Part shown: piece after piece, positions 1 through 64,000 of the stretch
Numbering within the stretch: position 1 is the first letter of the stretch
How the letters are laid out: each line of letters starts with the position of its first letter
Origin: Cirrosporium novae-zelandiae
Lineage: Eukaryota
Assembly (NCBI GenBank): GCA_026023565.1
Contig: JAPETS010000024.1
Coordinates: 372,001-436,000, forward strand
Length of the DNA stretch: 64,000 nucleotides
Direction of reading: 5' to 3'
Notes under the pieces: model-generated
What the model was told of the DNA's origin: nothing
The model's database searches: none
What the model saw: the letters and a program-made list of their open reading frames with translations, nothing else
Made by a program: the position numbers and the translations under genes

Positions 1-1310
1 TCAGGAATAATCTCAGGGTCACTCTTGCGGTTATAGTTGACGACCAGTTCTTTGGAGTTTGGAAGTAAGCGGCGCTTGTTATTACGCATTTGCAATTTGA
101 GGTTGGCGGTCATTTGAGTGTACTCTTTGCCAAACTAATAACCATAGGTCAGGATAGGACAGCATAGAAGCAAGAAGGATACTTACCTCTTCTCCAAAAG
201 CCTTTTCAGGTACAAGCTCTTCCCCATCTTCCGTTCTAAGACGCTTAGGTTTTGGCTCAGCTCCATCTTCTTCCGCCTCGCTTTCCTTCCACTTTCTAGC
301 AATAACCATAGGAACAGTCTTTGGTAGCGCATCGCTCCCAAATCCAATACGTAAATTCTGACTGCCCACGTGAATGACAATGGTCTTTGAACCTGCGGTT
401 TCAGCATTCTCCTCGGGAGAGGCATCAGTATCCATTTCCAATTCACTCTCGATAGGTTGAGCCATAGCAAGCTCACGATCACGGTCCCTGGCCTTTTTGG
501 CCATCTCGTTGCGATGCTCCTCATTTTGAAGTCTGAGGGCGAGAAGTTGATCGTCGCGTTTTAGGTACTCGCTGATATGACCGTTAGCAAGTGAAGTTGT
601 CGTTTCCAACAAGTTGCATATTTTGGATATAGTTTTGTTGGTGGTGGTAAAGCCGAATAGAAAGAGAGCCTGGAGGTGTAATAGCGTTGATATAATACAT
701 AGGGATTGTAAAGTTGATCTATAATTATGTATACAATCGACGTCTCAAAATAGAACACGAGTATACCAAAGTTCACTGTAGTTCCATTGATAATCTCAAC
801 ATGCCTCAAAGAGTCCATGTAAGCTTTCGAGGCAACTCTCCAACTGAGGACGCCGCGACAAAGGCCAAGGCGAACAAACAACAAGACGACAACTAAGCAA
901 AAAAAAAGGAACTAATGAAGGATGGCATAGAGGAAAACAGGCCAAGGCGGTGAAAACACTTAAATATCAAGCCCAATAACAAGGAGAAAGTTCACATACG
1001 TATAGTAGTTTTTCTGATTGATCATGCTAACCTGGGGCCAGGAAGTGAGCTCCATATTGTTGTCAGTCCTAGCTAGGCCTTCATGTTTATCATTAGTATT
1101 GGTATTAACATCTCAGCATCAGCATCATAATCATCAACAGTACTATAACCATAACCCATGTTGATTAGGACTTTTCTTTATACCCCTCCTTTTGTAGCTG
1201 AGAGCAAAGCTTGAGAGAGAAACTTGAAAGGGGGGGGGAGGGGAATCATAGCTGGTGTTGGACTTACCCTCCTCCCGAAGGAGTGCCTTCCCAGATTTCT
1301 TTCCTACCAT
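1..1310 (-). CDS. ARP8: Actin-related protein 8 (INO80 complex), 5' portion; continues beyond window start
   Basis: ATG at 1310. Spliced exons give MVGKKSGKALLREEG/LARTDNNMELTSWPQVSMINQKNYYT/EYLKRDDQ...KTIVIHVGSQNLRIGFGSDALPKTVPMVIAR...KRRLLPNSKELVVNYN, as in fungal Arp8. GT-AG introns at about 1080-1267, 572-999 and 137-187. Confidence 0.92.
725..860 (-). ncRNA. Candidate intronic box H/ACA snoRNA in ARP8 intron 2
   Basis: Unusually long intron containing a hairpin, AGATTA (ANANNA H box; plus 791-796), a second hairpin and ACA+3 nt (plus 728-730). No target assigned. Confidence 0.4.
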
Positions 1311-1550
1311 TGTGACTTGACTTGTCCAGCGTTTATATCGGTGCTGGTTTTCTATCCAGATTTCAGCAAAAAATCAGTCACTCCTCCTTCTAAGTTGAAG
1401 TAGTCAAACCCTCGTGTCTGAATAATTAACAAAACAAAATGGTAGGTTGTTTTGGGCTACCCTATCACTAGATATAACATAGACCAGACAAGGATACAAC
1501 GCACGGGCCATTGAATGCCCTGAAACCTGAAAGGCATTAACGTACAGTAC

Positions 1551-1724
1551 CTAATTAATTACTCACCAACCGGGAGTTAGTCACCTATCAAAAATTTACT
1601 TCCTGTATTTATAAATTATAATAATTGATGAAATAAATAATACGGAAAATATATTTTTTGGCAAGTAACCAACTCCCGGTCGATGACCAACTTTAGGTCA
1701 GTTACGTTACTCAGTAATTAATTA
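1551..1724. repeat. Degenerate inverted repeat / MITE-like foldback in the ARP8-ARL1 divergent intergenic region
   Basis: tcaccaaccgggagttagtcac (from 1563) pairs with gtaaccaactcccggtcgatga (to 1686). An outer pair taattaattact/agtaattaatta and an AT-rich interior are also present. Confidence 0.55.
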
Positions 1725-2189
1725 CGACAGTTCCGTAATTACTGTAATGAATTATTTCCTGAACGAACAAAGCCGCAGGGATCCAAATCCAACCAACAGC
1801 GAGCCATCGGCTCTTTTCTACCGTATCGTCATCAACTTTATCAAAGAGCCTCTGTTTTCGGAGGTTCCAAACCACCACTACCACCACTGACTATCACATT
1901 CCGAAACCCACCCACTCCAAGCCGACCGAGCTACGTTAACTCTCTTCCGTCCAAATTATTTTTTTCGTCCAATAAATCCAAAGTTCACAAGTGCTGCCCC
2001 TCCCCTGCTCCCAATACCCGTGGGGCCTTTTATTCCTCCGACGGTTCCCAAGCTTTGAAATATCCCCAAGCCTATTATTGCAGATACATACAAAGGCGGA
2101 GGGAGGAAGAAGAAGACGAAGAAGACGAAGAAGAAGAAGAAGCAGCAGCTAGCAGCTGAGAGGGCAGCCAAGCAGCTGGTCAAGTCAAG

Positions 2190-3100
2190 ATGGGGGGACT
2201 TACCTCGAAACTAATGGGCTTGGTATGGTCGAAAAAGGAGATTAGGATACTGATACTTGGGCTTGTGTGTTTGTCCACTGGGAACCCTCAAGGGCGAGTC
2301 GTGTGTGTGTGAATTGCTGATTTAACAATTCTTCAAGGACAATGCGGGAAAGACAACTCTGCTATATAGACTAAAGGTGAGTACTTGGAAATTGCAACAA
2401 AAAGCTCCCCCCCTCCCCCTTCCCCCTCCCAAATCACCAATTCTATTCCTTAAATTTCTAGACTAACAAATCCCCTCCCTCCCACATTTAGATTGGCGAA
2501 GTAGTAACCACCATACCCACCGTGGGTTTCAACGTCGAATCCGTAACCTACAAAAATCTAAATTTCACAGTCTGGGTATGTCATGTCCCCCCTCCCCAGT
2601 ACCCCAAACCCCAACCCTAACACCCAATCCCAGGATCTCGGCGGCCAAGACAAAATCCGCCCCTACTGGCGCTGCTACTACGCCAACACCGCTGCCGTAA
2701 TCTTCGTAATCGACAGCACCGACATCGACCGCCTGAACATGGCTTCCGACGAACTAGCAGCCATGCTCAACGAGGAGGAGCTCCGCGATGCCGCCCTGCT
2801 GGTCTTTGCGAACAAACAGGACCAGCCGGGCGCAAAGGGCGCCGGGGAGATTAGCGAGGCGTTGAGGTTGGGGGAGCTGAAGGATCGCAGTTGGAGTATT
2901 GTGGCTTGTTCGGCTATTGATGGGAGTGGGATTACGGATGGGATGGATTGGTTGGTTGTGAGTAGTCTCTCTCTTTTTTTTGGAGAGCTCCTGAGTTTGA
3001 GCTCTGAACAACAAAAAGACAAAAGACAAAAAAGACAAAACAAAACTAACCTCTCCCCGTCTCTTCTCTGATATAGCAAACGGTACAATCCGAATCCTAA
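2190..3100 (+). CDS. ARL1: ADP-ribosylation factor-like GTPase Arl1 (5 exons)
   Basis: [82 protein letters not shown]...NKQD...MDWLV/QTVQSES*. Has myristoylation Gly2, G-boxes and the Arl1-type RPYWRCYY. Confidence 0.92.
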
Positions 3101-3791
3101 ATCCTAAACCTCCGGAACTAAACACCAAATAAATATCCCCCACGAGAACCAAACAATCCATTATCCCTTCCTTCCTCTCACCTTTATAATCAACCAAAAA
3201 ACCTTCACTATCCATCTATTCTTCCCCAAAACTCGAATAAATATTTTTTTTTACTTTTTTAAAAATAGGTCCTTGCTTAGAGAGAGCCGAGGCGTTTTTG
3301 TGCGTTTTTTACACGTGTGTGTGCGTGTGTGTGTCTATGTGATATAAATATAATAGGATTTTATTAACCTTAACCTTGTCCGTTTTATTTTAAATATTAT
3401 GTGTTCTCTTTTTTTGGTTTTTTTTTTTGTGTAAAGAATGGTGGGTGTTGATAGATGATAGGTCATATGGCCATTTCACTACGCAAGGAGATTTCAGGAA
3501 ATTATCTAGGAACTAAGTATGAACTAGAACGGCTCATGCATGTGTTTGTAATTGCAATTAGAAGAAAAGTAAGAAATTTTTTCATTCTTGTCTTAGAAAC
3601 ATGGTATTTTTAAAAAAGCATTTTTGTATACCCCACCCCAACCCCAGCCCCGGTCCACTTATACAGCTCCATATCTCATCCAAAAATATCCACATGTGTT
3701 TTTTTTCTTCTTTGAATATAGACATCTGAGAAAAGAAATATCGAGCACATGCACATTACCCTTCCTTCTCTCACTCAGTACCACATTTTAA

Positions 3792-5876
3792 TTATGCCTC
3801 CTTAACAGGTTCGATGTCATCACTCCCGCTTGCACTCGCCCTCTTGTCAACCTCCATGCCCTTATTCTTCATGGTCCATTCATCGCCGGTCATGCTTTCA
3901 TCCCTCTCCTCTACGTGTCCACCGTGAATACTTCGTGCTTCGTCGCCAAGTTCCTCAGGTAGAGTCAGATTAAGAATGATGGCAATGAATCCCGTAACGG
4001 CGAATCCAGTCTCCATAACCAATTCAATGGCGTTGAAGAACCCTTCTTTGGCGTGGTTGTTTCCGCTGTACGTGAATACGTAGCTGAACCATGTCGGAAC
4101 AAGCAGGGCGCCGAAGCCAGGTGCTAGTGCCGCGGTTAGAATGAACCGGTTGCGGCGAGTAAATGGCACAGTGGCAATGATGGCGAGACCGGATGCTGCG
4201 ACGGCAGCAAATAGGAATGTTGTCATTCCGCCAAGGGTTGCTTTGGGGATGGCTACAAGAGCGGCGGCGAATTTGCTAAAGATACCCATTACGATCAGCC
4301 AGAAACAGCAGGCATATCCGGCTTTGCGGTTGGCACAACGAGTGAGGGCAATGACTCCATTGTTCTGGGCAAATGTGCTCATTGGACTCTGGGAAATCGT
4401 AAGCAGGTCAAATACGGGATGAATTAAAGTTTGGTGCTGATAAGCATCGGAATAGAATGACTTACGATTGTGCACAATCCGGCAATTATCCCATTTAGAC
4501 CATCGGCAAGAACACCTCCCTGAATACGAGAATCAAATAGCTTACCCTCGACGTCAAGACGAGAAACATCGCAGGTAGCCGTAATGTCGCCAATGGCTTC
4601 CATGGCCAACACAATGTACACGGCAAGCAACGGCAGAACAAGTGGCCCATAAACTTGAAGCTTGAACGTGTGGACCCAGATGAAGGAAGCAGCAGGGGCT
4701 GAGGTGATTCCAGAGTTGTCAAAGTATCCACAGGCTGCAGCAACAATGCAACCGACGAGAAGGCCAATGACAACAGCACAGGATTTCATTATAGGACTAC
4801 CAAAACGTTCGCACAGAAGAATAGTTAAGAAAACGGTGAACCCAAGGCCGATGAATTCTGCGGAGCCCCAAGATAGGGGATGGGGAGCGTCAATATTTGG
4901 GCCTAGGCCTTATTAGTACACACAAAACCCGGAGTATTGATTTTACATACACAGGGAATAATATCCAGATGAAGGCATGCTCATGCAATCGCCAGAGCCG
5001 CCAGCCCAATCCTCAAAGCCGGATTGGATGAGAGATGCACCGATGAGCATGACAGTAGGACCGGTCACAATAGGGGGGAAGATTCGCCTTAGGGTGGCCG
5101 GTGGGGTGAATGAAAGAAGGACTTCGAGAAGACCGCACACACAGGAGGTTGCAATCAATGCACCATACCCTTCAGGACATGGGAGCTTGTTGCCGTCATC
5201 ATCTGTAGGGCTATGTAGTCTTTAGCCACACCTTCATCGAGATCAATTATAATACTCCATCACTAAACTTACCAAAATCCTGTTTGATACATTTGGCTGA
5301 ACGCTCCTGTTGCTACACTAATTATACTGAACGATGTACCAACAACGGAGATCAATCCTGTTCCAACATAGTAAGGTGATTTCCAAATATGGAACCTAGT
5401 AATTTGGATGGAGGAAAGGATTCCGCAGACTATCAAGGAAGTTGAGACAAGATATTGCTGGTGTGTTGAATCGAGATTAAGTGAGCTAGCCAGGATCATA
5501 GGAGGAGTTATAACTATGTCAACGTCAGATTTGGTTCATACCATAGTTCCGGGTTGGACTTACCGCCCGCCAGCATACTAAGTGCATGCTGGAATCCTAG
5601 AAGAAGGGCCAAAAAGACTGGCATGCGCTCATTGAGTCCGAAAAATGGGGACGCTTGTGTGGGCTTTTTCATAAATGGGAGATTGGGACGAAAGAGGAAT
5701 GCATAGTCGTAGTCACCGATCAATCCATCTATAGATTGTTATCTTCATATACATAGAAACAGCAATAGAGAAAGTATACCCTTGGTTGTAAAGGCCTTCA
5801 CAGCACTATGCGCCTTCTGCCCAATAGTCTTTTTCGGGTACCTATCAGGCCCAATGCAATCTGGTTCTTCCGCCAT
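3792..5876 (-). CDS. Uric acid-xanthine permease (NAT/NCS2 family, UapA/UapC-like), multi-exon
   Basis: ATG at 5876 (MAEEPDCIGP...). TM1 LGFQHALSMLAG, NAT signature QNNGVIALTRCANR, GPTVMLIG, many hydrophobic segments. Confidence 0.93.
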
Positions 5877-7201
5877 GCTTGTATATGTTCAATGTCACTT
5901 TAAGAGTGGTGGAACCGTCGCCTCAATTGACCGATCGTCGCAAGGGATAAAGGCTGTATATTTAAAAGTAGGAGTGGAGAGGTGCCCGAGGGCGAATAGA
6001 CAAGCAATCAGAATATGACAGCAGAGTTGAGGGATTCAATGTCGGTATTGGCCTTTAGGGTGTATCATCAGTTCTCCAATCTTGATCACAGTTGTAGAGA
6101 TATCTCATGAGCCTTCCGGGGAGGCCGTCTGGGAGGTCTGCTGGGATGCTGGCTGTTGTCGAACCCCAGACGTTATGCTGGACGTCAATTGATGGAATGA
6201 CAATTTTGATAAGGCGCCACAAGGGACGGGAAGGAGATGCTGGGGCGTGATCAAGATAGCCTTAAATATAAGAGTGCGATCAAAAGTATTGCAGATACGT
6301 ATCTCGGCGGGTTTCGTGCCCAGATGGGTCTCTCTCCAAACATAGCAGTGGTTTGAAAGATTGGGAAAATATTAGGGATGACTTATGTACCCGATATGGA
6401 ATGATTTGAAGAGGCGAATGGCGAATCTGATAACCCAATAGGATCTAGGACATCAAGCCCTACGATCCCGCTGGTGGTCATGGCTCACAAAATAGCTATG
6501 AAAATTTCGAGTTTATCGATGACAGTGTCTATGAAGTCGTTGATAACGCTCTTGGAACAAAATAGGATTGGAGCCCTGTGAACCCCTCGAAGGTCAATCT
6601 CGTCAATTCTGGCGCGAATGGGGCCGAACATCTCGCGGACTAATATTGATCCATGCAAATCCAACCAATCATTTCCCATCGGCGCCCGCCGTTACGCAAA
6701 AGCTTTATCAGTCAAGTTCAAACTCAACTCCTCAACTCATGATATTGAATCGATAGTGATAATCTCTGTACTCGATATAATCGAGTAAGCGACCACCATG
6801 GCACCATTTTACGGGCTGCGAGATTGGAATCTCTTTGTTCTCTAAGAACTTCTTTTTCAGTTCTAGCTGCATTGCTCCCTTGATTTCTAATAATCTTATA
6901 ATAGAACACTCTATCAGGCTTTGAAGCCCGGATACTGCGGGATAGAAACATAGGAGATTACTTAGATATTTGGTCATTCTGATTTTTTAAAGAGTCTCCG
7001 AAGTCGCAATAGCAAAGATGTCCAATATATGCATTGCCAATTATTCACATTGGGCGTCGACCCAGTGTCTATCCACAAATTTATAGACAAGTCTATCAAC
7101 CGACCGAAACTCCGCGCTGAATGCGAGCACTCTGGACTGAATGAAAACATACACAATACATAGATTTGAAGCCCCAGCATGCCAATTAGCCCATCAGCCC
7201 T

Positions 7202-8552
7202 CTATTGCCTTTGATAAAAGTGTTCTCCTGTCTCGAGGACTTCAATTTGATCGCCAACTTTGATCTGACTCTCTATTGCCAGAAGTTATCGTTAACACAG
7301 TTCCAGACATTTTATTTACTTGGGTGCACATGTACATACCTTGGATCGCAGGGACCATCTGCATTCCGAAACAGGCGTTCTTCGGATCCCCCTGATCAAT
7401 ACAGCGATAGCTCTTCAGTGTCTTGTCCGGGTCCACGTCATTCTTTATTCCGGTGAAAGGATCAACATTTGGAAGTCTACACCTGACAGTTCGACAAGCA
7501 CAGTAGTAGATGAAATCACCAATCTTGATTTTCTTCCATGAATCCTCTTCGAATTTAGCGGGACCGGTCATGATGATGTTTGGTCGAAACCTTAGAGCGT
7601 TGAGCTTGATGGGCTGTCGTAATTTACTTGCAACATCATGGAGGCTAGCCAGGTTCATGATGTGAAGCGGATAGGCATCGGCAAACCCAATGATCGGTTG
7701 ATACCCCACTTCCTCTTTCCTAGGAGCACATCTAAATACTTGTCGTCGCTGGTCATTGATCCGAAACAGGGTAAGGGGATTTTTCACACCCAAGAACTCT
7801 TTCAAGCCAGAAGGAACATGTGTAGCCATATTCAATGCCGGTACCGTATCCTTCCAAATTGTCATGGCTTCCGTAGTGTATCTGTTCTCCTTGATCTGCT
7901 CTAGAGATGGTGCAAATGGTACCCGAAATGTTTTTTCTGGTTCACTGCCCCCAAGACTCATAGCAACCTTGGATATAAATCCTTTCCAGCCAGTTCTTGG
8001 ACAAGGGAAGCTTACCACCAGAACCCCGCCGCTCTTCACCTCGGGAGCTTTTGGCGAATAAGTAGGGGAGGAAGGGTCGGGAACCCAGAGCTCGACTTTG
8101 ACTCTAGCAAACAATGGATATTGCCTCATAGAAAGAAATTTCCAGCTTGGAGATTTATTTCCATCCTTGACAGCATTTCCAGCCGGTTCCTGAAGCTGAG
8201 CAAAAGAGAATTGGCGATCATAAAGCATGCCAGTGCTGACAACCTCCCCTCTATTCAGCTCAATGCCTCTACAGCTCTTCAAAGGATAAATCCATAAGCT
8301 CTTGACAGTGTAGCTCCGATCACCTCCCCCACCAGCATATTTTTTCTCATACTGGTCGGCAAGATTGCTGCGAATCCGTAGACCTATTTTCCTGCATCCC
8401 TTTGGCTCAGTCTGTTTTTTGCTGTAGCTGTTCAACTCCGACAAAATGACAGCAAGAAGTGGGCCCAGGCATAAAATAACCACAAGAAGAAAGAAAGTCT
8501 GGGGTTGGAGCTCAATTCGAGGTACAAACCGAAGAGGAATGTGCATAAGCAT
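7202..8552 (-). CDS. MOSC domain protein (mARC-like) with N-terminal membrane anchor
   Basis: LWIYPLKSCRG, YDRQF, FADAYPLHIMNLASL, RFRPNII, RTVRCRLPNVDP. Last intron at about 7275-7339 leads to terminal exon ESQIKVGDQIEVLETGEHFYQRQ*. Confidence 0.9.
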
Positions 8553-9497
8553 TTTTAAAAAAAAACAGTATTTACAAATTAATGAGTAGGAAGCTGGCTA
8601 ATGAACAAGTAGGAGCAAGAAGTAGATTCATAACTAGCTGAAGGGAAACCGATGGATGAATGGATGAGTGAATACGCTATGCGTCAGAGAGAGAGAAAAA
8701 AGTGATGAAGGATCGACGCAGGGATTTCTCATTGGGCGCACAAGTGAATAAGATCCCTGGACCACACCGGAGTACCTATTTCTAGTTAAGGATTACTCCT
8801 TGTTATTAAACTCCCGGGCGTATTAACAATCAAATCAGATACCCCGAAGGCTCGGTCTGAATTGAATATAAGTTGTAATTCACAACCCTCATTAAATTAT
8901 TGCAGTCGTTAAGTTATAATATAATTAAAGCCTATTGTTAGAATTATTATATATTGTATAGGAAGGGAATGTAATCTGTTGGTAGGTTGAAGTAAGTCTA
9001 GGCAGGCAGGCTCTGAGTAAATTTATCAAGCAAGCAAAGATTTTATTTGTTTGTTTGTTTGTTTGTCTCTTCTTTGGATCTGCTGCTCTGCTCTGCTCAC
9101 GTGCGTAATTACTGCTTTAATCCTAGAGGGGATACATAATTATATAATTACCGCGTTATGCAATATCTACCTAGGTAGTACGAGGAAATACCCGCCCCGC
9201 CAACAACGCCAACACCAACAACAACCAACCAGAAACCCCAAGGAACCCAGTGAATATTCCCAATTCCCAAACTATCAATTAATTAAATCCTTGAATTCCT
9301 TTACCCAACATAAAAATCAAACAATTTTTTTTTTATATTATAACTTAAGTAGACTCACTCAACCAACGGGGGTGAATTTTTTATAAAAAAAAAATAAAGA
9401 AGAAGAAGCAAAATTAGCGTCTCTCTAGAAAAAAAGAGTAAGAGCAAGTGAAGGAGAAATGAAGTGAATATACACCAACCAACGGAAAGCAGAAAAA

Positions 9498-11412
9498 ATG
9501 ACGGAGCAAGATATATCAAACTTCACTTCCACCCCCACCTCTTCCACCACTCGTCCGTACCCCCAATTCCCCCTCACTAATCCCACTAACCCCCCCTATC
9601 CAGATCACCGTCTCCCAACAATCTCGGCCTCCCTAGCTCTAAAGAATCTCGCCCTACCCTCATTCAAACCCCTAACTACGGGATTGTCGAAGCTTGATGC
9701 CGCGCTCGATGGGGGGATTCCAAGAGGAGGGGTTACGGAGGTTTATGGACCCCCCGGGGTGGGGAAGACGGGGTTTTGGTGAGTGAGTGCGGGTGGGTGT
9801 GTTGGGTGGGTGTTTTTGTGTGTTTGTGTTATGAGAATAAGAATGAGAATGATAGAGGTGTATTGCCCTTTTTTTTTGCTTTTTTTTCTGTTTTGTCGTA
9901 CTGTGAGAGTGGCAGAACAGAGCAGAGGTTTATTGTCCCCCCCCCCCCTTTTTTTTTTGCTACAGCTGTAGCTGTTTGTTTGTTTGTTTGCTTCATTCTA
10001 TAATGGATACGGATATGGGATATAGGATATGTTTACGTTCAAAGCATTCATGTTTCTCGTTTCTCCGTTTCAGGTTCAGATTAATAACATATCTCTCTAA
10101 CTGCTGATGTTTTAGTCTTCAAACGTGCGCGCATGCTCTTCGTGCCAGTCATCACGTTGTATGGATAGGTTAGTTCCATTCCCCATTCCCATTTCCATTC
10201 CCATCTTATCTTGTCTCTTACCAAAAGGGAAAACACCACCACCATAACTAACTCCCTCTACTTAGATGCCTGCTATCCAGTACCCGGCCCCCGCCTCAAC
10301 CAAATCCTAACCTCATGTCCCTCACCACCCACCACCTCCTCATCCCAAACCCCAACAACCCACCTGCTCAAAAACTTCCACCACTACTTCACACCCACCC
10401 TCCCACATCTCCTAGCCCTCCTCCTCACCCCACCCCCCTCCTCATCTTCATCCCCCACATCCCCCACATTCCCACCCCCCGGCACCTCCCTCCTAATCCT
10501 CGATTCCATATCCACACTTTTCTCGAACGCGTTTCCTAAAAACCCCACCCCCCAAATCCCCACCACCTCCACCACATCAGCAGCAGCAACAAAAGCGAAA
10601 GAGAAAGCAAAATGGACAACAACACGCAAATACGCAATCGCAGCGACGGTTATTTCGAAGCTGGAGAAATTGGCGACGGTGTGTAATTTGGCGGTTATGG
10701 TTACGGGGCAGAGTACTACGAAAGTCCGACGGGAGGGGTGGGCGAGCGGGTTTGGGGGTAATGGGGATGGGGGAGAGGTAGTTGGGACGATCGAACCCAT
10801 AATGACAGGTCCATCCTGGGATTCTGGAATCGCAAATCGGATTGTTTTGTATCGGGATTTTTGGCATTATGGGGATGGGGGTGTGTTGAGTATCCGAATT
10901 GCAGAGGTTTTGAAAGTTAGCAGTGGTGGTGGTGGTGGTGGCGGTGGTGGGAGTGGTGATGCTCAGGGGAAAAAAATCCCCTTTTCAATTCTTGAGGTTT
11001 GTGTTTTTTCTCGTTGATTCTGATCTTGATCCCCTTTTTGATTAACTAACTGTGTGTATTATATATATAGGGCGGTCTAATACCATTCTCCGCGTCCTGT
11101 TCGTCATCCTTATCACCATTACCGATACCGATACCGATACCATCCCTATCGACATCAACACCACAAGCACAAATACAAACACAAACACAAGCATCCCTCC
11201 CCCTCCTGAACCAACACCCCAACCAAGACCAGAACCGAAATCTCAAACGAAAACATCTCGAAATCGCGGATAGTGAACCTGAATCTGAATCCGAATCTTT
11301 GTCTCTATCTGAATTGGGGGAGGGGGGAGAAGAGGAGGAGAGTTATGGATGGGCTGATGAGGATGATGATGAGTTTGGTGGTGGGGGTGAAGGTGGAGGT
11401 GATGTGGTGTGA
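9498..11412 (+). CDS. RAD55: RecA/Rad51 paralogue, Rad55-like (4 exons)
   Basis: LTTGLSKLDAALDGGIPRGGVTEVYGPPGVGKT (Walker A), LLILDSIS (Walker B). Last exon LKRKHLEIADSE...YGWADEDD with TGA at 11410-11412. Which paralogue is inferred from memory. Confidence 0.8.
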
Positions 11413-12156
11413 CATCAGAACATGGAAAGGGGAATGAAAGGGGAAAAGCAGATATGCAGATATGTCGATACGAAAACACAAAAATATAAAAATGAACACA
11501 TACCATCCACGCCATCACCATCTTTCCCAAAGAAAAGAAAAAGAAAACGAAACGAAAGGGAAAAGAAACCCACATCTCCCCTCCCTGTCTCCAGACCCCC
11601 CCCGCAGCCTTCTCCGATCCGATCCAACGAAGAAGCATCTTCCACTCCACCCTTTCTTCCCGACTCCCAATTCCTAATTCCCAGAAGCCCCCCCTCCCTC
11701 AGTAGCAAGTAAGAAATACCAACCATCCAACCAACCAAGCGGAATTCCCAACACCACTCGCTTCCTCTAGCTACAGTACGTCCCGGTCTCGGTTGGTCCG
11801 TCTGTACGTCCAGTAGCCCTCCGCTCCCCTCCCATGCTAGCATCCCGACCCCTGCTACACTAGAAACTCAGACTCAGCGTCCACGTCCCACATCAAAAGC
11901 AGACGCGAGCATCCACCTATTCCCTCCCCTATCCAGGAAGGACTCTTCAAAGGCCAGAACAAAATGATCGGGACCAAGGATATTTCACTTCCCTCCCTCC
12001 CTCTCTCCCTCCCTCCCTCCTTTCAGGATCCATCTCGATGAATTCGAGGGAGTTCACCTGGGCCTACCACGTCGTCCGTTTCTGATGTTTGATACTAATG
12101 GTTTCGGTGTTAGGTTTCTTGTTTCTTTTGCTGGGTGGGTTGGTTGGTGTTGGTGT

Positions 12157-15100
12157 CTAGGTGGTTTCTGGAAGAGGGTCTGCTTCCTTTATCACTTGTT
12201 GCTGTGAAGTATGGAGTTGTTCGTTTCGTCGGTCTTGAAGTAATTTCATCATTCTTTCATTGCTTTCGGTCGCTGCTTTTATCAATTTTTCTGTGACCTG
12301 GATCCGTTTGTCTCGTCGAGTGTCAACCCCTTTCTCCCTGATATAGGTCCCTATTATGAGCACTTTTTCTGTGATCTCGTCTCGTCGATCTGAAAGTAAT
12401 CTCATCATTTTTTCATTGCTGTCGGCCGCTGCTTTGATCACTTCTTCTGTAATCGAGATATCTTCTCCTAGTCGGTCTAGAAGTAATTTCATCATTTTTT
12501 CACTGTTCTTGGCCACTTTTTCTAATGTTCCTCCTGAGATCTCGATCTCCTTGTCTAGTAGTAATTTCATCATTTGTTCACTGCTCCCGGCCGTTATTTT
12601 TACCACTTCTTCCGTAATGTGGATCTCTTCGCCTTTTCGATCTAGAAATAAATTTATTATTTCTATACAACTCGCCCTATTCCCGACCGCTGCTTTTAAT
12701 ACTTCTTCTGTAACCTGGATTTCCTCGTCTCGTCGGTCCAGAAGTAATGAAAGTATTTCTATACCGTTCTTCCAATTCCTGGCGGCTGCTTTTAATACTT
12801 CTTCTGTGATCTGGATTTCCTCGCCTCGTCGATCTAGAAGTAATTTCATTATTTTTTCATTGTTCCTCGCCGCTGCTACGACCACTTCTTCTGTGATCTG
12901 AATTTCTTCGCCTCGTCGGTCCAGAAGTAATCCCATCATTTTTTCACCGTTCAATATATTTTCGGCCACTGCTTTTAATGCTTCTTCTGTAATCTGGATT
13001 TCCTCGCCTCGTCGGTCCAGAAGTAGTTTTATTACTTCTTCACCGTTCCACGGACTTCTGGCCGCTGCTATGACCACTTCTTCTGTAACCTGGATTTCCT
13101 CACCTCGTCGGTCTAGAAGTAATTTTATTATTTTTATACCGTTGTTCACATTCCCGGCCGCTGTTTTTAATACTTCTCCTGTAATCTGAATTTCTTCGCT
13201 CCGTCGATCTAGAAGTAATTTTATTACTTCTTCACTGTTCCACGGATTCCTAGCCGCTGCTATGACCATTTTCTCTGTAATCTGGATCTCATCGCTCCGT
13301 CGGTCCAGAAGTAATTCCATCATTTTTTCACCATTCCACGGATTTCCAGCTGCTATTTCTACCACTTCTTCTGTAATCTGGATATCTTCGCTTCGTCGAT
13401 CTAAAAGTAGTTCCATTATATTATCGTTTGAATTTTTGGCCGCTGCTTTTACTATTTTTTCTGTAATCTGGGTGTCTTTGTTTCGTCGATCTAGAAATAA
13501 TTTTATTGTTCTAGCACCGTCCCAATTCTCGGCTGCTGTTTTTACCACTTCTTCTGTAATCTGGATTTCTTTGCCCCGTCGATCTAGAAGTAATTCCATT
13601 GTTTTATCGTTTAGGTTCCAGATCGTAGTTTTTATGATCTCTTCTGTAATTTGGATTTCTTCCCCTCGCCGATCTAGAAGTAATCCCATAGTTCTTCCAT
13701 CGTTTGGATTCGAGGCTGCTATTGCTACTACTTCTTCTGTAATCCGGATCTTTTTGTTTTGTTGATCTAGAAGTAATCCCATTATTTCTTCTCCGTAATA
13801 ATTCGCGGCTGCTGCTTTGATTATTTTTTCTGTAATTTGGATTTTTTCGCCTTGTCGATCTAGATATAATCTTATCATTTTGGCACCATCTTCATCATCG
13901 GCTGCTGTTTCTATTATTTCTTCTGTGATTTGGATTTCTTCACTTCGTCGATCGAGAAGTAATTTTATTACTTCTTCATCCTTAAAATTCGTGGTCGCTT
14001 CCTTTACCACGTCTTCTGTGATTGCGGCTTGCTTGTCTAGTAGTTTGTTCATTGCGCCACGACTACCATACCGACAAGAAACTTCTAACCCCGTACGGTG
14101 CAAGGAGTTTTTCTTCTCTGTATCGTTAAGTTCTACTAATTCCCTCTCGACAACTTCTGGAAGGTCATAGGTACATCCCACAAAAAGGGGGACTGTATTT
14201 AGCTCGCTGTCACAATCGAGGGCGGTATCTCGTTCAGCAACATAATCATGATTCTTCCATTCTCGGATCCATCGTCGGAAGAAAAAACTGCCTTTAACAA
14301 AACCGTCGAATTGCTTTTTTAAAGGATTCTTTTCTCTGTTTTGTGCCTCGGCTCGGTTGCAATGTATTCCCCAACAATGAAACATATACCCTTGACAGGA
14401 AGCACATTCTCGTCTATGAACTTCCCTCAATGGCTGACAAAGGTACCATAGGCAGGTTTCTGCCGCTAAGGCGTGGGACTCAGGAAGAGTGTATTCTGTT
14501 CGTCTCCTTAATAAATATTCCTTAACTGATATATGAGCAAACCGAAAAGTATTCGTTTCTTCATTGAAAACCACGAAATTGCTGCATAATTTTAGTAAAC
14601 TCTCTTTTGTCAAACCCTTACTTCTGTGCAATTGTGCACTCTGGATAGTTGAAGAGACTAGCTTAAGAAACTCTGGAGCTTTCAGGTTCTCAGTTAAGCA
14701 CAAAAGCCATTTGTAGGCATATGAAGCAACGTGGCGACTAAAACGCCCATCTTTTGTGTTCCTTTCATATATAGTGTCATAAGCTTCATTCAACATCTTA
14801 TCCATTGAAAAATTTCCTTTCTCTAGTTCTTCCAGTTCTTCTTCAACATCTTCCTCTAAATTTAGTCCAGAATTTGGACCATAGAGGATGGCAAAACGGA
14901 GTTCAACCCATCGAAACCTGAATTATCATGTGAGTATCTAGACAAGTTTATTATAATAAAATTACTCACATCCCATCAGCACGGTCGATCAAAACTTGCA
15001 TTAATCTCCTCTTTAACTCCGGGCGGTCTCCTCCTGGAACTCGATCGCTAAGCTTTTCGAGGTGGGTATTTACATAAGTGTTCATATCTTCTCGATTCGT

Positions 15101-17246
15101 CTTCTCGTTTGTCTTGAGGATGATAGGATTTTCGAAATATTTAGGCAATTCAACATTCATACGACTGGAGAAGAAGAATCTGAAAATATTTTTCGAATGT
15201 TTTTGTACTTCATACAAACCTTCTAAAAGGAGTAAATAGTCACTACATTCGTCGAGTGCATCGATAACGATGATAACTTGGTCACAGAGATTGCTGAGGC
15301 TTTTAAGTAAGTTAATGCATTCATCACGTAAAGGTTGATCACCGTTGCCAATTAAAGATCCTATCTTCTTTCGATCATTATATATCTCGACAATCGATGG
15401 AAGAATAGATGTTCCATCTTTAGACCACGCAAGTTGAGCGACGAGGCTTCGGACAATATCTAGTGGCGCCGATCGTCCCTGCGTTTCTGAACAGTAGAAA
15501 TATGCTACTCTTTGTTCTATGCTAGGCTTGACGTCGGTAAGAAAATGTTCAATAACGACCGAGCTTTCAGCCAATTAGTTAGGCAAAATGATGAATAGAA
15601 AGTCTGCTATAACTCACGTTAATGAAGACTTTCCCGTACCAACTGGGAATGTCACAGCTTCGGTCAGTATTAATGACCTAAACAGGAGATTTGTATAATA
15701 TTTACCAGTACCACGCAGCCAGCATGTGGATGGAGATTCCAAGGAATAATCAAACCATCGTAAGTATTCACAATCCTTTGTAAGCCATTCTCCTGTATAC
15801 GGATAATTTTTTAACTTTTCTCGAATGGAATTGTGATCAGCTCTGTACTGAATACCTGAGACCCACCGAATGATTTTGTTATTCTCTAGGAAGGCTAAAT
15901 CAATTCCTATAACTATAACGTAAACAGTATAAAAGCAGATCTTGCTTACCTTCTTCATCATCCTTAAGCTTTTTGAGCCTTTCATTCATTGATTTCAACT
16001 GATCATTAAAAGAGGAGAACCATTCCTTATGGCCTACATAAATTTTAAGCATCAGCCCCCCATGAGATCATTATCAATCACTTTGGAATGAATATTAGAA
16101 TAATGGAAATCCTGTTACCTGCAGAATCAGATAGCTTCAACAATTCAAGGCATATTTGTTTATACTTGTTTACTTCTTCGAGAAGGCTTGAACAGTCATC
16201 TAATTTGATAGTTGATCTCATAAAGCGCGCTGCTAGATGAATCAGTAATCATTTCGTTTTTTTCAATTGACGGAAATAGGCGCTACTCATACAAAAAGTG
16301 TTTCTTCCAAAGTAGCATAACGCCGTAGCTTGATATTCCAAGATCTTTGCATACAACTTTATCACGGCTCGTAAGAGGTTTTCTTCTGCTTTAATATTGT
16401 TGTATTGCGAAGAAATCCAGTCGACTGCAGAGAAATACTGGACAATATCGATAACATCCTTTAACCCTTTGAGAGCTGTTGTGCGCTGTTCAGATTCATT
16501 CAAAACCAGCTTGTATATTATTAGCGAGCGTAATGTAGAAAGCTACAGGAAGCACCTACCGGCAATAACATGCAGACGCCAGCCCAAGGCAAACCAATAT
16601 GTACCGGATCAATCTGGCCGGCAGCATCGCCGATATCTTTTGCAATCTGAACCACCCTGACAATTTGATCAATGAGATGACGGATTTCTATATCCTTAGC
16701 CCCCCACCGCAATTTCCATTGCCTGTCTTTCATCCGTTGCAATTGCACGTTGGTAACTGCATTGATCTGGTCATGCAGACTGGAATCCTGTATAGTATAG
16801 GAACTCTTGCCAATTATCTTCTTCAAGTTTTCAAAAAGTATAGGGTTTTCCTTTTCTAGTTTGTTTTTCGCTTGAGACCATAAATCTTGCTGTGCAAGAT
16901 CAAAATTCTCCGGACATTGGGTCTGGGTGTCGCTTTTGGCAACAACATGATTCTGTGATGTATCTGAAGCTAGATCGGTGCTTGTTGAAACACCTTGGCT
17001 TAAGGGCACGATAGCTGGAGCTATTTGTTGCTCATTGCTTTCTGGAGATGGAGAACGTGATGTAGACTTATGATTGTCAGTGTCAACAGTTATTTATCAC
17101 AGCTAGTTTCTTACAGGAATGTTTATTGGTGATTTTTGAGGCTTATTTTCATCCTTCTTCCCCTTGAACAATTGACGGAGTTGATAGCGCTTCCCGGATT
17201 TCCTATTTCCTTCTTGACTATGCGGCTTGCAGCTAAAGAATGACAT
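12157..17246 (-). CDS. Fungal NLR-like protein: N-terminal NWD/NACHT-N-type helical domain, NACHT NTPase, C-terminal ankyrin-like tandem repeats
   Basis: ATG at 17246; exons splice in frame. DPVHIGLPWAGVCMLLP, Walker A WLRGTVGTGKSSLT (on a mini-exon), Walker B VIDALDEC, RADGMFRWVEL, FRFAHISVKEYL, and about 19 LLLDRRxEEIQITEE repeats. Confidence 0.88.
12200..14050 (-). repeat. Coding tandem repeat array, about 19 units of 29-32 aa
   Basis: Recurrent plus-strand motifs cgtcgatctagaagtaat and cttcttctgtaatctggat. Protein consensus LLLDRRGEEIQITEEVVKAAAxNxxNGExxMK. Confidence 0.92.
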
Positions 17247-20200
17247 TTTGATTCTGGTGAGGACATTGACGACGTTAGGAAAATATTCGTGGTAGCAATA
17301 AGTGATTAAAATTACTATATTACAAGTACAAAATAGTAAGGTCAGCAAGAAATAGATAAAACTAAGAGGGTGTTCAGTATACTACGATGTTCGGAATTTT
17401 TTAAGCGAGATGAATGATTTCACAGCCTAGTCAGTATAAGATAAGTGTCAACGTCGTGAAATATATCCAAGTAGGACAGGCGTAAGCAAACCAGGTGAAA
17501 GTAGATAATTCCAAGTGCCACTCCTAGAGTAGAATCTAATGATTCAAAATTTGTGCGGTATAAAGATTAGCTTCTCAACCAAGAGGCTTTCAACTAGGGG
17601 AATTGCCTCGGAAAACAAATGTTCTGACTAGCCTCATATGATGAATAGGTTGCGTCGTTGCTAATCACATGTGGATGCTCTTAATTTGGTCAGTACACTC
17701 TACAGATGTCAACTCACGAACAATAGCAACAAAGGTTAGTGGAGCATCCTTGGATAATGTGCCTTAAACAATGTACCTTAGCACCTATGCAGCCCAACTC
17801 CAGAAGCTATAGCTTAACCCAGCAGCAAGCCTCACGAGCCATATTCCCGCAGACAATACCTTTCAGGCCTCACCATTCTAGCCAAAGCCTTGTATCATTA
17901 ACCTAATCTTTAGGTCCCCAAATCCAAGCAACCACTGTCAACCGAATTGTGAAAGCACATACATAACCGCCGTAGAAGTTATAGGTGGTGATTATAGATT
18001 ACGCAGAACACTCAAAAAGCAGACATTTGGTGATCGGCAGCCGAGATAAGCGCACCATCCGATATACAGTAGAACCAATACGACGAGTTTGAGCATACCC
18101 TCGATTGCTTGGTTGATTCATTGATTCATTGGTTTTGTCAATCCCCCTAAGCTGCTTTGTTGTTGGGCGTGCTATGCGGGGGACTGGCGGTTGTGAATTG
18201 AACGTAGCCTTGCGGCAGAGCTGAGAAGTAGATCACAGATCATTTCGTGCACGACGACAAAGGGGGAGAGAGAGCTGAATGGGTGGTGGGGTGTGGATAG
18301 GCTATAGATGAATAGGCTGGCTGACTGACTGACTGATTGGAGAGCCCTTTTAATTCAATTGTTGGGAAATTTACTGAGCTTGTTGCAAGGCTGGCGTCAA
18401 TGGTAGATGTTTTAAGGAGTTCTAGCACGTGAATTGGTATAGAACCTTTACAAACCCCCGGACCACGGGTGATAATTATTCCGGCCTGTGCCAAAACTCG
18501 CCACACCAGAAACTCCCTCCTATAGATAATTACTCACGCAAGAAGACTTCTTCAGTGACAATCCGTCTATCCAATATCCTATATCGGAAATCTGGGTATT
18601 TTGTCTAGGGAGGGATTAGGATTAGATCTATCTATGTGGAGTCGAGTGTACTAGTTGTTGGGGATAGTGCTTAGGTGTGGTCTGGAGGCGACTTCGGTAT
18701 TAGATCAAAGGGAGGTTCGGATGGTGTAGAGTTAGTTTTATTGCTCCCTGGAGAGTAAGGGGGGGTAAGGGAGAGGAGAGGAGAGGAGAGGGGAGGGGTT
18801 CCTCCCTGGCTGTACCGTGTAGAATGGGTATAGAATGAATAGATATGGAGGGATGGATAGGTAGGTGAGTGGGTGGTATAGTCACTACATTACCACAAAA
18901 TTAGGTCAGCTTAGCTTGTTAGTTAGTAGATATTGTGTACTGATGTGTATACCCGTGTAGATAGAAGAGTTCTGTAGTAATAATATAATAAATGGTATGG
19001 TGTGGGAGTGGACTATGCTATGGTAGAGTAGACTACCTAGAGTGAACAAGACTGGAATCATTAGCCTAATTAGATTAGTTAATTCATTGGATGAGAAAGA
19101 GGAAGTTGAGATTGAAGTTGAAGCCGACACTGGATTTTTTCCTTCACCTAGTTACCCCCCTCTCTGAAGTGAGTGAGTGGATGAATGAGTCACATTTGAA
19201 CTTGGCGGATTGTAGTTCAAAGTCTCCCTTTTTCTCGTTCCCTCGTTCTCTCTCTTGTACCCCAAAGGATTGGTTTATACCAGCCAAAAATCATTTTAGA
19301 TGATCGGCCGATGAGTCAACGAAATACTTGATTAATTAATCAGACATAAGCAGTTTCCTTTCTGTGCTGGCACGACTGACTGGGAGGATAGAATATTGGG
19401 GATTGGAGACTGGAGACTGGAGGTTGGAGATAATGTCCCCCTCTATCCCCCTTTTGCCCTTGGAAGAAATATTTCTCGCCACTCTCAACCAGCCATATTT
19501 TTTCAAAGCCAGATATGATACGCCCTATCATGGCATATGACATGATCCCTCATGCGAGCAATATACAGTACACCTCTTCAAAAAAAAATCGTGGGTCTAG
19601 ACCGATCGATACGGCTACTCCTGCTACCATTTTCAAGATCGGCGAGTTGTTTTATGGGTAGTTGAGTTGGATAGCTAGCTTGCCACATGCTTGCCGCCTA
19701 TCCATCTATCTCCCCACGAAACGTAGCTTGTGATAGCATAATAGATACGCGTCTGCAGGACTTCAGTTCATGCCTATGAGTGCGTGCATCCGTCGATCAA
19801 TCTGCTATTCTGGAAGGTCGATACGGGCTCTCAAACAGTTAAGCCTTGATAATATCAGTCCTTCTTATCATTGACAAGAGAGAAAGAGTTTCACGGCAAA
19901 GTCCTTCCCCGCCATTTCATGAGCTGATCTAAGGTTAATTGTTTAGGTTGCTGTACCCCAGGTTTGTCACGCACATAGGTAACCTCATCGTCGGGAAAAT
20001 CCCCTCACATCTGTGTTTTTCCTGCTACCTTTTCCATGATATGTGTTTATCATCTATATCCCTTATCTTTGAGTCTATCGTCTTTACCAGCCTTATCCTT
20101 CTTCCCCTCACCGTTCGTCTCCCACCGCTTCCCGGGATGCTAACCAGCCGCAAAACGGGAACCTGCTTACTTGCATATCTGACCCTACCCACCTCGGAGC

Positions 20201-23200
20201 CGTAATCAACGCCCGAAAAAAAATATTCTTTTGCAGCAAAACAAAACAATATTTGGGCCTCACCGCTATATCCAAACCCATGGATTTGGTTTGAAGGGCC
20301 GTTGAACGGATTTAAAAGGCTGACACGTCTAACACTAGGCTGAAAAAATCGTGGGGGATGAGGTGAAAAAAAAGGTCGCTTTGGGGGCGAAATTTTTCTC
20401 ATCTTCACCGCATGTTGCTGCTTGATATCTCATTTTGCTGTAGCATATCATATCATTCCAAGTTGATTGATCCAGCCACAAAATTTGTTAGCGCCCAGTT
20501 ACAGGAAGGATGGTCGGAAGGCAGTCAGCTTCCCCAGATAATGCTAAGACGTTAATAATAGTCATACCATGCATCTGATCGGTACTTGGAAATAGGCGAC
20601 CGAACAATCTCCACGTTGTTGCTGCGTCAGATAAGACTTTTTTTTTTCTCATGGGTTAAAATCAAGTATCAAAAGGCTACCCGCATCTGAACACAACATG
20701 AATGGGAATGTTTAGAGTCCAGTGTTCAGGTCACAATTCAAAAATAAATAACCCCACACCTTCCTTCACACCATTAAAAGGTTATGTTTTACCCCTCCCG
20801 CTCTCCATGGTGATCAATCAACCAGTCGTGATTTTGGCTGCGTAACCACACCGGCAGCAAGCGAATCATAATTCTTAAACGATTCAATGTCGGGCGCAAG
20901 CGCACGCGATATGGCAGACGGGTAAAGGCGCAATTATAGACCTAGGATGGCATAATTGACTCAGACCAGAAAAAACAAATTTTGGAAAGCTGTGGAGAGA
21001 CATGTTGATTCATGGACAATTGAAGGAAGTTATCGGGGTCGACCGATGAATAAAACACGGCGTCCAGAGAAACATGGGACTAAGAATTCGACATGCAGGG
21101 AGCATTTGTTTCAATTTTATGCATAAGGCCGACTGCGAATTTGAGGCATATCCGAAGTGGAGAAGAGTTGTGATGAATTTGTTGTTGAGGATCTTGTAAT
21201 TTTCGAATCCATTATGGCTTTTCTAGACAAGTTATTGGTTATTGACCATTGACCTTGAAGACTTCGAATCACAGATCTAGAGTGCACATCATAGTAAACA
21301 GCTTCAATAGATTGTATGACAAGGACAGAGAATGCAGGTACCTCAATCTTGTACTCGGTATAAGTATGGATATTCTGGAAGCCAAGTAGAGTACAAAGAG
21401 AACAGAATGAGTGGAGTACCAAAGACAAAATAGAGGTACTATACAAGCTATACAAGGTACTGTACAAATTCATCCCCACATTACCACAATACGTACCCCT
21501 CGTAACATTGTTACCCCCCAAAGACCCCAAAGGCTCGGCATTCTCCACGCTTTCAAGGGTTATTCATGATGCAACCGTCTCCACCAAAACGTCTACTACC
21601 ATAATTTTCGTAAATACCACCTAACCCCATACAAAATTGTTGAAAATTGAAAAATTGCAACAGATCTGCCGAAGATTAACCCTACGTTTCGTAAAATTCC
21701 AAAGTTCTGGACCACGAGGCAACCAAAAGGAAAAAAAGAAAAAAGAATGGAAAAGCCACGAAAACTATAAATCATAGTTACATAGTGATAATGACATGTG
21801 GTTTTGAAAAAAAAAATAGAAAAAAAAATAGAAAAACAAAAAAAACATGTTGACAGGTCTGTTTTACTTTTTTATGGAAGGATGGGATGGCCCGACAATG
21901 TCGGTATGTCCGTCGCACGCCTGGTTTACTGGGGTAGCTGTGAACCTTCTGGTGCATTGGACATTGGACCTTTGATCCTAAACCCGCAGTAGTTGAAACT
22001 GAGTGGTTATGCGCACATAATGGGCCACTTTTGAAACAACCAAAATTTGAAGAAAGAAGGCGTCTAGAAGCCACCCTTCCCTTCCATGGTCGCATTGCTA
22101 TTTTGAGGCTGTACTCTACCCCGGAAACCTCCATTAGGAAGCCATACGCCTCTGACGCTGATTTCTCATCCAGAAACTGGAGCCGCCAATAGCATGAATT
22201 ACTGCCAAGATTTAAAGATCCTGAAGGTTCGAACGGGGTCTAGATGCTGTAAAGGGAAGAAAAAGGGAAGAGATAAGATATTTGCCTCCCCGCTCAACCG
22301 ATGATGAGGAGGAGGAGGAGGAGGAGGAAATTAGATTTTGACGTCGATATTTTGTTTGCCACAATTTTATTTTGCGGAGATGTGATAAAGTCTCCAGAAA
22401 TACACTTGAAGACGTGGAGGAGTCATGATGATGCTGGTAAGATTGCGTACCTTATTTCGTAGAGCAAAAAACGCCTCCAGCAATAAGTAACTGTAATAAG
22501 GCTTACACGGATTGCAAATCATATTCCTCGCCCAGAGATATTTGGAACACAAATCACCAAGACAGCACCGGCACTCTCAGCTCACACGATTCCCGCTCGT
22601 CTCAGTATTCCTTTCTCTCTGTCCTACACTGGAAGAGGCACTTAACGGTCTCTCGCATGCAGGAACAGCTGATGACCTGGGAACAAGCATATCTGTGGTA
22701 AATCGAGGCGAAGAAACTTTTTATTTTATTTTTCTTCAGGGAGTTTTTTGTCGATCAAATGAAAAGAAAATATTAGAAGAGGGGTCAACGTAGTAAACGT
22801 AGCGGTAGGCATCATGTCTACGATATTCGTAGAGCAAGTCACATGCAAAGTGAAGATCCGCTTTATCTGCCATATTCATGTGAATAGCCAAAAGATTCAG
22901 ACAACATCCAATATTATCCCTTGGAAGAGGGTTCGACGATGCAGCACGTTATCATCATCACCATCACATCAGGATTCAGATAGAATAGAGTTGGGTTCAT
23001 CGGCGATTTTGAGCACTTTCTGGGTTCATTGCCAACCCTAATGAAGTCGGAATTGATAAGGGTTCTACCCTTCTGCCATGAGCCTATAATGTACCAAATC
23101 TTCCCTGAATGACATGTAACATATCTCGGATGATTTCTGCGGTTAATGCCATCAGTTAGAATCGTATGCAAAAAAACAAAGAAAGAAAAAAAAATTGTTT

Positions 23201-23836
23201 GGCATCAGGAAGAAAGTAGGCAATGCCAAAGTGATTCCATGTTGATCTTAGTGCATTAGTGTAATTTGATTTCTCGGCCCTTAAGGCTGAACTTCTGGCA
23301 TTTATCCATCAATCAATCCCCATGATTGCGGCTGAACCGTCTATTATAACATTGGTGGTAATGAAGCAAAAGAGAAAAAAGTAGCGTCCGTCCCTCATTC
23401 CCACCCCTCATCCGCCAATTCTTCCATGTCACTTGGAAATGGATAGGTTTCGTCTGCAAACTATATCTAAATAACATCCCCACAACCAATGCAAATAAAT
23501 AGACGCACAACCAGAATAAAAAAAACAGCGTAACATAAAAAAAAAGCAGTAGTCTATCGGGGTAACACTTGGTATCCTCGCATTAAAAAAGACACGTCAT
23601 CCGTACGCGAAACCGCCAGCTCCGCCGTAGTCCGTCCCATGGTGAATGCGAATTCTCATTCTCTCAAAGTCTATAGGTTTGATTCCATTCGTCGCTTGAA
23701 TGCACGAAAACCGCCCGCTGAAGAACAAAGCACAAAGGATAGAGTTGAGTTGAAAAGGCCCTAGAGAAAGTATATCGGTGCTGAATCGAGACTTGTCGAA
23801 ATGTTGGCCTAGCCCCTCAGAGAGGCTAGGCATGGG

Positions 23837-25234
23837 CTATATGCGTTCTGCCAAATCGCCTCCTGCTAACGATGCAGAAGTTGAAGAGTTGCCAGAAGAG
23901 AAACCGCTGCCAGTGCCGCTGAGCATATCCTGTACGGCAACTTTGGGAGGCATGGGCACAGGCAACTTGCGCTGAGTTCCATCTGATCTGGCCATGATAT
24001 CGCTGATTCGTGGTCCTGCTTGATTTTGGTGCTGAATCATGCTATATGTCGAAGGGCCTTCAGCCTGTGGTTCCATCGGTGCAAGAGCAGGCGTATGCTG
24101 CAATGAGAGATGGCGTAGTCCAGGTAGATGAATTTCCGTATCACCAAAAGGACGAAGTCTTGGAGAATGAGCTGGAGTAGCTAGTGGTGTATGATCCGGT
24201 GTAGGCGAAATCGAGTCGTGAGAAAACGTTGGCGAAGAGGGGGCTGTGGACTGAGGCGAATTTGGTCTAGATCTCTTCGTAAGGCGGTTTCCATGCTCAT
24301 CTTCGTGCGAGTTGGAGCGAGACATCGAATGCGAAAACGCGTACGCAGATAACGAAGGCAGTTTGTTGTGGTACGGGCGTTGGAATGGAAGCTGCATGGG
24401 CCTTGGACCGGACTGCTGTGGCTGATCTTCCCTTTCCACCTGTGAGGCTGCCGTCGCGAGGAGATTGATGTCAAGTGGTCGAGAAGCTGGATGTAAAGGA
24501 TCGCCGTAGCGATGTTGATGTGGTTGCTCGAAGCTCGCTGGCATATGTAACGAATATGGAGTGTACGAGTGGGGTGGAGATACGTTTGGAGATCCCACTT
24601 TCGACACGGGCGCGGATCGAGTCATATGATTACTTGGGGGAGGCATCATCATGGGAGCACTCTCTTGCATACCTTGGATCCCTGCTACAGCAGCGGCGGC
24701 GGCAGCGACATGATGAGCTTTGTTGTTCCTCCTCGAGTTTGGATTGCTATGTATTCTCGAGTGTCGAGTCAATTCATCCGATCGGCTGAATCTCTTGGTG
24801 CATCCAGGAAATTGGCAAGCATGAGGCTTCTCTCCAGTATGAGTTCGAATATGTCTTGTTTGATGTTCTAAGCGATGAAAGGCTTTATCGCATAAAGGGC
24901 ACTTGTATGGTCGAGGAAGATCTTGACGAGGCTCTTCAGCAGGAGGCGCAGCACCGATAGATGGTGGCAACAGGCTTACTGCTGCCGCCATTTCTGTATC
25001 CTCGTTTGGTGTTTGTGTGCCAGAATGAGTGACACTTTGTGAAGGCGATGAATCTGCCGAAGTTTGGGCAGAAGAGTTTTGTGAGGTTGAGGTGGATGTG
25101 CTGGTTGAAGTTGTTGTTGATGTCGAGGTAGAAGCTGTTGTTGTTGTGGAGTGGGATGGAGGTGGAGGAGTAGGAGTAGGTGTTGACGGATTCAGCAGAT
25201 TTGAGAAATCTACTGCGGACTGGGAACGGTGCAT
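23837..25234 (-). CDS. creA: Carbon catabolite repressor CreA/Cre1 (C2H2 zinc finger)
   Basis: [16 protein letters not shown]. Two fingers [55 protein letters not shown], poly-Ala, and conserved [39 protein letters not shown]. Intronless. Confidence 0.98.
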
Positions 25235-25626
25235 GTGAAGACGGATATGAAGGGGTTATCTGCACCAGGCACGGCTGACCGACTCAGATGACTTTTAGAG
25301 AATAGTATGACGACTTTTGTTCCCTGAGCAGAGAGTGGTATGTATTTATCCGGTGGGTCGGGATTGAACTTGGTTAATACCTTGGTCCTTGAGACTTTCG
25401 GTCGTTGCTCGGCTTTGTGGAGATGAAAAACGTGGGGGAGGACGAAGGGGAAGTTTAGGGAAGTTTGGGCAAGAAGACGAGGCCCAAAGTCTTTATGGCC
25501 TAGGTTGTCCTTCCCAGCAAGGACCCCAAATCAGTTTGGGGTGAGTTTTGGGGTGTGAAGAGGCGGTTATCGGACAACGGGGAGCGCCAAGGACAGGCAC
25601 TTTTGGGCAGTTTTTGTCAAGGGGAT

Positions 25627-25628
<2 letters not shown>

Positions 25629-25664
<36 letters not shown>
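25629..25664. repeat. Poly-G run (about 36 nt) upstream of creA
   Basis: Directly visible homopolymer; poly-C on the creA sense strand. Confidence 0.9.
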
Positions 25665-25665
<1 letters not shown>

Positions 25666-28600
25666 GGTAGTGGTAGGGGGGCTGTGGTACCAAAGGTTCA
25701 GGAGGGTATTAGAAGGTACAAAAAGGGTACTCGAGTACAGGAGAGAGAGCAAAGGTACTGAAGTCTCTTGAAAAAAGGTACTGAAACTGAAGAGTCCAAT
25801 TGTTCAAAGAATTCTACCAAACCTGGAGAATGATCGACCGGACTTGATACCCTGGACACGGACGGACAACCACTCGATTCTTTTGGTCTCGGCACAAAAT
25901 TCGAGTCTGGGGTGTAGGATCGTTTGATGATAGTAATTTAGTATCTGGATAAATGCAATGAGAGAAATTTAGAAAATCATGGAGAGATTCTCAAAAGTAG
26001 ATAAAGGCGTTAGACTTGACTTGTTAGAGTCTTAGTCAGGTTTAAGTGGTACGAGGGACTTTTTTAGTTGAGCTGAGGATGAATGATGGAGTGTGTGAGT
26101 GAGTATGAGAGAGTGTGTGGGTTTAGTTATCGAATATACGGGTCTACTATTTTTATTTTATTTTTTTTATTATCTTTATCTTCATCTTCATTTTTGTTTT
26201 TTCTTCTAACAGATTTTTTTTGAATTTTTGCAAAAAACGGCAACTTGGGGTATCTAAAGTTGTATTTTACCCAGAAAGCTGATTGATGCTAAAAAAGAAG
26301 TGGTGCCTTTTGGATACCTTGCGGGCTTTACAGGCGATGGATGGTAGATGGTAGGGGTGGTAGGTAGTTGGTAGGGGTACGGTGGCAGTGGATTGTGGAA
26401 AATGTGGGCACCATTTCTAGGCGATGGGGGTTAATTACTGGGGGGGGGGGGGATGAATTGTGGGTTAAAGAGTGGCAGTGATTAAAAGTGAAGTAGTGGC
26501 TTTGACTTTCGCTTCAAACGCTTCTCTCCAGTAGCCAGTGGCTCCTAAAAATGTTCCCACGTTCCTCCGGGAATTTGCCCTCGTCTCGTCCAGATAGATT
26601 CTAATCTTTTCCCAATGGACTTATTTCGGCCTCATTCTTTCTCTTCAACACCCCCAAGACTTCTTAGACTATCTATATTTTATTACTCAATCTTCTTGCT
26701 AGATTGCGTAGATTGTATTATTTCCGATTTCACTAGTTTTTTATCCCATTTTCTTCTCTCTCTAGCCGAGTCACACATCTATCCAATATAAGGTAACTTC
26801 ATTAACAGCTAGATATAACCTAGGCATATAACCCACAAGTAGTTTAGTTGATAAGGGGAGGAAGAACGGAAGAAAGGGAAAATAAAGAAAAGTATAAAAA
26901 AATAAAACAAAAAAATAAAACAAAAAAATAAAACAAAAAACAAAAACATGTCTTTTGGACTGATCTTCATCTTTCTTTATGCATCGTCCTCTTATGTAAA
27001 AATGGTAAGCTGATTAACCCCATGGTACCACCTTTCCCACCTTTCCCACCTTTCCCACCTTTTTTCTTTCTTTTTGTGTTGAGTGAGATAACTTTTTTGC
27101 CTTTGGTGGGGTCCGCCTGAAAATCATGAAATTCCCGAACTATTCCCCCTTCTCCACCCCCCAAATACTTAAAATTCATTCGTTGCCTGGGAATCTCCCC
27201 ATCGCCCTAGAAATCTCTAGGAATCCCCTAGCCTCCACTACCCAAGTAGGTATGCAGCCATGTCCCTTTCCTACCAAACAGGTAAGCACACGGTACTGAT
27301 AGGGATATTTAGGAATTCCTACCACTTCACCAGCTACTCGTAGTAATGCTGCCGCCTGCAATTGTTCTGGTAAGCTAACTCCATATTTATTTTTTATCAT
27401 CTTCTAGCATCTTCCCCCCTCTCCCCCCCCTCTCCCCCCCCTCTCTCTCCCCCACCTGCATTGTTTTTTTGTGTAATGAATCTGCAAGAGATAATTAGGA
27501 GTACGGAGTAACCTCCCCATAAATTATGGTGTAAGCCCTGAGGCACCTGGCGTGCGAAACGAACACCTGTGGTCTTGAAGGGCAAACTGCTTGCTATTCT
27601 TAATTCATCTGTTACTGTTACAGATGTATACCCATGTTGTGCTTGTGTCCCAGTCTATCACGACAAAATAATTACCAGGACCCTGTTGCTCTTTTCTCCA
27701 GAATGGGAAGTAAGGTGGGGAAGCACAAACGACCTTCAAAAAGCAAAGCCTTGCTGAGACGAGACCCCAGACTCGTGCCCTGATCCCAGGCACCGGATGC
27801 CAGAGCCTTCAACTACCACCCCCGGATATTTCGTCATCTTCCAAAACCTGCCTCTTGTACCATCTAAATGTCCTTTCATGTCACCAAGGAGGCCTCCGAC
27901 TTACAATTATCCACTTTTCAACCCTTTTGTCTGTACGCATCAGTTCATCTTTGCTTCTCAGATATAAATCCCTATTCTTATCAGGGGTGGGGGTTTGCTT
28001 GGCTGGAGCTGGAGCTGTCCGTCTAATCTCGGAAAGAGCTGAAAGCCAACTATTGTCAAGGTATCCCATATCTTCCAGCTATCATATGGCTTATTGCCGC
28101 CATCTTTTAGGGATGCTAGAGACATTTCCCTGCGCTACGAGTATAATTCAAGATACAGATCGGATCGCCCGAAATATCACAATCAGCGATTTTGGATGAG
28201 AGCTCTCATTTTGGATCCTCGCGTAGTACTCGTGTGAGATTGGAGCGACTATCAGCTAGAGCTCACTGGCTCAGGCCATCCTAGAGAGAGTCTGTTGATC
28301 CCCCCCCAATGAAACACCATCAAACCCGGAGTCTAGGACTGTAGAATCACCAACGAAACCTGTATCTTTTTTTGTATCCACCACCCATTGACAGAATCGA
28401 CAAGACACGTATTTCAAAAGAAACAGAAGTGCGGTGAAAATAAGCCGGAGACAGGCGGACAGCTCATTATTATCTTCGGTTTTTGCTTTTTACAGATGCG
28501 GAGAAGCAAATCAGGACGCTGTCTTTCTGCGCCTCCTTGCAACGTGGAGGCGCAGTGGCTGGTACTGCGGAGCTGAGGTATGGAGAATAGCACCAGCACA

Positions 28601-31182
28601 CACTTTTCGGACAATCCAGTCTTCGATAGCACGAGATCCAAGGGTACACAACGTAAATGGCTATCCAGGATAGGGAATCCGGGGAGAGTTTGGAACAACG
28701 GACCTGGAGAAGGTGAAATGCGGAGGAGTGGTAATCTGTAGAATTGGTGAAGGTTTTCCCTGTTCCTTGTCAATAGTAATAGATAGAACAAATACAAATA
28801 AATATGTCAACTGTGCCGAGTCATTACTCAACGGAATGCGCCTGAACTCGTACGCAGGTCTTTGAGATGTTTGTGGTCTTTGTACATAATAGGCAGCCAT
28901 TGTCCATCGGACTCCAGCGAAATTCTCCTGAGATGGATGAATAATAGAGAATACCAGTCCACTGGAAGACAGGATAATCCTGTAGATCCACGATGGTGTT
29001 GGATGAGTTGGACCAACTGGATCAACTGGAGTATTATTGTTCACTTGTTCGGCGATATAGATCTGCGAGGAATTTTGTGGGGTGATGGGTGAAGGGTTTG
29101 TTTGGATGTCGGAGAAACTTCTGAGACGCATGGGGCAACTACAGGGAGGAACCATTGGATGTCCAGATGTGCCACATTACAGGAGAGCCTCCATACGGAT
29201 ACCACATGCCACATACCACATACCACATACCACATTACCCCTTCGTGGCATTGGAGTCCCTGCTTATTCTTACGAAAGCCATGATGACGATGATATTGGC
29301 TTGAAGGCGTTTTTTTTTTTTTCTTCTTCTCATCTCTTCTGGTCGATTTGTTGCTATTTCCAAAGGTGAGCACTTTGATTAGAATTGCTGATACGTTGAA
29401 TAATAATCAAACCTTCAACTAGAGGCTTGACTAGAAGAAATGCAACACCACGATGGGACTTATTGATAGGTGGTTAGTCAAAGTTACTTGCAAAAGTTAC
29501 AAGGGTTTCCTAAGAGGACAAAAGACGGAGGAATGACCGGAGCACAAGCTGTTTGCTTTAAGGCTGAAGTAAGCGTGCCAAGTGTGGGGGGGACTCATCT
29601 TGAAATCTTGGACGCCCTGGACGGCCCATTTCGTTTGGTGGAGTCTAAACTTGGGCGTGGGTGGTTGTGATGGTCTCATAGGTTCCTTTTACTCCTTATG
29701 CTTCATATTTGGACCTGAGACTTCCACTGAGAGTTTAAGACACATTGAAAACCTTTGGTCGACACGGTCAACATTGTCAACATAGTCAACATGGTCAGAA
29801 ATGCGGAGGTCGAGGAGGTCGAGGTTTGTTGAGGTTATCGTAGGAAACCGGCACTATCCGAGATAGCCTGTCTGTTTTTGGTAACTCTTTTGGCCCCCGA
29901 CTTTTACCTTATTCCTCATCCGCCCATCAACTTCTCATCACCATCAGGCGGGGCAAGATAACCATGCCCCAAATACCTGAAGCCTGAGGAGTTGACTTTT
30001 AGGGATTACACTTGTTCAGATTTGACATTTGAGACTCGAGAAGGTCGCAGAAATCAAGAAAAGGAAAGGGTTGACACCTATGGCTATGGCTATGGCTATG
30101 GCTATGACAGAGGGATGGATGATGCAACTTTCCCCGGCCTTCTCCGAATCTTCTCCGCAGGTATCCTCGTCGAGTCGTTGTATGTATTCGGTATTCGATG
30201 ATGTGTCAACCAGCTTCATCATCCCCTTACTCTAGTTTTAATCAAGGAGCCTGCAACCCAGTAATAAGAGCAATAAGAGCAAAAGGCTTCAAAGTTAATT
30301 GAAGAAGGATCCTCCAATATTCGTTTTCCCTCTTGTGTTACTGTGGAGTTATTGGAGATTACCAGATTCAGAGTCAGGGATGGAAAAGCGAGAGCGGGGT
30401 CCCGGTATCAGCGGAGGAAGAGACAGTAGTGGATCCGTGCAGGAAAATTCATTCATCCATCATCCTTCGTATTGATATGATAATTAGGATTTTCATAGTA
30501 TTTCCGCTCCCGGCGAGAACTGCCGCCAAAGGCGCTCAAGGGGTTAAACTCCGGCCAAACTCGGAACGCCTAGGAAGCCTCAAAAAAAACCCTCAAGACT
30601 TTCCAGACTTCAAATCAAACCCTTCAAGCCGCAGCATGACGAATGTCACGATTACGGTCCTTGGAACCCGAGGGATCCTTTTTTTCATCGGCAAGTCGGA
30701 AAGTTATTGCGATATTTTGCGGAGAATATGGAGCCACTACTGTTAGCTGTCTGCAAATCAAAGGGGCAAAGGTCAGCTTCCACAAAACATGTGACTGTCC
30801 TTCAAACCATTATGTTATTTAGAGAAAACTTTAAAACCAATTCAGCGAAGCCTAGCCATCAGACTTGATAATAAGAATTGTACCTGAATGTTCTGAATAT
30901 TGCCTTGCTGACTATCTTTTACCGAGTTTGGTCCTTGATGTTATTGACCATATGATCTTGAATTATTGCAAAGTCGCATATCAGTTGCATCGCTGCCAGT
31001 CTACCACCCCTGGCCAGTTTTCATCTGTCATGGATAGACATCGACTTCATGGAAATTATCAAATTATCCCAGCTGTACTCCTAATCATTTGCGTTGTCTT
31101 GTCTTGTTTTCAAACGATAGTGAGCAACGTTAGTTCCAGTTCTTCATGCTGGTATTTGGCCTAGGTCTAAATGGATATCCTT

Positions 31183-32629
31183 CTATGCTATGAGACAATG
31201 CAATAAATCTTTTTCCCAGGGTACTTCTTGAATTCCTCTTCCAATCAACACTATTTTACCGTCAGGTTTGTGAGTCGGTGTACTGCCGTGTGTTGTGTGA
31301 TCCCCCCCGTCCTGCGCCGGAGCATCTAGAATTTCAAAGATATCTCGAACTCCCTGGATGATCTTGATTAAACCGTCTTTCATGGGGATCAGGCCTTTCA
31401 GGCGATGAATTTCAAAAGGTGGATACGGATCACCTGAGTCGTGCAATTTACTCTCCCACAGAATTGATCGTAGCCATGCATCGAGCTTTTCGAGGCCTTC
31501 ACCGTTCAGAACTGGGGTCTGAATGGTAGTGGTTGATATTGTCTTTCACGTTGTCAGCAAAACTTTCTTTATGCAGAATAGCACCGTATATTCTCACAGA
31601 ATCATGATGGCTGTGTCCTTTGTCATGGGGATCAAAATGTCCAATCGAGTCGTACGCATGCAGATCCAAGACTAGCCCTTCTAGCTGTGGAACTTGACTG
31701 TGTTCCGTGATGGTTATATTCGCCAAGCCATTTATTGCTTCAATTCTCCCCCGTACTTTCTTAAGTTCATCAGCTGATACAAGGTCACTCTTGTTGATGA
31801 GTATTTTATCTGCATGTGAAACCTGAAGGTACGCTGTGCTCAGTGCTGGACCTATATGGCCCGCGTGCGTGAGTGTGTCTGGGGCCGGCTCATCCAGGCA
31901 GCGGGAGATGTTTTTCGCATCCACAAGGGTGACAATCCCGTCAAGATATATGGAGCTTCCGAGCCCATCATCTACCCAAAAAATAGGTGCAATGTTTCCT
32001 GGGTCAGCCAAACCAGTTGTCTCGAGCAAAATATAATCGAAGGCGCCTCTCTTTTCCATGAGGGATTCAATGGCATTTACGCCGGAGTCCCTAGATTCCT
32101 TAGTTAATTCGAGTGAACTTTAGCCCTTTGGGACGTCTTACTTCACCGAACAGCATAAACACCCATTGGCTAGTTCTAACCATTCCTCAACTTCTTGACC
32201 GTTTTGGTTAATCGTAAGGCTCTTTTCAATATCGACAGCTGCGAATCCATCAGTAATATTCGCTTCATGGAAAGCGTATAAATACAGTCACCGAACTCTA
32301 CAAACGAAAGTATTAGTAGGCTTGCACGAGTGGATATGATGCGATTGTATACAAGCCGTTAAGTATAACCGCAATTTTCTTCCCATGTTGCTCTTTCAGT
32401 ATATAGTTCATTAGAGTAGTCTTTCCCGCTCCCAGGTATCCTATTATCACTCAACATAATGCCTTTGAGTGCATGTTGGAAGAAACATACCAGTAACGAT
32501 GGTAATTGGCACCTTTGTCTGGCTTAGATCTACAGATCTGGGTTCTGAAGTGGCTGGAGTATCCATAACCGCCCCATCTGTCGAGACAAGCATAGGCGGG
32601 TCGCCTTCGCCTTCAGAATCTGAGTACAT
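31183..32629 (-). CDS. ZNG1: COG0523/CobW-family zinc metallochaperone GTPase
   Basis: [25 protein letters not shown] (12-nt micro-exon), [11 protein letters not shown] (CxCC), [17 protein letters not shown], CobW_C EIHRLKG...IVLIGRG. N-terminal DPPMLV resembles the MetAP1-binding motif. Confidence 0.92.
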
Positions 32630-33149
32630 ATTGATTGATCAAAAAGGGCTTCTCCAATTAAAGAAAGCTGAGGTTTCTTGCGTTGATGCAAATGGTGCCT
32701 CAAAAAATTGAAGTATGACGTGAGACAGGAAACCCCTCAGGGCAATGCAAACGGAACAAATAGTCTACAAGGATATAATTATTTTCCTCGACCAACAACC
32801 AGGTAACTCTACACTCTGTATATTATTTCTTCACTTCATTCCCTACAAACTAAAGCTAGAAAGCCAATACAAAGCGAAGTGTCAAATATTTCCGAGAATT
32901 CCAATGCCTCAAGTTCAATTTCTTGCATTTCAAACAAGTCAGCGAGAGTCACTTGGGCTGTATTCTGCACCGAGTCTAAAAACTAATTACATGAAGCTTG
33001 TCGAGTATAATCTGCCAACTAAAACTCCAACTTCAGATTTCCTAAAGTTCCGGAAGATCGTGAACGGTGCATGCGCTTCCCGGATCCCCAGAAGCGTCAA
33101 CGAGCGCTGCTGCTGTGTGCTTTCCCACAGCCACCTCCACCTCCTCCCG

Positions 33150-34680
33150 TGCATCCCATCCATATAAATATTTCTCCCAACCTCCACCCCCTTTCAGTTA
33201 TGATGCGCACCCATTTCATCAGGAACCCCGGTCTCCGAATCACCGGATACAGAATCAAATCAAAGTATAGCGCAAAGGCGGAAACCATGTCCTGCGCTGA
33301 ACCTTATGCTGTCGAAATTTGGATGCGAGCCATTTCCCGCTATTGCTACGCGCTTCGTTCGTGGTTGCCTCACTTCATAGAAGACTATGGAGGTCAGCTC
33401 GATGGCGTCAGTTTCAGAGAACTGAGTCTAAGTAGGCCGAGAGTGGTCTGTCGCAGTATCGGTCAGGCTGACATAGTGTGCCAGCAGAAATGCCAGTGGC
33501 TGCGTATCCTCTAGCGCTTGCGAGGCGCCCTGGCCCGTTTGTGGACTCAGAGCATGAGTTGCATCACCAACAATGACGATTCCATTGGTTCCCCAAGTTG
33601 GCAGCTCTGGTATTGTCCATCCCAGATATATCAAGTCCAGTTCCGCTCTTGAAATGATATCGTGAATGACCGGGTCTCTCCAGTATTCATATCGTTTAAG
33701 AAGCTCGCGACGAGTCGAGGATGGATTCACATTTGAAGCTGCCGGTAGCTCACCCGTATCTATCGAGGAACCCCACATCACCTGAGAAGGCGATGGACAA
33801 TATGAACTGTAGCTGAAACCTCCCCCCAAAACCTATAGTAAATACCGCCGAATGTCGGATCTCCTCAGGCAGGGAAAACTCCTGAAAACCCCCAATGCTA
33901 ACCTGACCTTTAGTCGAAATCAGAAGTAGACGATATGAAACATCAAAAAAATCCCACTTACTCATACTCGGGAACAACTGCACCTTCCCCAAAAATCCCC
34001 TCCCTAACAATACTCCAAACCCCATCAGCCCCAACAACAAGATCAGTCTCCTCCTCATCCGGCACGCCCCCCACAAACCCAACAGTCGGCTTCCCCCCTT
34101 TCCCAACAAAAACCTTCGCCACCCGCCTCAGCACAACCCTATCCTCAGAAACCTGCTCTCTAAGATACTTCTACAATCCATACCGACATACTCATCACAC
34201 GTCGGCACTTCCACTTCTACCCTATTCCTATTCCCCATCCTCACAAGCCTCTAACCCCAACGAGAATCCTAAACTCAAACTCAAACCCCCGAGCCACACA
34301 TAACCCGCTCAACAGATAGATGTCTCGACTCAGACCCAGGCCCAGGGACCAACAGAACCCTCACTCATCCCAATTCAGAGATACAGTATCGCTATACCAC
34401 CACCGCCGCCGCCACCGCCACCATCACCAACCATAGTAAAAGAATAGAACAACATAATTCTCCTCTCGTCGTTGAGAGAGGCAACTTTCTTCTTCTTCTT
34501 CTTCTTCTTCTTCTTCTTTTTACGGGGCCTGTTGTGGATTTCGTAGACTTGGGGGTTATTATTGGTAGGAGGGAGGCGGGGAGATGCCTTTTGCAAGTAG
34601 AGAGAGGAATGTTTGAGAGGGCCGACGATGATGATTTTTTTTGTAAGACAGAGGATCAGGGGGTTTTGGTTTTCGTGGAT
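33150..34680 (-). pseudogene. Degraded FAD-dependent monooxygenase
   Basis: DLVVGADGVWSIVR and IVIVGDATHALSPQTGQGASQALED are retained. The GxGxxG motif is lost (KIIIVGPLK), the 5' part has stops and microsatellite expansions, and there are frameshifts at about 33825 and 33428. Confidence 0.75.
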
Positions 34681-35535
34681 CTTTAACGGTCTTCTTAACA
34701 GCCTTAACAGCTAGCTTTCCGTGTAGATGTAGGTAGGTAGGTAATCAATACAACGGCTTGTTAGAACTAGATTCAGGTCAAATCAAATCAAGCCAAAGTC
34801 CTCAAAGCCCCAAAAGCTCCCTTCCTTTCCTTTCCTTTGTACGCGATAGAAAATCACAAATCGTTATATCAGGTACCCAAGACCAACAAAAACAAACAAA
34901 AACATCTCATTATTACCGCTATCCATGCTATCCATATACCCATATATATATGCTTGTGTATGTGTCCTAAACCCTTACAAAAAATAGCAAGGACGAGTAG
35001 GAAGGAGGAACTAACGAATATGTCGTAGCTAGTATTAGGAGGCAACTACTGTAGTTAACTACAACGATATCATATCGTATCATATCACACAGAACTAATA
35101 TATATTTCAATACATTTTAGATATATAAGTTAGATAAAGCAACTAAACCTGACAGACTCTTTCTCCCTCTTAGGACTTTCTAAACTACTCAAGAAAAAGT
35201 TAAAGTAAAGTAAAACTCATAAGGGAACAACCAACCAACTCAGTGAGTGAGTGGAGTCGAAAGATCACCATCATATATTACTTATAATCATCCAATTCAA
35301 TTCAAATCTGCTCGTTATATCGAAAAAAAAAAAAAAGCTAGGGTATTTTCTTTGTTTCTTCCCCTAGCCTAACCGTGGTATCTTTTTCTCTGAACATAAA
35401 AAAAATCAAAAATATTTTTGCGCCGTAATAAGTAAGTTATAAGTTATTTCCTTGAACACCAAACATTTGATTATATGTTTCCAAAAACACAGGTTCATGA
35501 GGTCATGAAGAAGAAGATGTTGTTAACCCATGTGG

Positions 35536-37374
35536 CTAGGATGCTAGCTGTTCTACCCATATCTGTGTTGCAAGGGATTAGTATATAAACTTGATAATAG
35601 CTAAGGGGAGGGGGTTCTTGGAAAGTAGCTTACCTCCATCTTTGCCACGTCACTTCCAGCACGTCTCGCATCCTTGCGAGCATTCTGGATTGCCATTTCT
35701 AAATCATCCTGATCCCCCATCGTAATCATGTCGCCTTCGTCTCGCATCATACACTTGAACCTCCTCCGCAGTCCGAATTTTTCCCTTATGCGATTGGCAA
35801 AATCGGAAAATTCCAAACTGGGTGGGATCATGATAAACCGAGTGTCATCAGCATAGACTTTGACTCTGATCATACGAATGTCTGGTCGTCGCGATGAGGT
35901 CCGGCTTGGACGCCGTTGATAAGATCTGGAAGGACTTCCATACGTATCGAATTCATCTTCATCGGCATTGGAACCTTCATATTGATCACTGTCGTATCCA
36001 TCATCTCCCACAACATCGTCCTCGGGAATGAAAGCTGGTGGTTTACGTCCACTACCCCGTTTTGATTTTGGTGAGCGGTACATGTCGTAGACTTTGTCGG
36101 CCTGGTATTCATCCACCGGGTCTTCACGCAGCTGTTCACAGAACAGCCGCTCTCTCTGTGCAGGACGAGGGTTTGAATACTTTCGACTGTTACCGCCGCG
36201 AGGCTCGGATGCAGTTCTGATGGTACCATGACGAGGACGACTCATAGCATCTGGGGCCGTCATACTTCGATCTGGTGGTCCTAACGAATCTAGGGACCCG
36301 CTTGAAGTGTGAGTTCCTGATGTATTGGCGCGTCTAAGACTAGGAGGTGGTCCCCCTCCAGATCGAACTGAGGCCGCTCGACTTGTCATGGAAGGTTTAG
36401 ACATTGAGGTATCTATCGACAGCACCGATTGTTTGTCAGATTCAGGAGGTGGTGTTGGAGGGAACATATTTCGATGGATGGGTGGTTCAGATTGTTGCCT
36501 TGCTCTGCTCTGCAGATTTGGATCTACAAGGTTGGTTGCGGCAAAGGATATTTTTTCCTGAGGTCTATCATCTTGGGCTGCCGTAGCCTGTGCTCTTTGC
36601 TGTTTCCTCTCTGATCCAGTGAAGCCAGTAAATGCGTTGGACTTATCGGATGCTGCGACAAGCCGAGCTTTTCCAAGATAATCCTTGGTTTTCAAGTTCT
36701 TGACTTTGGCCTCATTTGGTCGGTAGATGATACCTACCGGGATGGAAAAGACTGTGTAGCCCTCGGCTTGCTCCCTAATCGCTTCATCAATGACATCGTG
36801 ATCCGGAGTTACTTTTTCCTTCACGGCAAATGACAAGTCTTTCATTCCAGCATCTCTTTGCTGGAGATATATATAACAGAGTCCTCGGTTGAAAAGTACC
36901 TCGCATGAAAACAGCTTGAACTTTAGCCCAAGCTGATCGTAATCAATGTAGGTATTGCCTCGCAAATATAGCAGTGTGTCATTAAAGTTCGCCAATGCTT
37001 CTTCGAAGTCGCCAAGGAGGAAGTTGGAAACCCCTTCTTGGAAATAGGCGACCGCGAAGTATTGATCAAGCCGAACTGCTCGTTGATAGCACTCAACCTA
37101 TTCGGACGTCAGAGCTAAGCATACATTGGATTCCAGGGCACCACACTGACCGCCTTGTCATGCTCACCCAGTGTAGCATGAATGACGCCACAATTGAAGA
37201 GAATCTTTGAGGTATCAGATATTGCGTCAAAGGTTCTTAATGCTTCATCGAATTCGTTATTGTCGTAATGATTTAGAGCTTGCACCCAAGTCTCGATTTC
37301 CTAACAGCATACGAGTGAGCAATTGCCTATGGATACTTCGGACAGTCCTCACTGCCTACCTGTTTAAGTGACAT
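35536..37374 (-). CDS. noxR: NADPH oxidase regulator NoxR (p67phox homologue; TPR + PB1)
   Basis: MSLKQ/EIETWVQALNHYDNNEFDEAL...ILFNCGVIHATLGEH, YLRGNTYIDYDQLGLKFKLFSCEVLFNRGLCYIYL, C-terminal PB1 IRVKVYADDTR...DEGDMITMGDQDDL. Last exon IWVEQLAS*. Confidence 0.96.
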
Positions 37375-38175
37375 TGTTGATTGATTTTCGTCCTCGAGAG
37401 TGGACAAGCTGATCTGAACATGCACAAACTGACAATGTGACAAGGTTCCGAGGAAGCAGATGCTAGATATAGAAAAATATAGTGTGGGAAAGTTATCAGA
37501 TGACGGGAACCTCCAGGGTCCGGCCCAGATAGATCAATTGATGGGGTTTGCTGCTAGTGTTGGAATATGTATCTAGTGAGTGTGAAGCACAACCTTCGAG
37601 TTGCTGCAGATAAGAATGGAAGAGAGAATGGGATGGTGTCCCGAGGTCTAGATATTAAGCGCCGTTTCCGAAAAAAGGACGACAAGAAACAATAATCTGC
37701 GAAAGAATGACAACGAGAGTACGAGAGTACATCCGGTAGGTTGGGGTGGAGCAGCTTTCCAAAGTCCAAGAAATGAAGGCGGGCCCGGTTGTTATTGTAA
37801 TAGAGCAATTAGGGACTTTCCCTGGGGTCCCTGGGGTAGTAAGATTTCGCAGCATTTGAAGCACTTGCAGCATTGGGACCATCTAGTCCTCTCGTCACAC
37901 CTGGTGTCGCAGATTTGCAACCCTGGTTTAGAATTCTAAGAGACAATATTTGACTGATTGGTGGGGAAGTATCGGCATAGTTGGACAGCAAAGCCCTCGG
38001 CGTCCTTGACGGGCGCTTACAGAACTCTTTCTCTCAAAAATCACTTTTGTTCATAACTTTCTTTGATCTCGGAGGGCGCCTTTTGTCATTTTTATTTTAT
38101 TTTATTTTATTTATTTTTCTTATACAGCCAGCACATCAATTTTCCAAAAATAACCAGATTGCTTTTTAAGTGTGA

Positions 38176-38215
38176 AATTTATTGGAATTTATTGGAATTT
38201 ATTGGAATTTATTGG
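38176..38215. repeat. Tandem 10-bp repeat (aatttattgg)x4, each containing CCAAT on the minus strand
   Basis: Direct reading of the sequence. Confidence 0.85.
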
Positions 38216-41007
38216 ATTTCTTTTCTGAAAATGGGCAAAACACCTTCTGGACGTCATGTGTAAGGTAGTTGACCGAACGAATCATTAAGTGATCTGAGCT
38301 CTACCCCAGGGCTAAACCCTTAATTATTTGGGCCTTGTATCAGACTGCAGGAATACCAAGGCAAGCGTCTCATGGGTTAAAAATCTGACTTTATAACTCC
38401 TCGATGACTTTTTTTTCATGCATCGGTAACAACTTTCAGATCGGAGAAAGCAATGCAACCAACAGTCTGTCCTGTCTATAGTCGTGACTTTCCGACCCCG
38501 TCTGACCTTTCCCCCCTTTACTACTCTCAGGCAAAGCGTTCCCCTTGATACTCACCAACCATTGCCAAATGTCCTTATGCTTAATAGAAGCTTTCACTTA
38601 TGATGTGATCCACCTCTCTATCTCTACCTCTTCTGTCCATTTAAGTTCCTCTTGGCCATTATCCTCTTTCTCCTGCAATCCAAAGGAAGCCCTTGACTTG
38701 GTCAATCGTATATCTCCTCAAATTTCCCAGTACATGCGGTGACTCCTGTCAAGAGAATGTGGTGGTTGACTGCGACAAAGCCAAGGACGGGATATATTCA
38801 GTCACAGTAATCAAACTACTCGATCCAAGGTGTATAGGATCCAGAAGCTCCTTGTTCCAAAGTTGATGACCTCAGATCTTCGACGAATAGATTTATTAAG
38901 AGTGACGGTCCCACTTCAAGTGAAACCTTCTTCAATATGTAGTCCATGACATGTGTAAGACTACAGTACTGTGTGGTTCTACCCAACGCTACTCTAAGTC
39001 ATCATTTCATCTATTATCCTTAGATAAGAGATAGCCTGAACACATGGCCAAAATAATCTCCACTGTTGGTGCAAGACCAATGTGATTCTCCCTTTGTTGT
39101 TGGTGGGGAGAAGCAGCTGCTTAGATCGGTATCATAGGGTAACCTGGGGAGGACTTTTCGAGACAGTACAAGGGTGGGAACATTGATTAATCTTGGAAGT
39201 CGGTGGGTGCCGACTGCGAGGTGCAATAAAGACCAGGTTATCTTGAACCCGCTGTTGAGATAGAGAATCTATTCAATGGACAGGAATCAAAGTCTTGATC
39301 CTGAAATAGATTTACACTATTGATCTAAAGTGACCAATCAGGGTACACTAAAACCACTGAATGGTAAAGAGACTAGTATGGTCTCTTACCATATGTAGAA
39401 GTTGATAGAGAGAGAATGAATGAAGAAAACCATATCCCACTCATTATGAATTGTGTCCAGGGGGATCCGTGATTCCTACCTTCACTCCTATCCGGTGCAA
39501 TGCAGTGAATGCTACAAAAAAGGGGTTTGACAAGATTGACCATCCAAGTCTTTCAACCAAATCTTTAGTAGCACGGAATATAGGGAAGAAAGAGAAATTG
39601 ACACGAAGGCTAACAATGCTTCAGCATGTAATCGCATCTCGACTGAACTCATAAGAGAAAACACTTAGTTGGATATAGCGCGATCAGCCCTTGCGCTCAC
39701 ATGATCTATTAGCCTGGCATCCGCTCTTCATTGGCCAACTTGGAACTTTCCTCTTATCGAAACTATTCATGGACATTACTTGCTCCACCGGAGAGTCAAT
39801 GGTGGACCATTCTCTATGAAGCTGCGCCGAATACTCGATATTCTAGATTCATAGGTTGAGAAAGCACAGTATATATCCGATGCTTTGACTATTTTCAGCA
39901 TTGTGTAGTTTGCTAGATGGCAACTTCATTTGCGGATCCGATATTTGCCATCCCAGAGAGTGCTACAAGGCTTCGATGAAAGTAAGGCAAGTAGCGTTCT
40001 TTCGCTAGTTAGTAGTCCAGTAAAACAGAGTACAGTAAACTAACAGGTGCAGAATATTCACTGAACCACTTATTGAAAATATGATTTCTCGCACGATGAC
40101 GCTAAGGTCTGCAATGGTATGAAAAATGGTTGTTTACAGCATGCATGTTTGACAAACACTACAATCGAAGGCATGGAAATGACATATAACACAGCAACAT
40201 CAAGATGGTTAGCAAATACAGATTCATCCTAATAGTAAATGGATAAAATTCAACCTGGTAACAGCGGCAACAAACTCTTCACTTATTTCACCCAAGTTAT
40301 ACAAGGAAAATGGATTGTCCGCTCTACTGGGGCAAGCATGCTTTGTTATGAACCAAAGCGACACTCATCACAGCTCATGTTGATATGAGCAAATATATTA
40401 ATATCAGCACTTCTACGGCACAACACCAGCCAGAGAGAGAGGCTGGATTGCAATTTGACATCCGTGCTAGACGTGATCGGGTTCATATCCAGGACATGAA
40501 AGAATACGGAACACCAAGAGACAACTCCTTCTATTATAACTTCCCATCTCTGTCAATTTTTCATCGCCCGTCAAGCTTGCTTGTGTATAGATTTGACATT
40601 TAATCGTAAAGGACGATGATGCTGAGCATTGGCTGAAGGATAGTAAAGTGGCTCAGGTATTATTGGAATATCTGTCAGGGTGATCCAACCGGCTGATTCA
40701 GACTGAGGCATAGTTGGGCGCAGTGAGTATTAGAGAGGCATTATGCCTACTTGTGAGAACGCTGTTGTAGTAGCAAGAACATGAAAGTTTGAAGGAATCA
40801 CACTCGAAATTTTACCAAGAAAATTTTAATTTAATTTTAGCATTACTGTACTATGGGCGACCGGGGGTTCACTAACGCAGTACGGCGTAGATCGTCGGAC
40901 GAAAGAGACTTTCCAACTTCTCCCCGAAGCTAAGGCCCCGATTTTCTAAGAACATGAATTCCCATAGTCACCAAGACTTCCACCAATCGGTTCCTGGTTC
41001 ACTTCAA

Positions 41008-41093
41008 GCTTGAATAGTTCAATGGTTAGAATTCCTGCCTTCCATAGGGAGGCTTGCAAGCAGGAGGTCCGTGTTCGATTCACGGTTCAAGCA
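41008..41093 (+). tRNA. tRNA-Gly(TCC) with 14-nt canonical intron (41045-41058)
   Basis: Acceptor GCTTGAA/TTCAAGC, D arm GTTC-AATGGTTA-GAAT, anticodon stem CCTGC/GCAGG with CT-TCC-A, T arm CCGTG-TTCGATT-CACGG. Intron GGGAGG pairs with CCTTCC. T-run terminator at about 41112. Confidence 0.95.
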
Positions 41094-43744
41094 ATAAGAG
41101 TAGCTGGATTCTTTTTTTTATTCTTATATTGGTAGATCCTATACAAAAATTATATATTTTTTGCCCGTCTCCAAAATCTAAAGGACAGCCAGCAACCACA
41201 ACCCATACTTTCATTCACATAAGACGAAGGTATTCCAAAATAAAGCAAGAAACTACCGGAAAAATTCATGTTGGGATTTGCTAATTACGAGTTAGGTGCG
41301 GACTGGCCAATATCAAATACGTCTTTTCTTATCATGGTTGAGTAGCCACAACGTGGGAAACTCTTCAGTCATTTGAGGTATACGCTCAAAGCTCTGCTTT
41401 AGGTCTCATATCGAAAATTCAAAGCTAATTAAACTTCCAAACGTTATCAATAGACTACCATTAGAACTTCGCTATGCGTGTGCACTTCGTTCATATAGCT
41501 AAAACCTCTCATCGTCGATCTTCTATGTTCAGTAATGGATTTCTTATTATAAGTTCTTTACGTGTTTATCTATCATTGCTGCTTGATCTCAAGACCCTTT
41601 TCCTTTTGTGCTCTTCTGCAGATTTTTAATCATCAATAAACCTCATCATATGAAAGCCCTTATCGTTATGTTCTATGCTACATCAAATGAAACCCACTCA
41701 ATGCATAATCTACAATACCTCCCAGTCGTATTGCAGGTGCATGACGCAAATGGAACGCAAACGCTTTATCCTTATTCGTTATCTACCGAACTCAAGTTTG
41801 ATAAGGCAGAAGGCGGACATTGATTATGAGAGTCAACCTACATCCTATCATTAAAGCTGCTGCTGGATGGACTGGAGTCTTTTAATATTAGTGAATCAAC
41901 ATCGATTCATTTCCCCAACAACTTACATTTAAAGCTCCTAATACCTTTATGTAGGAGAGGATTTTTCCGCATATTCAAGTTCCACCATATAGTATTCTTG
42001 GGTCTACGACTTGAGTTCAGCCCAGTGACTGAAAATAATATTGGTCATATTGGGGACATATATACAACAAACGTAAGCTATATACTCTCTTGTAGGGGGG
42101 TGTCTAATGCGAGGAGCACAGTTACAGCTACAGGTATAGGTAGCGGATATATTAAAAAGTGCAACATTACTATTTGCTCTTAGGATTACAAAAAGACTAT
42201 TTTATTATTCGCAATGGTTGAACAATGTTCATAATGTTGGGAATCTCTCAATTGCTACCCCACACGCGGAGACATGCTATACTCTAAGCCAAAACCTCCC
42301 AGAGTTTTCACATTTCCAATCACCACGTGGAAGCTAATCATTGTAAGGAGTTCCATTAGTAGGAAAGGTAGACAGAGAGGTACAGTTATCTATACGAATA
42401 TCAATCATCTACTTCCGAAATGGCGCCTTGCCTAGGCAACAGCCCACATCCAAGTCGTAAGTTTTTCCTTTCACCCAGTAAATAACTCGGCGGTTTCCAC
42501 CATGATATGTTAATTTCCCTTTGAAGATAGAAAGTAAAATCATGCAACACATTTCATTTATCAGGAAGGGCAAGACATATTCGCAATTTACAGTCGTTGG
42601 GGTTGGCTGGTTGGGAGGTTTGGGGGGGAGGGCCTTAGGGCTGGCTTCACAGATATGACCTGCCTTAAGTATTTGGTGAGTGGCTCAGCGCTTTCGACCC
42701 TGGCTAGCGGGTTGGGATAGATCGGGTGGCAAGGGTTTCCAGAATAATTAACCAATTTCTAGGCACCGTACCCCTCCAAACTTCCCTTCCCTACCCTCCT
42801 CGCCGGTGATGGGATCTATCTTATCAATCAGAAGTAAGTATCGGGGACCGAAAGTTCAGAATTGTTCCGAGTTTGGTAAGTAAATTTAATATTACCGAGC
42901 AGAGTACACTAATTACTACTACTGCTGCTGCTCCTGCTGTTACTACTACTAATAATAATAATAAAATATAATATTTCAAAAAGCCAACTCTGTCGTAAAT
43001 TTCTTGTTCCCAACGACGTTGAAAGGATGACATGGATAACTTTCTACTCTAACTTGTAAGATAATGCTGAGGCTTAAAGGTGGAATGCATGGATTGACTT
43101 GTGGCTCCTGTCCATGTTGATCCTTGTTTTTGACGTCTCTTTGACGGCTATGCAGGGGTAAGCTATGGAAAGTGACCAATCGTAGCTGCCATATGACCTC
43201 ACCGCCCGAAACTGTTGATTCCCAACAGAAACCAGACATGAGCAAACCTATGATACAGAACCAACAGTACCACAGTACCACAGTACCCAAATATACGGGT
43301 AACCAAAGCTAAAAAAATTATCAAGACGAGAAATGTTAGGAATGCATCAAGGAATTTTATGGGGAGAGATCGACCAACCCGGATCCGGTCTTTTTTTTTC
43401 TTTACGAATGAGCATCAGTCCATTTCTCCCCCATCAGAAATCCCATGAGGAACTCAAAGGTCCCTCTCGGTTGATTCGGTCACAGCCGTATTTCCCACAG
43501 GCAGCACCAACAACCGTCTCAACCCCACAAGTCTCTCACCCTTTTGTCATAGCCTCATATAGAAGCCATCATCTCCCATCTCACCTTGTTCTTTTATTTT
43601 TTTTCCCTCCCATCATCTCTCATTCATTTTCAATCAACCAGTCCATTATCTGGTACATCCCCTCTCCTGGAGTTTTATCTCCAACAATACCTCCACTCAT
43701 ATCCGCCATTTCCTCTCTCAATCATCTCTCCTCTCACTTTCAAG

Positions 43745-45360
43745 ATGCCTTCCAGCCAGCCAGCTGCTGGCCATTTGGCTGTCAAGCCGGAACATATCTC
43801 CTCTCACTTATCATCCATGGCAAAGACTTCAGAACCAAATAGGAATTCAAAATACGATGCTAGAAAGCCCCACATCGCCGATATCCCAATCACCCGAAGG
43901 AACTGGTAGGTCATTATACATGTCTAGGAATCCATCAAGATTAGTCACTAAATCAAAATTTCCAGGGCTGCACATGTCAACTGGCTCAATGTTTTTTTGA
44001 TTGTTGGCATACCTTTATACGGGTGCATCCAGGCCTACTGGACCCCACTGCAGTGGAAGACGGCTATCTGGGCTGTTGCTGTACGTGAAATCCAGGAATT
44101 ATATTTATTCTAGGAAACTAATTAGTCTTAGTATTACTTCTTCACTGGTGTTTCTATTACTGCCGGATATCACAGACTTTGGGCTCACACATCATATTCT
44201 GCCACTCTACCTCTCCGAATCTGGCTTGCAGCTTTTGGTGGAGGTGCAGTTGAAGGGTCTATTCGCTGGTGGAGTCGTGACCACCGTGCTCATCATCGAT
44301 ACACCGACACTGACAAAGACCCGTATTCCGTTCGCAAGGGTCTTTTGTATTCGCATATCGGCTGGATGGTGATGAAGCAGAACCCAAAGAGAATTGGACG
44401 TACCGATATCACCGATTTGAACGAAGACCCAGTTGTTGTTTGGCAACACAAGAACTACTTGAAAACCGTCTTTACAATGGGAATGGGTTTCCCTATGCTC
44501 GTTGCTGGTCTTGGCTGGGGTGACTGGTGGGGTGGTTTCATCTATGCTGGAATTCTCCGCATCTTTTTCGTTCAGCAGGTAAGCCAGAAATTCTTATTTG
44601 AGAAGAAAATAGATTTGACACTAATTCATTGATATAGGCAACCTTCTGCATCAACAGCGTAGCTCACTGGATCGGCGAACAGCCATTTGATGACCGAAAC
44701 TCTCCAAGAGACCATATGATCACCGCTTGGCTCACACTTGGAGAAGGATATCACAACTTCCATCACGAGTTCCCCTCCGACTACCGAAATGCCATCAAGT
44801 GGTATCAATATGATCCCACCAAGTGGATGATCTGGTTCTGGAAGCAAGTTGGTCTAGCATATAACCTTAAGCAATTCCCAGGAAACGAAATTGAAAAGGG
44901 CCGTGTTCAACAACTCCAGAAGAAGCTTGATCAGAGACGCTCGAAGCTTAACTGGGGTATCCCTCTCGATCAACTCCCAATTATGGAATGGGAAGACTAC
45001 GTTGAGCAATCCAAGAACGGTCGTGCTCTTATCGCTGTTGCCGGTGTCATCCATGATGTGTCTAGCTTTGTCAAGGATCATCCAGGAGGGAAGGCCATGA
45101 TTTCCTCGGGTATTGGAAAGGACGCAACTGCCATGTTCAACGGTGGTATCTACAATCACTCCAATGCTGCACATAACCTTCTTTCAACGATGAGAATCGG
45201 TGTGATCCGTGGTGGATGCGAAGTCGAGATCTGGAAGAAATCTCAACGTGACACCAAGGACACTGAATATGTCAAGGACAGCTTTGGCCGGAAGGTCGTA
45301 CGGGCTGGCGAGCAAGTGACTCGGATAAATGCCCCGGTGGCTACCGCAGAAGCTGCATAA
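43745..45360 (+). CDS. OLE1: Delta-9 acyl-CoA desaturase with fused cytochrome b5 (4 exons)
   Basis: His boxes [16 protein letters not shown] and GEGYHNFHH; cytochrome b5 HPGG. Introns at about 43906-43965, 44081-44131 and 44579-44637. Confidence 0.96.
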
Positions 45361-46086
45361 ACTTGATGGGACTCATGATTCGTAACGATAAAGGTCTGCT
45401 TCTGGCGGGAAATCTTATAGGCTACTTGTTTCCTTTGTGGGAAGCGTATGAGGGAGGGCGTTATGGGAGTGATGGCGATCGAAAAAAGAAAGGGGGGTAA
45501 ACCAATGACAGTCTCCAGTTGCACAGTGCGGGACGAAGTACACTCTTTGATATTGTTTGATGTATACAAACAGTTGACTATTCGGTATCTGATATCCAGA
45601 GAGATGAATATCGTGATTTGAAGGACGAGAAGAATAACTGGACGTGTCTCGTTTGTTGAGGCAAGTAGCTGCAAGGATAGAAGTGAATAGCTATATTGAT
45701 ATCATATTACTTACCGCCAAGGTGTAAAATCAAATCAAGCTCATGTCATTTTCTTAGTTTCGTGGATCCCACTAGAGTAGAGCATTTGATCCATGTTTCT
45801 CTCCCGTGACATCCAGATTTGTCTCGAAGCCCTAGACAAAGGATTGTAGTTCAAACAAACAAAGAGTTGGTAGTTGCCTTTGGGTTTTGGTCTACAGCCT
45901 AAATCCCTGTCACCTGAGGTGATCAATGGTGCCGACCTCCGAAGACTTTTGCTCAACTTAGTTAGAGTCAAGCTGACTTGGTAGCGCGTCATTCCACAGA
46001 AAAAACAACAAGGCCAATTTCTCCTGCGCAGGTCGCATTTCCATCAAAACTTTTTCACAGCTCATTTTAACCATTTTCCCCTCACA

Positions 46087-47921
46087 ATGCCTCCAAAACG
46101 TGCCACCAAGGCTTCTACTGCCTCCACTGCAGCTCCGGTTACCAGGAAAAGGACTACAACTGTTAAAACTACCGTCAAATCCACAAAGGCTACCGCCGCT
46201 GCCACCGCTCCCTCCCATAGAGGTCGAGGAAGACCACCTAGAAAGCATAGTTCTGCTGCTACAAAAGAACCTGTCGACGAATCAGCCACTTCAGCTTCGG
46301 AAGAACCTGAACCTGAACCCGTTAAACCTGCGCGCAAGCGGAAGGCGAGCGAAGAAAGTGTAGCTCCGGTCAAGAAAGCGCGTGTTACAGCACCGCACAA
46401 GGAACCGAAAGAAGCGAAAGAAGCGAAAGAACCAAAAGCACCAAAAGCACCAAAAGCACCAAAAGCACCAAAAGAACTTAAAGAACTTAAAGAACCTAAA
46501 GCGAAGCGTGCACCCGTCCTCAAGAAAGGACCCATCATTAATGAGGTCCCCACTCAACGCCTTCATGTTTTTGTATGTGGTGAAGGCAGCTCAGGCGAAC
46601 TTGGCCTCGGCACCGCGAAGACTGCTGTCGACGTTAAACGACCGCGTCTAAATCCTTTACTTCCTGCTGACACGGTCGGAGTCGTGCAGGTCGCGGTTGG
46701 TGGCATGCACTGTGCAGCTTTGACGCATGATAATAAGATTTTAACCTGGGGAGTTAATGATCAAGGTGCCCTTGGGAGGGATACTACTTGGGATGGTGGT
46801 CTGAGGGATATGGATTCAGATGATGACAGCTCCGAGGCAAGCGATAGTGGATTGAATCCCAAGGAAGCAACGCCGACAGCTATCCCAAGTACATCTTTCC
46901 CTGAAGGTATCACGTTTGTTGAAGTTGCTGCTGGCGACAGTACTACCTTTGCTCTAACCGACGACGGCAATGTCTGGGGCTGGGGTACATTCCGAGTAAG
47001 TTCCCGCTTCCATTGCCATCACTTGTTTTATCTCACTAACAATATCCACAGTCCAACGAGGGAATACTCGGCTTTAGTACTACAACCCACATCGCTCACA
47101 CCCCTGTCCACCTCCCAGCTCTCAAAAAAGTAACCCATCTCGTCTGTGGTGATAACCATGTTCTCGCCCTCACCTCCAACGGTTCTGTCTTTGCCTGGGG
47201 CTCCGGCCAACAAAACCAGCTAGGCCGTCGCGTTGTCGAGCGTACCCGTCTCAATGGTCTCGTTCCGCGTGAGTTCGGCTTGCCTCGCAGGGCCGTTGTA
47301 GCCGTATACGCAGGTGCATATCATAGTTTTGCAGTCGACAAAGACGATCGGGTATGGAGCTGGGGCTTAAACAACTACGGTGAAACAGGAGTTCCTCAAG
47401 GCGCCGGTGAAGACGAAGCCGTGATCCTAAAGCCCACCATAGTTACAGGCCTTGAAGGCAAAACCGTCATCGACATCAGCGGCGGCGCCCATCATTCCCT
47501 CGCTGCAACCGCCACAGGCGAAATCCTAGCCTGGGGCCGCGTCGACGGCTTCCAAACAGGCATCAAACTCACCGACCTTCCTTCTGACGCCGTCGTCAAG
47601 GACTCCCACGACAAACCCCGAATCCTAGTTGCTCCTACACCTGTGGCCAAGGTCCCGAAAAACCAGGGCCTGAAAGTTGCAGCTGGATCCGATCACTCGC
47701 TCGCGCTCACCAAGGACGGGAAAGTCTACGCCTGGGGCTTCAGTGCCGGATACCAAACGGGCTTGGGAACCGACGACGATATCGAAGAGGCAACATTAAT
47801 CGATAATACCGCGCTCAGGGGAAGGAGAGTTAGGTTTGTAGGAGCAGGTGGACAGTTTAGCGTTCTTGCCAGCGTTGCTGCGGAGGATCCCAAGGTTAAC
47901 GGAGGGGGAAAGAAGAATTAG
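46087..47921 (+). CDS. RCC1: Ran GEF RCC1 (Pim1/Prp20) with basic N-terminal tail
   Basis: RCC1 blades FVCGEGSSGELGLG, VAVGGMHC, TWGVNDQGALGR, WGWGTFR/SNEGILGF, AGAYHSFA, AGSDHSLA. One intron at about 46996-47051. Confidence 0.94.
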
Positions 47922-49603
47922 GATAAAAGGAAAAGTTACTATTTTTTTTTGATTATTGGTTGAAACTGACCGATTAATATCTATCTTACTTGGAATCGGG
48001 GGGGAAGGGGGGGGGGAGTAAATAAAAATCAAACCAATACAAAACAAAACCAAAACCAAAACGAACGAAGACGAAGATGTGCAAAAACAAAAACAAAAAA
48101 AGAAATTTTTTTTATTCTGGGCCGGTCTCCCTCCTAGGTTATGGGTTGGGGGAAGGGGTGGTTTACGTGTTTTTTTAGGATTTCTATTACATGGTATATG
48201 ACATATATGGTTAACTATTACATACGCACACCATCACTACATACTTTACTACCTTCCCTTGACTTGACTTGACATACATACACACATATATATAAAAATC
48301 TGGAGTTTATACGGGGACCTGGCGTTTCTACTCGAGTACTAGTTTAGGGAGCAGGCGTTCTTTCTTTTCTTTCTCTTTTTGTATGTGTTCACCTTTCAAA
48401 GGAAATGTTATGGCTATGTTATGTTATGGTTTATGGTTATAGGTCATGTTATAAGGGTAGGTTAACTTAACTTCACTTTGTGTGTGTGTGGAGGGGAGAG
48501 GGGGAGGGGATGTTTTGAGATATGATATGATATCGATGTATATGATAGGTATGATGAGGATAAGGATAGGGAATGAAAAGTAATGGCGAAAAAGGATAAG
48601 AGAAAGAGGAAGGGGAGGCAGGGGGGAAGGAGAACAGAAAGGGGAGGTATAGAGTTTACAATAGCATCAGCCAGTCCGGTCTAAAGCACAAAACATAAGG
48701 CGCAAAGCACAAAGCGCGAAGTATAGGTATATATAAGTATATAATTTAATAAATCAAATCGATTGATGAAGAATGAAAGAAAAGGCACGGGAGAATAAAT
48801 GGAAGAACGGAGTGAAGTGGGGAGATCAAGGAATATATTATGTGTTATATATACCCTTTCAAACTCCAAACCTTCACATTCATATTCTTAGATAATAAAT
48901 CATAGGTTTATATTTATATCTCCCCCCTCCTCCCCCCTCCTCCCCCCTTCTCCATACGCACGTAGAGATTCAGTTGAATTCAATCCAATCTCTCCAGTAC
49001 CTCTACTCTTCCCTCTCCCACTCCCACTTCCCTTTTCCATACAGTACCTACCTAAGTACTATAATTAGAAGTATTAGGAAATTCATATTTATTTATTTTA
49101 TTTTATTTTTTGGCAGGGAAGGGACTTAATGAGGGAATTGGGTAAGATAGGTAGGTAGGTAGGAATGATTTATTCTTTCTTTCTAGCATCCGAACATACG
49201 AACGTGTACAGTACACATGTCAATATTTTACTCATTCGTTTAGGCTTCTCTTCACTTCCCCCATCCTTTTCATATTCATCCATATCTATTTTTTTTAAAG
49301 GAGGTACTGAATATTTTTATTCTCTAGGAGAAAAGGCATGTATAAGATAGGCATTGGGGCATGTCAAAAAAAAAAAAGAAAGCATAGACATATGCCCGTT
49401 CAATCGAATCCAATCCAGTACAATATAATCCGTACCCTCGTCACCTATTAGCTAGCTAGCTAACCTAGTGGGCCTCTAGCTATACCACTCCTTCCTTATT
49501 TATTCCATCCAATCAATCAGTCAGTCAGTCAATGAATGCTTATAAAGCGTATCTCCCTTCCCCCACTCCCCACCATCATTCGTTCTCCCCACCCATCAAT
49601 TAA

Positions 49604-52600
49604 TCAATAAACTCCCATCCCCCCTGCCATCTTCCCCACAACCTCCCACACACGCCCACTAAGTCTATACCTAACCAGGCCCGCCCAGACGCAAAGATTT
49701 TCAGCACGCTGTCGAAGTTCCTCGACCATGGCTCTGCGAGTTGGATCATCCCACCCACTGTCTTTGAGCACTTGTCGCTGTTGGCTGATGCAGAGGAGGG
49801 ACCACATGAGGAGTGGACCGATGGTGCTGCTTAGCAATGGAGGTAGTGCGGATATGTTGTTTGCAGAGGAGCGGAGAGTAGATGTGCTTTGGGGGAGTGT
49901 GAGGGGAAGTAAGGGGAGTGCAGTTAGGATATCGAGGGCTTCGCCCCACCGCTCGGCTTCTACGTGTTCTTTCGCTTCACTCATGCGCAGGAGTAGACCA
50001 CAGGTCTCGCGGTTGCGGGCTTGGATTTTGGAATAATACATGGCGTTGCTGTTGTATAGGCTCATCATGTTCCGTGCCAAGGCTGCTGCTGTGTCGACTG
50101 TTGTGAGGGAGAGGGAGGAGTTAGGGGCGAGCTCGGGGCTTGCGTTGGGTGTAGTTTGTTGGAGTGCATGAGATCGAGGTTTTAGTGGCTGGATTTTTAA
50201 TGGTTCTTGGCCGAGTTCCACAGCGATAGATTCGGAGAGCGCACGGTTGATGATCGTGATTACGTTGTCATATTCCTCCGCCAGGTGGTATAAGAGGACG
50301 GCGTCGGCTGTTCTACCGTTGTCATCTGCTACTGCGGCCGCCTGTACCGTAACGGCCCTCAAGAACTCTTCTCTCCCCTCTAGACCAATCAACTTCAAAC
50401 GCTGCTCAATAGCACCTTTTATTCTCGTTCCGTCATTTCTTATATCACCTAATAACTGGGCGAACTCGCGGGTCTCGAGCACAAGCTCCCGAAGAGCTTC
50501 GTGGCAAAGCGAGGATTGGGAGGGACCAAGGGGAGCAGGGAGAGAAGAGAAGAGACAGATGAGAGTTATGTAGTCCACAGCAATGGTGGGGGAGGCAGTG
50601 CGGAAATCGCGGGTGTAAAAACCAAGTAGGCGACCAAAGTTTAGCTGAGGAAGGGATGTTGATGTAGTTGTTACTGCGTGGATGGTTAGCTGTAGTCTAT
50701 TGGAAGAGAGCATGGACAAAGGAATGAGAAAAGAGCCAAGTGTCCCAAGGCATCTTTAACGTATCTAGAATAGGCGTGGGGTATATCCCAAGATAGAAAT
50801 GTAACTGGGAAGGCTCATAGAAAAATCCGGGATAAAACTTACAAAGATCAGACCCGGCAACAGCAAAGTCCGAGACGCGAAGAAGACCATAGTATGCAAG
50901 TGAAATTGCAAAATGTACGGCGCTGACGTAGGAAAAGGGGTATAGGTATGCGATAGCCTGTTCGAACATTCCGCAGAGAATTTGAAGCCAGAAAAATGTT
51001 CCATGACCGCCAGATCCTTCGGTTCCTTTTGAGAAATGCCTCTGTCCTATCTCGGTGATTGATGCTCGAATTTCTTCAAGCCCAAAACTCTCGCCTGCGT
51101 TCTCTTCAAGTCGATTCTGTTCTCGGGCAAGATTAAACTGCAGCCATGTCCAGTCTTCTTGGCCAAATCCACTGATATTATCAAGTGTTCGCTTTCCTAG
51201 TTCGCACCGACCGATGATTTTGTAGCAAGCCATCCTGTATGGGTCGAGAGAGTTCTCAGGAGCAAGGCGTTGGCGTTGCTGGTATTCTGAGTTGATTTTA
51301 TCTTGGAGATTGCGAGGTAATCGACGGTCCGGATCTCGCGCGTAGGCTCGCATGTACGAGACAAAATTACGGTCAATCTGTCTGAAGCTGCTGTTTTCGC
51401 CTGCAACGTATTCAAGAGCTTCTTTCACGCAACCACAGCGCAGAAGATAGAAGATCAAAGCCCAGCAAATATCGTTTTCCAGCATCTGTAGATCTGTAGA
51501 TTCAGATGCAAGGTCTTTTCTATTGGCTCTGACCCGAATATAGGCTCGTATCTTGTTAATCACTGAGGGAACTCCACCGAGTCGAGCTTCATGAGGGTTC
51601 TTCACGATCAACTGCTCAACTTGGTGGAAGAATTGTTTCTCCAAAAACTTCCGAGAACCCTCGAGGATTTGCTTTCGGATTTTCATACAATTCGGTGAAT
51701 TGGTGTTTTCCTCCAAGTAGATTTTAGAAAATTGCCGTTCTTTGATTGCACTAGGATCTGCTTGAGAAACGATAGCTGGACTTTCACCAACAATTTCTAT
51801 TAAAGCTTTATATGCATCGACAATTTGGCTTGGACCCTAATTATATTGTTAGCATGATCCAGACATAGGAATAACAATGTCCACGGCATCCAATCCAGGT
51901 CAAGATAAATCAAAGGGTGGATAGTGAAACCAAAGCTGGTATACAAAAGAGCCGCCAAACCCCTTGTCTTGTCTGGATTGGTCTACCGTGGACACTGTAT
52001 TAGAAAATTTGTGTAGATAGATCCCGCTTACCTCGCCACCCGCTTGACTTTCCACAGTTCCAAATTCATGAAATATGGGATACGTCTTCTCCTTTTTCCT
52101 GTGCTCATTCAAAGCCTGGACTTTTACAGCAAATTTCGCTTCCTTTTCTCTCATAAAAGGGCTTCCAGTAACTCCAGGACCACCATTTGCACTCTTTGCC
52201 GCTACGTCAGTGAAGGCAGCCGCATTATCTGGAGTGGAACTTGGAGTTCCAATGACTGATTGCTGCAAAGCAGATCGCCCAAAGACACTGCGCGTTTGAG
52301 GTGTAGATGGAGCGGCGCCAACCCCAGCAACGCTTTTTCCCCTCCGGGTCCGAGAAAAGGTTCCCCCAAAACTTCCTCCGAAATTTCCAATTCCAGGGGC
52401 CGTACTCTCCTTGTCTACAGAACCCTTGGGTATTAAGCCAAAGTGTTCCTGTATCCGCTTTCTTTGCTGTTCCCAGTTGAAGTTTACATGCTCATCCAAG
52501 AAAGCATCAAAATCTCGTCTTGATCGTTGAAGACCCTCCTCTATCATAGCTTGCCTTGATCGCTGTTGCAATTGCCGAACATATTTGTCGTTGTCTGGAT

Positions 52601-53371
52601 CAAATCCTGATGGTTCTCTTGCTGTACGAGGCCCAGCGGGTTCATTTGTCAGGTTTCTGATATCACGTAGAGATGAACCTGGAGCAATTCCCGATCGCGA
52701 GAGAAGATAGTGCCTATCAACACATTAACACTTGAGCACAGTTTAAAGGGTTCAACTTACGCCTTTGTATCTATTCCTTGTCTCTGTGACAGCTCTGTTT
52801 TAGTTCCATGTCCCCCCAGCTCTCTTGCTCTCTTTGTAATGTCTCCTAGTCCAAATTCCAAGCTTGGAATTGCTCCAAACGTATCGTCTGCGTTTTCAAC
52901 CTTGTTGCGTTTTCTGCCTCGTTCAAGCAAGCTTTCAAAGAAGGCAGTCTGTGTAGAATTCCTGACTTGCTGTCCATTCTGCTGGTTTGGTGGTGGTTCA
53001 TTTCCAGCCCATCCAACACCTAATTCAGTTGGGGGTGGTAGATTCTGTTGGTTCGTTGCTGTGTTCCCAAAAAGGGACGGTACATTGGTATTCGTCGTAC
53101 TGTTGCCGAAAAGTTTTGTCGCCGTCGCTGGCGCTGGAGTATTGCCAAAGAGACTGGGTTTGGGGGTAGACCCAAATAGTGACGGTTGATTCTGCGCCTG
53201 GTTCTGCGCTTGGTTCTGTGCCTGATTCTGTGGTTGAGTATTGCCGAATAGAGATGCAGGTGTAGATGTAGATGTATTGGGGTTACCACCACCAAACAAG
53301 CTTGGTTGGGAATTTGAAGTGCTAGTATTGCCAAACAAGCTGGGAGCTTGGGATTTTTGTTGTCCAAACAT
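49604..53371 (-). CDS. NIC96: Nucleoporin Nic96/Nup93 with N-terminal SLFG repeats (4 exons)
   Basis: MFGQQKSQAPSLFG..., PSLEFGLGDI, GSRKFLEKQF, WALIFYLLRCG, DPYRMACYKIIGRC, EDWTWLQF, AVHFAISLAYYGLL, LETREFAQLLGDI. Introns at about 52715-52760, 51837-52031 and 50674-50842. Confidence 0.95.
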
Positions 53372-53658
53372 TTTGGTGATAATTATAACATGGAAGGAAT
53401 AGAAAAACGGATCAAAGTAGTTTTTATTTTTATTTTTCGTGATTGGCCACCAACAAGCTTGTCGCAAAAGGCGGAGAGCTACAAGTAGACAATACTAAAA
53501 GTAGGCATGTAGGGTTTGATTCAGAATTCAGATAGACTCTCCCGGACGTGTTTTCCTGCTAATTATTCGTTGCTATCCTTGTTCGCGTGTTGACTTGACA
53601 CTTTTCGCTTCAGATGTCCAGAGAGACCCAGAGAGACCAAATCACCCTCACCTACACC

Positions 53659-53712
53659 CACTGCCACTGCCACTGCCACTGCCACTGCCACTGCCACTGC
53701 CACTACCACTAC
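53659..53712. repeat. (CACTGC)n/(CACTAC)n hexanucleotide microsatellite in the NIC96-YIP1 divergent region
   Basis: Direct reading of the sequence. Confidence 0.85.
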
Positions 53713-54147
53713 CACTTACTACTACCACATCTGTTCCTACGATATCTGTTTTCTTCTTTATTGATCTTCATTGACCTTTCATTCTCAGTTTCATTCTCAG
53801 TTTGGAACATTAAGCTGTCCTTACTGTTTGATTCCATTTGTATCTAATTGGTGCCTGATTACCTCACCTCCGTTCCCCGACAGCTTTCCATCCGAACACA
53901 ATTATATCGATTGCCCTACGCATTATTTTATCCTTATACCACTCTTCTACCTACCCGAGTCTTTATATCTATAACGACAATCAAGTACCACCAGCTTCTC
54001 AACCACTAGATCTCGCTTTTGTTTCTTGACTTTCCTGAAACAACGTGTTCATTTAGCTCCAAACCATCCTCTAGGGAACTACTCTCCTATACACTTGAAT
54101 TCGGGGGCCAGGTCAGAGATACTAGAACCACATATCCATTGGCCATC

Positions 54148-55127
54148 ATGGCTCAATACTATCAACAACCCTATGGCAGTCAAGCTGCTCAACAACTAAA
54201 CTTCTACCCATCAACTTACGCCGCTGGGGGCGTTTCTGGACACACAACTCCTGCACAGATTTATGGCGGTTATGGATCTCCCAGTGCGGGGGCAAGCGCA
54301 TATCCAGCTGCAGGTTTTAATAGCGGATTCAGTGCACAACCAGGAGTTTCTGGGCGGATGGGGGAGCAGGGTGGTCTCAGGACCGGCTGGCTTGCTGCAT
54401 TTGGCACAGAGGGTTATGAGGGTGAACCGCCGCTATTGGAGGAATTAGGGATAAATTTTCAGCATATCCGTGGCAAGGTAAGAATTGGGGACATTTTTTT
54501 TGGTTCATCATTATACCATTCCATCTACCTTGGAACAGCTAGCTAACTCTCCTTAATCAGACCCTCGCCGTCCTTAATCCCCTTGCTCGTATTGATCAAC
54601 ATATAATGGACGATTCCGACCTCGCAGGTCCCATCCTCTTCTTCATGCTATTTGGCACATTCCTCCTCTTCTCGGGAAAGCTTCACTTTGGCTACATATA
54701 CGGTCTCGCGCTTCTCGGCTGTACATGCCTCTGGGGCATCCTCTCCCTTATGTCTCCTCCTGTCGATCCAGTTTCTGCTGCAGATGCTCACGATCACCCC
54801 CACACACCTAGTACATCTTCCTTGTCTTCGATTCTGACATTCGCGCGGTCAAGCAGTGTACTAGGCTACTGCCTACTGCCATTAGTACTGACGAGTTTGA
54901 TTGGAGTGCTTGTACCCATGGATACAATGTTTGGATACATCTTGACATCGGTGGCGATTGGATGGTGCACCTATAGTAGCAGCGCAATGTTTTGCGCCGT
55001 TGGACGTATGAGGGAAATGAGAGCCCTGGTCGCATATCCTCTGGCATTATTCTATGTGGGATTCGGAATTATGGGAATCTTCTCAAGCCGGGGGAGCGGA
55101 CAGTTCACAAAAGTAGCTGGTAGCTAA
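54148..55127 (+). CDS. YIP1: Yip1-family ER-Golgi membrane protein (2 exons)
   Basis: EPPLLEELGINFQHI, MDDSDLAGPILF, GKLHFGYIYG, SVLGYCLLP, LVAYPLALFY. Intron 54478-54560. Confidence 0.95.
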
Positions 55128-56105
55128 GACATTTATTTGATGGCAATTTCCAGAAACTCAGAAAGGTATATCCGGGGTGCTAAGGACATGATTATTTCCG
55201 GAACTACCAATAAATACCATGAACATTCCAGGTATAATTGGCAACGTGGTAATCATATATGAATGACGCTCCCCAGCATATAGGAATACATTATGGGGGG
55301 GTATTGATGATGATGAACAGGAACAAGAATAGGAACGGGAACAGGAACGGAAACAGGAACCATTAGGGGTAGTGATGATGAAGAATGAGGTCGACTCACT
55401 AACAAACTAAACTAAAAAAAAAAGAAGAAAATACTTAAACAATATATAGTAATCTATAACTTTTAACGATCTGATGCACCTTTTGCTATTCCCGTTCTCT
55501 GTGTATATATGCAAATAGACACAATACCCATTCTACCGTGAGAAAGAAAAAGGAAAAGAAAACCCGAATCCAAATCCACCATGCCGGGATAGAAGAACGG
55601 CTATGATGGTCATGACACAGTACCACATAGATACCCGAACTCCACTCCCGCCCGCTCGTGGGGGGGGGGGGGATTGGGGGCGTGGACAATACGGTACACA
55701 GCACAGTAAAGTTAACAATACACACAACACACACAATCCAGTCCCAGTTCTAGTCCCAGTCCCGTAGCCGTAGCCGTAGCCCGTAGCTCGTAACCGTCCG
55801 CGTGTACGCAAGTCAAAAAAACAAAATATCCCGACTCCAACATCCGCGATCCCCATAATTTTACCCCGCAATCGGGATTTGAATAGGATGGATATGGATG
55901 GGTAAACAATAACCAGAGCATTCAAGGGAATAGATAGACAAGGGATAGCATAGCATATATCAATGACATATTTCCCACAATACATACATATGTATATATA
56001 AACAAAACAAAAAAATAAATACCCAATTCCAATTCCTTTGCATATTGGATTTGGTTTCTAACATTATTTTCATATATATATATACATTTCGAACCCCCCA
56101 CCATC

Positions 56106-57848
56106 ATGTCCACCCCCACATCAAGCCCCCCCCTCCCCCAACAACCCAAATTCTCAGACCTCCCTCTGGATAAAGAAGGCGGGAAATGGAATGCCTGGGG
56201 GCTTTATGGGAAGAAAGATGAGTTGGGCATGTTGAGGAGGTTGACGGATCGGAAGGTGGTGGAGAGTGCGAGGGAGGAGATTAGGACGGGTGTTAGGTGA
56301 GAAAGATATTTTTCTTGTTTTTTTGGGGGGGGGGGGGGGTTATAAGGGAGGTTTTTTTTGATTGATTTTTTTTGGTAGGGGAGTATAGGAGTTGGAGTGA
56401 ATATGAACCACCATAGTTTTTTTTTTTGGTTATATTAAATAACCTCTTCATGATCTGTGGGGTTGGCTACGTTCATTTCATTTGATTGTTTGATTGAGCA
56501 AAGGCATATATACATGCGTGAAGAAGAAGAAGAAGAAGATGCTGGTTTATATCACATTCAACACATATCCCTCACGCATCTACTCCTCACGTCATTCATT
56601 CCGTTATCAGAACTTCAAAACATTGTTATTGTATCATATCATGGACCTAACCACCCCCCACCCCCAACAGAATTTCCCTAAATTGGCCCCTCGACGCCCA
56701 AGGCACCCGCCCCCTCTTCAGCCGCCAAGCCTTCCACAAACACGTCTACCAGAAGCCCCCGCGGATCGTGCACGACGACGTGTGGACCTTCAATACGCAA
56801 AGCAGCAGCCAGTGGGACGGGCTCCGGCATTTCGGGTATCAGAAGTTGGGGAAGTTTTATAATGGGGTTACCGTTGAGGAGATCTCCGGGGAAGGAGCGA
56901 CGAATGTTAATGGGATTCATGGTAGGTTGTTTAAATAATCAATCAGTCATACGGGAAGGAATATCCTATATTTGTTTTTGTTTTTGTTTTTGAATAGCTA
57001 GCAATATTTAAAGGCTTTTCTGCTACTACTGCAGGATTGATCCCCCCTTTTTCCGACATGCACGCACATACACACACACGCTAACATATATAGTCATGGC
57101 GGAAAAGGGAATCGTTGGCAGGGCCATCCTGCTTGATTTCCATAGTTGGCGTATTGCAAACAACATTGCCTACGAGCCTTTCAAGACGGGTTCAATTCCA
57201 CTCAAATATCTCAAGGCAACCGCCGAGGCACAAGGGACGGAGATCAAATTTGGTGATATTTGCCTTATTCGGTCAGGTGAGAAATTCTGCATTTGATGAC
57301 GCAGACACTTTTTTTTTTCATAAAGTAAAGATGTTGATAAATTGTTTACAGGTTTCACGGTTGCACATAGTAAGCTGACAGCAGATGATATCGAGGTTGA
57401 GGCGGCCAAAGTCCCACCAGAAGTTTCTGGTGTAGAACAGAGCGAAGAGATGATTCAATGGATTTGGGAGAACTTCTCAGCTATAGGAGGAGATCAACCA
57501 TCGCTTGAATGTTGGCGTAAGTTCTTCCTTCCGAAAAGCACGAGACAAATAAACTATCCATGGAAAGGCGAGGAGATTTACTGACCAATTTGTAGCAACA
57601 CAGAAGGACTGGTCTCTTCATGAGGTACTTTTGGCAGGATGGGGCTGTCCTATCGGAGAACTCTTCGATCTTGAACTGCTTGCGAGGCACTGTAAAGAAG
57701 TAAATCGATGGTCCTTCTTTCTTGCAAGTGAACCTTGCAATGTTCCGGGCGGTGTAGCTAGGTATACCAATTCCCGTTCTTGGTGAAATGTAACGTTAAC
57801 GAACTGACTGGCAACAACAGTCCTCCAAATATTATTGCAATCTTCTAG
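56106..57848 (+). CDS. Putative cyclase / kynurenine formamidase-like metal-dependent hydrolase (6 exons)
   Basis: NAWGLYGKKDELGML, VHDDVWTFNTQSSSQWDGLRHFGY, GIVGRAILLDF, GDICLIRSG, LHEVLLAGWGCPIGELFDLE, NVPGGVASPPNIIAIF*. Confidence 0.88.
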
Positions 57849-57965
57849 CCTTGCATATTAATGCAACTCCATCGGTCTGTTCTTAATTCAATAGCCATAC
57901 AAAATTAGTGCTAGGAAGCTGGGACAGCTGAGGGAGACCAACTATTCCCTCCTTGTGGAAACAGG

Positions 57966-59654
57966 TCAAGACGTCGATTGGACTCTGCCACACATAATCA
58001 CGTCTTCTCCTATCGGCTGCCATTTAACATCGTGAAAGCGTACTGCGGGTCTTGGCCTGCCCGCTTGATCTACCCTTCGGTCAGGGCTCACAAATACACC
58101 ACCTCGTCCGAGATAGGTTGGTGCGATGGTGACAATCACAGATCCAATAAATGAAGAATACTCCTGATTGAGGAGCTCGTTAATCACATTCCCACCACCT
58201 TCAATCATTACGCTTCGTATCCCTTCGTTAGCAAGGGCAAGCAGAATAGCTTCCCATCGTAGTCGCCAGTGTAAATTATAGTCATCCAGTCGAACATAAT
58301 CTCCTCCGTACTTGCGTAGCATCGTTACCTTTTCAGGCGCTACAAATGATCCCGGAGATATAATAATCCATGGTGCTCGGCCTTTCCCTTCAGCAGCAAT
58401 CTTAAGTATTCGACTTTCCGGAGTAATATTCCACCTTCCTAAGGGATCGATTACCACTGGCCGAGGTTGTCCTTCCCAGCCGAACCCACCATACCCGGAA
58501 ACATTTTCAAGCCGACAGTTTAGCCCAGGATCATCAGCCACTGCCGTGCCAACCCCGACCAAGATGGCATCATGCTTCGATCGTAGATAGTGTGTCATTA
58601 GTTTCGATTCCTTCCCGGATAAAATAGTTTGGACTCCTGGCGCTAAGGAGAGGGAAGAGTCCATTGACATTGCATATGTCAATGTTACAAAAGGTAACCT
58701 ATTAGTATGTTCTTCAGGTTTCGGTAGATACGGATCTAAGAAATCCAGGGGAAAATCGGGCATTCGTAGGATGTCCGGTGGAAGCTCAACGCCTTGTGCA
58801 GCATCCTCCAGTTGAGCTATCGCATCATTATCCGCTGGTGTTGGCCCTTTGTAATTTGGGATCTTGACGATACGTTGGCCGTTCAAGAATTCGTATCCGT
58901 CGTGAGGTACAAGCTGGACTTCAGGATGAGCTGCGCGCCAATGTTGGGATGTATTACGGATATCCATGGTGGTCATAAACTTTCCTCCTGCATCGTCAAG
59001 CTTGGTCCATTGTTCGCGCATGACGGTATACACGGATGAAGGTAGATAGCCCTTCATCGACTCCTTCCTAGCAATACCCATGACAACGGAATTGCGCTTA
59101 ATCTTGTCAATATGGTCAAGATCATGGGAATGAGTCTCCCCGTCTCCTACGAGTCGAGTAATCAAATAATAAGGGTAAACATGATCGAATCGCTGAACCT
59201 TGATTTTCATCTGACATGTCCCACCTTCTCTTGTCTTTTTCCGTCGCAGCGGCTGTCTTTCTGAACCGTCTTTGGACGGCTCTCGATGCTTGGTAGTTGG
59301 GCGCCGCAAGCGACACATATAGTATTCTGTTGAAACCTCCGGCTGTCCCTCTGTGCTCCTGGCCGACCTCGACCTAACCCATATGTTGTCGACATAAGGC
59401 CAGTATTTTTCCCATTCTTCCCAACGGATTTCAACCTTATCTTTTATCTCAAATAATTTCTGCCGAATAGCTCTAAGGTCGGATGGATTGTTGAATAGTG
59501 GAGCATTGTCTTTTGGCAGTGTGGCTAGATCGTTTGAACCGTTTGCAGGTGGTGTGTGATCACTGCCTATTTCGCTTGGCGTGCCGTCTACATCTTCCAT
59601 TATTTGGTCGATGGAGGCAGGCTCCTCTGAGCTTGTGGTAGCTCGTCCGTCCAT
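57966..59654 (-). CDS. RIB7: Fusion protein: N-terminal WRKY-GCM1/MULE-like Zn-binding domain + RibD_C (RIB7-type riboflavin pyrimidine reductase)
   Basis: Single 562-aa ORF. From about aa 321: PFVTLTYAMSMDS...THYLRSKHDAILVGVGTAVADDPGLNCR...SVMIEGGG...TIAPTYLG. N-terminal part has YYMCRL...TCQMKIKV...HSH. The reductase call is firm; the N-terminal domain call is inferred. Confidence 0.85.
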   Translation of the reverse strand: MDGRATTSSEEPASIDQIMEDVDGTPSEIGSDHTPPANGSNDLATLPKDNAPLFNNPSDLRAIRQKLFEIKDKVEIRWEEWEKYWPYVDNIWVRSRSARSTEGQPEVSTEYYMCRLRRPTTKHREPSKDGSERQPLRRKKTREGGTCQMKIKVQRFDHVYPYYLITRLVGDGETHSHDLDHIDKIKRNSVVMGIARKESMKGYLPSSVYTVMREQWTKLDDAGGKFMTTMDIRNTSQHWRAAHPEVQLVPHDGYEFLNGQRIVKIPNYKGPTPADNDAIAQLEDAAQGVELPPDILRMPDFPLDFLDPYLPKPEEHTNRLPFVTLTYAMSMDSSLSLAPGVQTILSGKESKLMTHYLRSKHDAILVGVGTAVADDPGLNCRLENVSGYGGFGWEGQPRPVVIDPLGRWNITPESRILKIAAEGKGRAPWIIISPGSFVAPEKVTMLRKYGGDYVRLDDYNLHWRLRWEAILLALANEGIRSVMIEGGGNVINELLNQEYSSFIGSVIVTIAPTYLGRGGVFVSPDRRVDQAGRPRPAVRFHDVKWQPIGEDVIMCGRVQSTS

Positions 59655-60236
59655 TGTGAAGGTAAAAATGAGTGTTGGAATTTCTCAGTGTATCGAGAAA
59701 TGCTTAGACTGTAGTGTGGTGTTTGTAGTAGTTCGGTGGTGTCGAAATGCGTTTAGTATGGACGAATCATCAATCAATGAAGGTCGATGGGTCGATGCCC
59801 CTTCCAATGGCTTGGGATCTCATGTTCTCTTCGTTTACCTCGGTCAGGATTCCCCGAATATGGGCGGTGCTGAAAGATCAAAAGAGAATAGTGGTATGAC
59901 CTCTGCTGAGGGACTTTCCATGTGTTTGATTTCAACATCAAATCACGCTAGTCAGGCTAATCAGGCTAATGCGCCTAATTTCAGCCTTACCCTTAGGACA
60001 ACTGCCGCAATCACGACTAAGCGCGTTACATCCCTCATTTCTAGGTGACCACCCCAGCTTTCAAAACTGGAGGCGTCATTATCACTTCTGTGCAAGGACC
60101 ACCAAGTAGTCTTTCATCAATTCGAATCTTTCATGTCTTCTAGTCCTTTTCCATTTGCTAACAACTGAGCCATGAAAGGTCTAACCTTCTTTAATTCTTC
60201 TTAAATCTCCTCCACTCTCCTTTTAAAGAGCCCGCC

Positions 60237-63200
60237 ATGGTAAGACTCCAGGCTGAATCCGTATCAAATCAACTTGTCCGCAAAAGAAAGCATGAGAGAT
60301 CTCCTGGAAGCCCGGTAACTTCGGATGTATTGACAACTACCACAACAGTGCCAACCAAGGATCATGATGGAGGCAAAAAGCCTCGGAGGGCACCCAAAAA
60401 CGTGTCCGAGAAATCTCACCCTACATCAAAGCATAGTACTCCTTCCTCGGTCGAATCGACTATTTCATGGCCTGACCATTTCAAAGCTCTCGATAAAACT
60501 CATCGAGCCCTCAATCTAGTATATACATTCTGCTGTACACGGAAACATGTCGCTACAACCTTTGAGACCATAAAATCAGCCGTCGAAGGGAATATCAAGC
60601 GAAAGCTTTTGATTGAAGAAGTGGCAGAGATAAAATCATTGGTTCCAAACTCCATTAATTTTGTATACGTCTCGGAAGCTATGCTTCAAGTATCTGTCCT
60701 AGGGGCAGATGCTGAAAAGCCAAATGGAAGGAAGAGGCAGTCATCCTCCTTTGACCTCGATAAACCTCAAGCAGGAGAAGGCTGCAACAATGTAGAGGAT
60801 GATAAAGAAGTACTCCTATTTGAGTTTATAGACGGAGACCTAAAACGTCAAGTCGTGCATCCTAAGACAGGTGAACCCACGAAGCCTACCCGAAAGCTGA
60901 AGAACGAGGATCTGAAAATACCTGTATATAACCAAAAGCAGATGTTGAAACTTATCGAGAAAAGAAATGCCAAGTTTGCTTCTGCGGTAAACGCATTTCT
61001 CAACAAATGCACTTTGGATCATGTTGACCCTATAGAGAGATTGAAAACAGCTGTTGAAGGATTTCTCCCTATTCCTACAAAAAGCAGACAGAATACTCCA
61101 GCACCTATACAAACCATAGGTCCTCCACCAATCATACCTAAGGAGCGCAAGGAAATTTCCGAAATTCTTTCTGAAATCAAGTCAATGGAATGGTATTGTA
61201 ACCAAATTGTTCCAGATGGACATCGTGTCTTTGACCCTCAGCCATCAATATATGGTGAATTGAAGTTCCAGCTATCCCAGAATATTGTCGATGCTTTATA
61301 CAACACCCGAAGTATTACGCAGCTCTATTCTCATCAGGCCGAAGCTATCAATCACCTGTACGATGGCAGTAATGTTATTGTGGCTACATCAACGAGTTCA
61401 GGAAAGTCGCTAATATATCAGATCCCAATGTTGAATGAGCTCGAGCATGATCCTAACAGCCGTGGCATGTACATCTTCCCCACAAAAGCACTTGCCCAAG
61501 ATCAGCGCCGTAGCATGAAAGATATGCTTCGCTTTATGCGCGGACTTGAAAATACGCTTGTAGAGACGTTTGATGGAGACACCCCAATGCAAGACCGTAA
61601 CCTTATTAGGGAAGAAGCAAGAATTATCTTCACCAATCCAGATATGCTTCATATTACAATTTTACCTCACGAAGATAAATGGAGAACTTTCCTACAAAAT
61701 TTACGATTCGTTGTTGTCGATGAACTTCATGTTTATAACAGTATTTTTGGATCCCACGTTGCCATGATCATGCGACGTCTTAGAAGGATTTGTGCAGCAT
61801 TAGGAAATCGGCGCATCAGATTCATATCATGCTCAGCAACAATGGCGAATCCAGAAGAGCACATGAAGACTATTTTTGGCATCGAAGATGTTCGTTTAGT
61901 TGATTTCGACGGTTCTCCGTCGGGTAGGAAGGAGTTTATTTGCTGGAATACGCCGTTTAAAGATCCAAGTGATCCCTCATCCGGCAGAGGAGATGCCATG
62001 GCAGAGGCTGCCAGACTGTTCTGTCAACTGATTCTACGTGGCGTGAGGGTCATAGCATTCTGCAGAGTCAGAAAACAGTGTGAACTTCTAATTGGTGCCG
62101 TGAAAAATGAACTCGTGTGTTTAGGGCGTCCAGAGGTAATGAGCAGAGTTATGGGTTATAGAGGTGGTTATAGCGCACAAGACCGACGGAATATTGAAAA
62201 GGAGATGTTCGAAGAGAAGCTCGTAGGCATCGTCGCTACAAGTGCTCTAGAGTTGGGCGTTGATATTGGTTCTCTTGACGCTGTCATTACGTGCGGTTTT
62301 CCTTACAGTATCGCCAACTTGCGTCAGCAAAGTGGACGTGCTGGACGAAGAAATAAGGATTCCTTATCAGTTCTAGTTGGTGATTCGTTCCCTACAGATC
62401 AATATTATATGAATAATCCCGACGAAATCTTCACCCAACCAAACTGCGAACTTCAGGTCGATTTGGAGAATATTATGGTACTTGAGGGGCATGTTCAGTG
62501 CGCTGCATTTGAAATGCCAATCAAGCCAGATGAGGACGAGGCATATTTTGGAAGGCAATTGCCAAAGGTAGCGGAGGAGCGACTGACTAAAGACCCACTT
62601 GGGTTTTATCACTGCAACGAGCGTTTCCGACCATTCCCCTCTAGATGTGTTTCCATTCGCGACACTGAAGATGGACATTTCGCAGTTGTTGATATTACGA
62701 ATGGACGGAACATTGTTCTGGAAGAAGTAGAACCGTCACGCTCATTTTTCACAATATACGAAGGCGGTATATTTCTTCACCAGGGGAATACCTATCTCGT
62801 AAAGGAGCTTAATCTAGATACTAAGATTGCCAAGGTTGAGCTTGTTAAGGTTGACTGGACAACTCAACAGCGGGATTTCACAGATGTTGATCCCATTGGA
62901 ACAGAAGCAATACGACGCATACCAAAGACTCTGTCAAGGGCTTTCTTCGGGGCTATCAGAATCCGAATGGTGGTTTTCGGCTTCTTCAAGATGGACAAGA
63001 AGCGTCGAATTCTTGATGCTGTTGAAGTGGACAACCCACCAATAGAGATATACAGTAAAGGAATGTGGCTGGATGTTCCGAAATCAGCGCTTGATATTTT
63101 AAATTCGAGACAACTCAACATGGCTGCTGCAATTCATGCTGCTGAGCATGCGGTACTGAGCCTAATGCCAAACTTTGTGATTTCGATGCCTGGTGACGTC

Positions 63201-63713
63201 AGAACCGAGTGCAAGAATCCGAAGAAAGAATTTGCGAAAAGAGAAACGTCTCGAAAACGACCAGCTCGTTTGACTTTTTACGATGCCAAAGGGGGCCCAA
63301 GTGGTGCCGGAATAGCACAGAAGGCCTTTGAATTCGTAGATCTCCTTCTGAACCAAGCGGTAGAACGAGTAATTGGATGTCACTGTCAGGGAGGTTGTAT
63401 TGAATGTGTCTGCTCTGAAAGATGTAATGAGGCAAATGCAGTATTAAGCAAAGCAGGTGCAGAGGTGATATTGAAAAGCTTATTGAACATTGAGATCGAC
63501 ATCGAGTCGTTGCCCATGGGACCAGAAGAATCTGCACCAGCTGGGATCGAGACTATTGTTGCAGCCACGGAAATAGCCCCAGCAATAGGATTGGTAGTTC
63601 CAATATTTGACAGTGGCAGGAATTCGAGCGTTCCGCAGAAGCATTCTGTTGGTCAAGCAGACGCAGGAGACAATGAAGTGGACATCAAGATAGATAGAAG
63701 TGAACTAACTTAG
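60237..63713 (+). CDS. HRQ1: RecQ4-like DEAH helicase Hrq1 with C-terminal Cys4 (DUF1998) domain
   Basis: LYSHQAEAI, TSTSSGKS, PTKALAQDQ, VVVDELH, SCSAT, YRGGY, ATSALELGVDIG, QQSGRAGRR, AIHAAEHA, CHCQGGCIEC. Intronless. Confidence 0.96.
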   Translation: MVRLQAESVSNQLVRKRKHERSPGSPVTSDVLTTTTTVPTKDHDGGKKPRRAPKNVSEKSHPTSKHSTPSSVESTISWPDHFKALDKTHRALNLVYTFCCTRKHVATTFETIKSAVEGNIKRKLLIEEVAEIKSLVPNSINFVYVSEAMLQVSVLGADAEKPNGRKRQSSSFDLDKPQAGEGCNNVEDDKEVLLFEFIDGDLKRQVVHPKTGEPTKPTRKLKNEDLKIPVYNQKQMLKLIEKRNAKFASAVNAFLNKCTLDHVDPIERLKTAVEGFLPIPTKSRQNTPAPIQTIGPPPIIPKERKEISEILSEIKSMEWYCNQIVPDGHRVFDPQPSIYGELKFQLSQNIVDALYNTRSITQLYSHQAEAINHLYDGSNVIVATSTSSGKSLIYQIPMLNELEHDPNSRGMYIFPTKALAQDQRRSMKDMLRFMRGLENTLVETFDGDTPMQDRNLIREEARIIFTNPDMLHITILPHEDKWRTFLQNLRFVVVDELHVYNSIFGSHVAMIMRRLRRICAALGNRRIRFISCSATMANPEEHMKTIFGIEDVRLVDFDGSPSGRKEFICWNTPFKDPSDPSSGRGDAMAEAARLFCQLILRGVRVIAFCRVRKQCELLIGAVKNELVCLGRPEVMSRVMGYRGGYSAQDRRNIEKEMFEEKLVGIVATSALELGVDIGSLDAVITCGFPYSIANLRQQSGRAGRRNKDSLSVLVGDSFPTDQYYMNNPDEIFTQPNCELQVDLENIMVLEGHVQCAAFEMPIKPDEDEAYFGRQLPKVAEERLTKDPLGFYHCNERFRPFPSRCVSIRDTEDGHFAVVDITNGRNIVLEEVEPSRSFFTIYEGGIFLHQGNTYLVKELNLDTKIAKVELVKVDWTTQQRDFTDVDPIGTEAIRRIPKTLSRAFFGAIRIRMVVFGFFKMDKKRRILDAVEVDNPPIEIYSKGMWLDVPKSALDILNSRQLNMAAAIHAAEHAVLSLMPNFVISMPGDVRTECKNPKKEFAKRETSRKRPARLTFYDAKGGPSGAGIAQKAFEFVDLLLNQAVERVIGCHCQGGCIECVCSERCNEANAVLSKAGAEVILKSLLNIEIDIESLPMGPEESAPAGIETIVAATEIAPAIGLVVPIFDSGRNSSVPQKHSVGQADAGDNEVDIKIDRSELT

Positions 63714-64000
63714 TCTACGACCGTTTGTTATCTTCACGGTCTAGGACCTGAAGTTTGAATAATACCATAGTAGGGTTTAATTGATACCCCTAATGCAGCA
63801 TGCACTCTAATATCTACTTTGGTCAGAAGATTAGTAGATAATGTTCCTGATGTAAAAACTATCAACTCTGGGCCTATTCATCCCCTCCTCGAGATCATAC
63901 GAGCTATCGGCATTTTTCCTTTCGTCCAGCATCCAGAGCTTTACGGAATGTTTTATGTACCGAGAAGGAGAAGGTTTTAGTGGTGAAAACTTCCGGAAGA

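Follow-up and report, generated by a model that had tools for sequence, protein, structure and literature searches.

The locus occupies the minus strand of the window (the whole 64-kb stretch of DNA that was analysed) and encodes a protein of 562 amino acid residues in one uninterrupted, intronless open reading frame (ORF). The frame closes with a TGA codon at 57966-57968, and a further in-frame stop is found 10 codons upstream of M1, whose start context shows A at -3 and G at +4. An earlier reading of the letters alone (the sequence-only reading) had described the same single ORF, with a C114-x32-C147-x27-H175-x-H177 arrangement in its N-terminal half; both the ORF and the spacing were recovered exactly, together with the motif strings YYMCRLRRPT, RRKKTREGGTCQMKIKV and ETHSH. 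The parts of the protein and their positions are listed in Table 1.

Table 1 Parts of the fused protein and their positions in the window.
Feature	Position	Strand	Basis
Whole ORF, 562 residues and TGA, intron unnecessary	57966..59654	-	Colinear with 119 fused orthologues in alignment
Residues 1-59, acidic disordered N-terminal tail	59478..59654	-	pI 4.05; pLDDT <50 for residues 1-44
Residues 60-178, N-terminal helices and predicted four-stranded WRKY-GCM1-type zinc sheet	59121..59477	-	AlphaFold2 models; fold matches WRKY, Aft2 and GCM
C114, predicted zinc ligand 1, end of strand 2	59313..59315	-	119/119 orthologues
C147, predicted zinc ligand 2, directly before strand 3	59214..59216	-	118/119 orthologues; the remaining row is a gap
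H175-S-H177, predicted zinc ligands 3 and 4, after strand 4	59124..59132	-	119/119 orthologues each
Residues 136-143, LRRKKTRE, basic cluster within the insert	59226..59249	-	Basic cluster in 118/119 orthologues
Residues 179-255, conserved helical bundle and small hairpin	58890..59120	-	62.2% mean pairwise identity
Residues 256-299, variable linker	58758..58889	-	36.3% identity, many indels; pLDDT 56-61 around residues 270-290
Residues 300-562, Rib7 domain, catalytic residues intact	57969..58757	-	RibD_C match; alignments to solved structures

The four putative ligands, on whose conservation the sequence-only reading depended, are kept in 118-119 of the 119 fused orthologues, and when the wider family is aligned (111 sequences) the same four are found in 90% or more of the rows; conservation at both levels is beyond chance. 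Mean pairwise identity among the orthologues is 61.5% for the N-terminal module and 68.0% for the reductase, but falls to 36.3% in the linker and 23.7% in the tail; the module is thus conserved nearly as strongly as the enzyme. M298, at the junction of the two halves, is a Met in the window protein alone (1/119; the residue is F in 98 and Y in 16), and the next conserved Met, M331, sits within the Rib7 core. The ORF is therefore read as one protein, not two.

The tail carries a net negative charge in 118/119 orthologues (median -10), from which we infer a resemblance to an activation domain. The 32-residue insert between C114 and C147 is basic, with R137, K139 and R142 each conserved in at least 90% of the fused orthologues, and its LRRKKTRE cluster may be similar to a nuclear localisation signal (NLS) or may contact the DNA backbone. 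The pI is 9.8 for residues 88-178 and 9.5 for the N-terminal module. The full-length AlphaFold2 (AF2) model has a pTM of 0.79, which at most hints that the domains are fixed relative to one another. Complex predictions in which the N-terminal module (residues 55-270) was paired with the reductase (residues 296-562) gave scores of 0.62, 0.21 and 0.31, with a median of 0.31 where the mark is 0.34, and the controls gave 0.00, 0.00 and 0.08.

The Rib7 reductase domain

The C-terminal domain matches Pfam RibD_C over residues 321-553 (E 1.2e-29; 104 bits, cut-off 24.1), while the solved structures of fungal Rib7 align to residues 304-557 (9l1f, E 1.2e-44; 4ha7, E 7.2e-40). By homology it is a 2,5-diamino-6-ribosylamino-4(3H)-pyrimidinone 5'-phosphate reductase. 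In the alignment to the Saccharomyces cerevisiae enzyme (ScRIB7), G367-V-G369-T370, D374, E485-G486-G487 and T326 correspond to G76-x-G78, T79, D83, E180-G181-G182 and T35, respectively. ScRIB7 is described as a homodimer for which the NADPH pyrophosphate motif G-x-G...G-G, Thr79, Asp83 and Glu180 are required, and in which Thr35, a small hydroxyl residue replacing the bacterial Lys, sets specificity for DAROPP (PMC3631187). Among the fused orthologues G367, T370, D374, E485, G486 and G487 are invariant (119/119), G369 is present in 112/119, and the position of T326 is occupied by T in 55 orthologues, by S in 63 and by A in one. The claim of a C-terminal RibD_C reductase with intact motifs is thus upheld, both by the Pfam score and by the alignment of the catalytic residues to ScRIB7. 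Judged by these alignments, the domain has all the residues on which NADPH binding and catalysis are known to depend, and it probably still catalyses the Rib7 reaction, which would make the protein a bifunctional enzyme-regulator.

Predicted fold and transposase ancestry of the N-terminal module

The AF2 model of residues 60-276 (pLDDT 93.1, pTM 0.83) contains strands at residues 92-99, 108-114, 150-157 and 161-167, preceded by a helix at residues 78-88, and the four-stranded antiparallel sheet that forms the core of the WRKY-GCM1 fold is present in this predicted structure. The top structural match was the WRKY domain of RRS1-R (rmsd 2.3 Å, 73/73 residues aligned) with a Z of 7.4, a maximum that lies below 8, the tool's mark for a clearly meaningful match. 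Of the best 12 matches, 11 were WRKY domains or Aft2 (Z 7.4 to 4.7), with unrelated folds appearing from Z 4.6. When 48,161 chains were searched with VIA-align, WRKY33 (Z 5.6), WRKY1 (5.3), WRKY4 (4.7), Aft2 (4.7) and GCM (4.2) were all among the top 22. Foldseek against the PDB with the module model placed an Aft2-DNA structure (4lmg) at rank 1 with an E of 0.07, and gave no match at E<=1e-3.

At the sequence level, no WRKY, Aft2 or GCM chain was found among the PDB sequences at E<=10 with the HMMER profile of the family; weak bromodomain matches to the same profile (E ~0.5) were read as chance. Residues 60-255 have no Pfam match, and the Pfam models for WRKY, FAR1, AFT, GCM and FLYWCH did not match the window protein or 22 fused orthologues at E<=10, nor did any other DNA-binding family match those 22. 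Sub-threshold matches are found in six distinct relatives, to AFT in four (best E 0.043) and to FAR1 in three (best E 0.019), and these fall on the zinc sheet and reach the HxH end of the profiles. The ESM Atlas neighbours of the module, which serve as a lead only, include MULE, FAR1, AFT and GCM clusters.

[quoted passage not shown] A strand-4 Trp, which that source gives as conserved 'typically', a typical and not a defining feature of the family, is absent from the module (YYLITRL in the window protein, S-T-V-T-I in the consensus). The WRKY-GCM1/FAR1 fold that had been proposed from the ligand pattern agrees with the AF2 model, which aligns best to WRKY domains and Aft2. On this model, the module appears to combine a C-C-H-x-H zinc sheet of WRKY-GCM1 type, akin to the insert-containing (Aft/FAR1-like) forms, with a helical bundle on its C-terminal side. 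As no curated Pfam model matches it, it is best regarded as a branch of the WRKY-GCM1 superfamily that such models do not cover. The helical part (residues 179-255) aligned in VIA-align to the DNA-binding domains of TnsB, SETMAR, Mos1, Tc3, IstA and Mu with Z of 4.0-5.6, values under the tool's bar for helical folds, and a kinship with transposase helix-turn-helix domains is taken as a lead only. WRKY-type domains are also able to act in protein interaction; the RRS1-R WRKY chain was solved with an effector (title of 5w3x).

The nearest parallels in yeasts are Aft1/Aft2 (Rcs1) and Rbf1 of the Saccharomycotina. Aft2 (4lmg, Z 4.7) aligns to the module over 68-69 residues with 19% identity; unlike the window protein, however, these regulators have no enzyme domain, and the Pfam AFT similarity is sub-threshold and confined to relatives of the window protein.

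A phmmer search with residues 60-276 against 1.84 billion representative sequences (50% clustering) gave 339 matches at E<=1e-3, 94 of them at E<=1e-10. Among the best 150 of the 339, 13 have RibD_C, at least 14 have the RNaseH-like domains of MULE or ZSWIM1-3 proteins after the module, and 114 have no Pfam match; two further relatives of the MULE/ZSWIM type were found at E ~2e-4. The relatives with MULE domains match the module at E 1e-8 to 1e-20 (for example, 6.1e-20 for P0144 and 1.0e-10 for P0213). The fungal MULE transposases RPA83468.1 (P0213, Ascobolus immersus) and RHZ59681.1 (P0242, Diversispora epigaea) have a homologous module with the same four ligands, the homology spanning about query residues 3-190 of 217 (residues 62-249 of the window protein). 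In the transposases the module is followed by PF10551/PF21056, whereas the window protein has Rib7 in that place.

The window protein itself has no MULE, DDE (PF10551/PF21056) or SWIM Pfam domain. Convincing terminal inverted repeats are absent (at best, a flanking pair of 19 nt with 84% complementarity), and no second copy of the module is found in the 64-kb window. These results match the absence of a DDE domain and terminal repeats that had been noted from the letters alone, and the derivation from a MULE, at first a matter of motif resemblance, now has direct homology to the N-terminal modules of MULE transposases behind it. By sequence homology, the module appears to be the former N-terminal part of a Mutator-like (MULE) transposase of which the catalytic core, SWIM finger and terminal repeats are gone. 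Taken as a whole, the reading of architecture and origin is very probably correct.

The plant proteins FHY3 and FAR1 have an N-terminal C..C..HxH zinc DNA-binding domain and retain the transposase core and SWIM finger. They are regulators derived from MULE transposases and in that origin resemble the window protein, a likeness to which the sub-threshold FAR1 matches in three module relatives add, but the window protein is without the transposase core, the SWIM finger and the strand-4 Trp.

Distribution and origin of the fusion

The same architecture was found in 137 database proteins from many genera of the Eurotiomycetes and Lecanoromycetes, which answers the search of the Pezizomycotina suggested in the sequence-only reading; the orthologues stand in the databases under the name Rib7 reductase. 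All of the fused modules (34/34) form one clade in the module tree (SH-aLRT 98). In the reductase tree, which is unrooted, 41 of the 42 fused domains lie on one side of a branch with support of 98, in an order that matches the species tree; the fused lineage may represent either the original Rib7 orthologue or an old paralogue. On these phylogenies the fusion arose once, and one polypeptide has been conserved since about the common ancestor of the Eurotiomycetes and Lecanoromycetes. Six 'short' Rib7 rows inside the fused clade come from contigs of 1.0-3.7 kb and are most likely truncated gene models. The same is most likely true of P0027 (364 residues, without RibD_C), considered and rejected as a natural stand-alone form of the module, which lies on a 2.2-kb contig beside a Penicillium fused protein.

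Stand-alone Rib7 proteins (S. cerevisiae RIB7, 4ha7; the short forms of Aspergillus and Penicillium, such as P0310) contain the same reductase end to end and share the catalytic and NADPH-binding residues with the window protein. They differ in being ~245-282 residues long, in having no N-terminal module and in lying on the opposite side of the SH-aLRT 98 branch. Similarity to yeast Rib7 (4ha7) is equal for the fused and short forms (142 vs 149 bits). At least 12 species of Aspergillus and Penicillium carry both the fused and a separate short Rib7, and since the short form is also kept in these species, the housekeeping role need not fall to the fused gene. For A. fumigatus a supplementary table gives two rib7 homologues, of which the one with 622 residues is counted here among the fused proteins (Supplementary Table 3, PMC6068542). 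A literature search found no paper describing the fusion, and AFUA_4G04730 / Afu4g04730 in the main text of no paper. No short Rib7 was seen for the Onygenales, Chaetothyriales or Lecanoromycetes among the best 120 of 1,238 short matches, and the fused protein may be the sole Rib7 in these groups and in the window's own genome.

A possible enzyme-linked regulator

The regulation of riboflavin synthesis in filamentous fungi is poorly understood, and we know of no dedicated fungal riboflavin regulator comparable to the bacterial FMN riboswitch. The fused gene is a concrete candidate for such a regulator and occurs in tractable Aspergillus species. In the proposed mechanism, the protein would act as a sequence-specific DNA-binding regulator in which the zinc module would read DNA, the basic insert would aid nuclear import or contact with the backbone, and the acidic tail would draw in the transcription machinery. 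The Rib7 domain would dimerise and so join two DNA-binding modules. Since it would also bind NADPH and the pyrimidine intermediate, the occupancy or activity of promoters could follow flavin-precursor or redox status. We infer DNA binding, zinc binding, nuclear location and regulation alike, and the probability of this mechanism is put at, or a little below, an even one. A fusion of enzyme and regulator, in the broader sense, is the best explanation overall, and its chances are judged to be balanced.

A different account, with a substantial minority probability, is that the protein is the plain Rib7 of these fungi, and that the module does a non-transcriptional job; it might, for example, serve in oligomerisation or localisation, tether the protein to chromatin or RNA, or bind another protein of the riboflavin pathway. 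The invariant catalytic and NADPH-binding residues are no less in keeping with a plain enzyme than with a sensor, and the fused reductase lineage tracks the species tree, as expected of an orthologue passed on vertically. The annotation of the orthologues as Rib7 reductase, the equal closeness of fused and short forms to the yeast enzyme, and the short Rib7 unseen for three groups among the best 120 of 1,238 short matches point the same way. By contrast, the module is composed like a nucleic-acid-binding protein (pI 9.5) and comes from the DNA-binding region of a transposase, while a tail that stays acidic in 118/119 orthologues despite the drift of its sequence is awkward for a cytosolic enzyme. 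Pure redundancy is moreover unlikely, given that the Eurotiales retain a second Rib7, the short one.

That second gene also bears on the proposal that the fused protein is a pseudo-enzyme sensor, in which the Rib7 domain would serve for ligand binding and dimerisation only and the short Rib7 would carry out biosynthesis. As this proposal would have it, 12 named species of the Eurotiales, and A. fumigatus as well, carry fused and short forms side by side, and the same logic has been put forward for an isochorismatase fusion (Babu et al., PMC1702500). The reductase is, however, the most conserved part of the protein (68.0%), with D374 and E485 invariant in 119/119 orthologues and the NADPH motif kept (G369 in 112/119). 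Enzyme-derived sensors usually lose their catalytic residues, so that the invariance of these residues counts against the proposal, which is considered improbable. An artefact, either an in-frame transposon remnant with an internal start or a decaying MULE insertion, would account for the Met of the window protein at the point where Rib7 homology begins, but it is highly improbable given that M298 is not shared by the orthologues, that 137 database proteins have the same colinear architecture, that terminal repeats and a second module copy are lacking in the window, that M1 lies in the context given above, and that invariant ligands and 61.5% identity in the module, against 36.3% in the linker, are incompatible with decay.

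The fused protein already has database entries, as Rib7, and an analogous enzyme fusion was predicted in 2006, namely an isochorismatase fused to a WRKY-GCM1 domain in filamentous fungi, with a predicted role as a sensor (PMC1702500). The two are alike in that an enzyme of small-molecule metabolism carries a WRKY-GCM1 module of the insert-containing kind, derived from a MULE and lacking the transposase core, and the isochorismatase fusion P0203 (Pseudogymnoascus) is a sequence relative of the window's module. They differ in the partner, isochorismatase in one and Rib7 in the other, and since they fall in different clades of the module tree, they arose separately. The words riboflavin, RibD and reductase have 0 occurrences in the text of the 2006 paper, whose supplementary lists may include the protein (PMC1702500). 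No experimental test of either fusion was found in the literature search.

Besides Rib7 and isochorismatase, the enzyme partners of the module include GFA, GST, GNAT and aminotransferase domains, to which the ESM Atlas neighbours add aldehyde dehydrogenase. The Rib7 fusion could belong to a class of fungal 'one-component' regulators that has gone unrecognised, as its oldest and most conserved member; in this class a MULE-derived WRKY-type DNA-binding module would have been plugged repeatedly onto small-molecule enzymes. In the Rib7 case an enzyme still active in biosynthesis would report the occupancy of NADPH or flavin-precursor sites directly to promoters (e.g. of riboflavin, iron or redox genes), and filamentous fungi would have a protein-based counterpart of the bacterial FMN riboswitch. 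This wider proposal is speculative and, at present, unlikely. With its single origin and strong constraint, the Rib7 fusion offers a clean case of transposase domestication through joining to an enzyme. A large fungal branch of the WRKY-GCM1 superfamily escapes the current domain libraries (339 representatives, with 114 of the best 150 lacking a Pfam match), so that DNA-binding modules may go unnoticed in proteins annotated simply as enzymes.

The Rib7 fusion gene and its conservation

The Rib7 fusion (562 residues, to which residue numbers refer) comprises a tail (aa 1-59), an N-module (aa 60-255), a linker (aa 256-299) and a Rib7 reductase (aa 300-562). Translation and Pfam confirmed the observation of the sequence-only reading, an uninterrupted ORF with a RibD_C C-terminal half and a C/C/HxH N-terminal half; the translated ORF reproduces exactly the spacing claimed for the motif (C114-x32-C147-x27-H175-x-H177) and the peptide strings quoted. 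An in-frame stop lies 10 codons 5' of M1, where position -3 is A and position +4 is G. RibD_C is the sole Pfam match (aa 321-553, E 1.2e-29, 104 bits, gathering score 24.1) and aa 1-300 match no Pfam family. The protein sits in databases under the name Rib7, with its N-terminal half unannotated.

Positions of the genes, neighbouring features (window nucleotides) and predicted elements of the module (aa, full-length numbering)
Feature	Position	Strand	Description
Rib7 fusion ORF	57966..59654	-	562 codons + TGA stop
Hrq1-type RecQ-family helicase gene	60237-63713	+	1158-aa ORF, Pfam domains
Short ORF	57096-57296	+	66 aa
Intergenic region	55500-56700		AT-rich, homopolymer runs and imperfect inverted repeats
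G13 homopolymer	55660-55679
C-rich 21-mers	56123-56143, 56649-56669
Imperfect inverted repeats	55990-56087		AT-rich
Module strands 1-4	aa 92-99, 108-114, 150-157, 161-167		preceded by two short helices; AlphaFold2
Module insert			32 residues between strands 2 and 3, lower confidence; AlphaFold2
Module helical bundle	aa 179-242		followed by a small hairpin; AlphaFold2

A search with aa 40-300, bearing on whether the same architecture occurs in other Pezizomycotina, returned 137 proteins at E<=1e-3 and found the fusion in many genera. Nearly all of the 120 matches listed are of 525-690 aa with RibD_C. The genera represented are Aspergillus, Penicillium, Penicilliopsis, Elaphomyces, Paracoccidioides, Polytolypa and Lecanora, and Lithohypha guttulata (Chaetothyriales) has a more distantly related fused form. 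Among 119 fused orthologues (module and RibD_C in one protein), the reductase has the highest mean pairwise identity (68.0%), followed by the N-module (61.5%), the linker (36.3%) and the tail (23.7%). The candidate ligands C114, H175 and H177 are present in all 119 and C147 in 118, the remaining row being a gap, so the C/C/H/H conservation that the sequence-only reading called for is borne out. The Rib7 fusion is an old, constrained gene of the Eurotiomycetes and Lecanoromycetes and is not unique to the Cirrosporium genome. Because a possible internal start, M298, is found only in the window protein (elsewhere Phe in 98, Tyr in 16, Leu in 2 and Ile in 1 of the 119) and M331, the next Met to be conserved, falls within the Rib7 core, the orthologues have no conserved route by which this gene could yield a complete reductase on its own.

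Solved fungal Rib7 structures align over aa 304-557 (9l1f, E 1.2e-44; 4ha7, E 7.2e-40). According to Lv et al. (2013, PMC3631187), yeast RIB7 is a homodimer in which G76-x-G78...G181-G182 line the NADPH pyrophosphate site, T79, D83, E180 and G182 are required for activity and T35 sets the preference for DAROPP. Alignment to chain 4ha7_A (chain index = residue number + 5) maps these key residues to G367, G369, T370, D374, E485, G486, G487 and T326. G369 is kept in 112 of the 119 fused orthologues and G367, T370, D374, E485, G486 and G487 in every one, while position 326 carries Thr in 55, Ser in 63 and Ala in 1. The reductase half looks fully competent because these catalytic and NADPH-binding residues are kept in 112-119 of the orthologues. 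Fused and short proteins (stand-alone Rib7 without the module) are equally similar to yeast Rib7 4ha7 (142 versus 149 bits).

Homology and predicted fold of the N-module

The sequence-only reading had proposed a domesticated MULE (Mutator-like transposase element) module of WRKY-GCM1 type, lacking the transposase core and joined to Rib7; both homology searches and structural matches support this. A phmmer search of 1.84 billion representative proteins with aa 60-276 gave 339 matches at E<=1e-3 (94 at E<=1e-10, 12 at E<=1e-30), of 92-1063 aa and with the module mostly N-terminal. In a Pfam scan of the best 150 of the 339 (65 at E<=1e-3, 85 at E<=1e-4), 13 carry RibD_C and 14 carry MULE (PF10551) and/or ZSWIM1-3 RNaseH-like (PF21056) domains directly after the module, named examples being proteins of Ascobolus immersus and Diversispora epigaea; P0221 and P0257 (P-numbers label related proteins from the searches) are two further carriers of MULE/ZSWIM-type transposase domains at E ~2e-4. 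The four candidate ligands are >=90% conserved across the wider module family (111-sequence alignment). The shared ligands and the transposase domains directly after the module in at least 14 relatives show, on sequence comparison, that the module and the N-terminal region of fungal Mutator-like transposases are homologous. The window protein has no transposase domain by Pfam, no terminal repeats were found flanking its gene and no second copy of the module lies within the 64-kb window.

Six module relatives have sub-threshold Pfam matches to AFT (P0133, P0146, P0151, P0178; best E 0.043) or FAR1 (P0163, P0178, P0238; best E 0.019), all of which cover the zinc sheet and extend to the end of the profile where the HxH lies. 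Leads from the ESM Atlas, among the neighbours of aa 60-255, are MULE/ZSWIM clusters (TM 0.79 by query), a cluster labelled 'FAR1 domain-containing' (TM 0.65) and clusters in which a minority of members have AFT or GCM.

AlphaFold2, using the 111-sequence alignment, modelled aa 60-276 with a pLDDT of 93.1 and a pTM of 0.83. A Foldseek search of the PDB with this model gave no match at E<=1e-3; rank 1 was DNA-bound Aft2 (4lmg, E 0.07), while the matches to WRKY18 and to the WRKY domain of RRS1 were given probabilities of 0.80-0.82. As the sequence-only reading had anticipated of the fold, the best structural matches are WRKY domains and Aft2, all below the VIA-align Z of 8 that is clearly meaningful by the tool's standard. 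Against 48,161 representative chains, the first 22 rows include WRKY33 (Z 5.6, 75 aligned of 79, rmsd 3.4), WRKY1 (Z 5.3), WRKY4 (Z 4.7), another WRKY (Z 4.2), Aft2 (Z 4.7, 68 aligned, 19% identity) and GCM (Z 4.2). When Foldseek's top 998 chains were re-scored, WRKY or Aft2 filled 11 of the first 12 rows, led by the RRS1-R WRKY domain (Z 7.4, rmsd 2.3 Å, 73/73 residues aligned, 18% identity), with unrelated folds from Z 4.6 downward. These matches carry weight because they are specific and complete and agree with the sequence-level link to MULEs. The helical part may resemble transposase helix-turn-helix DNA-binding domains (TnsB Z 5.6, SETMAR 5.2, Mos1 4.9, Tc3 4.4, IstA and Mu ~4), scores that are weak for helical folds. 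In WRKY domains the DNA-reading strand carries WRKYGQK; in the model, the most conserved surface motif (D89-N90-x-W92-V93-x-Q95, on the first strand of the sheet) would occupy the position of that strand.

In the family described by Babu et al. (2006, PMC1702500), an insert separates the Cys ligands, an N-terminal helix is present and strand 4 usually has a Trp. The window module shares the insert, helix and ligands but lacks the strand-4 Trp (YYLITRL). The same authors describe fungal transcription factors (Rcs1/Aft2, Rbf1) and stand-alone copies as having been derived repeatedly, and report an isochorismatase fusion in several filamentous fungi, with the enzyme suggested as a sensor. The union of a MULE-derived WRKY-type domain with an enzyme is therefore of a kind already predicted in 2006, for isochorismatase, to which the Rib7 partner adds; riboflavin, RibD and reductase have 0 occurrences in the text of that paper, and none of the papers listed in literature searches connects WRKY-type domains with riboflavin enzymes in fungi.

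Origin of the fusion and the second Rib7

For the module tree (IQ-TREE quick, LG+G4), 172 candidates were reduced to 151 rows, the 21 left out having <140 profile positions covered or an envelope >330 aa. All 34 RibD_C-fused rows and P0027, a probable fragment, form one clade (SH-aLRT 98); the MULE-bearing rows are scattered (12 label changes for 14 rows). The isochorismatase, GFA, GNAT and aminotransferase fusions fall outside this clade. By this tree the Rib7 fusion had a single origin, independent of the other enzyme fusions.

Elsewhere in the fungi, small-molecule enzymes of at least five further, unrelated kinds carry this MULE-derived module, and they fall into separate clades of its tree. 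Among the best 150 of the 339 relatives these comprise GFA in three (P0140, P0204, P0210) and one each of isochorismatase (P0203, Pseudogymnoascus), GST (P0222, Morchella), class-III aminotransferase (P0251) and GNAT (P0253); two have weak C2H2 matches and 114 match no Pfam family. Some of these fusions may be gene-model mergers. ESM Atlas leads include sizeable GST clusters, of 88 and 59 members, as well as clusters with aldehyde dehydrogenase. P0171, P0173, P0192, P0218, P0219 and P0246 (762-1063 aa) group tightly with P0250 (SH-aLRT 100); in these long proteins the module is placed mid-protein (~residues 330-700) and split into two HMM pieces, and the remainder has no Pfam domain.

The unrooted reductase-domain tree (42 fused and 120 short proteins, all kept) is divided by a branch of support 98. 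On one side are 41 fused proteins and six 'short' rows, probably fragments, on contigs of 1.0-3.7 kb; on the other are 114 short rows and one fused row, P0138. The fused group branches in the order Lecanoromycetes, Chaetothyriales, Onygenales, Eurotiales, and the short group contains Dothideomycetes, Leotiomycetes, Sordariomycetes and Eurotiales. As the tree is unrooted, two readings stand: the fused lineage may be the vertically inherited Rib7 of Eurotiomycetes and Lecanoromycetes, the Eurotiales having gained a second, short copy, or the two forms may be old paralogues.

P0138 (601 aa) has its reductase on a very long branch (1.1) and in an unreliable position, and its N-module groups with Chaetothyriales-like fused proteins (support 99); the explanation is either rapid evolution of the reductase domain or a flawed gene model. 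Eurotiales short Rib7 proteins group with Leotiomycete and Sordariomycete sequences, not beside the fused Eurotiomycete lineage, and Sordariomycete rows (Neonectria, Cytospora) nest beside Penicillium short copies. Horizontal acquisition, old paralogy or a quick-tree artefact could account for this placement.

Among the matches listed, at least 12 named species have both forms: Aspergillus coremiiformis, A. wentii, A. avenaceus, A. hancockii, A. crustosus and A. tanneri, and Penicillium sp. DV-2018c, P. canariense, P. coprophilum, P. canescens, P. paradoxum and P. angulare. For A. fumigatus, Dietl et al. (2018, PMC6068542) list two rib7 homologues in their Supplementary Table 3, AFUA_3G00360 and AFUA_4G04730 (622 aa for the second); no paper was found with AFUA_4G04730 in its text.

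Possible role and gene surroundings

The calculated pI is 9.51 for the module, 9.79 for the zinc sheet and 6.59 for the reductase, and the insert has a basic cluster in 118 of 119 orthologues (LRRKKTRE in the window protein). The tail has no conserved sequence, yet its net charge is negative in 118 of the 119 (median -10; median length 79 residues), and it is predicted to be disordered (pLDDT <50 for aa 1-44). In many eukaryotic transcription factors a disordered acidic region is combined with a basic DNA-binding domain of the zinc type and a dimeric domain that binds a ligand, a layout that the Rib7 fusion would share. We give about an even chance to a regulator that binds DNA and whose Rib7 domain is active or senses a ligand. 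A Rib7 enzyme whose appendage has a non-transcriptional role is a less likely alternative.

The Rib7 fusion and helicase genes are divergent and share an upstream intergenic region of 582 bp; no functional link between them was seen. The helicase ORF matches DEAD (E 4.1e-34), WHD_HRQ1 (1.3e-30) and the MrfA Zn-binding domain (MZB, 2.6e-18), and also has Helicase_C and, at its N-terminus, a CDT1-like stretch. The 66-aa ORF, which lies immediately downstream of the Rib7 fusion gene, has a sub-threshold match to Pfam 'Putative cyclase' (E 4.8e-4, 20.8 bits, cut-off 23.1) and is probably one exon of an intron-containing cyclase/kynurenine-formamidase-like gene.
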